Source: Ramazzottius varieornatus
Lineage: Eukaryota; Animalia; Tardigrada
NCBI GenBank assembly: GCA_001949185.1
Contig: BDGG01000013.1
Location: 1,380,617-1,444,616 of the forward strand
Direction of reading: 5' to 3'
Length of the DNA stretch: 64,000 nucleotides
Position numbers and translations under genes: made by a program
Notes under the pieces: generated by a model
What the model saw: the letters and a program-made list of their open reading frames with translations, nothing else
Told to the model about the DNA's origin: nothing
Databases searched by the model: none
Shown here: positions 1 to 64,000 of the stretch, one piece after another
Layout: every line of letters begins with the position of its first letter
Position numbering within the stretch: the first letter of the stretch is position 1

Positions 1-4
1 ACAG

Positions 5-2345
5 GTTACCAAGCGTGAGCATCATCGTTCCTTTTCATAACGAACACTGGACGACGCTTCTACGGACAGCCAAGACGGTTCTCGTGCGATCTCCGCCGAA
101 GCTGATCAAGGAAATTATCCTTGTCGATGACTTCAGTACCAAAGGTACCTTTTTCTTTCTACCTCATGAATTTTTAACCGGACTTTGAACGGGAAAGGAT
201 GCGTTAACTTTTCCATTTCCGGTAGAGTTCTTAAAGTCTCAACTGGATGAATATGTTCGCGAAAACCTTCCAAAGACTCGCGTACTTCGAGCCAAGAAGC
301 GCGAAGGACTGATAAGAGCGCGTCTTCTCGGAGCCAAAGCAGCGCGAGGCGCTGTTTTGATCTTTCTAGATTCGCACTCGGAAGTTAACACCAACTGGCT
401 TCCTCCCCTGATTGGCAAGTTGTACACAAACTGCTTTCCATTCCCAGTTTCCACTCCGACTCCTCTTTCCAGAGCCCATAGCCTTGAACTATCGAAATGT
501 AACCTGTCCCTTCATTGATGTCATCGACTTCGACAACTTCGAGTACAGAGCGCAAGATGAAGGTGCTCGAGGAGCCTTCGACTGGCAGCTGTTCTACAAG
601 AGACTGCCGCTGCTGGAACAAGACCTCAAGCATCCAGCCGACCCGTTCAAGTACGACCGACGTACGCATTTCCCCCTCACTGGATACTAACTGCGTTTAA
701 TTGTCGTGCTTCACAGGAGCCCAGTGATGGCCGGTGGACTATTCGCCATCAGCAGCAAGTTCTTTTGGGAACTGGGCGGATATGACCCTGGCTTGGACGT
801 CTGGGGCGGCGAACAGTACGAACTCAGCTTCAAGGTGACAAAATCTTTATGGCCTTTATTCTATGTCTTCACGAGTATCATTTGCAGATATGGCAGTGTG
901 GAGGAGCGATGTACGACATTCCCTGTAGTCGAATCGGCCAGTAAGTCCTGTCTTTGCTCTGAAACCTCTCCACTATCTCCATAGGGGTTTATTCCTACTA
1001 TGACTGTCTAATTTCTTTCTTCTTTGCTTTCCAGCATCTACCGGAAGTTCTGTAAGAAACTTATAGCTTCCGGGACGAGGAAACATGATTCGAATTAGAT
1101 AGTTTTACCGAGTGGCGCATAATCTCAGCTAATAACAATGGAAACGTGCGCCACTTGACATAACAATCTGTTTGAGTTCCATTTTCTTACGTGCCATGTT
1201 TTTCTTGATCGGTGTAGCCATGTTGGTTTTTTACAGCGCCGTTCGGTGGTGCCGGTGTGGGTGACTACGTCAGTCGGAACTACCGTCGAGTGGCGCAAGT
1301 GTGGATGGACGAGTACGCAGAGTTTATCTACGATCACAAGCCTCACTATCGGACCCTCGACGCAGGTATGCCAGTAGAATTTGTTATTATTAAATGTTGA
1401 TAAGACCTCGTGGCTGCGGTTCTGCCTCCGAGTGAGTCTCTAACCACGGCACCATTTTGCAGGCGACATCTCAAAGCAGGTGGCGTTGCGGAAGAAGCTT
1501 CACTGTAAGTCATTCAAGTGGTTCATGACGGAAGTCGCCTTTGACTTGTTCGACCATTATCCACCCGTCGAACCACCCGACTACGCAACTGGAGAAGTAT
1601 AAAATCTATCAAAACTTTTGTTTGAAGTAAAATGGAAGGGGCAGACCAAATCGAGAAGATCGTGTCTCCGAGTGGCGCACGCACTCCGTATGGTTGGCTG
1701 CGAACGTGCGCCACTTGCAAAAACGATCTTCGCGAGTTTGTTTGCCTAGGTTCTCAATGTGCAATACTGAACAAAATGTTTCTGTTTTCAGATCCGGAAT
1801 GTGGCGAGTAATAAGTGTGTCGATACACGCTTCGGAGGTCAGAATCAGCGCTTTACGTTGGAGAATTGTCTCAAAGACAACTCTGAACATGGTGGCGAAC
1901 AGGTAAGACCTAGAAGTGTTCTTTGATCGATCTCTCAGACCGGAAGACTCATTACTTTTACATTTTCTGGTTGTAGTCGTTCGCTCTGACATGGCATAAG
2001 GATATTCGGCCAAAGAACCGAGCAGTCTGTTTCGACGTGGCGTCCAGTGAATCTAAAGCCCCGGTTGTATTGTTCAACTGTCATAATCTCAAGGGAAACC
2101 AACTATGGCATTACGTGCCGGTAGGACATTCGTTACACCTATGTTGCCGGTATTTTCCTGCGGCGTGCTTGTACAGCAGTATTACTTTTCAGGATAAGAA
2201 GCAGCTCTTCCATCCGATTTCCGGTAACTGCATGGACTGTGATCCGGAACGACGAGAAATATTCATGAGTAAGTGCGATACAACGAAAGATAGCCAGCAG
2301 TGGCTTTTCGAAAAGTACAATAGCACTCTGTTGGCCAAACTGTAG
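5..2345 (+). CDS. GALNT10: Polypeptide N-acetylgalactosaminyltransferase (GALNT10/pgant6 type), multi-exon, 5' end outside window
   Basis: Spliced exons give [21 protein letters not shown]...[28 protein letters not shown] (DxH), [22 protein letters not shown] and a C-terminal ricin-B lectin (GNQLW, QQW). Stop TAG at 2343-2345. Includes a GC-AG intron (416-471) and a 17-nt microexon (1035-1051). Confidence 0.93.
1111..1155. repeat. Type A inverted motif pair in GALNT intron 1052-1236
   Basis: AGTGGCGCA (1111-1119), 27 nt spacer, TGCGCCACT (1147-1155). Confidence 0.9.
1655..1731. repeat. Type A inverted motif pair in GALNT intron ~1598-1791
   Basis: AGTGGCGCA (1671-1679), 27 nt spacer, TGCGCCACT (1707-1715). 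Outer arms GAAGATCGT/ACGATCTTC. Confidence 0.9.
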
Positions 2346-2611
2346 CATTCCGATGATCCGATCTTTTGTTTTCGGTTTTTGTATTTCGAAAGTTTCCGAA
2401 AGCTACGCAGAACGTGCCTTTATGTTTTACCGTCTTTCCAATCGGTGATTTACTTCCTTGTTCCTTTTCCGTGTCTCTCCAGCTTCAGCTATTTTTGATC
2501 CAAAGGCATTTATGAATTCAAAATCTGTCCCAGAAAGTATTACATTGAAACATTTGGATATCAGATTGAGTGAACAGTACGAAAATTCACTGTGCACCTC
2601 CTGAAGCAATT

Positions 2612-3404
2612 TCACTTGATGCGGTGCATCTTTTGTTTGGCTTCCACTTGAGCAGTTTTTCGGTGCTATGAAACAACCAAGCTATCGTTCAGTCTACACT
2701 CCAAACCCATCGAGAAATAGGAAGCCGGCAAAAAGTCCCGGGACGATTGTTACCTCAAGCGGCGCAGTTTTCTTTGCTAATGGTCGGAAACATGCGCCAC
2801 CTGAGGTGATGATCCTCCGAGATTGTTCGCCGGCCTTTCATATTGATATTGTTTATTGGGAGGGAAGACTTACCTTGACCAGCTTGTTGTAGTCCTCGTC
2901 GAAGATGAAGTTCATCTCGAACTTCTTGCCTTCCGACGTCTCGAACTCCGTTGATAAGGTCCGTGTTTCCTCATCCCATTTGTAGGTAGTCTGGATAAAC
3001 CACAGTCAACGTATCTGCCAAGTTTCCAGAGAGGTTTCCACATACCGAAATGGTAGTGCCGGCCTTGTTCTTGGAGCTGGTTTTCTTGTTCAGCTGGAAT
3101 TTGACTTCCGTTTTCTGGCCGGAACTGGGGAGGGTGGTAGTCTGGACGTAGTCCGCTCCTTGTTTCGAGAAGGTTATTGTGGGAAGTAACGAGTCATCCG
3201 TTTGTTCTTTGGGTTCCGGCGCCGCGGGCTTCTTATCGCCTTCTATTTGTCCAACAAACAAGATTATGACTATGTTTGAACGCAACAAAATATTACGTAA
3301 AAAATCTTTTCCGTACTGTACGTACCTTCTCCTTCGGTGGCATCGGTGGGGACTGGCCTATCGTCGCTCCGGTCGTCTTGGAATGTGCCTAACCATTTTG
3401 CCAT
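2612..3404 (-). CDS. FABP/SAHS-like beta-barrel protein, 148 aa, 4 exons, no evident signal peptide
   Basis: Exons 3404-3326, 3242-3046, 2990-2874 and 2665-2612 join in frame with GT-AG introns of phase 1,0,0. Product: MAKWLGTFQDDRSDD...TITFSKQGADYVQTTTLPSSGQKTEVKFQLNKK...TTYKWDEETRTLSTEFETSEGKKFEMNFIFDEDYNKLVKHRKTAQVEAKQKMHRIK. Exon sizes and phases match the canonical iLBP/FABP gene layout. The strand pattern resembles tardigrade SAHS proteins (from recall, not a search). Confidence 0.8.
2753..2806. repeat. Type A inverted motif pair in FABP/SAHS-like intron 2666-2873
   Basis: CCTCAAGCGGCGCA, 26 nt spacer, TGCGCCACCTGAGG. Confidence 0.85.
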
Positions 3405-4696
3405 TCGAAAGCTTTCTTTCAATAAAGGAAGCTATACTACTCGTATCATGAATTGGAAAGAGGGAAGAGACGAATTTGCGAACCTTAAGCTGAATTAGCC
3501 CAGATTTGCGAATGTCCTGGAAAAATGAGAATTTAAAAGGAAAGTTTCAGAGTCAGACTTCTCGATGGATGTGCTTGTGCCAAAGCCGCTCGAAGTCTGC
3601 ATGGCGTCGCTGACAAGTCTGCTAGCGTCGGATGACGCTTGCGAAGAAATCCAGCGGTGCAGAAACGGAAGAGAGAATATTGCGAAAATAGTCGTGAGGC
3701 ATATCGAAGAAATAACATTCGTTGTGAGTCAGTAGACCACTGTTGGGAATACTGCAGAGCAGAAGATGCTGGTGTGTTCTTGCCATGCAGGCTGACCGAG
3801 CGCGGCGTTGTGTTTATTTTTAACCGACTAACACGCGATGACCTCCGAGAATGAAAGCATGCCTTCGCAAAGACATTCCAAGTTCTGTTGTCGGAAGTCG
3901 CGTACGTGCAGACATCATGCCGCAGTCTGCATTCCGCACTCCGGATACAGAATTTCGAAGGCCGGCTTGTTGGCTTCTGTCTTGTTAGCGATGGCCAAAC
4001 ATTTCCTCGGGTCTCCTTTGAGCTGTCACGGCGAACCCGAGCGGATTTGCTGCAACTACATATCCCAGGCCACGGCAAATTCGTCTAGCGGACTCCGTAG
4101 GTTTGGTCATGTCTGTGCAGAGGATGCACTGCCTTGCCGTGTATGATAGGAATGGAATTCGCAGGCCCGGCCACTTTAGATCAACCAGGTAAGACAGCTT
4201 TAACAATAGCGATGCACGTATGGTTTCTTCCGTCCACGGTCAACAAAAATTCAATGCAATGAACTTTGCCCATCGTGCGTCAGTATTCAAAGCTTGGTCA
4301 ACCTTCGTGGTCAACCTTGAAGATAAGTAGTGGAAAGTATGTTTGATAGAACAAGGCATACCGGCAGATGTTCCGATAATGCAGTTCGTAAAGTTCATCA
4401 CAAAGATAGCTCCTCAAACCCAAACCTTACTAATCGTACGGCTAGATACCTCGAGCCATGCAAAGCACGATATCTAGGTCTTCAAAGCGTCGTTGTTCCC
4501 GTACAATAGAATATCGAATTTGATAAGCCACGTGCGGCAGAAGGACTCATTTCAGGTTCGAGGTCGCCCGGTGGTTATGTATAACTTCATAGGGCAACGT
4601 TGTGAAGAGCTTCGGAGTCGCTGCGTACCTGGTGCTGGCTATCAAGTACCTTTTTCCATCCACACGTAACTTCTCACGAAGCGGGAAGACATCACG

Positions 4697-5970
4697 ATGG
4701 CCGCCTTCTTCAGCCTTGCCACCATTCTGGCTGTTGCCGCAGTTCAAGCCCTTGCCTTCCCAGCCGTGATTCCAGAGGAGGAACCTCTAGCGCTATGGCA
4801 GGAATTCCGCGAGGCCGTTCTTCCACAATTTACCCCGGTAAGTGCACAATGCCTGGTTGAGTTTTTTTTTCATGTACCTTACTGGAGCTCTGCAGTACCT
4901 TTTTGCAGAGGGCCCATGCATCGGAGATGGGAGTCACTGTGACGAAGTTCAAATGGTCCAACTGCGGCAGATCCAACGACCCAATTAGAATCATCAGTTT
5001 GGATGTACAAGAGAGTGAGTTGAGCAGGAGCTGCTGCAGATCGTTTTAATTCAAAATCGCGTTCATCTTGTTACTCTTTCTTTCCATGTTCTAGATCTGG
5101 TGTTCAGTATGACGGTTGACATCACGGAAACGATCACTGCACCCGTCAAGGTACGTTCCCAGTTTTCTTCATGCACTTTCCCAGCTTGTGATATGCTCTG
5201 TGCACATCTCCAAGGAGGGTGGTTCAATTCTTATCTTTCCGTACTCAGCTGGAGTGGTCAATCGCCAAGAAGATTGGATTAATCTACGTGCACATACCGT
5301 GCAGCATGATAGGTACGTCAGTTCTTCCGTCTGGACGGAATTTTTATATGACCGTAATTTTCATCGCACCGAGCTGAAGACATCGCCTGTGAGTATACCA
5401 CGAACTCGTTCGGCACTTGTGGATCCTTTTCTTTCTAGATATTCCTTGCGTGTATCCCGACGCTTGCAAGACCTGGAGTGATTTAATGCCCGTGTGTCAT
5501 GAAGACATTATTAACAATGATTTGCCCTGCTCGTGCCCAGTGTATCCGGTGAGTGTCTCTAAATTTACCAAATTCTATTGCCGATCAAGCATCATTATCT
5601 GTGGTTCACGTAAGTCTTCTGCAGGGTCGATACAGTGTTGTCGATTTGGACGTCAACCTTGGGGATATCAACAGGCCCAGGACCCAACAGACCTTCCAGG
5701 TGGACCTGAAAGAGTACCTGCCTATGGCCACAGAATCCAAGGCGAAGGTCAACGGTAAGTCACCTTGAGCAAGCATGTATTGCAGAGTTCGACCAACAAC
5801 ACAGGAGAGAACACGTTTACAATATTATGGTCCTGTACCGGAAGTGGTGATTCTTATTTGTTGTACCCGGTGCAGGTGATTACAAGATGGAGATCACGTT
5901 GTCGAAAGCCAAGAAACGACTTATCTGCGCTGCGACTCAATTCACAATGCGCTATAGTCCTCCTTACTGA
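4697..5970 (+). CDS. GM2-activator-like / ML (MD-2-related lipid recognition) domain secreted protein, multi-exon
   Basis: Signal peptide MAAFFSLATILAVAAVQALA. Spliced exons give FKWSNCGRSNDPIRIISLDV, IYVHIPC, CVYPDAC, LPCSCPVYPGRY, GDYKMEITL...LIC. Stop at 5968-5970. Confidence 0.8.
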
Positions 5971-6267
5971 AGTACAGCGAAAGATCCTATCATTCAGAAA
6001 TATGCGAATTCATGACCGCAATCAAGCCGCTGCTTGGGTTTTCCTCATTTGTGACGACCCGGTACGGCCTGGAGCTCGCTGTTGCTCTGACCTTGATGAA
6101 GCGCTTTGTATGTCATTAATTTCTCAAGTTTCACGGTTAACCTATCTTCCGGTGGATCGACGAGGGACGAATTATCACCACAATGTGATCCAGTAAAGTC
6201 GAAGTATTGCAACGTACACAGCAAGGAGAAAATCGTTATGCAAGCACATATCTTTGTTAACCAGGAC

Positions 6268-6932
6268 TAGTGATGTTCTAATATAGTAATATTATATTAA
6301 AGTAGATGATAGTAGATGTTTTGAGCATCTACTATATTTAGTAAACAGAATTGGGCACCGCATTCCAATATTTATATTTTAGTAGCTTGAAACTGGAAGT
6401 GCCATATTTTATTATTATTAAGTTGTCCATCATCCATAGTAAAATAAAGTTTAATACGGGTTAACGCTACCGCTGATTCGAAAAACTGGGTGATTTGCTG
6501 CGTTCTGATGCGCGTGCGTTGCCTTCTCGATGTGCGACCACGCCTTATAAAGTGCGCCACACCATGATGATGCCTCTACAGCAGTACAGTAGGGCTACTG
6601 CAGAATAAATACCCTTGAACATCGTGCACCTGCATACAGTCTGACACTTCAATCGGTCATGTTACAGTGTGCAGGTGCAGGGTGCAGGCTCTACTACAGT
6701 AGTTTTGCTGATCTGATGGTTGTGATTCTGAATCTTTAGATCTTCCGTTGAGCTCTCCGATATTAGAATATATATTTTAATAACAAACCCCCGAAAGTTC
6801 TACTATAGTAATATTTTATTAAATCAGGTAGACGTTTTACTACAGTAGTGGTCACTTACTAGAACTTTGATGGACGGCGGATATTTGTTTTTATTATATC
6901 AGATCTCATTAACCCATATTAGAACATCACTA
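6268..6932. mobile_element. Non-autonomous hAT-type element (MITE), 665 bp
   Basis: 17-bp TIR TAGTGATGTTCTAATAT / ATATTAGAACATCACTA. 8-bp TSD ACCAGGAC at 6260-6267 and 6933-6940. No ORF. Confidence 0.9.
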
Positions 6933-6987
6933 ACCAGGACCAACACTGAACACGCGCGCAATACGTTTACTGTTAATGTGTTACGTG

Positions 6988-9900
6988 TACACGCGCGACG
7001 AGATATTTCGGGCCAGTAAAAATTACGGGCCAGGCGGAAAAGACGGCAAATTTACCATTTGTATGGAAGTCAGAAACATATATCGGACAAACGACGTGTT
7101 CAGAGTAAAATTCTGCTGTAGAAAATTGTCATGGACAGCTGATCAGCTGTTTACTCTTTCACGCTGCTTTGCATGGGTATTCGACTTTCTCTCGGGAAGC
7201 TCTGGACTCGTTGCCTCGATATCCTTCCCGCAAGCGTTTTTGAAAATGCCCCAGCCTTTCAAGACCAAGCGGCATCGACAATACACCGAAGAAGCCCTGA
7301 AGAACGCTCTATCGGCTGTCGAGGATGGAATGGGACTGCGCGAAGCAGCGGTTAGTACTAATCTACCTGTGGTTGAATGTCGCCCCCCTGATATGACCAT
7401 TCGATAGATCTCGACGAGATCTATCGAACTGCATCAGCCGTTTCTGCAACAGTGACATCCCCTGGTAAAGGCTGGTGACCGCAACGTTAATTAAGTGTTC
7501 TAATTAAGAAAAATTGGCGCTGTCCATTTCAAAACTCAACACACACCATCATAGTTCTTGCATTATTGTCTGTTGACAATATATGCAAGAATTTTGCGGA
7601 ATGTTCGACTAGAACGGTTCATATAACGACTACCTGGAACGACCCAGGTAGTGGCTACTAGGTGTTCGGGAAGGCGCTTTTCTCTTTTTCAGGTAGTGCT
7701 GGATAATGGAGCCTTCCCTTGAGCTGATCCACGTCGTCAGTCCCCCTCTCGGGTTCAGCCAACGGAACCTCGTTCATCGCTTCGCCAACCATCGGTTCCT
7801 CGGAACGAAGACTGCCTCAGCCATCGTCGCTCGCAACGGTACCGGTCTCACCGCTCAGGAGCTTTCTTCAAGCAGTTGGCCTGTGTCGGGTGAAAGTCCA
7901 GTGCTCGGGAGGGAATTGTCGTCGCTGCTGGATGAGGATCAGCTGGGTGGATGGTGACCGCTTCGCCTTCGTCTGCACAAGCTGCAACGCCACCAAGTCC
8001 AACGTTCCTTGAAGGTCATCAGCTCGCCGACTGGAAGTTCCTGTTCATCTTCGCGGACATGTGTAACTGGCGCAACTACACCCAACGAGCCATCGCAGAC
8101 AAGCTTCATCTGGACAAGAACACCGTGTCGTAGTGGGCTGTCCGGATCCGTGAAGCTCTCGCTGTCCACAACCGGAACCAGCTGATCCAACTCGGAGGGC
8201 CAGGACGGATTGTCTACATCGACGAGGCAAGTACTCTTTTACACTGCTTGTTTCTCTTTTACACTACGGATTTTCTAAAAATATCTACTTGGTTGATGGA
8301 CAGTTGATTGTGAATGCCGTTTGACTCCCTGCATTGATACGTGTCTCCGTAGTCCTTCTAGAAGAGACCGTCCCTCAGTTGCACGTCACTCGGGTTCGCT
8401 TTCTGCTGTCTGCAATCAAGTATAAGATTTGAGTCTGACATATTTTTGTACTGGCAGGTTTTCATAGAAACGAAGTGGGGGTACCAGCGTGGTGACCGTT
8501 CCCGAGGACTTCACATGCCCGATCCGGAGACTGGTGATAAGTCCAGCGCCAAGGTGATGCTCCTGATCCTGTGCGAGAAGGACTGCGGACGGATCGTCGT
8601 CTACCGCATCATCCGCGCCAACCAAGAGACGATCAGGAAGATCTTCGTCGAAAATGTCCTTCCTGGTTCCATCGCGTATACCGACGAAGCCGCTGTTTAC
8701 CGTGAAATTCCGGAGTGGGGCAACTACGAACACGACTGGGTCAATCACTCAGAAGGAGGGTTTGTTCACTACGACGATCAAGAGGTCAGTTTTCTTTTTT
8801 TACCCGTCATTTTATTGTTTTCTTACTTTTCCGTGATTTCTATCTGTTTGCTTTTCTTTTGCAGTTCATCTCGTCGAACAAGGTCAAAGGGGTCAACTCG
8901 GCACTGAAGAAGTTCCTTCGCAAGCACAACGGTTTCGTCTTCAACCGCGTCTGGCTGGCTCTGGAGGAGTACATCTACCATCGCAACAACTCGGGTTCTG
9001 CTGCTTACGCCGACGTCCGGACAGTGATGCGCCATGTTTCTGTTGTTGTTAACAGTAAAACTCTTCTTCAGAACGGTCAATTTCATTCTGTTTACTGGGA
9101 GTACCAGTAGATGTGGAAAAAGTTTCGTGTTAACGACGCTCATTCAGATAGAAATGATTGTGACTGTGATTGGATTTTGCCTGAGGAAGACTTAGATCCT
9201 GAGGAAGATTAGATACTAATCTTCCTGTCTTTGTTCTGCATTTGAATCTCTTGTTGGTTTCTTGATGTGCCGCAAGTAAGTAAATGTGACTAGTAAGGCT
9301 GGTTCGGTTAATTTTGATATGCGGTATAATCTTACGGTTGATTGATGGTTGTTTGGGGTCGGTGGGGGGTAGGCGGGGTGGGGGGTAGCGGTCTCTCGCA
9401 GTGGTCATGGTGGGGGTTGGGGGTTAACGAGCAGCTAGGTGGGGGTAGCGTGCGCGCACGGCTAGCACGCGTACAGAGCTGGAGGCGAGCAAAGCGAGCT
9501 CCGGCTCCGTTCTTACGCTTTATTACCCCTGGACTAAGGGTCCCCATTGCAAAAACGGCTGATGCAGTTCGATAGATCTCGTCGATTCTGATCGATTCCT
9601 CCACTTATGGGGGGGGGGGAATTTTCCCCCAGAGGGAGTCATATTTTACCCACACTTTCACCGAAATGGAAGTTCTGACTTTCTCCTTCAGTTTTCTAAC
9701 TTCACCTCTCTAATACATGCCGACTGAACTCTGCTACCATCTTGTCGTCGGACATCAAGAGAAGGCTTGACGGGGTTGGCCTGGGATTCGTGGAGGAAAC
9801 TTGTTCTAGGATCAAGACTTATACTAAGCGCTGCTCTCGGATGGTCTGAGACTACACATCGCAAATTTTGCGTTGGGTGTCAAGGACATCCTTGTCGATG

Positions 9901-9990
9901 AGCTGGATAACTCAGGTAGTGTTCAGCGAGATAAATCACATCATCCGTCCAGGAATCAAAGGCTAGCGAGGATAGGCAGAAGCCCGAGGC
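6988..9990 (+). mobile_element. Degenerate pogo/Tigger-like DNA transposon relic, interrupted by the Merlin element
   Basis: Left end TACACGCGCGACG...GGGCCAGT...GGGCCAGGCGGAAAAGACG is shared with MITEs at 30942 and 37571. Exon 7246-7350 MPQPFKTKRHRQYTEEALKNALSAVEDGMGLREAA is a pipsqueak-type HTH. A decayed continuation (VKDILVDE...HHPSRNQR) appears near 9850-9980. Right boundary uncertain. Confidence 0.55.
7411..9585 (+). mobile_element. Merlin / IS1595(ISXO2)-family DNA transposon with intron-containing, inactivated transposase
   Basis: ~39-bp TIRs (TCGACGAGATCTATCGAACTGCATCAGCCGTTTYTGCAA) at 7411-7449 and 9547-9585. Transposase fragments: Cys-rich zinc ribbon, HTH (IADKLHLDKNTVS), GRIVYIDE, PGSIAYTDEAAVY, VNHSEG, NKVKGVNSALK, LEEYIYHRN. 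In-frame stop at 8131-8133, a frameshift near 8000, introns ~8227-8458 (GC-AG) and ~8785-8864. Confidence 0.85.
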
Positions 9991-10668
9991 GGTAAAGTTT
10001 GGGCGGCTAACCGTCATCTGTTGCGCTTAATCTACTACAACTAGAACAGCATGATATCGGAGCCTTTGTTTTACGATCGCGATGGTTCCTGACAAGGTTA
10101 ATAAGCATGCCGGTGGATACCGAGGTGTGGGATTGCAGTTGCTGGAGTTCGAGAAGACATCCTCAAGAAGATATCCTCCAACAGGAACGGCAGCGGAATT
10201 CGAAGCGCCGGAAGACAGCAACTCGACGAGTGTCGACTATTTAGCGGTCAGCCGATTGTCTGACAAGAGTTTGCGATCTGCGCAACCTGATGCGCTACCC
10301 GTCGAGCAGGAGGATCAGCATTGAGCGATCAGGCTGATTGCTTGATGCCTGATCGGTCGTTTTACCTTTTTACGCAATCTCTTAACTGTACTACAAGGTA
10401 CATACCCGTTAGAGCACTGAGCCGCAGGTCCAAAAGTACGCTGTAACTGTACTACGCACATTACCAGGTCGATGGCTGACGTTCGAATGTTAGATTTCGG
10501 TAGGTGCATCTGCGCGGTAGTCTATTGCTTTCTGCTGTATGCTGTGCTGTTCCGCACAAATTTCGTCAGCTCACGCGCTGCAGCTGTGCTGCAGCACAGC
10601 ACAGCTGCAGTACAGTGCAGTGCATGCGGCCGGATTCCGTGCTCTAATACCCGTGCGGCTGTGCCGTC

Positions 10669-11318
10669 TAATGATAAGCATTACACGTAGATGGTCCGTG
10701 TAATGTAAATTGTAATGTAAAATATTGTAATTGTGAAATTGTAATTACATTTTACACCAGTTTATATTTTACAAAGCTTAGTATAGATATTCAACGTGGT
10801 AATGCTGCCTCTGTTTTCGGAACCTTTTCTAGTCATAGAGGTTTGGAGGAGATCTGTTCTATTGTCGATGTCAATAACCGAGATTTTCAGCTGATCTGAA
10901 TTGTTTTATTGTTTTGAGGTCCGGTACTACCGGGCCTCTTTATGCTTTCGCAAATTGATTTACACAAAAAAAATTTCACAAACCGGGCGGTTAACAGTGG
11001 TAGGGAACGACGAGAACGGTAAACCAGATATGTCTGCGTTTGCATAAAATATAGATCTTACTAATTGTCTTCCAGAAGTAGATAAAAATACGGTTACAAA
11101 ATGACCATATTCAGGAGGTTTCTGACATTTTCGCACGTAAGTCAGCCAAATTTTAGATTTCCAGCGGCAAAATACTCAAAATGCCGCAGATTTTTGCTTT
11201 TAAAAGTTGTTATTTCATTTTACATTTACATCACAGCTTTCCGGTGGTTGTAGTGTCGTGTAAAAGTGTAATTGTAATGTAAAATGCAATGTAATGTAAA
11301 ATGTAATGCTCGTCATTA
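10669..11318. mobile_element. Non-autonomous hAT-type element (MITE), 650 bp
   Basis: TIR TAATGATAAGCATTACA / TGTAATGCTCGTCATTA. 8-bp TSD GTGCCGTC at 10661-10668 and 11319-11326. Subterminal TGTAA/TTACA arrays at both ends. Confidence 0.9.
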
Positions 11319-11695
11319 GTGCCGTCTGCGTATTGCCATGTATGTCATCTCATGTCATAAATACAATCCTTGAATTTCGGATCAGCTGATTGACTCTTGT
11401 TGACGTTTTACAGTATTTCTCCATCGCAGTTACAGTAACAGTATCGTAGACTGCAGTTTTTCGTCCATTCCCTTCTTCAAGGCTGTTACCTTCGCAAAGC
11501 ACTCCTCAAAGTAAACCATGCTTACCTTTTGAGCAACGTTTTTGACAGGAGCCGGAGAATCCTATCCGAAGAAGTAGGTGAGGTATTATTGTTGCTGGTG
11601 TATCTCTCAGTAACGCACTCGTGTTTTCATGCTTACTTTCTTACTCATCTAGGATTCAATTTCAGGGAAGCTTTGGTATTTCGGAAGTATCAGAG

Positions 11696-12186
11696 ATGCC
11701 GTCGGGAAGAGATCTGGAAGCCGGACGGACGGGAGAGCGATCTGCTCTGCTGGGTAACACCGATTCAGACGATGAGCTGCTTGGTGGACCAAGTGGATCT
11801 CGCAGAAGTCCAACCACTGGAAATCGCACAGATGACAAAGTCAGCAACATCCAACAACAAGTCACCGGAGTCATGCAGGTACGTCGGTACAATTTACACT
11901 ACAACAATGTCGAATAAATCGATGGGTGTTTTTTCTTCCGTAGGTGATGCAGGATAACATTAACAGGATCTTGGAACGTGGTGATCGTTTGGATGATCTC
12001 GAAGAACGCTCAGACAATCTCAACGTCAACGCTGACCACTTCAGACGAGGAGCATCTCAAGTACGAAGACGCATGTGGTGGCAGAATTGCAAGATGAAAT
12101 TGATCATTGCCCTGATTTTCATTGCCATCATTACCATCATTATTGTCGTGGCCGTCACACAATCAAACAAATCAACCAAGCAGTAA
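11696..12186 (+). CDS. VAMP4: Vesicle-associated membrane protein 4 (R-SNARE), 2 coding exons
   Basis: ERSALL dileucine plus acidic DSDDE cluster and GPSG, typical of the VAMP4 N-terminus. SNARE VMQDNINRILERGDRLDDL...RRRMWWQNCK and a C-terminal TM. Intron 11879-11943. Confidence 0.88.
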
Positions 12187-12761
12187 CGTCCAGTACCTGC
12201 TTGATGTGCTCCAGAGTCCTGACAAAATTCTAACTGCCTATTCGGCCTTCCATGTGATCACATACATGTTCTTTAATATTCTTCAAAGTATTCTGCTTGG
12301 TTCGGTGTGAGTCACTGTGTCGGAACCAGTTTTATGAGCTTAACTTCTCGGACGGAAGCGGACGATTGTTCTCTCACCTATCCTTTTTCCATGTTTCTTG
12401 TATTTTGCCGTCGAACACATTTACAAGTATCTCAAGGAATGCTTCACAGGTCAGTTAATCTCACTAAAGTTTGTGCAGAAAATGCAGCCCAAATGGGAAA
12501 TGCGGAAATAAACAGAAGGTCAAAAGAAGGAAAAGAAATGTTCATCGTGGAAGAAGCAATATACAATAATATTATCGTGGCTAAGTAACAATCAAACTAT
12601 TAGAACGAGGAACAGCGAATTGCCCTTTGCCGAATTCTGACCAGTGGGGATCAGTGAACACTAAACGGACCGACTGTAAGCCGCCCTACCCCCACACCGG
12701 GCCCACAGCGGGCTTTCTGATCGGATTCCAGCAGCCCACATGAGGCATGACCACGTCGACC

Positions 12762-13862
12762 TCATACTGGGCTTGCATTCGCGTCCGCTGGTGGGCCATT
12801 CGGATCGACCACCAGCTTCCCTCGACTTCGCGGACTGGCAACTGTCGACATCGGTGCGGACTGCACCAACGGCGTTCTCTCGTCAACCATACCAGGTATT
12901 GTCGGAACAGCAGACTTTGGGGGCGTCACAGGGTGCACCTGGTTGTTCCGTCCAGCGTACTTAAACTTCCTGGTCCACCTAGGATCCATCTCCAGTAAGG
13001 CAGCTTGGTAGAACTTTGGGTACTTCCTGTGCGCCATATAGACGTTTACGAAATCCATGTTTTCGGGTATGGGAGGGACTTCCTGCCCGGTCCCCTTCAC
13101 TTGATTCCTCAAGGTCATGAATCGAGTCACTCGAGTCATGGTGGTTTGTTGTTCGAGGGACAGAGGCATCTTGTGGGTGAACTTTCCTGTCCGGAAAGGC
13201 AGAACAAGTTGAGCTGCCTTACTCCAGAACAACTCTCGTTCGGCTGCATTCAGTTCGGAAATCAGCTCGTATCGCATCTGATCATCCAGTTCTTCTTCCT
13301 CCTCTGGAGATACAGCTGGAGCTGCTGGCTTTTCTGTAGTTGGAGTGGTGGGAAGCTGAGTGTCCTCCGGGGGAGGAACAACGATAATCTCCACAGGAGC
13401 GACTGGAGTGTTCTCAGCAGGCTTTTCTTGAGGAAAATTTGCTGGTGGGCCACCTTTAGACACAAAAAGTTGGTCTGTGGCTTCGGGCTTTTGATCTGCT
13501 GGTGGTAGTTTGTCGGGAGTTTGGTCGAGCAAAGGTTTGTGTTGTTCGTAGAGTTCGATATTTTCATCGTGGCTTCTGCCAATGATGCTGTTTTTGAAGG
13601 AACGGAAGCAGCGAGAGAAGGCTAGGGGTATCTGTCTGAGATACCAGCCCATAGTTCGTAGAGCTCGTTCTTCTGCCCTAATACGCTTTACTCGTTCCAG
13701 GGGGACACCAAGGTCCAGAGCATCGGGCTTCGAGAAGGGCCAGTTGGGCTTATCGCAAGGATCGATTGTCTGATCGAGAGGGTCAGGATCACACTTCCGG
13801 AATCTGTCGAGCTTCGCTACGAGGAACTTTTGATCCATCTGTTGCTCGATCTGCCTTCGCAT
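12762..13862 (-). CDS. 366-codon ORF of unknown function (Pro/Glu-rich middle); probably the terminal exon of the TMEM249-like gene
   Basis: Long ORF preceded directly by a polypyrimidine/CAG acceptor at 13865. It joins in frame to a GT donor at 14178. Confidence 0.6.
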   Translation of the reverse strand: MRRQIEQQMDQKFLVAKLDRFRKCDPDPLDQTIDPCDKPNWPFSKPDALDLGVPLERVKRIRAEERALRTMGWYLRQIPLAFSRCFRSFKNSIIGRSHDENIELYEQHKPLLDQTPDKLPPADQKPEATDQLFVSKGGPPANFPQEKPAENTPVAPVEIIVVPPPEDTQLPTTPTTEKPAAPAVSPEEEEELDDQMRYELISELNAAERELFWSKAAQLVLPFRTGKFTHKMPLSLEQQTTMTRVTRFMTLRNQVKGTGQEVPPIPENMDFVNVYMAHRKYPKFYQAALLEMDPRWTRKFKYAGRNNQVHPVTPPKSAVPTIPGMVDERTPLVQSAPMSTVASPRSRGKLVVDPNGPPADANASPV

Positions 13863-14146
13863 TCCTGTACAATGAACAAAAAGACAGAATCATTAAAACA
13901 GGGTGGAAGGAGCTCGAGGAGCTGGACCTAATTTTGTCCACTACGTCACGAAGTAGTCGTAGGCACTTCAGGCTTGTGGTGTATGAGTGACGTACTGCAC
14001 AAAGTTTCAGCCAGTGGACAAAGTTAGGTCCAGCTCTTACTGTAAGGTGTTGTGACACCGAACGTGTCGTACGTACGGTAGTACCTGATGATGGTAGCTG
14101 CCGTTTTTTTCTACGTATACATGGATCCCTGAGCTGTGGTTGATGG

Positions 14147-14895
14147 CTAAGTTAGAAGTGACACTGAACTATTTGTACCTGGATTCTTGTGCATAAGGTT
14201 GTCGAGATGTCTCGTTGTCGGATGTCGACAGTCATGAAGTGGTGACAAGTCCATGATATCGAAATAGTTTACGTGGAGGGTCTCGGCCAGCCTTTTACCG
14301 ACTCTGCGGTAGAGATTGCCATTGGCACTAAGTTGCGTAAACTCGATTTCAGGGATATACTTCGCGCCAATAGCTATGTGATAAAACATGTCTTCTTCGC
14401 CGGCGAAGAGGACTTTCATCCGGACATAAAGGTCGACTACAGGACCCACGGACATAATCTGTTCTCCAATGTAATACTCGTAACGGAACTTCGGGTAGTT
14501 GAGTACGATCGTGTGCGACCATGAAAACCTCCATATGAGCCAGAAGGCAATGAATGTGCCGATGACAGGAAAGAAAAGGGTGTCAATGCGTGTGATATAG
14601 TTTGCTGGATCACCGGTGAATATTATTGCAAAGTAGATTCCACAGGCGAGGAGTAACCAAAAAGCTGTTCTCAAATGATTGGTGTATTTTTTTGAGAAGA
14701 CGTAAACGCCGTATGTCCTCCGTTCGAACGGATATGCCGGATTGACCCTCTACAAAGACAAGAAAGCAATCATTCAGAGCGAATTCAGAGCGGAACAGTG
14801 CAAGTCGTACTTACAGAAAATTTGACAAGTTGACTTTCTGGTGCTCGAAAAGCCCAAGTTTTCAAACGCTTCTTGAACGTGTGCCAGTTGCACAT
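14147..14895 (-). CDS. TMEM249: TMEM249 / DUF4579-like two-TM protein
   Basis: Exon 1 MCNWHTFKKRLKTWAFRAPESQLVKFS is spliced to RVNPAYPFERR...LRTAFWLLL. Two hydrophobic segments follow, then YEYYIG...LYVRMK...GKRLAETLHVNYFDIMDLSPLHDCRHP, which matches my recall of TMEM249 motifs. Confidence 0.7.
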
Positions 14896-16052
14896 GCTTG
14901 ATTTCAGACATTAGGTATGTAAAGTGAAAGTATCCGTAGGCCAGCCAAAAACATGCAACGCTGTCCACTTCCGGGTATGGCTCGAACGTAGCTCAATCAA
15001 CACTTTCGCTCAGAGAAGCAGTGCCCTCGCAACAGTAACCAATTAAACATGGATGGAGCTACTAGCAAGCTAACGGCAATGATCCTCTAGATTTGCTACA
15101 GATGTATCGATATCACGGCACAAATGGAGGGTTCTACGCACTTTGTGACGTGCGGCGGAAAACAGGAGAGTGCTGCTTTTAGCAGGCCATCGGTGGATTA
15201 ATTCATCGTTTTGGAGTCCTGGTCAATGCTAATCAGATCGGTTGCAGACACCCAGATGTAGACTTTGAATCGTTGTATTGGATTGCGCGTACGAAACATG
15301 GAGAGACTAGGCATGGCAGCTACCCGGCCATGCAGGAGAACGTTCTACTGTAGTATCCATAGACCACTGTTCTTCTTTTAGCTGTCGTATGGCCAAGGCT
15401 CTCGACAGGAAATTATGTGTGATTTTGGTTTTTTACTTCTACAATGTACTTGAGCGAGTTTTGTAGTGTATACGAGGTAGCCGGCATGAAGATTACAAGT
15501 CGGAAATTCCGGCCTGGACATTGCAGCCCAACATTGTTTTCCATGCTTGATGGTCTGATCTTACTACACCTCTAGGCTTTCTAATATTGCGCGCCACCCC
15601 TCTCCCTTACAAGGCTCACATGATCACTTTTTAGCAGTTTGACTCCTGTTTTGCCCCCTAAAGGTTTGTAAAGAATGGGAACAAGTTTTTCCTAATTTAG
15701 ACACCAAGAAAGACGAGATATAAACAGAGAAAACCAAAATCGAGACTTCGACTTCTAATCTGAATGCCTGTTGCCTCGTCCCTACTTTTGCAGTGTACCA
15801 CATACATCCCTACTCGGGAGCACGTGACGACGGTTACCATTGATTAATACTGTAAGACGTTGTGCTCACAAGTAGAGATACGCATTTTGTGCACTGTAGC
15901 TTGAAGCCACAAAAGAAATCATCGTAAAAACCGCAACGAAGACTTGGGCAACACGGCCCACACCATTCCGTGAACTTTACAGTCCGTTATCAAAATGACG
16001 TCTAAAAACCTGCGCTTCGTGCTCGTTAGCGGCGTAACATGGGCAAGAAATA

Positions 16053-17715
16053 CTACAACGTAGGTTTATCCCAAGGTTGTCTTTTGGCGGTTGCAAATCC
16101 TCCGTAGAGTACTGAGGCCAGGGCGTACAGCCCAGCCGATATCAAGAAGACGCTTTGCCAGTTGCCGATACTCTGACCATTAGGACCTTTCGTCAGCACT
16201 CCAACCACATATGGCGCCACGATACCACTGATCACTCCCGCACCATTCCCTAATCCCGTCAGCACACTCGAATACATCACTGACATGTCGCTGTACGCCA
16301 CCACATGACCGGCGAACACGGCGCCCGAGCACCCAACTCCAATGGTAAACAATGCGATAGCTAGAGTGCTGTTACATCCAGAGTACGCCACACCCACTAA
16401 GCACAACCCGCAAGTAACGAAGGCGAACACGGACATTGACTTTCGTAGAGTCGTTCTCGAACAGAACTTCTTGACTAAAATCCAATCAGCTAGGTTGGCC
16501 GAACATATGGTCAGGATCCAGCGAACGAGGTACGGCATTGCAGAGATGAGTCCATTGGACTGAAGGGAGAAATGATGGATATTACTGAGGTAAGTGGGAA
16601 GGTTTGCGACGATGGTGAAAAATCCATACTGGTAACAGAACTCCACAATGAAAGTAACCAACAGCGGAAGAGTCGTCAAGATTTTCAACCACGGTACACT
16701 GCGAGGCGTTTTTAGTTTCAGGCCTTTTTCTCTGTAAAGTGATAGGGAGGATGTGATGTATTCCCGTTCCTCCGCGGAGATCCAAGGGTGTTGTTGGGGT
16801 GTGTCGTATGCGATAAAAGACCAAAGTACAGCCCAGACGATGCAGAGGGTACCAAAGCAGTAGAATATGGCTTCCCAGTTGAACTTGTGGGCGAGTAAGC
16901 CGGCGACGTACATGCCGAATACTGTGCCGAGTTGAGTTCCGCTGTACGAGACGGATACAAGGCGACCGCGTTCCAATGGTGGCGCCCACGGACTCCAAAG
17001 CGCGGCCACCGTGGGCCATATGATACCCTGTGAAACACGGTCTGATATGGCATAGAGTTGATGTAAATGTAGATTGTTGTCGGGATTATAATACCTGGAA
17101 GATTCCGATCGTGAAGCGAACAGCGAAGAAAAGCCAGACGCCACCTGTCGTGACTGCCAACGGGGATAGTAAAGTCAGGATACCGGTGAGTAGCATGCAA
17201 AGGGCAAAAGGTTTCTTGGCACCGAATTTGTGGGCAATCCATCCACCGGGAACCTGGGAGATCAGGTATCCGTAAAAGAAGGAACCGTGTAGGATACCTT
17301 GAGTTTCCGAATCCCAGTTGAACTTCCGCGATTCCTACAAGAATACACTTAAGATCATGAAGACGACGAAGGCAAAGTCAGACTGCATGCTGCAAGGCGC
17401 TATACATACCACGTATCCGGAGAAAACATTCTGTATTGGCAAGCTATCATTGATAATACTCTCCACTCCTGTTTCATTCAACGCGGTAGCCGTCGGGTTC
17501 GGGCACACATCTGTGGAGCTCGAGATGAAAGTGGTATTTCGGACCAACGGTACAGTCATGGCGACCATGGAGATACTCAAAGCGATACGGCTAGCATAAT
17601 AGAAAACCATGCCCAGGAACGTCAGGGCCAAGAGTCCATGGCGATGACCAAGACGGCGACTGTCGTACTCCCTTGGTACTGCAAGCAAGTGTTTTTCCAA
17701 GAGCAATGGATCCAT
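16053..17715 (-). CDS. SLC17 family (sialin/VGLUT-like) MFS anion transporter, paralog 1
   Basis: RIALSISMVAM, FNWDSETQGILHGSFFYGY, WAPPLERGRL, PQQHPWISAEE, VPWLKIL, LPTYL, WQSVFLISA, AKRQPWD. Confidence 0.9.
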
Positions 17716-18006
17716 TTTGACGTCGAATTTCACTAGCTCTGACAAGATTGCCTAAGCCCTATATACTTTCTCCGGGTGAAAACTTACAGACGTTTCTGCA
17801 GGAGAAGCCCGGAAAGACCACAAAAAGTGCGGCCGTCATAACTTTACGAGCAGTCAAACTCTTATCTGTTGCAATTGTCATCTCTGTATGATTTTCTTTA
17901 TCTTTTAAATACTTTAATCACCTGAAACATGCCGTCACTTCCTCATGCAAACGACTGAACGTTTCACCCTATATATCAGACAGCGAAAAATCAAACGTTG
18001 TGAGTA

Positions 18007-19993
18007 TCACAGAGAAGGCCTGTCCCAAGACTGCCGTTTAGCGGTTCCGAAAATCGCAAAAAGCAAAGACGCTAAGCCTAACATCCCGCCTGCGATCAGA
18101 AAGACCATCTGCCAACCAGCAATACTCCGTCCACCTTCCGCCTCCGTCAACGCCCCCACAACATAGGTGGCGATGATGCCGCTGACTACCCCAACACCAT
18201 TGCCCATTCCCATCAAGATACTCGAATAGTTAGGTGACATGTCGCTGTACGCCACCACGTGTCCGACCAGCGCTCCCCCATTGAAACCGATACCGATGAT
18301 GAAACATGTCACCGCTATCGTGCTACTGCAGCCAGAAAATGCCACACCAACGAGGCAGCTTCCGCATGTAGCGAAAGCACCGCACGACATGATTTTCCTT
18401 AGGGTGGTGGCTGAACAGTACTTCCTGGTCAGGACAAAGTCAGCAATACGACCAGCTGACAAAGTGACGACCCAACACAGTAAATACGGCAGCGCGGAAA
18501 GCGAACCTGTCAAGAAGAACTATCAGACAGAGAGACCTAGAGAAAGTTTGCGTTTTTTACCGTTTGACTTGATCGAAAAGTGGTGAATGTTGTTGAGGTA
18601 TGTTGGGAGGTAGAATATGAGCGTAAAGAAGCTGCCTTGGTTGCAAAACTCGACAGTCAGTATGACCCATACGGGAAAGGAAGTAAGGATGGACTTCCAT
18701 GGAACTTCTCGGTTCTTATCCGCCTGAGAACCGAGCAGTTGTTTCCGTGATGGATCATTGTCAGGATTGATAGCCGTAAGAATGTAGTCCCGTTCCTCTT
18801 TGGAGATTCTTGGATGAGACTGTGGTGTGTTGTGAGCGAGGAGGGTCCATAGCAGGACCCAAACTAGGCAGATTGCTCCGAAACAGTAAAATATGGCGCG
18901 CCAATCGTAGCGCTGTGCGAGATCGCCGGCAACGCACATGCCAAAGACGGTGCCAATGTGGGCGCCACTATACGTGACGGAAAGTAGGCGACCGCGCTCC
19001 AGCGGTGGTGCCCATTTACCCCACAACCCTCCCATGGTTGACCATATGATACCCTAAAGCCAAAAAAGCCGCTCAAAAGTTCAACTCTCAACATTTGTTT
19101 CCCACACTGAGAGCAATAGCTATCTCGGTCTACACTCAGCATTTGCCAGGGTACGTCATCTCGGATGATACAGAATACCGCCAAGCTCACCTGGACCATA
19201 CCGACCACCACACGGACTGTAAGGAAAAGCCAGACACTTGTACTAGCCGCTATCGGAGATAACAGAGTCATGACAGCAGTAACGAGCATGCTGATAGCTA
19301 GAGGCCACTTCGCTCCCATTCTGTGGGCAATCCATCCGCCAGGCAACTGTGCCAGCAAGTATCCGTACAGGAAGCCGCCGTGAAGGTAGCCTTGTGTCTC
19401 CGAATCCCAATCGAACGTCTTCGCGCGCTGCAAATTACCGAACATATGATCACCTCGAACTTTCCGCAGTGACGTCTCAGCACCCGCGCAGTCTTACGAC
19501 AGTACAGAGAGCTTGTCTACTTAGCTGCAGAAAGAAGTAACTGGCATTTAGGCGTGTAGTTTATTATCAGTAGGGAATAGCGGGCGCGATAATCATGGGA
19601 GTGTGTCAGAACAAGTCTACAAGAAATCGCCGAACGATCGCAACGGCCCGTTCATTGAAATCTTACCGCTGTTAAAGGCCGTGGTGTCGTGGCCGAAGAA
19701 TCTTCGCTCGTATTCCACTGCGACTCCGAGTCTGAAACTTCGGACACTTCCCGCGCATCGTTCGGGAACGGACAAACATCTTGCAGCGACGAGTTCGACA
19801 GGTTCGTGGGATTTTGGACGATCGGGACAGTCATGGCCACCATCGAGATACTGAGTGCAATGCGAGTGGAATACATGAGCAGCATACCCGAGAATGTCAA
19901 CAAAAGTAAGACATGACGCTGCCCAAGTCGGTCACTTCCATATTCGCGCGATACACTCACGGCCGGACTTTTCTCACGGATCCCGCTGTCCAT
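18007..19993 (-). CDS. SLC17 family (sialin/VGLUT-like) MFS anion transporter, paralog 2
   Basis: Same motifs as paralog 1 (FDWDSETQGYLHGGFLYGY, WAPPLERGRL, PQSHPRISKEE, AKRQSWD). Head-to-tail duplicate with an extra intron at ~18510-18560. Confidence 0.9.
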
Positions 19994-20317
19994 TTCAGTT
20001 CCACCAAACGATCTATTACGGTTGCCCAAGCTCCAGATACTGTGCCGAGGACGACCAGCACATTGCCATCACCAGCATTTTAATATGAGATCCCATCGGT
20101 CTCATCCGATCTATATATATCTTATCACGCGCGCAAGTTCGCAACCGCCACGCTTATCAAGTCATATAACGTAGCATTTTATGGGTAGGCCGATAGATAA
20201 GGCCGCGGTGACGGAAAGAAGTGCGAAGTACAACAAGAACGAGAGTTTATTCTACACGCGCAGCATACTCGAGTTTTGGCACTGAAAAGCTGATACAACC
20301 AAGTGGGAGGTTCAAGT

Positions 20318-23300
20318 TCAACCACCCGTCCAGACCACTGTGACAAAATATGCCCCAAAGCTTAAAAGTGTCAATATCACAGAAGTGCCGTTCATTGTTG
20401 CTGCGGAGCTCCTGGTGGATCTCGGGGTATTGGCTTGAGGCGCATTTAGCGACAGTACTGTTTGAACGGGAACCCATCCAGGAAGTAACGTTGTCGGCTC
20501 GGGACAGGTCGAGTTTGGTGGTTTAGTTGGGATGAAGTGTGGACGGGATATTACGCTGGTCTCACTCTGGCCATTTTCAAAAGTACACTTTGATCCAACG
20601 GTACCATTCGAGTAGAATGCCTGAGTGATACGGGTAGCCTCAGGCGTCCAGTTGAAGCTGCGCAAACGGTTCGCCCAGTCAACAGAGAGGACGTCTCGTT
20701 TTGCGACGTGGGTTATGTTGAGTGAGCTCGCAGGTTGTAAAACGATGGGATGGATAACTGTGATATTTCCTTCTGTTGTAATATTCAGTAGATCGATGTT
20801 TGTCCTATGGGAACTCAAAGGAAGTTTTGTACTGCCTGAAGATGCCTGCGCTAACTGCGAATAAAGCCATCATTTTTCGTATAGCGGCAGCCTGACCTAG
20901 TGGGCGCATGACGTCATCGCGGAGTCGTGGAACTACGGTATAGCCGTTTGACGTCATGTGCCAAATAACCGTCCCGGAAGATGCAACACGTACGTTGTTT
21001 TTCTATGGTACACTGGATCGTCACGCAAGTCACACTTACGAGTTGATTATTGATTTGGGTAGTACGATCAGCTGTGGTTGCAGATTTTCTTGCGCCTCCA
21101 ATCCCAGTTGCTCCCCCAAAGATTCCATCAGGTAGGAGGACTGGCAAGATGTCATATTCATCCGCGGATAATACAGGACAGTAGCGAAACAAGTTTCCAC
21201 CCGACTGGAGCTGGAGTTTAAGGCGTCTGTCTCAGGTACGTTGGCTGCGTAACTGCAGTCCAGCAGCAGCTGATCTCCCTGCAAAAATCATCAGTTGACT
21301 ATTCACCTCTCAAAAACCGATGGAAGTATTCGTAAATGATTTCTAAACCTTCAGTATTCTTCTCCTAGGGTATATCCCCCGATTCTCCTGATAGTCCGCC
21401 GCGAGATGGTCATCTTTGAGCAGAGACGGTAACTCGATTCCATCTCGGATTTGTCGCAGTCGTGCGCTCTTCCCGGACGTCCCAGTATGCAACAGCCCAC
21501 CGAACACGCTAACTCCATCATCTAGGAGTGCCTAGAAAAATTCATGAGGTGCACGAGAGAGTCGTTGATTTATGAGGAATATTCTCGGAGGAAAAGAAAG
21601 AAATCCGACGGTTCTGACCTCTTTTGTGCAGGGGTCTGAGCAAAGTCCAAAGGTACGGAGGGTATTAAAGTACGACGGTACGATGACGTCATCGGCAAGG
21701 CCAACGGGTAGCACACCGGCCTCGAACTTGCGCAGCTTGTCGCTCAGATGCATCTTCAAGCCGGAGCTGTCGACACGTCCTACGGACATAAATTTATATT
21801 GCGAAGACGTTTAGCAGACAAATGGAACAATGAGCAATGCTCGTTCGCACTCACTTTGATTACTCGTAGAGAAGTTGTCGAGGGTGTACCGCACACGCAG
21901 AAGCACATAACGATCACTCAGCTCCGGTCCGATGGGATATCCAACATCGTCCGGATACCTCAAGGTCTGTAAGAAATTCCAAACTTGACTTCTTGCAGCA
22001 TTTCTATTTCCACTGTCTAACAAGCTCGATCGTTGTCTTAAATAGTTGATCGGACGTACAGTTCCGCCATTTGCCCAAGCAGCCAGCATCACCGTACAGT
22101 TCCCCAGCACAGGTGCGGAGGAAGTCGCGGAGCCGCAGTCGAAGTTCTTCGGCGTGGTACTAACCGTCACGAAGTCTTGACAGATGTAGACCATCATACT
22201 GCTGACAATCTCGTTGTTTCCTTGTTCCACTCTGGGTTCAACCTGCGAGGCAAAGTAAGATGTAAGCATGTACTGTAAAGTCACCGTCACATTAGAAGAA
22301 GTTCGTAAGATTGGTACCTTTATCAGATGGAGCCTCTTTGAGAATGTGGGAATTTTCTGGAGACTGCATTGCGTGAATTCATCTGTGTTCTCAGGTATTC
22401 TGATCTAGAGAAAGGATAGGAATACAATAAAGTTCTGTTTTCAGTGCATAGTGCCTGAACCAGGAAGTTACCCCGTCCATCAGGATATTCCATTCCAGAG
22501 TTGTAGCTGGCCGAATAGGTTCGCCCATTCGCCGGACGGCCAGACTCTCGTCCAGCAACAAAAGCTTCTTTCCTGTAAAGATTCCGGCAGGTATCGACGG
22601 GCGTAAGATATTAGACGGAAGCTCTTGACCCATCGAGTAGACGATGCGTGTGGTATCGGCCTAATAAAATACCATAAGTGCTATAGGTCTGGTCATCATC
22701 GCCACAAAAAAGGTGTGCTCGATGAAGGCTGGTGTGCATGCCACCACAGAAGTTACAGATCATATTTCAATCAAGTTTACTATTATTTTGCAGGTGGTGA
22801 CACAGCGTACCGTTATCGGCTGATCCATGGAGTCACATGTTTCCAGCTTTCGCCGAACCCGGACGGTCAGTCCCTTGTCGCTTTTTGTCCCGGTTAGATA
22901 TTCCCAGTTCTGTACTGTATCCATCATTACTTGAACTTGCGATCCGTCTGCCGACAACTGCGCCATTCTGTCCTAAAGCGAAAAATACCCATGAGCCAGG
23001 AAGTATTGTAGGACGCGGCAAATGAATCCTCTCAACTCGATTCACACGTGGCGCACCATTCCACATAATAATAGCGGAAATGTGCGCCACTTGAGCCTAC
23101 GATCCGAGCGAGTTTATCGGCGTCCCATGTAGCAAAATTTAGCTCATTCAAGTTTCAATCTCTTGGTTCTACCGTAGCGTTTATGCGGCCAGTTGTGATG
23201 TCAAAATATGCAAACAAAAGATCCGCCCGGGCAAGTCCTCCATCCGGGGATATTCCCAAAGCAATCCATCCTGTAACTTTCACTTGAACCTCAATATCGA

Positions 23301-23457
23301 TGGAGTCACCTTCCACGGCCCATTTCAATGTGAAATTCCCGGCATCGTCGAGATTGATCTCATGCGTACTAAAGTCTTGAGCAAAAGACAATCCAGATAT
23401 CGTTGAGGCAAGGAGAAACCAGAACAAGGAAGAATGCATGATGGTGATGGAACTCAT
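20318..23457 (-). CDS. DBH-like monooxygenase (MOXD1-like): signal peptide, DOMON, Cu2-monooxygenase N/C folds, hydrophobic C-terminus; copper ligands mostly lost
   Basis: DOMON (FTLKWAV, GWIALGISPDGGLARADL, RRKLETCDSMD), then AAWANGG, YPDDVGYPIG, VDSSGL, FEAGVL, GDQLLLDCSY, VLYYP. Multi-exon. Confidence 0.88.
23047..23091. repeat. Type A inverted motif pair in MOXD-like intron ~22973-23172
   Basis: CGTGGCGCA, 27 nt spacer, TGCGCCACT. Confidence 0.88.
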
Positions 23458-24309
23458 TGTAACATACTGCGATAATTTGGCTCTGTCTACATCGATAAAC
23501 CTCGTGGGGTTGTGCGTTGTTACGATCTCTCTGACGACGTTTTCTTTAACGATAATTTTTCTTCGAGGTTCGCTTTCTTTCTTTGCAGAATCTCCGATAC
23601 AGCAAGCACGGCCTTGCTGTTTTGCTGCATACATTTCTTTGGCCCGTGGGCGGCACTAGTATACATTAGCGCAGCGACCTGTTTGTGAATCACAGACAAT
23701 TTTGCGGTTGTAGCTTGCCATCAAGTATTTTGTGCGTACGCTGATGGATCGTTCAGCAACATCGACGAATTTACAGATACTTACCTATATATTCAGCTCG
23801 AAGGTCTACCGCCAACATCACTGCCGAGACTATCTGTGCGGCTTTAGTCTTCTTTGTCACCGAGCTGGCCGTGCAGCACGACGGTCACTGTATTTCACGA
23901 GCCATATGGAAGATCAGATCATAGTCTCATACCGAAAAACGTTTACGCAACATGTCGATAGTAACCGCCAAGCTCATAATTGATACTTACGGAATGGACA
24001 AGAATAACAATACAATACAATGGGCGGGAATACTGTAACGCGAATTTCCATTCGTTTCATCGAGCGCGGTCCTGACAGCATGTCCGATCTGGTCAAACCA
24101 AAAGAACAACCTTGCCTGATTATATCGGAAGTTTGAACTCTTCTAAAATTATCTGCTGTGCAAAGAATAAACCGAAACTTTCCACTTCTCATGTTTGGAG
24201 GGTTCTTCGCAAATCAGACGAGCTATACAGTACCACAGGCAAACGAGGTACGATAATTAGTAAATATTACAGTTGGACAGAATAAGATAAGGCTCTGTTC
24301 AACTAGTTA

Positions 24310-24381
24310 TCCCATGTGGTCTAGTGGCTAGGATTCCGCGCTTTCACCGCGGCGGCCGGGGTTCGATTCCCCGCATGGGAA
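24310..24381 (+). tRNA. tRNA-Glu (anticodon TTC)
   Basis: TCCCATG/CATGGGA acceptor stem, A box TGGTCTAGTGG, anticodon loop CTTTCAC, B box GGTTCGATTCC, followed by a T-run terminator. Confidence 0.97.
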
Positions 24382-25405
24382 AATTTTTGTCCTGGCTAGG
24401 TGTGAAGTTTGATGTATTCGCACTCCCACTACAAGTCTTCGGTAGACTACTGCAAAACCGGGTACGTACATTCCAGAGGTTGATACGGCGCTCGAGCAGA
24501 GCAAGGAATCGGATTAGCGTACGAATGAGCCAATTGAAAGGGAGCACGTGAGCGGAGCCGAACCGACTGAACCCACTTTTGTGCTCGGTGCTTAATTCCC
24601 GGGTGAGGCATATGGGCCGTTACTCGAGTGCGTAAGAAATCCGAGTAACGTTCCAACTAAGCTTTTCTGTGGGTATTTCTTCCCAGAAGTTTTTCAAAAC
24701 CTCAGATTTGCTTTCAAGACGTCCCACCGTGGTGCCAACTGCCCCTCTAACTGCATCTTTCAGGGTTTAACATCGGTTATTGATTATTCGTCAAACTGTA
24801 GCAACAACCTAGAAAACAACGAAAATCTCAGTTTGACTGTGGGTGTAACTGTGGCTTTCGAAAATTCGATGAGACTGCAACTTCAACTGTGACTTTTGCC
24901 ACAATAAGAACTGTGTCTCTAACTGTGGCTTCTGCCACTTTCTGAATTTTACTTTGCATTTAACTGCTGCTTTTCGTATCAAGACTCACTCGAGCTTTAA
25001 GCAGTCGGATAGAGATGAGATAAGTGTGATTTACGGAAATTTACCGAAACTGAATCGAAATTTTCGATTTGGTATGAGAAGTTACCGGAACCGAAATTAT
25101 CGGTGTGAGCCTCGCACTGGAAAATCGATCTCGGTATCCTCCCATACCAAATCGACACCAAATCGAAGTATTCCGGTTCAGCAAAAAAGTATCGAAGTTC
25201 AGAATGGTTGATTTAGGCGGCTTCTGATTAGAGTGATAAAGTACGGAGGGCTCTCCGAACATCACAATTCTGCTAACGTGCCACTTCGTAATTCTGTATG
25301 GTGGTTGATTGGTTCAATCATTACTGATCTACGCTTGAACCTGTCAAGCAATACCCTTCAAGTAGCAATGTGCCTGAAATCGAGGATCGATCTGACGATC
25401 ACGGT

Positions 25406-27045
25406 TTAGCTATTCAGCAGTTCTCGGTGCGATTTCGTTCCGGCCTGTAATACTAAAAATGTGCTCCCTTTCGCCAACAAAGTGCTCAGCCTATGACACA
25501 ATATGAAAGAATCGGGCAAGAGAGTCAGAGAAAAAGGTTCAAACAAATAAACGTAACAATTACAAGATCTATCCATGTTTTTCACACACCACGAAAAACC
25601 ACGGAGATCCAGTTTATCGAGAAAAGATCTAAAGGCTGGCAAGCTCTCACAATTTACAGAAGATGAGCAAAATTTCGAATCATTTACCAGAGCAGAGGCG
25701 ACATAGGCAAACGTATCAGAAGTTACCTTGAGAGTATCTACCTCTTTAATTCTTGTGGCTGGTTGAGTTCGGAACTTCCTGTCAGGAACCTTTGCCGGGT
25801 TTTGGCTCCTTGTGTTGACTCGAGGGGGCGGAAGGCCTGCAGCGTTGGTAATTAGGAGCTCTCCATCGGGGAACCCTCCGGTCCAAATCTCGTAGGCGTT
25901 AACCAGGACAGCCTTGGCTCTTCTCAACCAGATATTCCCACTGAACTTCCGCCAGGTGCTGGCGATACTGGCTGAAATTGCTGTTTTGTTTTTTTTTTGG
26001 TATCTTGCTCAGCCGGATGCTCTTCAGGAAGTCTTTCTGTACCTGCTCCAGTTGCTTTTGGTGCTATTGATTTGTTGGATTCCATACTGAGCAGGCGTGC
26101 TCGGCGACCGGAAGAACTAGGCTCTTGTACAGGAGTTGCCTGGCTGCACCAAGGCGTGGTGGAAAATACGTGCGGATGGCGTGGAGACGTTTCCGGCACT
26201 TGGCAGACACTGCGTCGACCTGCGCGGTCTGGTTTAGCTTTCTGTCGATCACCATACCAAGGCACGTGGACTGGCTTTCCGTTGGGATATTCTGGCTGGT
26301 GATGTGATAGCTGCCTTGAGGGACAGGAATACTTCCAGATCTTTTGAAGGAAAGGCGGATTTCGTCGGGTTTAGACTCAGCCCAGCTTCTTCGCAGTTCT
26401 CACCCAGCTGGTTTAGACATTTTTGAAAAGCTTGGCAGTCTTTAGGTCTAGCGATCACATGGTGAGCGACCATGTCGTCAGCGTACTGGAAGAGCTCGCA
26501 CTTCACATGGTCGGAAAGCTTGTTGACCGCCACAATGAAAAATAGCGGGCCCAGAACGGAACCTTGCGGAACGCCTAACCGAACCTCGTTGTATTCACTA
26601 TAGTAGCCTTCGACTGTCACTCTGAGTTCTTCCACGTAGGTAGTCTGTCAGCAGCTCCAGCAAGTCGCCAGTAACACCATGGTCTTGGAGACTTCTCACT
26701 AGCACTTCATGAGGAATACGATCAAAGGCTTTGTACAGTCGAGAAATACAGCTTCGACTTCCTTCTTCTCGGAAAACGCTTGTGACCACCGATTGACCAT
26801 ATGGAGCAGCAGGGATTCTGTGGACTGTTTTGCCCTAAAACCAAACTGTTTCGCTGTTAACAAACTATTCTTCTCTGAGAAGCTCGAAATTTTCAAAGCT
26901 AAAATCATCTCAAAAACTTCTGACAGAGATGGTAAGAGAGATATTGGTCTCCAGGTGGCGCCACCCTTCTTCGGCACCGGCAGAACATCGGCCTTCTGCC
27001 AAAAGGTAGGATACTGCTTGGTGGAAAGGATAAGGTTCATTAACC
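25406..27045 (-). mobile_element. 5'-truncated CR1/L2-like non-LTR retrotransposon (RT only, frameshifted)
   Basis: WRPISLLP, QFGFR, KAFD, GVPQGSVLGPLFF, QYADD, YKSLVLP...W across several frames. Confidence 0.9.
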
Positions 27046-30000
27046 TTTCTACTCTGTTCCGATGCAAAGCCAGGCTAAGCGCTGTATGAACAGAGTTCGA
27101 AAAATGCGGCAAGAGCGCCAGAGAAAAAGAGGGTATATAAAACAAAAACAACCAACTTTTTCGTTTTTAAAATCTCAAAATCTAAACCAGCAGAAGTACA
27201 TCTACGTTGTTCTTGCACCACATGAAATTCGAGAAGTTTAGCCCGCTCAGATAGTTCTTAAAACTCAACAAGCTATTTACATGAAGAGCAGATGGACAAA
27301 AAAGGCTATCTTTGAGCAATGCCTCGGCGATGTACGCAAACGAGCCGGAAGTGGACTCAAGAAGCTTGCAGGACAGTGGAGCGGTGGAGACAGGCAGCAT
27401 CATCAGGATTTTGGCTTAACTCCTTGTTTTCAAGTTCCGGCTTGGTTCTTGGCTCTTCAGCAGACGATTACCGTTGGCAAAATTACCAGTCCAAATTCGA
27501 AAGACGTTCACCAGGAGGTTTTCACAGCGTCGATGCCAGAGTGGCTTTCATGCGACTTCTTGCAAATGCTGGCAGTATCGCTTGAAGTCTGGATCGTGCC
27601 TGTCTTTGTCTGCTCGGCTCAATCGGATGCTCTGCAGGAACTTCTTCTGAATGGATTCCAGCTGTCTTTGCAGGCTCTTGGTCGTAGGGAACCAGCATGA
27701 CGAGGCATAGTCGTGGACTGCTCTTACGAGGCTCTTGTAAAGAAGCTGCTTCACTGCTCCCTATCGTTGGGGAAAGAACGCGTTGACAGAGTACAATCTT
27801 TGCCTGCACTTGGCCGTCACTTTGTCCACTTGGGCTGTCCATTCGAGCTTGCTTGAGAATGTTACGCCGAGACAAACTGCTTCATTCACCAAAGGGATCT
27901 TCTTGCCACTAATCACGTAGTATTCGCCTGGAACCTTCACACTCTTGTCTCGCTTGTTCGAGATCCGGAGGTGCTGCGACTTTTCCGGATTGATTTCGAG
28001 GCCGACTTCTTTACACCATGCTTCTAACCGTTGGAGAGCTTGCTGGAGGACAACGCAGTCTTCATGTTTCTTGATTGTTCGAGACAGAACAATGTCATCG
28101 GCGTACTGCATGACCGTGGAACTGATGCTTTTGGCTAGGCTGTTAACGGCAACGGTGAAGAGAAGTGGGCCAAGAATTGAACCCTGCGGCACACCAGATG
28201 GGACAGATTGTTCCGACGAGAAATGTCCCTCAACCACGACTCTTTGGCTCCTTCCTTTCAAGTAATCAGACAGCAAACCTTTCATCTCACCATTCACTCC
28301 ATGACTTGACAGGCTAGTGACGATGGACGAGTGCGGAAGCTTGTCGAAGGCTTTCGAACAGTCCAAAAGAACCACGTCTTCTTCGTCTCTTTGTAAGAGG
28401 GCTTGTGAGTATGGGTGAGCCATATGGAGCAACTGCATTTCCGTCGACCTCTGCTTTCTGAATCCGTACTGCGTATCTGAAAGTAGATTATTCTTATCAA
28501 GATAGTTACTCAGATGACTCGCCACAATCTTCTCGAACAGTTTGGATAATGGTGGTAGAAGGGAGATGGGACGAAAGGAAGAGCTTCCCTTCTTTGGTAT
28601 TGGTACCACTTCGGTCTGCTTTCACGCTGTGGGGAATTCTCTTTTGCTGACGATCAGGTTGAACAGTCTTGACAAGGGATATACTACGGATGTTCCCGCG
28701 ATCTTGAGTAGCTGGTTGGTTATCAGGAAGGAACCAGCAGCTTTAGCAGAGTCTAGGCGTTGGATTTGCTTCAAGATCACCGAGGTAGTGAAGTGGCGGG
28801 CAGTGGGGTGTCTCTGGGGGCTCAACACGTATCGGCTCACCATGGCTAACGGTTGATGGCAGGCAGTGGCGTGGACAGGCAGAGTACACTTTGGAGAATT
28901 CTTGGCTGATGAACTCGGCTTTGTCTTGCGCATCTACGATGTACTTCTCATCATGACCAGGTATCGGGATAGGCGGGATAGATGCAGCGGAGGTGTTCTT
29001 CTTGACATGTTTCGAGACTGCTCGGGGATTTCTGCGGGATGCTTTTGCGATGCCATAAAGACGACGATGCTTGTCAGACTGGATGATCCTTCTCTTGCTA
29101 ACTTCGAGCTCCTTCCAACTTGAATAATCTGCTTGATCCCTTGTTCTTCTCCGTTTCTTAAAGGCACTTCCACATCTTCGCAAGCTATCAATAGCTCTTT
29201 CGGAGAGGGAAGGACGATGAAGACGCTTGGCTCCGATAGACTTCAACTGAAAAGCACTCTTCGCAGCAGCGATGAATTTATCCTGAAAAACAGTAACGGC
29301 AACATCGACATTGCACATCAAATCAAACACCTGGCCCCAATTAACCGATGATAGTGCAGTCTTGAAAACATTGATATTCTCTCCGTCAATTTTCCACACC
29401 AGCTTTGGCTTCGTCTTGAAGTTCGGAGTCATAAGCATCAGCTTGGTTTCGATGGCTTGATGGTCACATGTAGCTGAAGGTGGGTTAACGATCCTGGTGT
29501 TGCGAACGAAGCCCAGTTGGGTAACGAAGAGCTGGTCGAGTGATGACTCGCTTCGTCCCCGCTTTCGAGTGGTGCCTTTCACTTTCTGCCACAGTTTAAA
29601 CTCGTTCTTCAACTGGATCAAATCCCTGTCCCTTTCCGACTTTCCACTTGTATCGCCATCCCAGACTATCTTTGGACAATTAAAGTCACCAACTAGGAAA
29701 ATATTCCGCCGTAAGAATGGTGGAAAGAGCTCCATCGACGTGCGAAGCTCCGAGAAGACTTGGGTATCGTAAGCTGGCGCATAAACTACTCCGATCAGGA
29801 CGTTCAAATGCAAGCAAATCAGCTTGATCCACATCACCTCCACACCGTCCACTTCCAGGCTCTCCATTCTGACAGCTTGTAGCCCCTTCTTGATGGCGAT
29901 GGCTACTCCTCCTCCCGCTTGCTTCTTGCATCCTTCTCGATCCTTCCGGAAGAGATTGCAATGTTCAGGGTCAGCAATCAAACAATCAGGGGTAGAGTTA

Positions 30001-30152
30001 TCTGCCCAAGTTTCGACCAACGCGACGATATCCGCCTTCTTCTCGCCCATCCATCTCTTGGTCTCCTCGCTTTTGCTTCTGATGCCATTGACGTTTCCGT
30101 ACAAGAACGTCAGCTTCTTCCCGATTTCACCTGAAAACCTAAGAGGAGGCAT
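27046..30152 (-). mobile_element. CR1/L2-like non-LTR retrotransposon ORF2 (APE endonuclease + RT), inactivated
   Basis: APE motifs NVNG, VETW, GGGVAI, GDFN, CDH. RT motifs FRPISLLP, QYGFR, KAFD, GVPQGSILGPLLF, QYADD. Stops/frameshifts near 28860, 28622 and 27761. Confidence 0.93.
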
Positions 30153-30339
30153 CTCGCAGTCGATAAGAGAGGTGAATATTGATTAATCTTGTTGTGAGTT
30201 CCGACTGTGCGAACAATACCGGTGCATCTTGACAACCATCAAACGAAAATGTTTGACGTGATGATACAGACTTCAGCTTCTTCTAGCATACGTCGACTGG
30301 TCAGCATCCGGAACCAGCTTTCGGATTCTGAAGACTACT

Positions 30340-30714
30340 TTCTGACGGAATTTTTGTGGCACCAGTACAGTTTAGAAGGTTGAAGAGGCGAGGGAGTGGA
30401 TATACGAGAGCAAAGCCAGCAGTCAGAGCATTTGTTAGAAGGTACGAGCCTGCTACTTTCTTCACATGGATGTTCTTCAGTACTCTCCATACTTCCGGTG
30501 CTGAGACTTTTGAGTTTTGCAACCACTCCTTACATTTCGTCAAAGTTGACTGAGCTTCGTTTTTTGGGTGGTGGCAGTGGTGGTCACAGTCGACATAATC
30601 TTTCAGGAAGACGGAGGCAATGTGGTTAGCTTTGTATTTCGGATGGACCAGGTACTTCTCTTCTGCGCCAGGTAGAGGGATAGGAGGAAGACTTTCTGAC
30701 TTTATGGCGACCAT
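30340..30714 (-). mobile_element. Third LINE fragment (EN-RT linker), same family
   Basis: SLPPIPLPG...KANHIA...KKVAGSYLLTN...LVYPLPRLFNL parallels the same region of the 27046-30152 copy. Confidence 0.75.
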
Positions 30715-30941
30715 TCACTACTCGCTCTCATGAAACTGAAATGGGAAAACGTTGACCTCATCAACGTCGACGAGGTTATTGTGGCGAAGCATTTCACCTC
30801 TGTAGGTGATACACTCGTCGGGTTCGCAAGGACGGGACGGTAACAAGTAATATTCTAGTTTGCGCATCGATCACGGCAAGTGAAAGGGGACCAGGCCCAC
30901 TTGACCGAAAAGCACGACTGCCTTCGACAGACTTTCAACCA

Positions 30942-31120
30942 CAAGCACGCCGAGGAAGTTTGGGCCAGTAGAAAGTATGGACCAGGCGGAAAAGACGACA
31001 AAGTACAGATCCATCAGTAGAAAGTTGTCGAAAAGTGCATTACAGCGAATTGGTCGCGTACGTATGTACTTCCTGCCGCTGTTTCGGAATGGCCGGGCTC
31101 AAACTTCCTCGGCGTGCTTG
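30942..31120. mobile_element. MITE, pogo-relic-related family
   Basis: TIR CAAGCACGCCGAGGAAGTTTG / CAAACTTCCTCGGCGTGCTTG. Interior similar to 37571-37772 and 6988-7050. Confidence 0.8.
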
Positions 31121-32024
31121 TACAGTAGTTCAACCAGATCGTCAATAAGGTCGACGGCGAATGGCGGATATGTGCAGTGTCCCAAAACACGGGGTACATG
31201 GTGTCACAGGGGAGTCCAAAGGAGGAAAAAACAATCCATACCATATCACAGGAATGAAAAGACACATGTACCTGGTCTTGGATAGAGAGGAAACAAAGTG
31301 ATTTTGCCAGTTTGAACTTCTTGCACTCACTAACACTTCCAGCACGATCGTTTTCATGTTTGCAGAATACTACCGCCCTCTTTGCGTATACAGAAATTTT
31401 ATTGGCTGGTACCGTGTTGCGGAGGCTGGTCCAACCAACAGGCAATTTTCGAAATTTCAAAATTCGGATAATTGGCAGGCCATGAACGCCAAATCTCAAA
31501 AGGCAGAACTGGTTGTCTTGATTTTCTTCTAACCGCACTGATGACTACGAAATTTATCCCAGGCTCGGCTTCGATAGATAAGACTGTCCCCAGTGCTCCA
31601 GTTTTTTTCTAAGCGAATACCGTGCACGTGTCTTGCGCGAAGAGCCGAAACACCAAATTTCACCAAAACCACCCGGAACCGTAGAAACAATCTCCTGCGT
31701 GCTGGGGTTTTGCTGACCGCTGGTCATTAGTGTTGCTTTGGTGAGAAGACCGAGGTACATGCAAACAAAAAGCCCTAGACCCGAAAGACCAAAAGCTAAA
31801 ACTGGAAGGTAAATAAAACTGAGCGATTGTATACACAAAGAGGACGGTCGTACGCAGAGTGTTAATATAGTCATTATACTGACGAAATAAAATATTTTCC
31901 ATTAATCAGAAACACTGTGGACTCTTCGCTCGTTTCAACCGTTTAACCGTTTAACCGTGAACGGTGAAGCTGCCTTGGTCGAAGAGAACAAAGCCAGACT
32001 TCAGGGGAAAATAACCGGTAAGAT

Positions 32025-32444
32025 TCAACGATGAGCTTCCTGATTAGATTTTGCTGGTGCAGGGGTACTGCTTGACCAAGGGAGTGAGCTGGTACTTGTC
32101 ACTGCCAAGCGGATATCCACCGTGTTATATTGGTCGTCATCCGTGCATCCACAGTGCATGTATATTTCACTAGGACGTTCGAGACTAGAGTAGTAATGTC
32201 CCGTGGAGTCAACCAAGGCGGAGAACGCTGGCGAACGAGCAATCAAGATGGCACGATGCACAGGCTTCTCAGTGCCATCCGAAGACACCAGGACGGGATC
32301 GCGACCGACTGGCGATTCGTACAAACCGACAAGGCTTTGACGAAAACTGTCCCAGGTTTCGAAAGAGAAGAGTCGGCTATCGGACGGTAAGGCCTCTAAT
32401 GCCATACATTCTACCTCAGCTCGTAGGATCAGCAGTTCATCCAT
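32025..32444 (-). pseudogene. BTB/POZ-domain gene remnant
   Basis: DPVLVSSDGTEKPVHRAILIARSPAFSAL is the BTB N-terminal signature. The downstream frame degenerates. Confidence 0.6.
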
Positions 32445-32979
32445 CAGAACCGACGAGGCTCTGTGCGAAGTGTAGACCGATGGGTGACAAAAATTGAAGG
32501 GAAATGCGCGAATAAATCAAAACCACGGATTTTGTGGATTTTGCAGGGAAACTAGTTCTTCTAGCAAAAATCGTGACTTACTCTCGGAGCCAAAACTTCA
32601 GACTTACCACCGCTCCTCATGTAGACCAGTCTTCTCTCTAGTTATTGTTACTGTGGAAACCGGTTGTGAAGACCCAAAAGAGAGGAGCGTACTGAAGTGC
32701 TACGGAGCCATCTGCAGGCTGCTTGCATGGTGGTCCGGTGATGGTGGTACTCAGTTCAAAGTTACTCACACTGTCGCTACATTATCTTGACGGAGCTGTT
32801 GAAAGCTCTCAACGAATAAGCACAATTACTGTACCTGGGGCGCAGCTGTCAGGTTCCGCTTTTCGGGTGTCGGAGGTTGTTGCAACTAGCTTCTACCTGC
32901 GGACCTACTGTCAACTTTTTCCTCCAATTCGGTGAAGTCGTCAGCGCAATCTCACTCGACAGCTTTGGGCGTTATTAGG

Positions 32980-33198
32980 TATAAGGGGAACAAAGCGAAG
33001 TTGTCAGGCATGGGGGAGTTGTCAGGTCGAACTTTTTCTTTCCGCTCATCCGAATCTTTCGGTTTAACTTGGTTTGACAGATAAAGACCTAGATTTGTAC
33101 CCCACTTCAAACCAGGGAATTCGGATGAGCGGAAGGCAGAAAGTTCGACCTGACAAGTCCACCAAGCCTGACAACTCCGCCATGTTTACCTCGTGTAG
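32980..33198. mobile_element. Degenerate MITE
   Basis: Inverted arms GTTGTCAGGCATGGGGGAGTTGTCAGGTCGAACTTT / AAAGTTCGACCTGACAAGTCCACCAAGCCTGACAAC. Confidence 0.7.
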
Positions 33199-33417
33199 AA
33201 TTCGCGAGCCGGTAAGAGTAAGGTCTTTCTTACACTTACACTGTAAGCGCATTTCCGTGAGCTGACAAGCTTTGAGAACTCAGTTTGCGATCTTCGGCAA
33301 AGCTCTCGCGAGATACCGCAAGGCTACCGGTCACCTACGTACTCTCGCCCACTACTCAGGCCTCAGTTGCAGTTTGGAACATTCATTCTCCGAAACTGCA
33401 TTGAATCCTTCCTAAAC

Positions 33418-36400
33418 ATGCGGGAGCAATTTCTGTTGTTGATTTTGTTCGTTGCTTGTGATGGATCATATTATAGTGGGTACGCCACTTAAATTCCAAG
33501 TACTCTAGGTAAGTGTACCGTCCGTCGTCAGCCTACGCGACCTCGAAAACAGTGCTCGGCAGTCTGCAGGTAATTACAGAGCATAGTTTATTGTTGTCAA
33601 CTTCTTCCGGTTTAGCTAGCCGAACTACACCTCGGGTGACAACCACCCCGTCTACTGATGCCTGTGACTACAAGCAAGATCGTCTCCCGCAGAATGTCCA
33701 CCCCACAATTTACGACCTCGAAATGCAGACATCGATTCCCAACAGAAATTTTAACGGGTCAGTGCGCATCACGCTGAAGATCCTCCAAGAAACGACGATG
33801 GTGGTACTGCACGCTAAAGACCTGACGATTCTCTCGGCTACTCTGACGGAAGACTCCTTGGATAGGAAGAACTTGATCGGTCGAATGGAAATGTGCGAAG
33901 CGTCAAGTCAGTTACAGTTGACGAGCAAGACACAGCTTATGCCAATGGTGAAGTACACGCTGGAATTCATCTTCCAAGCACCATTCAGAGACGATTTGCA
34001 TGGATATTATGGCAGCGATTATCTTGATGATACCGGGAAGAAAGTGTAAGGGTGGAGTTGCCTTTTTCGTTCCTGTTTTTATTGTCCGAGTACGAGAAGT
34101 ACGAGTCCAGAAGTACTCGTACAAATGGAGTATAATTACGATGGGAAACATCATCTGTAGAACTTTGGCAACGACGCAATCTGAGGACTTGTTCGCACGG
34201 ACGGCCTTTCCGTGTTTCGACGAGCCAGCATTCAAAGCTGGCTCGTCGAATGAAACTCACGACAGCGATTTGCTAGCCCTGTTCAATACACCGGTGAAAT
34301 CGACGGTATAATTGTATTTCTGACAAACTTGCATTACCTTCGCTGAAAGGCTCATGGAAGATGTGGAAATCTGGTCTTTCAGGAAGCCGTTGCGGGAAGG
34401 CCCGAGCTGATCACGACCAGCTACGAGGATACACCTTTGATGTCGACTTACCTGGTGGCTTTCACAATCTGTGACTTTGGGAAGATCTCCGCCAAAAGTC
34501 GAAGTGGAATAGAAGTATAAATGTTTTTCCCCAGACAAATACGAGTACTACGTACTGTAAAATTCGCTGCGTCCGCACGATACGTCATCGTGCACGCTAA
34601 GTACACCTCGGTTCGGCTTTACTGCCTGTCGACCCCCTTCGGGGTTGCATCGTTACACAGGTGTACGGACTGCGCCGACGCAGCGAAGTATAGAAACAGT
34701 ATATAACTTCGGTCGCTAAGGTTTGAATGACATGATGGGAAATTTCTCTGCTTGCAGGTGTCTTTCTACGCAGTCCGGCAGAAGCTCAGCCAGACAGACT
34801 TTGCTCTGCAAATTGCGATCGGCGCCCTGGACTTTCACGAGAAGTTTCTCAATATACCTTACCCACTGTCTAAACTCGGTGCATACCTTGAACGTATAAG
34901 GTAGCGTCGTGCTTCTGGATTTCCCAGTCACAAAGTTTGGGTATTACTTTCAGACCTAATTGCTATCCCTGACTTCGCGTCTATTGCCATGGAAAACTGG
35001 GAGCTAATGTACGTGAGATCCACAGTTCGAAGTTTGCGGATTTCTCCGTACAAAGACCAACCTTTCGCTCGTTTTTCATTACAGCTCCTACCGGGAACAG
35101 TGGGTGCTGTTCGATCCCAAAGAATACGGTGTTTCCCAGATGGATCTCGTCTCCACCACCGTTGCTCACGAGATTGCCCACCAATGGTGTGGCAACCTGG
35201 TGACCATGACATGGTGGGATCAACTTTGGCTGAACGAAGGCTTTGCTACCTTCATGCAGCAACTGGGTGCCGACGCGGCGATGCCTGCGCTCGGTGCCTT
35301 CTCACGGTTCTCAACTTCCATTATGCAGTCCGTGCTAACGTTAGACACCCTGAGCAGCACACACCCATCCTGACCAATGTTACGGTAAATAAAGTGCATC
35401 TGCATGCCCCGTTAGACGTTAGTTTGCTCAGTTTACAGCTTGGTGTATGCAGGTACATGAACATCTGTTGCATTCGTTTTCCGGCTTTTTGGTGTCATTG
35501 TACAACTCTCCCATTCTTGACGGTCGTGTCAATGCTTCGCTTTTTTTCTTGGAGGATCCTTCGGAAATTGCCGCACTCTTTGACGAAATCACCTATTCGA
35601 AAGGAGCGTCGGTGCTTCTGATGCTGTACGAGTCCCTCGGCCCTCCAGTCTTCCAAAAAGGCGTCACGAACTATCTGAACGAACACAAATTCGGCAATGC
35701 CGTATCCGAAGCTTTGTGGTCTTCTCTAGACGACGCATGGCTCAGCAACACACCCCGTATCACGACGAAGAAAATAGCGGACAAATGGACGTTGCAGGCA
35801 AAGCCGCTTTACAGCCAGACAGGAGATTTGCCTCAGTATCTCAGAAGAGAATCAGTCCGGCTACAATGTTCTCCGTCAGGCCGAGCAGTTCGGAGAAGAG
35901 TTGGATAATCCCGCTGAACTATCTGACAGCGTCCTCGCCCCAGAACGTAACGAATCTGTGGCTGGATGAACCGACGAAGAGTTGCAATTGGGGCAGTGGA
36001 ACAGAGATAGTTCAAACTGAACGCGGGACAGAGGGGCTTCTATCGCGTGTACTATGACCCATGCGTTGACAGAGGCTCTGAAGGAAAACCCGGAAGTAAT
36101 GGCGCCGGCTGACAAAGCGAACCTCTTAGATGACGCTTTCAGCCTTGCTAAGCAACTCGGTTTTCATTCAGTACTGTAATGTAATGCTTCTTCCGCGTGT
36201 ATACAGCGTGTCATGATTTTCTTCCAGAATTGGTCAGGGGGATCTGGCCATTGCATTCAGCTTGGCGGCATATTTAACCAAAGAACGGCACTTCGTCCCC
36301 TGGATCACCGTCACGACGCACTTTGACTGGATAGATGCCATCCTCTTCGACACGGATGCTTTCGCAAAGTTTCGCCGCTGGCGCCAAAAGCTGATCCGGC

Positions 36401-37252
36401 GGGCCTTTGCCAACATATCCTGTTCATCGGTTCCTTCTGACAATATCTTTCTAAGGTTCGGTACAACAATCCCCATTTTTCTCTCATCCATTATTACAGT
36501 GTCAGGGATGCAGTCGTTGGACGAATGACAACGCAGGTCTTCTGTTTCAGGCGTCAATGTCTGCAGATCTTCGAAGAAGTCTGTCGCGCTGACTTACCAG
36601 CGTGTATCCAAACGTCAAGACAGATGTTCGACGAGGGAGCCACTCCGGTCGATTTGCGCGCTGCAGTTTGTCACGCAGTGATAAAGCATGGAAGTACAGA
36701 AGACTGGAACCGCTTGTGGGGCAGATATCTCACTACACAGATTGCATCGGAAAAGTCCGCTGTTCTAGACGCTTTGACTATTACTCAAAACATTATGCTC
36801 GTTGAACGGTAATAGAACATTGCCCGCTATCACTCCCGCTAATGCCACTTATTCTTTAAACTTCTTTCATTGTTCCGTTCCCTATCAGGTTGCTGAAGTC
36901 CGCCTTCGATCCAGCACTAGTTCGTCCACAGGATTCGATCCAGGTTCTCAAGGGCTTGTCAAAGAATTACGTTGGACGTGATGCAGCGTGGAAAACGATC
37001 AAAGAGTTGTGGGATGACACCCTGGTCGTAACATATGGTGACGACCCAACTCTCATTGACATCTTCAAGTCTTTGCAGTGGATGACGTCCAGCGGCGACT
37101 TGGTGGATGTGAAAGAATTTTTCAGTAAACACGGTCGTGATGTCGGTTCGGGTGCTCTTCCATTGAGTCAGACTGTTGAGACCATTGAACTCCGAAGAAA
37201 GTTCCTTGATAACTCACTGACGACCTTCGATGCTATTCTAGTCAACTCCTGA
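33418..37252 (+). pseudogene. M1 family zinc aminopeptidase (aminopeptidase N/A-like) pseudogene
   Basis: RLPQNVHPTIYDL, ARTAFPCFDEP, MSTYLVAF, IAMENW, HEIAHQW...[20 protein letters not shown]1-like C-terminus. Lesions: 1-nt frameshift at ~35366, TAG at 36008-36010, further frameshifts at ~36000-36070, and GAMEN changed to IAMEN. Confidence 0.85.
34555..34699. mobile_element. TA-flanked ~145-bp MITE in aminopeptidase intron
   Basis: TIR CTGT...TTCGCTGCGTC / GACGCAGCGAA...ACAG. Homologous to 48836-48979. Confidence 0.85.
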
Positions 37253-37570
37253 TCTTTTCTTTAATTACTTAAGCTTGAGCACTGAGCTGTTGTAGTGTAG
37301 ATCCATGCTTTGAACATCGAAATACAGTAGAACCGAGTTCATGAAGTTGTCCAAGGACCGACTTCCCGAGTTACGCGTTCTGTCCATGTTACGCCTGCGC
37401 ATGCGGTATCAGGCTAGCGTACTTTCAGATGGCGGGCGCCCTTTGGGGAATGATGTGTCCAGATATTCGATGATACAAAGTCGAAGAACAGTGGGTATAC
37501 ACCAGTAAGTGATGTCAACAAACTTTGACTAAGTTAGCATGGAATGCGATTTACCGCTTTGCGCTCATAG

Positions 37571-37772
37571 TACACGTACGATGGAAAATCATGGGACAGT
37601 ACAAATTATGGGACAGGCGGAAAGGACGACAAAATGGAAATTCACCGCGTAGGAAAGTGTCGAAAAGTGTATTACTGCGAATCGGTCGGGTACGTACTTG
37701 CTCCCGTACCGCCGTAGCGAAAAGGCCTGTCCCATCATTTTCACTGTCCCATATTTTCCCGTCGTGCGTTTA
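37571..37772. mobile_element. MITE, pogo-relic-related family
   Basis: ~48-bp imperfect TIRs with duplicated ATGGGACAG, TA at both ends, interior similar to 30942-31120. Confidence 0.8.
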
Positions 37773-38957
37773 CAGTATACGCACCGATTCCGTGACTTCA
37801 CGCGTAACGTCCAGTTTTCACAAGTAGGAAGCCTGTCGATCGGACGACGACTGCATAGCGAATGTGATCCAATTTTGCCAATATGAAATACACCGACTTA
37901 ATGGTGTACCGTAATTACCAGGGTGCCCAAGCCAACTTGCTACCACCTATAAAGCTGTGGCGTTATAGACTGGATTATTACTCAAGTTCGAAACTAATTT
38001 TCTACGATTCACCAAACTATTTGCGTGACTGGCTAGGAATCGTGAAAAACGTGACTGGCTAGGAATCTGTTCACAATAAGTGGGGATCGATATGAAAACG
38101 TGGAAGGTGCAAAGAGCAAACTGCACCCAACTTTTCCTGTCTTTAGGGCCCTTTCCGAAAACTTCCTTTTCGCTTTTCTTTTGAGGTCCTGTGATACTTT
38201 TATTGAAGATACTTAGGATAGGGACCGAGCTACAAGAATAGTGGTGAAAGGCACGAGTCTACTGTTCAGGACACGAGCAGGAATTTCTGCTGCAAACCAT
38301 CTCTGGGTGTATGTAATCTGACTATGACTCATTTGAAGCAGCCCTAAATGTACAAGAAAAGTGTGTAGGGCAGAGCAGAAAAGGAGCGGTTTGAATTTTC
38401 TCTACCCCAAAGTTCTAGGTGGTAGCAAGTTGGCTTGGACACCCTGTAGGTCAAAACGCGTCAGTCGGAAACAAGAAGTACACTTTCTTTACACCAGCAT
38501 GTACAGTTTCTGATTTACATAGGCCGCCGTTTTTACTCCGCTCTGAGACCTCTGCACAGCAAGTGTCATACGCTAGCCCATACTCCGTGGCCTGCTATCG
38601 TATACTCCGAACGGCGAAACGCCGATTTGCATGTCGACCAAAGTTCATGTCAGATTTCGTCGAACTTTGCGAGCAGTGCTCCTCCACGCGATACTGAGTC
38701 ATGATACCAGAACGTAATTGAATATGCATACTGCTAATTTCAGCAACATGGATGTCGGTTTTGTCACATCTGCGAACTCGAAAAAAATGGTATCGATGAC
38801 TCCGTTTGATGGTGTTTGGAGCGAAAAAACCTTGCCGTTCGTCGGACGGGTTCGATCAACGGGAAATTTCAGCGTTCTGAATTGTTCTGCGATGATTTGG
38901 TAAAGGCTCCACCGGAAGTTAGTGTCGTGTTTACAACGCGAATGTAACGTTGGAAAA

Positions 38958-41279
38958 ATGCAAGCTGGATTTTACAGGTGTGTAGCTTTTTCGTTGATAG
39001 CATCATTTTTCTTTGTAGTGACTGTTTTGTGGGGATGGACAAGCCTCCAATATTCAAACGGATTACAGCAGCCCGAAGTGGGTGGCAGAAGCAAGTATGC
39101 TGAAGCAAGAAGAAAGCGTCAAGCTTATTCTCAGAGCCGCCCGCACAATGGAACTATCAACTGGGAGCCAGTATGTAAGTTACATCGAGCCCGAACACTC
39201 ATTGATCAATTTTGAAAATAACTTCAAAACGGACAGTTACGATATTGTCAGACTTCCGATACTTTCCTGGTATCGGTTTTTCCGCATAAGTATCCCTGTC
39301 TTGAATAATCAACGTTTCTACAACCAGCGTATATCGCCATTGTCCACCATAATCGCTGTTATGTAGATGGTAATCATTCACGTACCATAAGTCCGACCCA
39401 CGCAAGACCATCTGAAAACAACGACAAACTTCGCTCTTCTCATCAGCGTCAACGCCTGTTACGCAGAAAGCAGGAAAATTACCCACACTATTTGCAAGAA
39501 CACAAAAGAAGAGCATCATTTCGGGATCAGAATGGCAACGACCGGCAAAAGTCTTCCATCGGCAAAAGTGATACAATACTACATGACAATACCCGAGTAC
39601 TCGTAGACAGGTTTTGATTTTTCAGGTCTATTTGAAGAAGCTACTGAAACTGACTGGGACAATCACTTCCAACAACGGGAGGACCGCAGTAAGGGAGAAC
39701 AAGAACGACCAGGCGACGACGTAGACTGGGACAAAGGTCGCGACACGAGCGCCAAAGACTATGGCGATCACAGAAATTGGGGCAGCCCGAGACATGATCC
39801 CCACAGTCAACAACACCATGATAGACCGAAAGACTGCTGTGTCGACCAAGTGAAAACTTTAAAGAAATGCATAAAGAAGCTAGCTCGTTGGTACATCAAT
39901 GGCAACCATTACGCCATTCGCCGAACCCTCAGTCCTCCTACTGATTCGAGTGAAGGAAATAAAAACGAACTGACGGTTGAACAATGCCAAAAAGTCCTAT
40001 GCATGCGCGACCCAAAACCGCGTCCACCGAAACCATGCACTACTCGAACAACGGAGGCACCCGCAAGCAGCACTACACCTCACACGAAAACCATTCCAAC
40101 AACTCAGTCGACAATAACCACCCCGAAAAGCCCCAGTACTACCGCGACAAGCCCGGACACTACCACGACAACTCCCAGTACTACCGCGACAAGCCCAGAC
40201 ACCACCACGACGACTCCCAGCACTACCACGACAACTCCCAGTACTACCGCGACAAGCCCAGACACCACCACGACGACTCCCAGCACTATCACGACAACTC
40301 CCAGTACTTCCACGACAACTCCCAGTACTTCCACGACAACTCCCAGTACTTCCACGACAACTCCCAGTACTTCCACGACAACTCCCAGTACTACTGCGCC
40401 AAGCCCGGACACTACCACCACAACTGGGTACACCACACCCCCGAAACGTCCAAGCTCACAAAAGAGACTACCACTCCCGAAACGTCCAAGCTCACAAAAG
40501 AGACCACCACTCCCGAAACGTCCAAGCTCACAAAAGAGACTACTACTCCCGAAACGTCCAAGCTCACAAAAGAGACCACCACTCCCGAAACGTCCAAGCT
40601 CACAAAAGAGACCACTACTCCCGAAACGTCCAAGCTCACAAAAGAGACCACCACTCCCGAAACGTCCAAGCTCACAAAAGAGACTACTACTCCCGAAACG
40701 TCCAAGCTCACAAAAGAGACCACCACTCCCGAAACGTCCAAGCTCACAAAAGAGACTACTACTCCCGAAACGTCCAAGCTCACAAAAGAGACCACCACTC
40801 CCGAAACGTCCAAGCTCACAAAAGAGACCACCACTCCCGAAACGTCCAAGCTCACAAAAGAGACTACTACTCCCGAAACGTCCAAGCTCACAAAAGAGAC
40901 CACCACTCCCGAAACGTCCAAGCTCACAAAAGAGACCACCACTCCCGAAACGTCCAAGCTCACAAAAGAGACCACCACTCCCGAAACGTCCAAGCTCACA
41001 AAAGAGACTACTACTCCCGAAACGTCCAAGCTCACAAAAGAGACTACTACTCCCGAAACGTCCAAGCTCACAAAAGAGACCACCACTCCCGAAACGTCCA
41101 AGCTCACAAAAGAGACCACCACTCCCGAAACGTCCAAGCTCACAAAAGAGACCACCACTCCCGAAACGTCCAAGCTCACAAAAGAGACCACCACTCCCGA
41201 AACGTCCAAGCTCACAACAAAACAGATCACGACGCAGTGCGTCAGAGGTCCTGGTAAACCATGCAAAGATGGCGATTAA
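38958..41279 (+). CDS. Mucin-like Thr/Ser/Pro-rich protein with N-terminal hydrophobic segment; apparent 1-nt frameshift at ~40438
   Basis: MQAGFYRCVAFSLIASFFFVVTVLWGW signal/TM, RRKR site, introns at ~39172-39367 and ~39597-39625, Cys-containing segment, TPSTSTT repeats, then TTTPETSKLTKE repeats in a shifted frame. Confidence 0.65.
40131..40420 (+). repeat. 21/42-bp coding tandem repeat (TPSTSTT / TPSTTATSPDTTTT)
   Basis: Repeated CCCAGTACTTCCACGACAACT units. Confidence 0.9.
40440..41216 (+). repeat. 36-bp minisatellite, 21 full units plus 1 partial
   Basis: CCCGAAACGTCCAAGCTCACAAAAGAGACYACYACT, varying only at the two Y positions. Confidence 0.97.
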
Positions 41280-42909
41280 TCCACTATCTCGTTTGGCTCG
41301 CTAAGTTCAGTTTGTTTCTAATAAAGTCGACCTGTAAAACCAGCCTTAGCTTGACATCCTTCATAATATCTTTCGGGTTTAACCATACGACTGGCATCCT
41401 TTTATTTTAGTAGACCATGAGGTTGCTCCTTGTGAGCGGTACAAAAAGTGGGAAACGCACTTGAAATGGATGGTTTACAAGAAGGGGAAAACACACTTGA
41501 AATGGATGTCTGCCAGCTGGCCTTCCATCTGGTACTGAGTCTATATTGGAGGAAATGCTTCCCTGCTCGTGCAAATTTTTTATTAGTTTGCTCCTTTGTA
41601 ATGGAACATGTGCGTCGTAGCCTTGTGGACACAACGGCTAATCAATAGTTTGCACGAGAGGGATGAATTTTCTACGCTGTGGATCAACATATGGCTGCCA
41701 ACCAGAAACATACATATGTAGTATGAAGAATGGAGGCAAGCAGTAGCGTGCCCGAGGGATTATTACAATAGCGGTAACATACTCAGAGTAGAAATCCGAC
41801 AAAGTACGTGGTACAGACAGAAGTGGTCATGGTGTGTTTTTGGTTACGGTGTCACGACGCTATAGCCTAGACTTCTTGTAGTTCGGATTGCAAGTCCGAT
41901 GTACATGGTACAAGATGCTCGTAATGTGAGTTAAGAATCTACAGACGCAAAAACGAACTCGTTCCAACCTGGTCCAGAGAGACAGAAACCAATCACAATC
42001 GCTAAACCATTTTTATCTTCAGGGGAACCGATGCAAGTTCTCCAAAGTCGCCACTTGTGCTCTACTGGATAACATCCTGTTGAATATCTAAGGTCTAGCT
42101 ACAGCAATATCTGGGTTTTGGCGGCCCAGTTTTGATACGAACTTTTTTGCTTTCATAATGCACTTTTTTTACATCAGATTGTTGAGAATACTCAAGCGCA
42201 TCACGTGGTACAGCCGCCACGCTTCGCCACGGATAGAAGTTTCACACAGCTGTTCGACCTTTTGAGAAGATTTTGCCGAAAATTTAAGGGGTGATTAGTA
42301 GCTGAAGCATCCCCACAGGGGGTTTATTGTCAGAACCGATGCAGTCGCACATTCGGGCTGTATGACGTCGTGGTAACGTCGAAACTTTGTCAGTCGAAAC
42401 TTCGAATTACTTCAGAGTTTTCTGACGAAGTCATCTGACCAGTGGTCAGATGGCCAAATGAACTCCAGCATTGTGTTCCTCGATGTCTGTTACACCAGAC
42501 TGCATCTGCAGTTTAACTTTGCCCTTGGGGACCCAAAACTTCAAACTCATTTCCTCAACAATCAGCCTGGCGAATGTTCGTATTAAAATCGGGCCGCCGA
42601 AACCCAGCTACTCAGCTGTAGGGCGATTAATGCTGGCTGGTCATTGCTACAGTATGCAGTCTCTTCCAAACACGCGCTCTCAAGCAGCTGTGGGGACCAA
42701 CGGAGGTTTTAGATTATGATCAATTCCTTGTTCCGTGAGCGATTCAAGTGCGGATTATCCAGTTCAAACACCTCACCTATTAGTTTCGCACTTAGTGTAT
42801 TCCGCTACGTACGTTCTACGTTGCAAGGTGGCTGCGTAGCTTTCTGAACATGATTTTGAGCGCCGCTTCGTCGTCTGCACTTCTGAACATGGTCTTGTTA
42901 TATTCGGTA

Positions 42910-43073
42910 CACGTGCCTGGCCTAAATGTGGGGATGGACAAAAATATGGAGAACGGAGCGAAAGCGAAACGGGCCAGCTGTGGTTGACCAATCAACTAAA
43001 TCAATCAAAACAGAATCGCTTTCGCTCCGTTCCCCATATTTTTGTCCATCCCCACATTTAGGCCAGGCGCGTG
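42910..43073. mobile_element. TA-flanked MITE with ~58-bp near-perfect TIRs, just upstream of the GR-like gene
   Basis: CACGTGCCTGGCCTAAATGTGGGGATGGACAAAAATATGGAGAACGGAGCGAAAGCGA and its reverse complement. TA on both sides. Confidence 0.92.
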
Positions 43074-43224
43074 TACAGGAAAAGTTCTGTTTTGTGCATC
43101 CCTAGTGTAGCCTTCAACCTAGCCTGTCGCGTTCTCGAGGCCTTCCCTGAATATCCTACTGAAGGTACAGTTAGTCGAGCCTTAGCAAGGGCTGTCATCG
43201 ACAAGTGCATTCCTCAGATCACTA

Positions 43225-44969
43225 ATGGCGTCCCGTGCTCCTGGTAAGATCACTTCGCCGCGATGGCTATTGAGATCCGTTCAACAACAAGCAACATCTG
43301 TCGGCGTTTCCAAGCCTTCGCACATCAGACAGGTGTTCCAGTTGCAGTCAGCTGTGCTTCGAGTTTTCGGACTTTGGTCTCGACCCGCCCAGCTGACCAC
43401 CTGCCACATTTCCTCGCTCCACCGACTCCTCTTCCTTATCCTGGTTATTCCCGCCACACCCATCTCGCTGTATCTTGTCCTACGTAGTTTGGCCGCCTTG
43501 AAAGAAGAAGACAAGTCCAGCCCGGAAGCGCGGCCTGTCGTTCATGCTTTAGCCATGGTGCCCAATATTGCTGTTGCCCTTCGCGGCATACTGATCTTAG
43601 TCTTCTTGGCCATCACTAAAATTGACTTGGCTAGCATGTGCGACGAGCTGAACAACGTAGTGTGCATGAGCTTGAGCAGATCCGAGGTGGGTCGCAAGAT
43701 CAGAAAGTGGACTATCTGGAACGCCGGTATTGTGCTGTACTGCGTAGGGGCGTTCATACCAGTGTGTACACTATCCGCTGTCCATACGGCGCAGCTGTCA
43801 AACCAAACCTTCACTGGTGATCTGGTGCTTAAGCCGTTTCACGGGACAGTAAAGATGTGGCTCTACGTCTTGTTGGAGGCCTTGTTCTCCTGGTTGCCCT
43901 ATCTGTTGTCGCATTTGATATTGATCACAGCAACGACATGCAGTATTGTCCTGTTTGATTGCTGTAAGACTGTCAATGCCAATTTGCATCGGCTGGAAGC
44001 AAACGCGGCTGTTCTGTGCACCGATAGCATGATGAAAAAGCTACAGTACGAAGAACGGTGTTCAGGTACGGAACCTCTGAAATGTATCTCTCGATGTTTT
44101 CATCTTCTCCTAACTAAGTGCCCCAAGATGTTACAGGTGTTTGTTCGGAGCTGGATGCATTGGCCGGAGAGCTGGAAGACCTTATGAGGACCCGCGCCGC
44201 CATATTCCACTTTATTGAGCGGCTGAACCATAGCCTTGGCTTTGTCTTCTGTCTCTCATATCTGGTGGACATAGTGGCTTCCGGTGGAATGTTAGCAGTA
44301 TTGGTGACAAACGAGGAACGGACAGAAGTAGCTTTTCCGACCAAGCTGGTTGGCACCATTGTCTTCATCACTTACGCAACTTTCCCATATGTTCCCATGG
44401 TCATGGTCACCGAAGCGGTAAGTAGACTAATTTCGACCTCGTCTAAAATAAGGGGCGGTGATCGATATTCTGTTAATTTTCGATAGGCGGATAATGCAAA
44501 CTACATCCTGTATCAAATTACGATCAAAGCCTACTCCCTCATTAAACGTCAGCTGGTAAAAGACTCACTTTCCCGCTCCCAGTCTACTGTAAATAAACAC
44601 TGTTCATTGTGGTTCGTCTGTTTGAAGGGTACGACACTGAACCTGATTTTGGGGGATTTCCGCATGATGATGAACATGTTCCCCATCCACTTCACCGCGG
44701 CCAGGATATTTCACATCGATCGGAATTTTTTAGTAGCCGTACGGGCTTACTTTTTCCACCAACTCATTAGTCGACGTCGACCATACGCGTGCGTATTTGT
44801 GTTTTTTCAGACATTCTCATTCCTGTTTACATTCGCAATACTGTTGGAAGAGCTGCTCGGGCAGATGAGCGTCAAGGCCTTGGTGGCGTCCTCCACAAAC
44901 ACGAGCGCTCTTTTGCAAGCCGTGCTGAATTCGACAAACGCGTCCACCACTGAGCTGCCCGAAAACTGA
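43225..44969 (+). CDS. Gustatory receptor-like (7tm_7 / GRL) chemoreceptor
   Basis: Multiple TM segments. C-terminal IHFTAARIFHIDRNFL...FTFAILLEEL (GR TM7 region). Three phase-0 introns near the 3' end (~44418, ~44556, ~44739), typical of the GR superfamily. Confidence 0.78.
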
Positions 44970-45809
44970 TAGTATCATTCTCTTCCTTGTTCGCGGTGCT
45001 CGTACCATCGTTACGCATCGTCTGCTGTTGCCATCTCGTTTGATTTGATTGTACAGTATTTCGTTCCATCTATGAGGTACGCATGTTCCCCCTGTTCGGA
45101 ANNNNNNNNNNNNNNNNNNNNNNNNNNNNNNNNNNNNNNNNNNNNNNNNNNATGTTACATACATGAACCATACATGAACCCTTTATGGAACATTCATGTC
45201 CGATAGACATATATGTCACATATATGAACCTTTACTGAACCCAAAATGCACCCAAAGTTCTCTGTAGCAAACCAGGACAGATCCCAAATGTTAAATGGTC
45301 GGTACAATGGATCGGAGGCTCTTCCGAACAGGGTCCCAGCTGTGAGCAATTCGAACCTGTTTATAATCGCCCCAATCGTATTTGTCCAACTAGAGCTGTG
45401 CTGCCGGAAGGTAAAATGCCACACCCTGCAGGCATTTTGTCTAGATCTTTTTACGATCTACAAGTAGGAAATGCAACCGTCAAGCTCAACATAATAATTA
45501 TTTGGATCGGCTCTGTTACAGTAACAGTGAAAATTGTGTGTAGCTATTATTTATGTTTTAAATAAAAAATAACGTCACGTGTTTTTGCAAGCGAAACGGC
45601 GTGAGCCATCTTTAAAGACCGGGAACATAATCTTACAGTACGTGTGTAAAAATTCGAAGACGATGATACTTCGGCCGAGCTCCATCTGGTGTCTACCGGT
45701 TCTGGTTGCATCCTGCACAGCGGCACTTGTTGCCAGTGATTTAGTAAGCAAGTTATAATGGGTCCTGTAACCCACCGGAGGAGGCAAATTATTTTTACAC
45801 TTTTCCAGG

Positions 45810-46453
45810 ACATCGCCAATGTGTTGGAAGAAAGGAGCGCAGCCATCAATCGGAGACCGTTTGCATATCCACCAATCGCATCAACGAATAACTATCCCGT
45901 TCTGCAGGTGCCTCCTGTATGGGAAGCTTTGGATGTATTGCGGGGACGAAAAGCTCTTTCAGCTTACGAGATCCAAGTACTGCTAGCTGGGGCAGTACCA
46001 GTTGTAAACTATCCGGCTTTCGACACCTTTCCCTCCGGTACGAGCTTCGACTGCGCCAGTGTCAACCAAAGTGGGTACTACGCCGATGTTGAAACGCGCT
46101 GTCAGGGATTCCATCGGTGCGATGTATATGGACGCCGATCAGCGTACCTCTGTCCGAACCAAACGGTAATTCAGATGGTTTTCCAACTGCAGTCACTGTA
46201 CGTAGAATAGCCCACTTGAACCGTGATTTTTATCTATATCTGTCAATTGTTGCAGGTCTTCAACCAGATTACGCTTGTATGCGATTGGTTCTACAACGTT
46301 CAGTGCGACAGATCGCTAGAATTTTACGATTACTCTAACTCGAGGCTGTATCACGAAGAGTACCAATGGGTATTACTAGATTTTCCCAATAATCGTCCTC
46401 TTCACTTTCTAAAGCTTCGTAAAATCCGGAGTAATAAGAGCGCAATCGTTTAG
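45810..46453 (+). CDS. Single chitin-binding type 2 (CBM14, CPAP1-like) protein; 5' exon(s) not resolved
   Basis: TSFDC...GYYADVETRCQGFHRC...YLCPNQT|VFNQITLVCDWFYNVQC with six conserved Cys. Intron 46166-46255. Confidence 0.85.
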
Positions 46454-46466
46454 TTTTACATAGAAT

Positions 46467-46744
46467 ATAGGAGGCTCGGCGATGCTGAAATAAACCGCTT
46501 TAGCCGTTCTTAGCCTTGGCTAAAGCAACTAAAATACTTTTAGCCACGGCTAAAATGTATTGTGCTTTCGATTGATTTATTGATGTTGAGTCGACTACAA
46601 TAGTTTTGGCATCAATAAATCATTCGAACGCCCAATACATTCTAGCCGTGGCTAAAAGTATTTTAGCTGCTAAAAAGTAAACTAGTTTTAGCCACAGCTA
46701 AGAACGGCTAAAACGGCTTATTTTAGCTTCGCCGAGTCTTCTAT
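46467..46744. mobile_element. Foldback-type MITE, whole element palindromic (~278 bp), with internal TTTAGCC/GGCTAAA repeats
   Basis: ATAGGAGGCTCGGCGA...TCGCCGAGTCTTCTAT ends. Arms pair almost to the centre. Confidence 0.88.
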
Positions 46745-48582
46745 GATATAATACAGAAGCCAGAAGCCAGAACTTGTCGTTCATATCCATCTCTTCCTGT
46801 AAGTTTTCGAAGTTTGTCAGGTGCGGTTCCAGATTATCATTTATCCTACGTGAACATAGCACAGGAGCGTACCTGCGACTGTTGAGGACATTATTAGCAA
46901 CTCGTCCTCAAGGGCCTGGACTTCATCACAGACTCAGAAATTTTCGTTAAACCGACAGGGACTGCTGTGTATACTGGCCCTACCGTATTCCATCATCACC
47001 TTTTTTCAGCGAAATTTTCTGCCTGGTCGAAATGAAACGATATCGCGAGATCAGTGCGATAAAGAAGAGGCCGCTCACAGTAGTATGCAGCAGATTTACT
47101 GTAGTTGGAGTTGAAGTGTTGTGGAACGTGGAAGAAAGCACACCAACGAGTACCAACGGAAACAGTTGTGACCGCAGACCGCTTGATCTGTGCGAACCCA
47201 ATCATCTCCGTAGATTCACGCCGATACTGCAATTTCGTCTTTTGCTGCGGTGAAGGATGCTGCGTTGCAGTTCATGTGCGACGAGTCTCGATTTCAGAAA
47301 CTGCCAGTCCAGCGCTCATCGCTGACATGCTTGGGCCGTGTACATTTTCTCGACTGGATCGTTGTTAGTGACGAGATCGTTATGAAAAACTACGTAGACT
47401 TTCTGAACGCTTGAAAAAGCTAGTTGGTGTAGTAAGCGAAATTTCAATCAACCCCACAGTAAACCGAAATATAGCGACGAACCAGCGTTCACAAAATACG
47501 GTGGAGAATGCGATCAACCAGCAATCGCAACCTCGCTAGTTGCTTTCGAGCTTTGCTTTTCATCTGCGATTTTTATTCGCGCCATTTCTCTCTTATCGTC
47601 CCAACAAGACGGATTGCTTTCCCTTTTGCTCTCGTCCAAGGCCATCACAACAACCCTGACTGGATCAAACTGATCATTCGGAAGCTCCATCTTCACATCG
47701 GAAGAGATAAGGAGAAAAGTGACAACTCGGTGGAGAGATAAAACGCATGATCAGTAGCACTCTCCAGTGCTGGGTAGAAAGCTACTAGCCTTTTTTGGCT
47801 AGTAGCTCTGGTAGGCGCTTTATAATGGAGTTGGTTGGCTACGCTGGTTGCCTACCCTAACGCGTTCACAAAGTCGACATAGTCGGCGACGAGGTTAGAT
47901 AAAACGGGGTTGAAATGACTCATCGCATAATTTTTCGGCTTTGTGAACGAGTTTTGGGTTGTTATGAGTAACCCACCGCTGGGTTGAACATAATCGCCTT
48001 TATGGACGCTGGTTCATCATAATCCTCATAACGACCTAGTAGCCTACCACTAAATGAACACGGCCTTGGTATGGCCTTCCTGCCTCCTGGCCTGTGCACA
48101 CCAGCCCGACCTATGGTGAGCCGCACGACTCAAAAGTCCACAGTACTTTCACCGCGGGTGTACGCGCGGAGAAACTAGTTCTTCCGTCCACAAACAAGGG
48201 GAACTTTTTCGGTCTACACATCGCTTCGAAGTTAGTTAGGACAAAAGATTTGTCTACATGCGGCAAAAATACCTTTAATTTTATGAATATACCGGGAAAC
48301 TCGGAAAGTTTCCTCTCACTGAGCCACTGTTAAGTGCTGGTACCGCAAAGTCGCAAACTGGTCTTTTCGGCTTGCGAAAGGTGAACCAAGTTATTAATTT
48401 TGACATACGAGATACGTCAAAACAGATTTCATTGATTTTGGTGAACGGGCGTTGCTAAGTTGCTGGGTAGCGTTTTACAACGCTCGATTTCCGTTCATCC
48501 TCCCCTTCTCTTTGGAAAAGTCGCGTACGTACAAAAGGTGCCCACTGTATTGCCGGCGCATTTTACTCAAGAACAAAAAGTT

Positions 48583-48654
48583 TTCCCATGCGGGGAATCG
48601 AACCCCGGCCGCCGCGGTGAAAGCGCGGAATCCTAGCCACTAGACCACATGGGA
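48583..48654 (-). tRNA. tRNA-Glu (anticodon TTC), identical to the 24310 copy
   Basis: Exact reverse complement of 24310-24381, with a downstream T-run. Confidence 0.97.
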
Positions 48655-48835
48655 TAGCCAATTGATAATGCCTTGAAGTTATGCGTTATAAATGTAATAT
48701 CTCTACAAGAAGATTATGCCTGTGCGGATGTCCCAACAGTCAAACCGTCCCGACAGACGATAGAAAAGAGTGTCTTCTATGTATCGTTGATATGATCTAG
48801 GTAGCTAATTCCCTCTACGATCCCGCAATGAACTA

Positions 48836-49100
48836 CTGTAAATATTCGCTGCGCCCGCGCCTACGTCATCGTGCAGGTAAAGTACAGCCCCGGTCCCGTT
48901 TTACTATCTGTTCAACCCCCTTCGGGGTTGCATCGGTACACAAGTGTACGGACTGCGCCGACGCAGCGAATATTTACAGTACTGAACAAATTTGCTGCGT
49001 CCGCCCAGTACGTGCACGTACGTGACGATGCACCCCCGTGGGGCTTGAACAGGCAGGAAGCCGGATCAGGGCTCTACTTCGCTTGGAGCCGATGATAACG
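48836..49100. mobile_element. TA-flanked MITE (48836-48979) followed by an inverted degenerate second copy
   Basis: TIR CTGTAAATATTCGCTGCG / CGCAGCGAATATTTACAG. Same family as 34555-34699. Confidence 0.85.
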
Positions 49101-50516
49101 TATTTGAATCAATACGATGACTTGGCTAACTTCCCTGTCACGCTCTTTTCAAGATATCAAGTTTAGCTGGACTTCACCATAATCAAACCTAACCCCAGTC
49201 AAAGTTCACTGTCCCTGCGGAACTTCGCTCAGTGTTCCTCAGGACTAATGTAGCTTGGTGTTCCATCTCTTTAGTGAACATATTCTAAGCTTCAGTAATA
49301 TACTGTAATGCTTCAAAAACTTCGCGAAACACGTTGTCATACGTGCGAAACATCCCTTAGGGGGTTGTTAGGGCAAAATTTTCGGACCGGAGCTCAACTG
49401 CACGCGTATGATGGCGTGATTGGCGGAGTTCATGAAGCATTACAGTATAGTATCTTGTTGGTCACTTCGGTGTTCCCATCCGCTCATTATGTAAACCAGG
49501 TCATCATTCAGTGTGAGGGTTTCCGCCGAAGCCGTAGAGGTAGCAAGAGGTAATATATGGGACTCGGAAGTGACGTCCATTGACCGCTCCAGTATGCTGC
49601 GATGATGACCAAACAGCGTGCCGATACTAAGCTCTGTTTCATCTACCGATGGGTGGTACTCTTAGCCTCCTGGCCAACCCATCCAACATTTGTTATGGAT
49701 TCTTTTACGGCCATATTTCTTAGTTCGCGAGGCGGGTCAACTTGGCCGTTTTAGAAAGTTAAGATCAGCTTTCGATCATCCCGCTACGGGGGAAGATCAA
49801 CAGATAGGATCTCTGGTCCTCAGTATGTACGATCCTCCACACAGTCGTACNNNNNNNNNNNNNNNNNNNNNNNNNNNNNNNNNNNNNNNNNNNNNNNNNN
49901 CCATCGGTAGATGAAGCAGAGCTTAGCCGAAGATGCGCTAGAAGTCCGAATCCGAACAGCTAATCGGCTGAATTGCAACCTGTTAAAACTCCCAATTAAA
50001 AAGCTTACGTCACTGAAGTAGTTCAGGTCCGTCACTTCCGAGTTCTGTAGATTATTCCAGGATCGTCGGGGATCGAGACTATAGACGAGACTGTATAGAA
50101 TCATTTTGTCGGGACAGTTTGACTATCGGGACGTCGAGGCAGGCATAATCCCCTTGCCAGTCTGCAATGGTTACATAACAGCGTGTTATTTTGAGCCACA
50201 GCTTACCCACGATCCTCCTACGTTTCCGCTGTCAAAACAGCCACTAAATTCTCAAAGACGCCTATACCAAATGAATACCCAGGAACAAAATCTCGTGCTA
50301 TTGCACCTTTCGATCCTATTTTATTCGCCAGAACTTCGTCCGGCCCCAGAACTCTCCAGCTATGATATCAGGTAATGCTGGAGGGAAGTCCACGATGCTT
50401 AGAAGAACAGCGACTAAAACATTCTCCAACAGCGAAGCGAAAATCCACCACCGTATGAACCTCCAGCAAGCGATTTAAAATGATGAATACACAAATTATA
50501 CACACTGCCAACAGGT

Positions 50517-53500
50517 TCAAAAGAAGAAAGCATCATCATCTTCGTCCATCGGCTCTCCAGCCGGTGCCTTCTTTTCCGTCGACTTAACGTTCTCATCATC
50601 CGAATCCGACAAGTTCAAGTCATCTTCCAGCGCAGCCCTGCTAGCCACCGTTGGGACAGACGGCTCTTCCTTCAACTCCGCATCCTCATTGGCCATCGAA
50701 GGCTCGTTCGAGTCGTACTGGCTCACCTGGTTGCGAATAAGCATAGACGGTTCCCCATGATTCGACTCTTCCTCGTAGCCGGTCCTTGCATCTTCGTAGA
50801 ACCTATCGCTGGGCAGCGCGCTGACTTGTGTTCTGTTGGTGAACGGAGTGGGCGAAGGAGGATCGGAAGCCATTTTCGATCGACTATCTGCAAGCACCAC
50901 AAAGGGATTTCACCTCTCCGACGACAACAACCAAGCTTTTTTCGTGCTTAGTTTTCTCTACATGGGAGCTCAGGAAACAAACTCCGAGAGATCACTGCCC
51001 CAAGTGGCGCACGCTTCCAGGTCATCGCACTTAAAACGTGCGCCACTTGAGGAAACAACCTTTCGCTGCTCTCAAGTGGCGCACGCTGTTGCCAATAACC
51101 CCGGAAACGTGCGTCACTTGGGGAAACAATCTGATCGAGTTCGTTTGCCGATCTCACACATGATGCCCAACATCTTTCTTGACATATTTCCCCGAATATC
51201 TCCTGATATGTCTTTTGAAGAGTTTCTGGAATGATCATCCTCGAGTTGTTTCAAATAATCCGAAAATCACTAGGAATTAATGTGGAATGCTTCTCTCACC
51301 TTCGCGACTAAGTTTGCTGTCGTCCTCCATATCGGCATTCGAGTACGAGAAGACCGAGTCCAGTCTGAATTCTCGTCTGGAATGCGAGGTGGTGGGTCGA
51401 TCGTTATCGGAGACATGTGTGCCGCTAGATTCGGTTTCCTCTTTTATGGCGGTCTCAAGAGCGGCGATGCGGTCGCGTTCTTCCAGGCAGGCTGCCTCAG
51501 CTGCTCTAACCAATTCTTCTGCAGTGCGGGTGTGAGCAGAATCAGAGGATGAACCGTTGTACTTGATGCAGTTGTCCTTGATCAACGTCACATCCGCCAG
51601 GAACTGGTCTTTAGAGCGGTACTGATGGGACTTGGCCTTCTGCTCCATGGTGTCGAAATCCATGGGCTGCTTGATTTTCGTATGGTAGTCAGGGTATAGC
51701 TTCCGGTTGACCGGCGAATGGAACAAGGCTGAGCCTGTAACAAAAACAACAGAACTTGGATTACAGCCCCAAGTCGAACAAAAAGCCACTATCGAACTTC
51801 CGATATAATTCGATCTTCTTTAATGGGCTTCGTGATAAATGGCCGCTGAGCAAACAAACAACAGAACCAAATCATTTCCCAAGTGGCGCACGTTTCACTG
51901 TCATCGGCTGGAAGCGCGTGCGCCAATTGGGAAAACGATCTGCTCGAGTTTGCTCACCCAGCTCCCACATATCCCTGCTGAAAGTTTATCGTTTTGTGTC
52001 GAGATCCAAGATTTGAACTTTTCAAAATTTCTTTCCTGAGACCTACCTTCGACGGTTCTGAGGCCCTTTTCGATGATTTGCTGAAAGAGGTAGCTTAGTG
52101 CGATCTGGTCATCATCGTGCAGCAGCGGGTTGATCTTTTGCTCCTGGTCCCTCAAGACTTCTTCTCTTTGGCCGAACCTTCTTAAGCACAAGTCCACCAT
52201 ACTTTGGGCAGCCATTGTCAATGTACACTTTTCCCCTTTACCGTTGTACTTCTCGCAATTGGCATAGATCAGCTGAACGTCTTTAAGAAAGTCTTCCCTG
52301 GAGCGGTAGATGCCTTGGTTTAGCTTCTTTCGCATGGTGCTTAGGTCCATTGGGTCACTCACAATCAACTAGGAAGGAAAATGATTAAAATTCAGTCACT
52401 GAGATCAGAGAAACAACATTGCTCAAGACTATCATCCACCTAGGTACTTGATTATTACACGCATCACGGTTCGACAGGCATGCAGGTGGATGACGGTCTT
52501 CAGCAGAGGTATTCCGTTCGTGTTCTGCTATCACCGTCACGGACCTGCACACACGTTTACGCTACAACTGCATACAAAACGGTATGCAGGAGACTGACAG
52601 TTACGCTAAGTTCGTTTATTGATCTGGCTTCAAGTGCGGTATCACTTACCCCGTAGTCAGGATATATTTTGGGATTGACAGGCAGACGAAACAGCTCGCA
52701 GCCCGGAAGGTCCCGCATCTCGTCGAGAATCTCTTCGAGACTGCCAGCCAAGACGACAACTGGATCCACACGACGTCGCGAGCTGAAGAGCCGAGGTTTC
52801 TCAAGGTAGTCGGGCATGGAACCAGTACCCCCAGTGCGACGCTGCTTTTTGGGTCGCCCTGACCTCGCCCGGTCTTCGTCTTCTTCCCGATCGCGCTTCT
52901 CTTTTCTCCGAATCTTGGCCTCAATCGGATCCACTAAAAACAAACAAGCGGTTGAATGCAATACCGAGCTCGAAGGTCGTCGAGATTGTTCCGCCACGTG
53001 GCTCACGTTCCCAGTACTGCTGGTTGGAAGACTGCAACTATGACAAACAATCTTGCCGAGTTTGTTTTAATACCCTGCCCTTAATTCACAGCAAGCGGAA
53101 GACCATATTTCAAGTTTGCCGATTTTTCCCCAAACACTGTCAGTGATTTACTTTTCACTTGCCGGTTACTTACATGGTTCGACCGACTCTTCTCGTTCAA
53201 GGAGCTGCTTCGGTATCCTCAGCTTGATGCCTTCTTGTCGAATCAAGTTAGATTCATTTAAAACAGTCTTGCTCACTGTAATCTTGTTGCCCTCGACACG
53301 GACCAGTCCACTATCCGACGAGAGGTTTCCAAAGCGCTGGCTCTCTTCTTCCTCGGTCATGACCAGGTTCCTGGTCTCTCCAGCCATGGGACACACCGCC
53401 TTGTTGGTCTTCATATGACCCACCTGTCCACACGCGCCACACTTCACTTTGATCTCCTTCTCTTTCTTGGGCTTTTTAGGCTTCTTCGGCTTCGAAGTCT

Positions 53501-56500
53501 CTTCACCTTCCTGCAAACAACGTTAAGTTTCCAGAAAGAAGAGCTCGGTAAACGAGCTCGACAAGACTGCTTTCCCAAGAGACGCACCTTTCCACTGTTA
53601 TTAGCCGAAAACGTGCGCCGCTCGGTAGTCAACAAGACTGGTTTACCAAGTGGCGCACGTCTTCGATGTTGTCACATGGAAACGAGTGCCGAACAATTAT
53701 CTCCGTTCAGTTGTACGGTTCGATTGATTAGTGGATCTGGCTTACCCAAGTGCTGCTCTGCGCCGCTTCGTCGATCTCCAGTCGCTTCTGTATGGCGTCG
53801 CTTCGTCGCAGTTGTTCCTGCTTGCGCCGTTTCTCCTTTCTCAAAAGTTCTTTCCGTTCGGAATCCAGAGCCGAGAACTGCCTGATGAAGTTCTCGTCTT
53901 TGGAACGAATGCGGATGTAGGCATCGATCAAAGCTGGACGACTGACGATCTCGGTGCGGTCAAACTTTCTGCCTTCTGGATCGGTGAAAGTTCTCGTGAT
54001 CTTCAAACGACGGGTGGGTGCTGCTGGTGCTTCTTCCGTGGCCTCCGCACCACCAGCTGCCTTCTTTACCTTCTGCTTTTGCTTCTAAAAAGGCCAAAAC
54101 CATTTACAACATTGTTAGACCCAGCACTGTATGATTGAAAACCAAAAACTCTCATCCACTCGCATACAGTCCCACGATGCACAATGTACGAACAACGGCA
54201 TGCATGTACGTGAGAGAACAGTGCACTTTGTTTGCCTATATTCCTTCTGATCAGTTTACTCACCCTGTCTTTCTCGTCAGCTTCTTCTTTGTTGAGTAAT
54301 TTCTTCAGCTCCTTTCTCTCCTCTTCCTCGCGTTCGAATAGGAGTTCTTTATGGGACTTCTTGCTTTGAATTTGTATCTCTAGGTTCCTTCCCTGCTTCT
54401 CCATGTCCTCATCTTCCTCTTCGTCGCTGCTTTCTTCATCAGTCGACAGGACTTCGTCCGAGCCCAGTATCCTGTTCTGTAGCTCGAAGATTCTCTGGCT
54501 TTCCTCCTTGTACTTCTGTTGCTGCTCGGCGAACGAGTACTTGTTGCCTCGGGCGAACTTACTCATCTGCTCCTCGTTTCCGCCACGCGACTGCTGTGTC
54601 CCCAGGAACCGCACCAGATCAATGATCTCCCAACGCGAAAGCTTCTTGATCCTGTCTTCTGCTATGTTGGCAGCCCGGAGAAGATCCTTGGCTTTACTCA
54701 AGGACAATTTTCTCAAGTCAGCATCCGTTCCCGTTACCTACGAAAACAAGCAGACAACACAAAATCCGTCGGTGCTCATCCACCTACACAGTCACTCCTG
54801 TGTCTAACAATATAAGCAAGTATGCAGGTCCGTGAACAGTCAATCCATAGCAGTTCACACGCATCTCACGCACACCTGCATACATTACTCCACACGCCTG
54901 CCGTGTCAAACGAGTACGCAGGCAGGTGCACGGCCTCTTTACTGTTCGCGGACCGCACTAGACAACGAACTTGTTTCTTACCGTTCGTTTTGGTAGGGGA
55001 GGTCCTTCCTTATCAGCTTTGCTGCTGGCTATCCTGACATAGCTGAAGCCTTCTCCACGACCAGTCGGATCAGCGTTGCCCGTCAGCTGGAGAATACACT
55101 TGCCTCGAACGGCAGAGATGTAGGCTCGGGTTGTGTTCCATGGAGCAGCTTTGATCTCGTCGTCCATCTTAGACTGCTGCTCTTCGTCCCCGTCATCTTC
55201 AGTGGCCAGGATCAGCTTCTCGCCATAACCCGCGTCCTTCAGACGTTGCTCAGCAGAACGCATGCTGTAGTAAGCGCAGTAGTCTTCGGGACTACACAAG
55301 TCGCGAATTTCTTCTTCTGAAGGCAACCTAGAAAAACCAGGACCTAAGAAATGTTGCCTCATCGGTCCCACAACCGCACACAACTTTGCTCCTCACTTCT
55401 GAATTGCTTTGCTGTATCATGACATTGAAAAGAATCCTGGACACATACAGGACGTGGGCATACGAACTGCAACAGACCGTTCTCTCAAGTGGCGCACACT
55501 TTCAGCCAATCATAATGAGAACGTGCGCCACCTACGATAACGATCTGTTCGATTTAGTTGCTCCATGGTTTTCACCAATTTTCGACGTTGTTTCATATGG
55601 AATAACATACCGGAAATCGGGACGAAGTATCCACCATTGGGAATCAGGTCCGCTTCGATGGAAATCAGCGCACATCTTCAGCCGCTTCCTCAGCGTGCTT
55701 TCGCTTTGAGTGGAAGTGAAGAGCTTCTTAATTTCATCCGTCCGAACCTAAAACATTCAGGTCGATATTTGAAAGATCGGACTTCATTACTGGCGTATCG
55801 AACTACCTTTCTGGGTGTGTCTATGCTTTTCCAAAAGGCGCGATAGATGTGGGCCTGAAGGAAGTCCCGTTGAAAGTTGGTGGACTTTTTCGAGTTAGGT
55901 GCCGGGACGTCCGTCAGCGGGCTCTCTTGGCCCACCGTGAAGATGGTCGGAATCTCCCGAATGTAGTAGTGGTTCCGCGTTCTGATGATCAGGAAGTCGG
56001 TGGAAGACAGCTGGTGTTGGTAGATCGGTGCTCGAAACATGTTGTTCTCGAAGGCCTGGATGGCTTGTCCAGGAGCGAGAGCTCCAAGGAACGGCGAAGT
56101 GTGGGCGTAGACGACGTCACCGCCGTAATCGAACTTGGGCGGGTCTTCTGCTTCCTTTGGCTTTCTGTAACCAAAAAAAGCCGTAATAACATGTCCTTAC
56201 AACTGGAGGACTAACATGAAGCAAATCAAACAGGGATACACGTAAAGTGGAAAGTCAAGCACACAATCGACGTACCCCTCACGAACCTTCATACACGTGC
56301 TAATTGACTTCATACTGGCCACCTGTATGCACGTATGTGAAGGACTAGCTTTTCTGAGTACCTGCATACACTCTGTCACTTCGTATGTATGTATGTATGC
56401 AGGTTTCTGAGTTACAATATATATTTGCTAGCCATGCCGTTTAAAGTAGTTCTTGATCCGGGTAGCCATGCCGATCTGGCTGATCAGTGGCGGATGTTCC

Positions 56501-59500
56501 TCGCTATACTCCGCCAGGACAATTTCTCCATCCATCGCGCTCAAGTCCTCCGGCGTTCGCATGAAGAACATCTCACCCCCGCCCGACGCCACCCTTTCCT
56601 GTTCCCTCTCCTTGGCTTTCTTCTTGATGATCTTAGCCAGTGTCTCTACGGGATGAGCACCAGGCATCGTGATGGTGCCGTTGGAGTACTTCTTGAGGCC
56701 AGGACGGTGGTAGTTCCTTAGCTTGAGCAGGGTTAGGTTAGTCGGGAAGAAGTAACCGTAGAACTGCACAGCCGGGATGGAGTGCTGGATGGCCACCGCA
56801 CCCGTCGTTGTCTTCAGGTTACCTTCTTCCACTTTCGGCGAGTAGTACTCATCGTTGGAGAGGTTGAAGGGATCCTTCCAGTGGCTCTTGATCTCGTCAT
56901 GAGGCTTGGGCGAAGATGGCTGGTCCTTACTGATGCCTGCTTTCCTCAACACGCCGCTCGTCCTATAGAGGAAAAATTTCTCAGGAGTTACTAACTTGCT
57001 ACTGTCCGGAAGTAGCAGAAAAATGTCTCACAGCCTGCTCTCGTGATACCGGATCACCTCCGTTTCTAGTTTCAAAAATTCAAAGCAAGATAATAAAAAA
57101 CGGCAAACTGGCAAACGAAATGTGCAAGATCGTCATCTGAAGCGGCGCACGTCCTCAGCCAAAACCACTGAAAGTCTGTGCCACTCGAAAAAGCAATCTT
57201 GTACATTTCGTCTGTCAGCCTCCCATTATTCTCAGAAGTTCTCCGAAGAACCATTAAACGTGTTATGGCCCGGAAGTAACAGAAGCCGGGTGTCACTGCC
57301 GGTAATTGTAGCACAAAAGTACTTCGATTGCTCTTTGCCAAGCTCAGGATTTACCGTTTGTACGAGTCCTTCTTTTCTTTGCCTTCCTTGGCGTTCGTTA
57401 CAGGTTCCGGTGCGACCATCTCGTACTCTTCTTCGTCCGGAATACCGATGACAATGTTCGGGTCGTTGGGATCAAGCATGAGGACGGTGGGTTCTGGAAG
57501 GTTGTCCACATCTTCGGGGTCCCAGATGATGTCCTTCTCCCAGTTGCCGTTCAGTAGGTCTTCGTTCTCCGGCGGAAACATCGAGTCGTTCTTCAAGTCG
57601 AGCGGGGGAGGAAGAATGCTCGTACCGCCCTTACTAGCCGGTGCCAAAAAGCTCGAAGCCGTCCTAAAATGGACCAGCAGAACATTAGGCAAGAAAATTC
57701 TAACAATTTTTTCCATGTTTCATTTCAGACAGTTTTATTTTCTGCCCCTCTTGTTATACTTTTTGAACTAACTGAGGCAAATTGACTGGGCAAATGTAAC
57801 AAACCAGATCAGTGTCTCAAGTGGCGCACACTTTCAGCCGTAACATGAAACGCTGAAAAACAATAAAAATGTGCGCCATTTACGCCTGGTTCATTCCATT
57901 TGTCCACATCCTGGTTATCATTCTACTTTTTCTCTTGATGGGAAGCTTTTCTGCGTTAATCGCACCTGTAGACATTGCTGGGTATCCATCCAGCCACGGT
58001 TCGCTTATCCGCCAGAAGCTTCTCCACTTCCCTTTTGTGGTTCACGCCGTCCCAGATGATGTTCGACTCCCAGTGGGTCAGAGCTACCATCAGCAATGCT
58101 TCATCAGGCACCGGAACTTTGAGGGAAGCTTTAGTACCGTACGGAAATGAAGGAGGTTGAGGCTTGGCTTCTCGCTTCTTCTGTCGGGCGCCGTAGTCAA
58201 AGCCGGCGCCGGTTGGATCAACGTCCAGCTGATCGTACCAGTGCCGGGCTGGACCGTATCGCCAGCTGGGAATCACTTCAGAAGTCAGATCTTTAGGCTT
58301 TTCTGGCTCCTTAATCTCCTCACTCACACCTATGAAAACAAAAAAGGATAAAAAATCACAAGTTACCCATGGTCTAAACCATCGAAACTCGAAAGACCGA
58401 CAGAGGAAGCTCCCTGAATACAAACCAACCTGCGTACAGACAGGTCGTATTATGCAACTGACCGCAAGTATGCAGGTACGTAAAAGTTCAAAATACTGCG
58501 ACTTTGCTCGTTTCTTACCGGAAGGGTTTGGATGTTCGACAGTCACAGTCTCATCCGCGTTCTCGACTATGGTCAACACCGGACCATCTTGGCTGCTTTC
58601 TTCCGCGCAAGAAACGTCAACAGGAATCTCTTTCTCAGCACTCCTGCTGTAGATCGGCCATGGTTCCTCCAGCATACGTTCCAAAATTGCCGCCTCGTCT
58701 TCGTCCTCATCATCTGCTACTTCGCTGTCTAACGATGGAACGTCATGGAAGGCGACAGGGCGTGGCGGGAGCTTCTTTTTCCATCTTTTGGGAAGGCTAG
58801 ACGGTCGTCCACCTGTAAAGATTCTCGAGAAGCGCAGTGTCTTGTCAGGTCGGAACTCTGGAAAGACGTCAGTGACGTCGATTGAAGCGAGCTCTGGTGG
58901 CAGAACAGAAGCTAGAGGAGTATTGAGGCTTCGGAAGGTTTGAGTAGAGTCCGATGAGTCGAAGGAAGCAGATTCGGTGTCGACGGAAGCGCCGTCTTCG
59001 GCTGGTTGAGTGCTCTCATCAATCTGAAGCTTTATGCTGTGTGTGCTGTTTTGGCTGGAAGGCTCGACTGTATCTGGTTCTTCCTCCGAAGCTTCTGACT
59101 GTCCTTTAGATTCAGGTTCAGCGAGTACATCTAGAAAGGAACGGAATCGAGTTCGAATCGCCCCTAACATGGAAAAGGGAAACGGATTTGAAGTATCAAC
59201 CGACTCGCGCACCAGCATACTCTTAAGCACTGCTGTCGACGTAGCGAAAGCTATGTAGGTGCGTATAACAGCGTCTGCGACCACAGCACGAAAACTATAC
59301 CAGAACGACCTGCACCTACATACTGGCGCAGCGCGACAGATACACAGATTGGTGTAAGCAGGTCGATGAATCCACGCTAGAGTTTAATCTCTCGTGTTTT
59401 GCCCAGACTTACGTTCGATGGATGTAGTCAAAGGATGGATTCCTCGTTCTTGGCTGCTCACCAAAGAATCAGGTATCACTTCATCGCTGGAGGAAGGGTC

Positions 59501-59966
59501 TGAGCCTTGTACAGAAGGCTGGTCGATGGTCTCATCCAGATCGACTGCGTCGTAATCGTCCTTCATTTCAGTATCGTCGAAATCGAAGAAATCCACGGCT
59601 GACGGTGACTTCTGCTCAGCATCTCCTGACCCACAGGACATTCCGTCCGTCTGGGCTTTCGATTCTGTAACGGCATTCAATGCTTACACAGATTCAGACC
59701 GGTTGAAAGTATCAATATTGGTTGATACCTTCATCAGATGCGACTTCTTGAGAGACGTCTTTGATCTGAGTCGACAGGACGTTCAAGCCACCCGAGCTAA
59801 GGTTGGACAGATGTTCCTTGGCTTCTTCGTCTAGATAGTCCGATTCTAAACTGCCAGATTCCGAGACGTTTCCGAAGAGAAAGTTGGTAAGGGAGAAGGG
59901 CTGATCGGAAGCGTTGCCGTCCTCGTCGTCCCGGTCGGGACTTTCTTCATGAAGCGTCAACGACAT
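50517..59966 (-). CDS. TAF1: Transcription initiation factor TFIID subunit 1, about 16 exons
   Basis: TAND ([11 protein letters not shown]), [65 protein letters not shown], zinc knuckle [18 protein letters not shown], two bromodomains (PMDL/PMDF), acidic tail. Confidence 0.97.
51001..51120. repeat. Two tandem type A motif pairs in TAF1 intron 50888-51299
   Basis: 51003-51047 (27 nt spacer) and 51075-51118 (26 nt spacer). Confidence 0.92.
51882..51927. repeat. Type A motif pair in TAF1 intron 51735-52046
   Basis: AGTGGCGCA, 28 nt spacer, TGCGCCAAT. Confidence 0.88.
52438..52591. repeat. Two type B motif pairs in TAF1 intron 52369-52649
   Basis: ACCTAGGTAC-N30-GCATGCAGGT and ACCTGCACAC-N29-GTATGCAGGA. 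Confidence 0.7.
53578..53693. repeat. Two tandem type A motif pairs in TAF1 intron 53511-53745
   Basis: AGAGACGCA-N27-TGCGCCGCT and AGTGGCGCA-N27-AGTGCCGAA (degenerate right arm). Confidence 0.8.
54158..54207. repeat. Type B motif pair in TAF1 intron 54085-54263
   Basis: ACTCGCATAC-N30-GCATGCATGT. Confidence 0.6.
54782..54923. repeat. Two type B motif pairs in TAF1 intron 54738-54981
   Basis: ACCTACACAG-N28-GTATGCAGGT and ACCTGCATAC-N30-GTACGCAGGC. Confidence 0.75.
55471..55549. repeat. Type A motif pair in TAF1 intron 55328-55610
   Basis: AGTGGCGCA-N27-TGCGCCACC with outer arms AACAGACCGTT / AACGATCTGTT. Confidence 0.88.
56285..56404. repeat. Two type B motif pairs in TAF1 intron 56165-56437
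   Basis: ACCTTCATAC-N30-GTATGCACGT and ACCTGCATAC-N25-GTATGCAGGT. Confidence 0.78.
57121..57205. repeat. Type A motif pair in TAF1 intron 56963-57354
   Basis: AGCGGCGCA-N27-TGTGCCACT with outer arms TGTGCAAGAT / ATCTTGTACA. Confidence 0.85.
57820..57880. repeat. Type A motif pair with expanded spacer in TAF1 intron 57664-57883
   Basis: AGTGGCGCA-N43-TGCGCCATT. The right arm abuts the splice donor. Confidence 0.75.
58428..58477. repeat. Type B motif pair in TAF1 intron 58330-58518
   Basis: ACCTGCGTAC-N30-GTATGCAGGT. Confidence 0.82.
59211..59363. repeat. Two type B motif pairs in TAF1 intron 59131-59412
   Basis: ACCAGCATAC-N30-CTATGTAGGT and ACCTACATAC-N30-GTAAGCAGGT. Confidence 0.78.
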
Positions 59967-60702
59967 GCTGCCGTCTCGCAGAGAGACAACTCCTCAAACA
60001 TCCATCCTCCCAGTTAGAAGTAGTTTCATGACTTTCATCCAGAAAAGTGTTTTGTCTAATCGTCTAATTCGTGTTTTGCTTTTTCTTTCATAGGAGGACG
60101 GCTCCGCCTATGAGGCGCTGTCTGTGCACCGGCAAAGCGCCCACTTAGCGGAGCCGTTGTGATCCATGAGTCATCAAGTGTATAATTAATTTTCGCTGGA
60201 GTCGAGATTTCTGACTTCTGATGTTCCGGTCCTTCGATCTTTGTGATTCTTGTCTCATACGAATGCTTCCGATGAGACCTCTTCCTCCCGGACGTAGCGC
60301 GGGATTTTCCGCTGCAAGATAGTCGAAGGATGTCCTCTCCGCTGCGCTCTGGCTGGTTTTGCTCCACAAATAAGGGTAAGATGACACGACGTGCCTCCCG
60401 GAATTTTCTGCATGTTTGCACGAGCCTGCTTCTTCATCTTCCAAGAACCAAGCTGGGTTACCTCCTAGAAGCCTAAATAACTGGGAACGACTCTGGCACT
60501 CGTGTTCACAGCTGAGCGCATCACTGGGTTGCGTTCGAGGCTTATTAGACATGCGTTTATGCGCAAGTTCCAGGTTTTCCCTTTGAATATTCAGTTTGTG
60601 TACGTACTTCTAATTATTGTGTTTGCAGGTTTCGAATAGGTCGTGCCTTGTTCTACCCAGCCGAAGAACGTGATGTGAAGCCTTTCCCAGCGAGATAACA
60701 CC

Positions 60703-63700
60703 ATGAGAGGCGCCACACCGAATCCTGCCTATAACTATCCTGGTCAACATCCACATCAAGCCGTCCTACAACGTCAAGCACCTCCACAAAGCTTCCAACA
60801 GCTGCAGCAGCAGCCTGTGTACCAGCAGGCACCTCCAGCATGGTATGATCCTAACCAGGCCACCAATACTCCCGGTTTAGGCCCCGTCAGCCACTATCCT
60901 TCTCCGCCAACAAACGCCTACCCTCCTCAGCAAGCTCCGCCGTCGACAACCTACGGACAGTATGTACAAGCTCCGCAGTCCAGCGGATATCCTCAGGCTC
61001 CGCAGCCGTCACAGATGCAGCAGTATCAACCTCGTCAACCTGCAAATGCCAAGCAAAGCGCTCTCCCTTACGGTCAGCAGTTTGTTCCTGCCCAACAACC
61101 ACCACAGCAACAAACGTATGTCCAGCCTCAGCCTCAACCTTTCCCTGTTCCTTCGCAAGCGCAAGCAGCACCGGTGGCTCCCACGTCCTTTACCGGAAGC
61201 CTCTTTACCTCCATCAATAACTCGGTAAAAAAAGGTCGTACCATAATATGCATTTGTTCTGTTAGGCCGTTCACGCGACTGATTGCCCAAAAATAGCTTA
61301 TTATTATTTTCACGTGTGTTTCCCGTTTTTGTCTGCGACGTGATGAAAATCAGTCTTGAAGTGTCTACGGAGTCGTGACGTCAAGTGCTGCAGCTGATTC
61401 CAAGCTGTCAATTTTCTGCGAATCATTCATGCTTGGAGACTATAAAGTGGTTTCTGGGATTGGTCAATTATAGAGCGACGAAGCCGCTCCTCCGTATTAC
61501 GCTTATCTTCTACGTTTAATTTGTAGGCAACATCGAACTCTGGTGGGTCGCATCCCTCGCAGAACCAAATGCAACAACTCTTCGAAGCCATCTCCACACC
61601 GGACCACGAGAAGCAGTTTGAGGAGTACCTGTCCAAATGGGAGACGTACTACACCAGCTACCGCGAGTACTGTCGCGTAGTCTACGACGCCGCCACCTTC
61701 GCCCAGTACGACAGGCAGTTCCAGGCCTACATGGACTACCTCAGCAAATACAAGACAGCCTTGGCCAATCGTCGGGCAGCTCGACCTCCTCCGCCACCGC
61801 CACCGCCACCTTCCAAACCTCCGCCCGCGCCACAAGCCAGACACCTTCCTCCAACCAACCACAATAACGTCTCCGGCTACCCAACAAACATACCCACGCA
61901 GCGGTACGCTCCGCCACCCACCGATTACGCAGCGCTGAGAGCACCGCTGCGCCAACCTCAGACTTCTTCCTTCGGCGAAGCCAGAAACCACGGCACGTAT
62001 GGCGGTATCCTCCCCACACCGACCTCAGCTCCTCAAATACGCTCGCAGCCCTCAGCCATCCCACACAATTCTGCGCTGTCCAATAAACCTTCCTCAGGCC
62101 CGCAGTTCTTAACGAAAGAGAATGCGCCACCAAAACCAGCCGATACATTCGATGGTTCCCGAGCTACGCAGCGCGTCGGTCAGCAGCCACAACAGCAGTC
62201 TTTCCGCACGCATACACCGCCTCGCTCCCAGGCTTATACCACGCCAGGTACGAGAATATACCCGAGTTTCAGTGACGCACATGGAGAATCTACCCCGTTT
62301 AGGTGACGCAAAGCTAGAATTCACGTTTCTGTACCCCGTTTCAGTGGCGCACGTGGTCTTCAACGATTCTTCTCATCCTCTCATGATTTCCTTTCTGCAG
62401 GCTCCGAAGGTTCGCCAGGGTCGTTTTTCAGGAAGGCCGGTGGGCAGCCGGAAGGGCCTCATGCAACCGCTTCCCTGCCAACGGAAGCGTCACGTGAGCC
62501 CAGTAGTGAGGGTGACGGATCCCAGGATGAGATTGTGGACGACCTGAATGGGTGGGGCGCTGAAACGCCGAGGACAACGAGGAATGGTATGCAGGGAAAT
62601 ACAGCCCGTCAAGCGTCGAGCTCTCCCACAAAAGCAGCGGACCTTGGAAGGCCTGTGTATGACGACGAGGAAGGCAGCGCTGAGTGGCTGCAAAAGCGTC
62701 TGCGCGAGGTACGGTGGAAAACCTTATCTGTGGTTGTTTGGTTCAATGTGTGTTTATCATCATTGCCTCTTTTAGTATACCGTGGAACCTTTCATCGATC
62801 CAGAGGCAGATGCCCGTTACGCCAAGATGCAAGAGGAGAAATTGATCGAAGAACTCTTCAAGTTACGAGACTTTTTACCGCGAGAACCCCAGTATGATAT
62901 GGGGCTGTTGGGCAGGAAACGATACAGCGACGAGCCCGCGCCGCAGCCCGTCGTTCAGCTGCGTCCCATGGACATACCCGAAGACATGGATCCCAATGTT
63001 GCTGCGGGATTCGATCCCAATGCTCGGCCACTACCCAAAGAGAAACCCAGGACGAACAACAAGGCCAAGGAGGGCAAAGGCTTCTTTGGCAAGAACAAGA
63101 TGCCGGAAGGTGAACCACCGAAACCTGCCGTTAAACCTCCACCAGGAAACTTGAGAGTAAGACGTATTCTAGAGATAGGGTGGAGGAGTTAGACGAGATT
63201 TGTCCGGAGTGTGCAGGCCTACCTTTGTCGAGTCGCGCATGTCGTAGGCTTAAATGCATGACATTTGCGCCACTCAACCTGGGCATGTCGCCCCGGCGAA
63301 GCAGCGCACGTAGAAGTAAGCTTGAACGCATGCCGTATGCGTCAGATTGCCAAGACGCGTTGACCGTTGAAGTTGCGCATACAGTAGGCTTAGAGACGAG
63401 ACTTTTAAGCCAGTTTGGTGTCACCGTTAGTAAAGTGACGAAAGTTTTTCTAACGGTTACTTGACGTGTGTCATGGTTTTGAAGGTACTGACGCAGCCTG
63501 ATGCAAGTCACGAAGACGAGGAGATCGACTCTGAGGTTCCGTTCAATCAGAAGAAGCAGCAACCAGGACTGAGGCCAGGCTTGGCTGGTTTCGCCCCACT
63601 AGAAGTCATGATGGCTGCTGGACTGATGAGGCCACCCAAGATGTCCTTCCCCGGAGGCTTCGGCGTACCGTTCGGCATGGCGGGAGCCAATGCAGCGTTC

Positions 63701-64000
63701 GCTTCACAACCACCAGCAGCTCGCGTAAGAACGGCTGTGCTACCAAGTGGCATTGCTCTGCTAACTCCGGGTTTTGATTGATAGAATGCAACGCCAGTTC
63801 GGCCAGCCAAACGTCCCACGAAACCTTCGAACCTGCCACCGGACGCAATGGAGAAGGCCGGTCATGCGCGGAACCTGATGAAGGCTCTAAGTCAAGACCG
63901 GCCGGTGAGCGTCAACGAGCTGCTGTGCATCATCAACTCGGTGAAGACGGAAGCCCTGCTGAAGAATGAGCAAGCGGAGCAAGAGCGCCAAGGCAACCAA
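60703..64000 (+). CDS. Pro/Gln/Tyr-rich multi-exon protein, divergent from TAF1, continues past window end; weak resemblance to YLPM1-type proteins
   Basis: Exons at ~60703-61235, 61527-62247, 62401-62708, 62777-63156 and 63485-end with GT-AG borders. Prion-like Q/P/Y N-terminus and a helical segment EKQFEEYLSKWETYY...QYDRQFQAY. Confidence 0.7.
63231..63346. repeat. Type A motif pair(s) in intron ~63157-63484
   Basis: AGTCGCGCA-N26-TGCGCCACT, plus a degenerate second unit AGCAGCGCA-N29-TGCGTCAGA. Confidence 0.72.

What the first reader, a model, noticed from the sequence alone, without database searches (positions are those of the whole stretch)
50888..59412. Every long TAF1 intron carries type A or type B units, never both; short introns carry none
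Seen, with hand-derived introns. Type A in 50888-51299 (x2), 51735-52046, 52934-53173 (decayed), 53511-53745 (x2), 55328-55610, 56963-57354 and 57664-57883. Type B in 52369-52649 (x2), 54085-54263, 54738-54981 (x2), 56165-56437 (x2), 58330-58518 and 59131-59412 (x2). That is 13 of 13 introns of 179-412 nt, while the two ~60-nt introns have none. GALNT follows the same rule (2 of 2 long introns). The result is a site roughly every 0.5-1 kb along an essential gene. Inference: an intron-encoded two-motif marking system for long or constitutively expressed genes, for example anti-silencing licensing like nematode PATCs, chromatin or nucleosome organisation, chromosome-binding sites, or long-intron definition. 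This is the best candidate for an undescribed system in the window.
Basis: partly seen in the sequence, partly recalled or inferred. Interest (0 to 1): 0.9.

Follow-up and report, generated by a model that had tools for sequence, protein, structure and literature searches.

The report
Palindromic repeats filling tardigrade TAF1 introns
Every long intron of this tardigrade TAF1 gene holds exactly one array of one of two short palindromic repeat families. The pattern is real and not random, but it fits old mobile-element relics lodged one per intron better than a dedicated two-motif gene-marking code, and the strangely well-kept inner motifs stay unexplained.

Summary
All 13 long TAF1 introns carry type A or type B, never both, and the two short introns (59 and 64 nt) carry none. 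One intron boundary needs correcting: 57664-57965, not 57664-57883.

Type A is the core of a roughly 125-nt palindromic MITE-like element, with about 12,500 arrays in this 55.8-Mb genome (apparently Ramazzottius varieornatus). This scan met and followed up A many times in other windows of the genome.

Type B had only been noted before. It is a dyad of half-sites TCAYGN-ACCTGCATAC separated by 29-30 bp of unrelated sequence, about 2,500-2,900 units. No copy shares more than the arms.

Several features are not random:
- No A/B overlap in TAF1 (P = 0.006).
- A and B rarely lie within 250 nt of each other genome-wide (6 seen, at least 39 expected).
- B is about 12-fold enriched in TAF1.
- The boxes are about 90% conserved while the rest has decayed.

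Against a code:
- Independent A-A pairs also fall below a rough expectation.
- About half of the long introns elsewhere lack A and B.
- Host genes are varied.

Best reading (0.5): relics of palindromic mobile elements in pre-existing introns, one array tolerated per intron. Main rival (0.3): dyad binding sites kept by the host.

The parts
50517..59966 (-). TAF1 gene, from the start ATG at 59966 to the stop near 50517. It has 16 exons and 15 introns.
   Evidence: Pfam exon by exon. tblastn with mite TAF1. Sequence of the 5' end. Phase continuity.
50888..51299 (-). Intron 15 (412 nt) with two type A units. Boxes at 51002-51048 and 51074-51119. Element 50931-51195.
51735..52046 (-). Intron 14 (312 nt) with one type A unit. 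Boxes 51881-51928. Element 51802-51987. Hairpin -73 kcal/mol.
52369..52649 (-). Intron 13 (281 nt) with two type B units, 52438-52487 and 52543-52591.
   Evidence: No other genomic match to this intron.
52934..53173 (-). Intron 12 (240 nt) with one decayed type A element, 52930-53104.
   Evidence: nhmmer E = 7e-10
53511..53745 (-). Intron 11 (235 nt) with two type A units. Boxes at 53577-53623 and about 53648-53694.
54085..54263 (-). Intron 10 (179 nt) with one type B unit, 54158-54207.
54738..54981 (-). Intron 9 (244 nt) with two type B units, 54782-54829 and 54874-54923.
   Evidence: No other genomic match.
55328..55610 (-). Intron 8 (283 nt) with one type A unit. Boxes 55487-55533. Element 55416-55567.
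55748..55806 (-). Intron 7, short (59 nt), no A or B.
56165..56437 (-). Intron 6 (273 nt, GC-AG) with two type B units, 56285-56334 and 56360-56404. The second has a 25-nt spacer. The intron position is shared within 1 nt with TAF1 of other animals.
56963..57354 (-). Intron 5 (392 nt) with one type A unit. Boxes 57140-57186. Element 57088-57235. The rest of the intron is unique in the genome.
57664..57965 (-). Boxes 57819-57881, with the spacer lengthened to 39 nt. Element 57784-57938.
58330..58518 (-). Intron 3 (189 nt) with one type B unit, 58428-58477.
59131..59412 (-). Intron 2 (282 nt) with two type B units, 59211-59260 and 59314-59363.
59665..59728 (-). Intron 1, short (64 nt), no A or B.

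Best explanation
A and B are two unrelated families of short, non-coding palindromic repeats. They are most likely relics of miniature DNA transposons that lodged in introns that already existed.

Each unit carries two inverted copies of one box at a fixed distance. In A the box AAGTGGCGCACG is repeated 22-23 bp apart, inside a palindrome of about 125 nt. In B the half-site TCAYGN-ACCTGCATAC is repeated 29-30 bp apart. Units are often doubled in tandem with a period of 71-74 nt or more.

The boxes are inferred to be binding sites for a dimeric protein, in the simplest case the mobilising transposase. That would explain why only the boxes and their spacing are shared by all copies.

Insertions survive only in introns. 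A second array in an occupied intron is rarely kept, presumably because this compact genome (mean intron about 160-180 nt) selects against longer introns. The result is one array per intron and therefore 'A or B, never both'. TAF1, with 15 introns, is nearly saturated.

Shown: the anatomy, copy numbers, spacing, mutual avoidance, the uniqueness of B spacers, and the ancestral position of one B intron.

Inferred: mobility (above all for B), the identity of the binding protein, and selection on intron length.
For: Abundance.
- A and B are dispersed genome-wide: 241 and 245 perfect units against 0 in the reversed-pattern controls.
- About 45 A arrays in 200 kb of random sample gives about 12,500 arrays. 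B is estimated at 2,500-2,900 units.

Type A anatomy.
- A has a 125-nt palindromic consensus.
- Copies are 70-90% identical to each other and fold into strong hairpins (z -4.6 to -7.9).
- When both arms of a copy deviate from consensus they stay complementary in 57% of cases against 33% by chance. This is expected if source copies were themselves palindromes.

Position within introns.
- Only the element part of an A intron is repeated; its flanks are unique.
- Element positions within introns vary, so the elements do not supply the splice sites.

Introns pre-date the elements.
- B intron 56165-56437 lies within 1 nt of an intron seen in genomic TAF1 fragments of other animals.
- The two sequenced tardigrades have equal exon numbers per gene, while intron length differs two-fold (PMC5531438).

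One array per intron is general.
- A-to-B pairs within 250 nt number 6 against at least 39 expected.
- A-to-A pairs at 100-250 nt number only 88, many on lattice multiples by inspection, against about 180 expected from random assignment, a hand estimate.

Not a universal mark.
- 0 of 11 short and 4 of 9 long predicted introns in random DNA carry A or B.
- Other long introns hold other dyads.
- Hosts are varied.
- A units lie in both orientations in TAF1.

Shared architecture. B resembles A in having inverted boxes, a fixed spacer, tandem doubles from a 71-74-nt period upward, about 89-90% box identity, and an intronic location.
Against: Weak transposon credentials for B.
- No target-site duplication was seen.
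- Spacers and flanks are at random similarity.
- No relative was found by whole-genome BLAST, even for a unit with perfect arms.
- No autonomous partner is known.
- If the non-box parts of B were ever homologous, arms at 89% identity beside fully randomised spacers require selection after insertion.

Slow box decay in A. The independent per-arm divergence within copies is 10% in the boxes against 25% in the outer arms. This is more than element-level constraint alone predicts, although imperfect source palindromes and alignment error inflate the outer figure.

Length limit is not sufficient. A hard cap on intron length does not by itself forbid B (62 nt) in A introns of 235-312 nt, since TAF1 tolerates 412 nt.

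Unexplained features.
- The exact partition of 13 long introns into 7 A and 6 B (P = 6e-4 to 6e-3).
- The roughly 12-fold excess of B in TAF1 (P = 1.6e-5).
- TAF1 B units are not closer to each other than to outside units (P = 0.08), so local hopping does not explain the excess.
Confidence: 0.5

Rival explanations
1. Host-maintained dyad sites. The A boxes and B half-sites (about 30,000 half-sites in all) are binding sites for one or two host proteins. They were seeded long ago by mobile elements and have since been kept by purifying selection on sequence and spacing. One array per intron is then a functional layout, for example in chromatin or nucleosome organisation, or in coupling transcription with splicing along certain genes. 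This is.
For: - Boxes are 90% conserved against 64-65% elsewhere in A.
- Independent decay within copies is 10% in the boxes against 25% in the outer arms.
- B arms are about 89% identical per site with random spacers and flanks and a spacer held at 29-30 bp.
- Arm mismatches are not compensated, so sequence rather than pairing is kept.
- TAF1 shows exactly one array per long intron (P = 0.006 or less) and a roughly 12-fold excess of B.
- A and B avoid each other genome-wide.
- The tandem period of 71-74 nt is shared by both families.
Against: - No functional, expression or cross-species data could be obtained.
- About half of the long introns in random DNA lack A and B.
- Hosts are heterogeneous.
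- A density in TAF1 is near the genome average for intron DNA.
- Conserved boxes beside variable remainders are also what selection for transposability among source copies produces.
- Box divergence of about 10% is similar to the roughly 12% per-copy divergence implied by nearest-relative identities of 76-80%.
Confidence: 0.3
2. RNA-level role. The palindromes act in the pre-mRNA as hairpins that shorten the effective length of long introns for a spliceosome tuned to short introns, or they are precursors of small RNAs.
For: - A elements fold into hairpins of -56 to -73 kcal/mol, far beyond shuffled controls, and some B units fold better than shuffles.
- The elements are found in introns, not exons.
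- Changes in both outer arms tend to preserve pairing.
Against: - The best-kept parts are specific sequences, not pairs. B arm mismatches are not compensated.
- Three of six B units fold no better than shuffles at z above -2.
- A units lie in both orientations.
- No Rfam family matches.
- Many long introns lack A and B.
- Read data could not be reached.
Confidence: 0.1
3. Introner-like origin. Each A or B array created its own intron when it inserted, which would give one array per intron by construction.
For: - Exactly one array per long intron.
- The A intron 56963-57354 is absent at that position from some arthropod-like genomic TAF1 fragments.
Against: - Arrays sit at variable distances from both splice sites, with unique flanks of 11-180 nt.
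- Splice sites are not part of the repeat.
- B intron 56165-56437 is at an ancestral position.
- The protein alignment is continuous across introns.
- Exon counts are equal in the two tardigrade genomes.
Confidence: 0.05

Closest known systems
Palindromic miniature inverted-repeat transposable elements (MITEs), such as the short mariner- or hAT-derived MITEs of animals and plants (own knowledge)
   Same: Short, non-coding and high in copy number. Inverted arms. Hairpin-forming. Enriched in and near genes. Type A fits in all these respects.
   Different: The best-conserved part lies inside the element (two boxes 22-23 bp apart), not at its tips. For type B the copies share nothing but the boxes and the spacer length. 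No target-site duplication and no autonomous partner were seen.
Bacterial REP/REPIN and BIME elements mobilised by RAYT transposases (own knowledge)
   Same: Short imperfect palindromes. They occur singly or as inverted pairs with a less conserved spacer, in tandem clusters and in thousands of copies. Conservation is limited to the recognised motif.
   Different: Those are bacterial and intergenic. Here the elements lie in the spliceosomal introns of an animal, and no HUH-type enzyme has been linked to them.
SINE superfamilies with a highly conserved central domain (HCD-SINEs; abstract of PMC11481361, listed)
   Same: A mobile-element family in which one internal block is conserved far better than the rest, for reasons still debated.
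   Different: Those are retroposons with pol III promoters and LINE-derived tails, not palindromes.
Periodic An/Tn clusters (PATCs) in C. elegans introns (own knowledge)
   Same: An intron-resident DNA signal proposed to mark genes.
   Different: PATCs are 10-bp-periodic A/T runs without a fixed motif. A and B are GC-containing dyads with a fixed spacer. No link to the germline was tested here.
Introner elements (transposons that create introns; own knowledge)
   Same: One element per intron.
   Different: Introners make up the whole intron and bring or create its splice sites. Here the element is internal, at a variable position, and at least one host intron is ancestral.
Paramecium internal eliminated sequences (own knowledge)
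   Same: Thousands of short segments with unique interiors, a weak inverted terminal consensus and a narrow size class near 26-30 bp. They are thought to be transposon relics whose ends are kept by constraint. This is the closest formal parallel to type B.
   Different: Those are excised from the somatic genome by a domesticated transposase and lie in coding DNA too. Nothing suggests DNA elimination in tardigrades.

Membership tests
MITE (type A) | Short non-coding element in high copy number, with copies homologous along their length | tested here: met
   About 12,500 arrays estimated. 74 local copies align over about 125 nt. Genome matches are 70-90% identical.
MITE (type A) | Terminal inverted repeats | tested here: met
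   The whole consensus is a palindrome: 36 of 37 mirrored outer positions are complementary.
MITE (type A) | Target-site duplication flanking each copy | tested here: inconclusive
   An ungapped scan of 44 units gave no clear signal at the outer ends. Earlier scan notes report 4 bp, which was not checked here.
MITE (type A) | Related autonomous transposon with the same ends | not tested
MITE (type B) | Copies homologous along their length | tested here: not met
   Spacers and flanks are at random similarity. Whole-genome BLAST finds only self.
MITE (type B) | Inverted terminal motifs and high copy number | tested here: met
   245 perfect units against 0 in the control. About 2,500 units by this estimate. 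The half-site is 16 nt long.
MITE (type B) | Target-site duplication | tested here: inconclusive
   No excess of flanking direct repeats in 22 units.
Introner | The element spans the intron and supplies or creates the splice sites | tested here: not met
   Arrays lie 2-180 nt from either splice site, with unique flanks.
Introner | The host intron is absent from orthologues | tested here: inconclusive
   The B intron at 56165-56437 is shared within 1 nt with other animals. The A intron at 56963-57354 is absent from some arthropod-like fragments but present in a close relative. Only two introns could be examined.
PATC-like intronic licensing signal | 10-bp-periodic An/Tn clusters | tested here: not met
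   The consensus sequences of A and B contain no such runs.
PATC-like intronic licensing signal | Enrichment in germline-expressed genes and protection from silencing | not testable with these tools
Known structured RNA family (Rfam) | Match to a curated covariance model | tested here: not met
   Only three sub-threshold chance hits across 50500-59700.

The most novel reading that the evidence does not exclude
The B half-sites, and perhaps the A boxes, are sequence-specific dyad sites kept by the host with a fixed spacer. There would be thousands of them, confined to introns, laid down as exactly one array per long intron in a subset of genes such as TAF1, a brahma-like gene and a cullin. That would be an undescribed intronic cis-element system read by a dimeric DNA-binding protein.
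Probability: 0.28. Interest if true: 0.8.

Novelty: new variant of a known kind. Interest (0 to 1): 0.5.

Why it matters
If the mobile-element reading holds, this is a clear case of how palindromic mini-transposons shape intron length in a very compact animal genome, apparently under a rule of one array per intron. That is useful for annotating tardigrade genomes and for work on intron-size constraints.

Type B is invisible to similarity-based repeat finders, because only 2 x 16 bp are shared. It would therefore be missed by standard repeat masking.

If instead the boxes are kept by host selection, the genome holds tens of thousands of conserved dyad sites in introns of unknown function. That would open a directly testable question about intron-resident chromatin or splicing signals in an animal known for extreme stress tolerance.

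Tried and rejected
Splicing and small RNAs remain untested.
The contigs behind a 94%-identical relative (P0001) and a 76% relative (P0002) could not be fetched.

Searches that led nowhere.
- Metagenome scan for type B: 7 contigs. All were chance hits, an adapter artefact, or a long foldback repeat of an unrelated organism. At first I thought its outer arms resembled type A, but the A profile finds nothing there, so I dropped the idea.
- No paper describing these elements was found.

Analyses that gave no clear result.
- Ab initio coding models were too weak for a census of introns. A strict intron predictor gave only 28 introns, with no false positives in the reversed control. It was used only as a small sample.
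- Target-site duplication scan: no clear result.
- A fixed distance of B arrays from the 5' splice site: 33-58 nt in all six TAF1 introns, but 32-154 nt elsewhere. Not a rule.
- Local duplication of B within TAF1: not supported.
- B-B clustering at 251-500 nt: at the chance level.

Ideas considered and left as untested resemblances.
- Splice-site mimicry by the B arm (it contains CAG|GT).
- E-box and tRNA A-box likenesses.

Step left out by rule. The spliced TAF1 model was searched exon by exon only, and the joined protein was never built or searched.

Full report
**Setting.** The window is contig 13, 1380617-1444616, of a 55.8-Mb assembly in 200 contigs. Size and contig number match the published Ramazzottius varieornatus genome (PMC5531438). 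That paper gives 12.4 Mb of introns, about 5 introns per gene in 13,917 genes, and a mean intron length of about 160-180 nt.

**The gene.**
- Exon-wise Pfam searches gave DUF3591 twice, the TAF1 zinc knuckle and two bromodomains.
- tblastn with the Tetranychus urticae TAF1 protein tiles the minus strand from 59933 to 51400.
Phases agree from exon to exon.
- One boundary is wrong. With a donor at 57883 the upstream exon has stops in all frames. With the donor at 57965 the frame is open and correct, the homologue alignment is continuous, and the A element, which runs to 57938, lies wholly inside the intron.
- The short introns are 55748-55806 and 59665-59728.

**The observation.**
- A profile of type A made from genome copies hits each of the seven claimed introns.
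- A half-site matrix for type B, built only from copies outside the window, finds paired arms in each of the six claimed introns. Shuffled and reversed controls gave almost nothing.
- No intron has both types and the short introns have none.
- With 7 A and 6 B introns among 15, the chance of no overlap is 0.0056. It is 0.0006 if only the 13 long introns count.

**Type A.**
- The dyad AAGTGGCGCACG-N22/23-CGTGCGCCACTT occurs 241 times in perfect form and never in the reversed control. The spacing distribution is 22-23 nt with almost no exceptions.
- It is the centre of a palindrome of about 125 nt.
- 45 arrays in 200 kb of arbitrarily chosen DNA gives about 12,500 arrays genome-wide.
- Units are often doubled at a 72-nt period.
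- In the 392-nt intron 5 only the element (positions 129-270) matches elsewhere in the genome, at 70-90% identity.
- As RNA the TAF1 copies fold into hairpins of -56 to -73 kcal/mol.
- Earlier follow-ups of this scan, on other windows of the same genome, reached the same description: an old palindromic MITE with about 9,000-18,000 copies and inner boxes that decay more slowly. I re-tested the last point in two ways.
  - Among 74 copies not chosen for their boxes, identity to consensus is 0.90 in the boxes, 0.64 in the loop and 0.65 in the outer arms.
  - A test that does not depend on subfamily structure compares the two arms within each copy. It gives an independent per-arm divergence of 10% in the boxes and 25% in the outer arms. 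Double deviations stay complementary in 57% of cases.
- The source copies were therefore palindromes, and the boxes decay about 2.5 times more slowly. Imperfect source palindromes and alignment error in the outer arms would inflate this ratio.

**Type B.**
- ACCTGCATAC-N27-32-GTATGCAGGT occurs 245 times in perfect form against 0 in the control, with a mode at 29-30 nt.
- The half-site extends outward to TCAYGN. Beyond that, flanks and spacers carry no information, and spacers are no more alike than shuffled ones.
- By eye, the first spacer bases next to the arm show a weak recurring A..RACC pattern. So the spacer is mostly, but not wholly, free.
- Whole-genome BLAST with two TAF1 B introns, and with a locus holding three units (one with perfect arms), returns only the query itself. 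That search could not have seen 30-nt stretches at about 76% identity.
- From the counts of perfect arms and perfect pairs I estimate about 2,500-2,900 units and 89% per-site identity in the arms.
- Mismatches in the two arms are not compensated. Sequence is kept, not pairing.
- Units are usually doubled: 154 same-strand arm pairs at 60-250 nt against about 5 by chance. By inspection of the listing, many have a 71-74-nt period, the same as type A.
- Where I could name the host, B lay within the gene span of TAF1, a brahma-like SWI/SNF ATPase, a cullin, a band-3 transporter and a C2-domain gene. It sits between or beside their exons.
- First readers had noted B in other windows, but as far as I could see nobody had followed it up.

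**How special is TAF1?**
- If all arrays were intronic, the 3.7 kb of TAF1 intron should hold 3.8 A arrays. It holds 7 (P = 0.09).
- It should hold 0.5 B arrays. It holds 6 (P = 1.6e-5).
- The B units of TAF1 are not closer to each other than to units elsewhere. They are not recent local copies.
- In the random sample a strict intron predictor, with no false positives in the reversed control, found 11 short introns, none with A or B. It found 9 long introns, 4 of them with A or B.
- Two of the other five long introns hold different dyads.
- So 'every long intron carries A or B' is true of TAF1 but not of the genome. The sample is small.

**Mutual avoidance.**
- Genome-wide, an exact A box is followed within 250 nt by an exact B arm only 6 times, and within 250-500 nt only 18 times. 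Uniform placement predicts at least 39 per bin.
- By hand I estimate that random assignment of arrays to the roughly 70,000 introns predicts about 70 detectable cases.
- The same holds within a family. A-A pairs at 100-250 nt number 88, and by inspection many fall on lattice multiples. Independent double insertion would give about 180, again a hand estimate.
- The rule is therefore 'one array per intron', not 'A excludes B'.

**Were the introns there first?**
- Genomic ORF fragments of TAF1 from other animals break off right after the residues NYYKR and read on as Val-Ser, which is GTRAGT translated. This lies within 1 nt of the donor of the B intron 56165-56437.
- A 94%-identical relative has the A intron 56963-57354 at the same place, with a very different intron sequence. 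Some arthropod-like fragments read through that position.
- Arrays lie at variable distances from both splice sites and have unique flanks.
- The two tardigrade genomes have the same number of exons per gene.
- An introner origin is therefore unlikely.

**Reading.** I commit to relics of two palindromic mobile-element families in pre-existing introns, with at most one array tolerated per intron (0.5). The boxes would be the cis-sites required for mobilisation. That explains why all lineages share them and their spacing while the rest drifts.

This reading has clear weaknesses.
- B has none of the usual transposon hallmarks.
- Its arms are 89% intact beside fully randomised neighbours.
- The A boxes decay more slowly even within copies.
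- B is strongly concentrated in TAF1.
- A simple length ceiling does not forbid a 62-nt B unit in a 240-nt A intron.

These points support the main rival: dyad sites kept by the host (0.3). An RNA hairpin role (0.1) fits the folding energies but not the uncompensated arm changes or the mixed orientations. No Rfam family matches.

**Limits.**
- No read data, no orthologous DNA and only 264 kb of unselected genome sequence.
- The intron census rests on a crude predictor.
- The copy numbers are extrapolations.

Noticed in passing
The donor is at 57965 (GTGCGA), giving a 302-nt intron. There is no 27-nt micro-exon and no 55-nt intron here.
   Followed up: yes
window 56165-56437: This intron has a GC-AG splice pair. 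Its donor lies 1 nt upstream of the phase-0 position used by other animals at the same site, an apparent 1-nt shift.
   Followed up: partly
window 56993-57020 and 57257-57284: Two 28-nt direct repeats (79% alike) flank the A element in intron 5. Each is itself a small palindrome (TGCTACT..AGTAGCA type). They may be a third element type or part of a composite.
   Followed up: no
L012:6341-6408 and L021:7024-7100: Long predicted introns without A or B hold other dyads: 11-nt perfect arms 46 nt apart, and 16-nt arms 45 nt apart. Further intronic palindrome families may exist.
   Followed up: no
genome contig C1 (coordinates listed): Perfect type A units are bunched regionally: 8 between 1.8 and 2.1 Mb and 15 between 8.2 and 9.1 Mb, out of 33 on a 9.3-Mb contig. 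Perfect type B units are spread more evenly.
   Followed up: no
TAF1 type B introns (window 52369-59412) and L008: B arrays start 33-58 nt downstream of the 5' splice site in all six TAF1 introns, and 37 nt downstream in L008. Elsewhere the distance ranges up to 154 nt. This is a tendency, not a rule.
   Followed up: partly
listing; window 56285-56404: By inspection of the listing, many tandem B doubles have a 71-74-nt period, the same as type A doubles and about half a nucleosome length. The short linker between the units is often a palindrome specific to that copy.
   Followed up: no
L031, L032, L035 (metagenome contigs JAAUYG01): An unrelated organism carries a long, perfect foldback repeat whose inner part contains the same 10-mer as the B arm and a similar CACG flank. 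I judged this a coincidence.
   Followed up: partly
window 189-2342 (+) and 2666-2873 (-): A GALNT gene (GT2, Glyco_transf_7C and ricin-B exons) has type A elements between its exons. A further A element lies in a well-scoring intron of a neighbouring minus-strand gene.
   Followed up: partly
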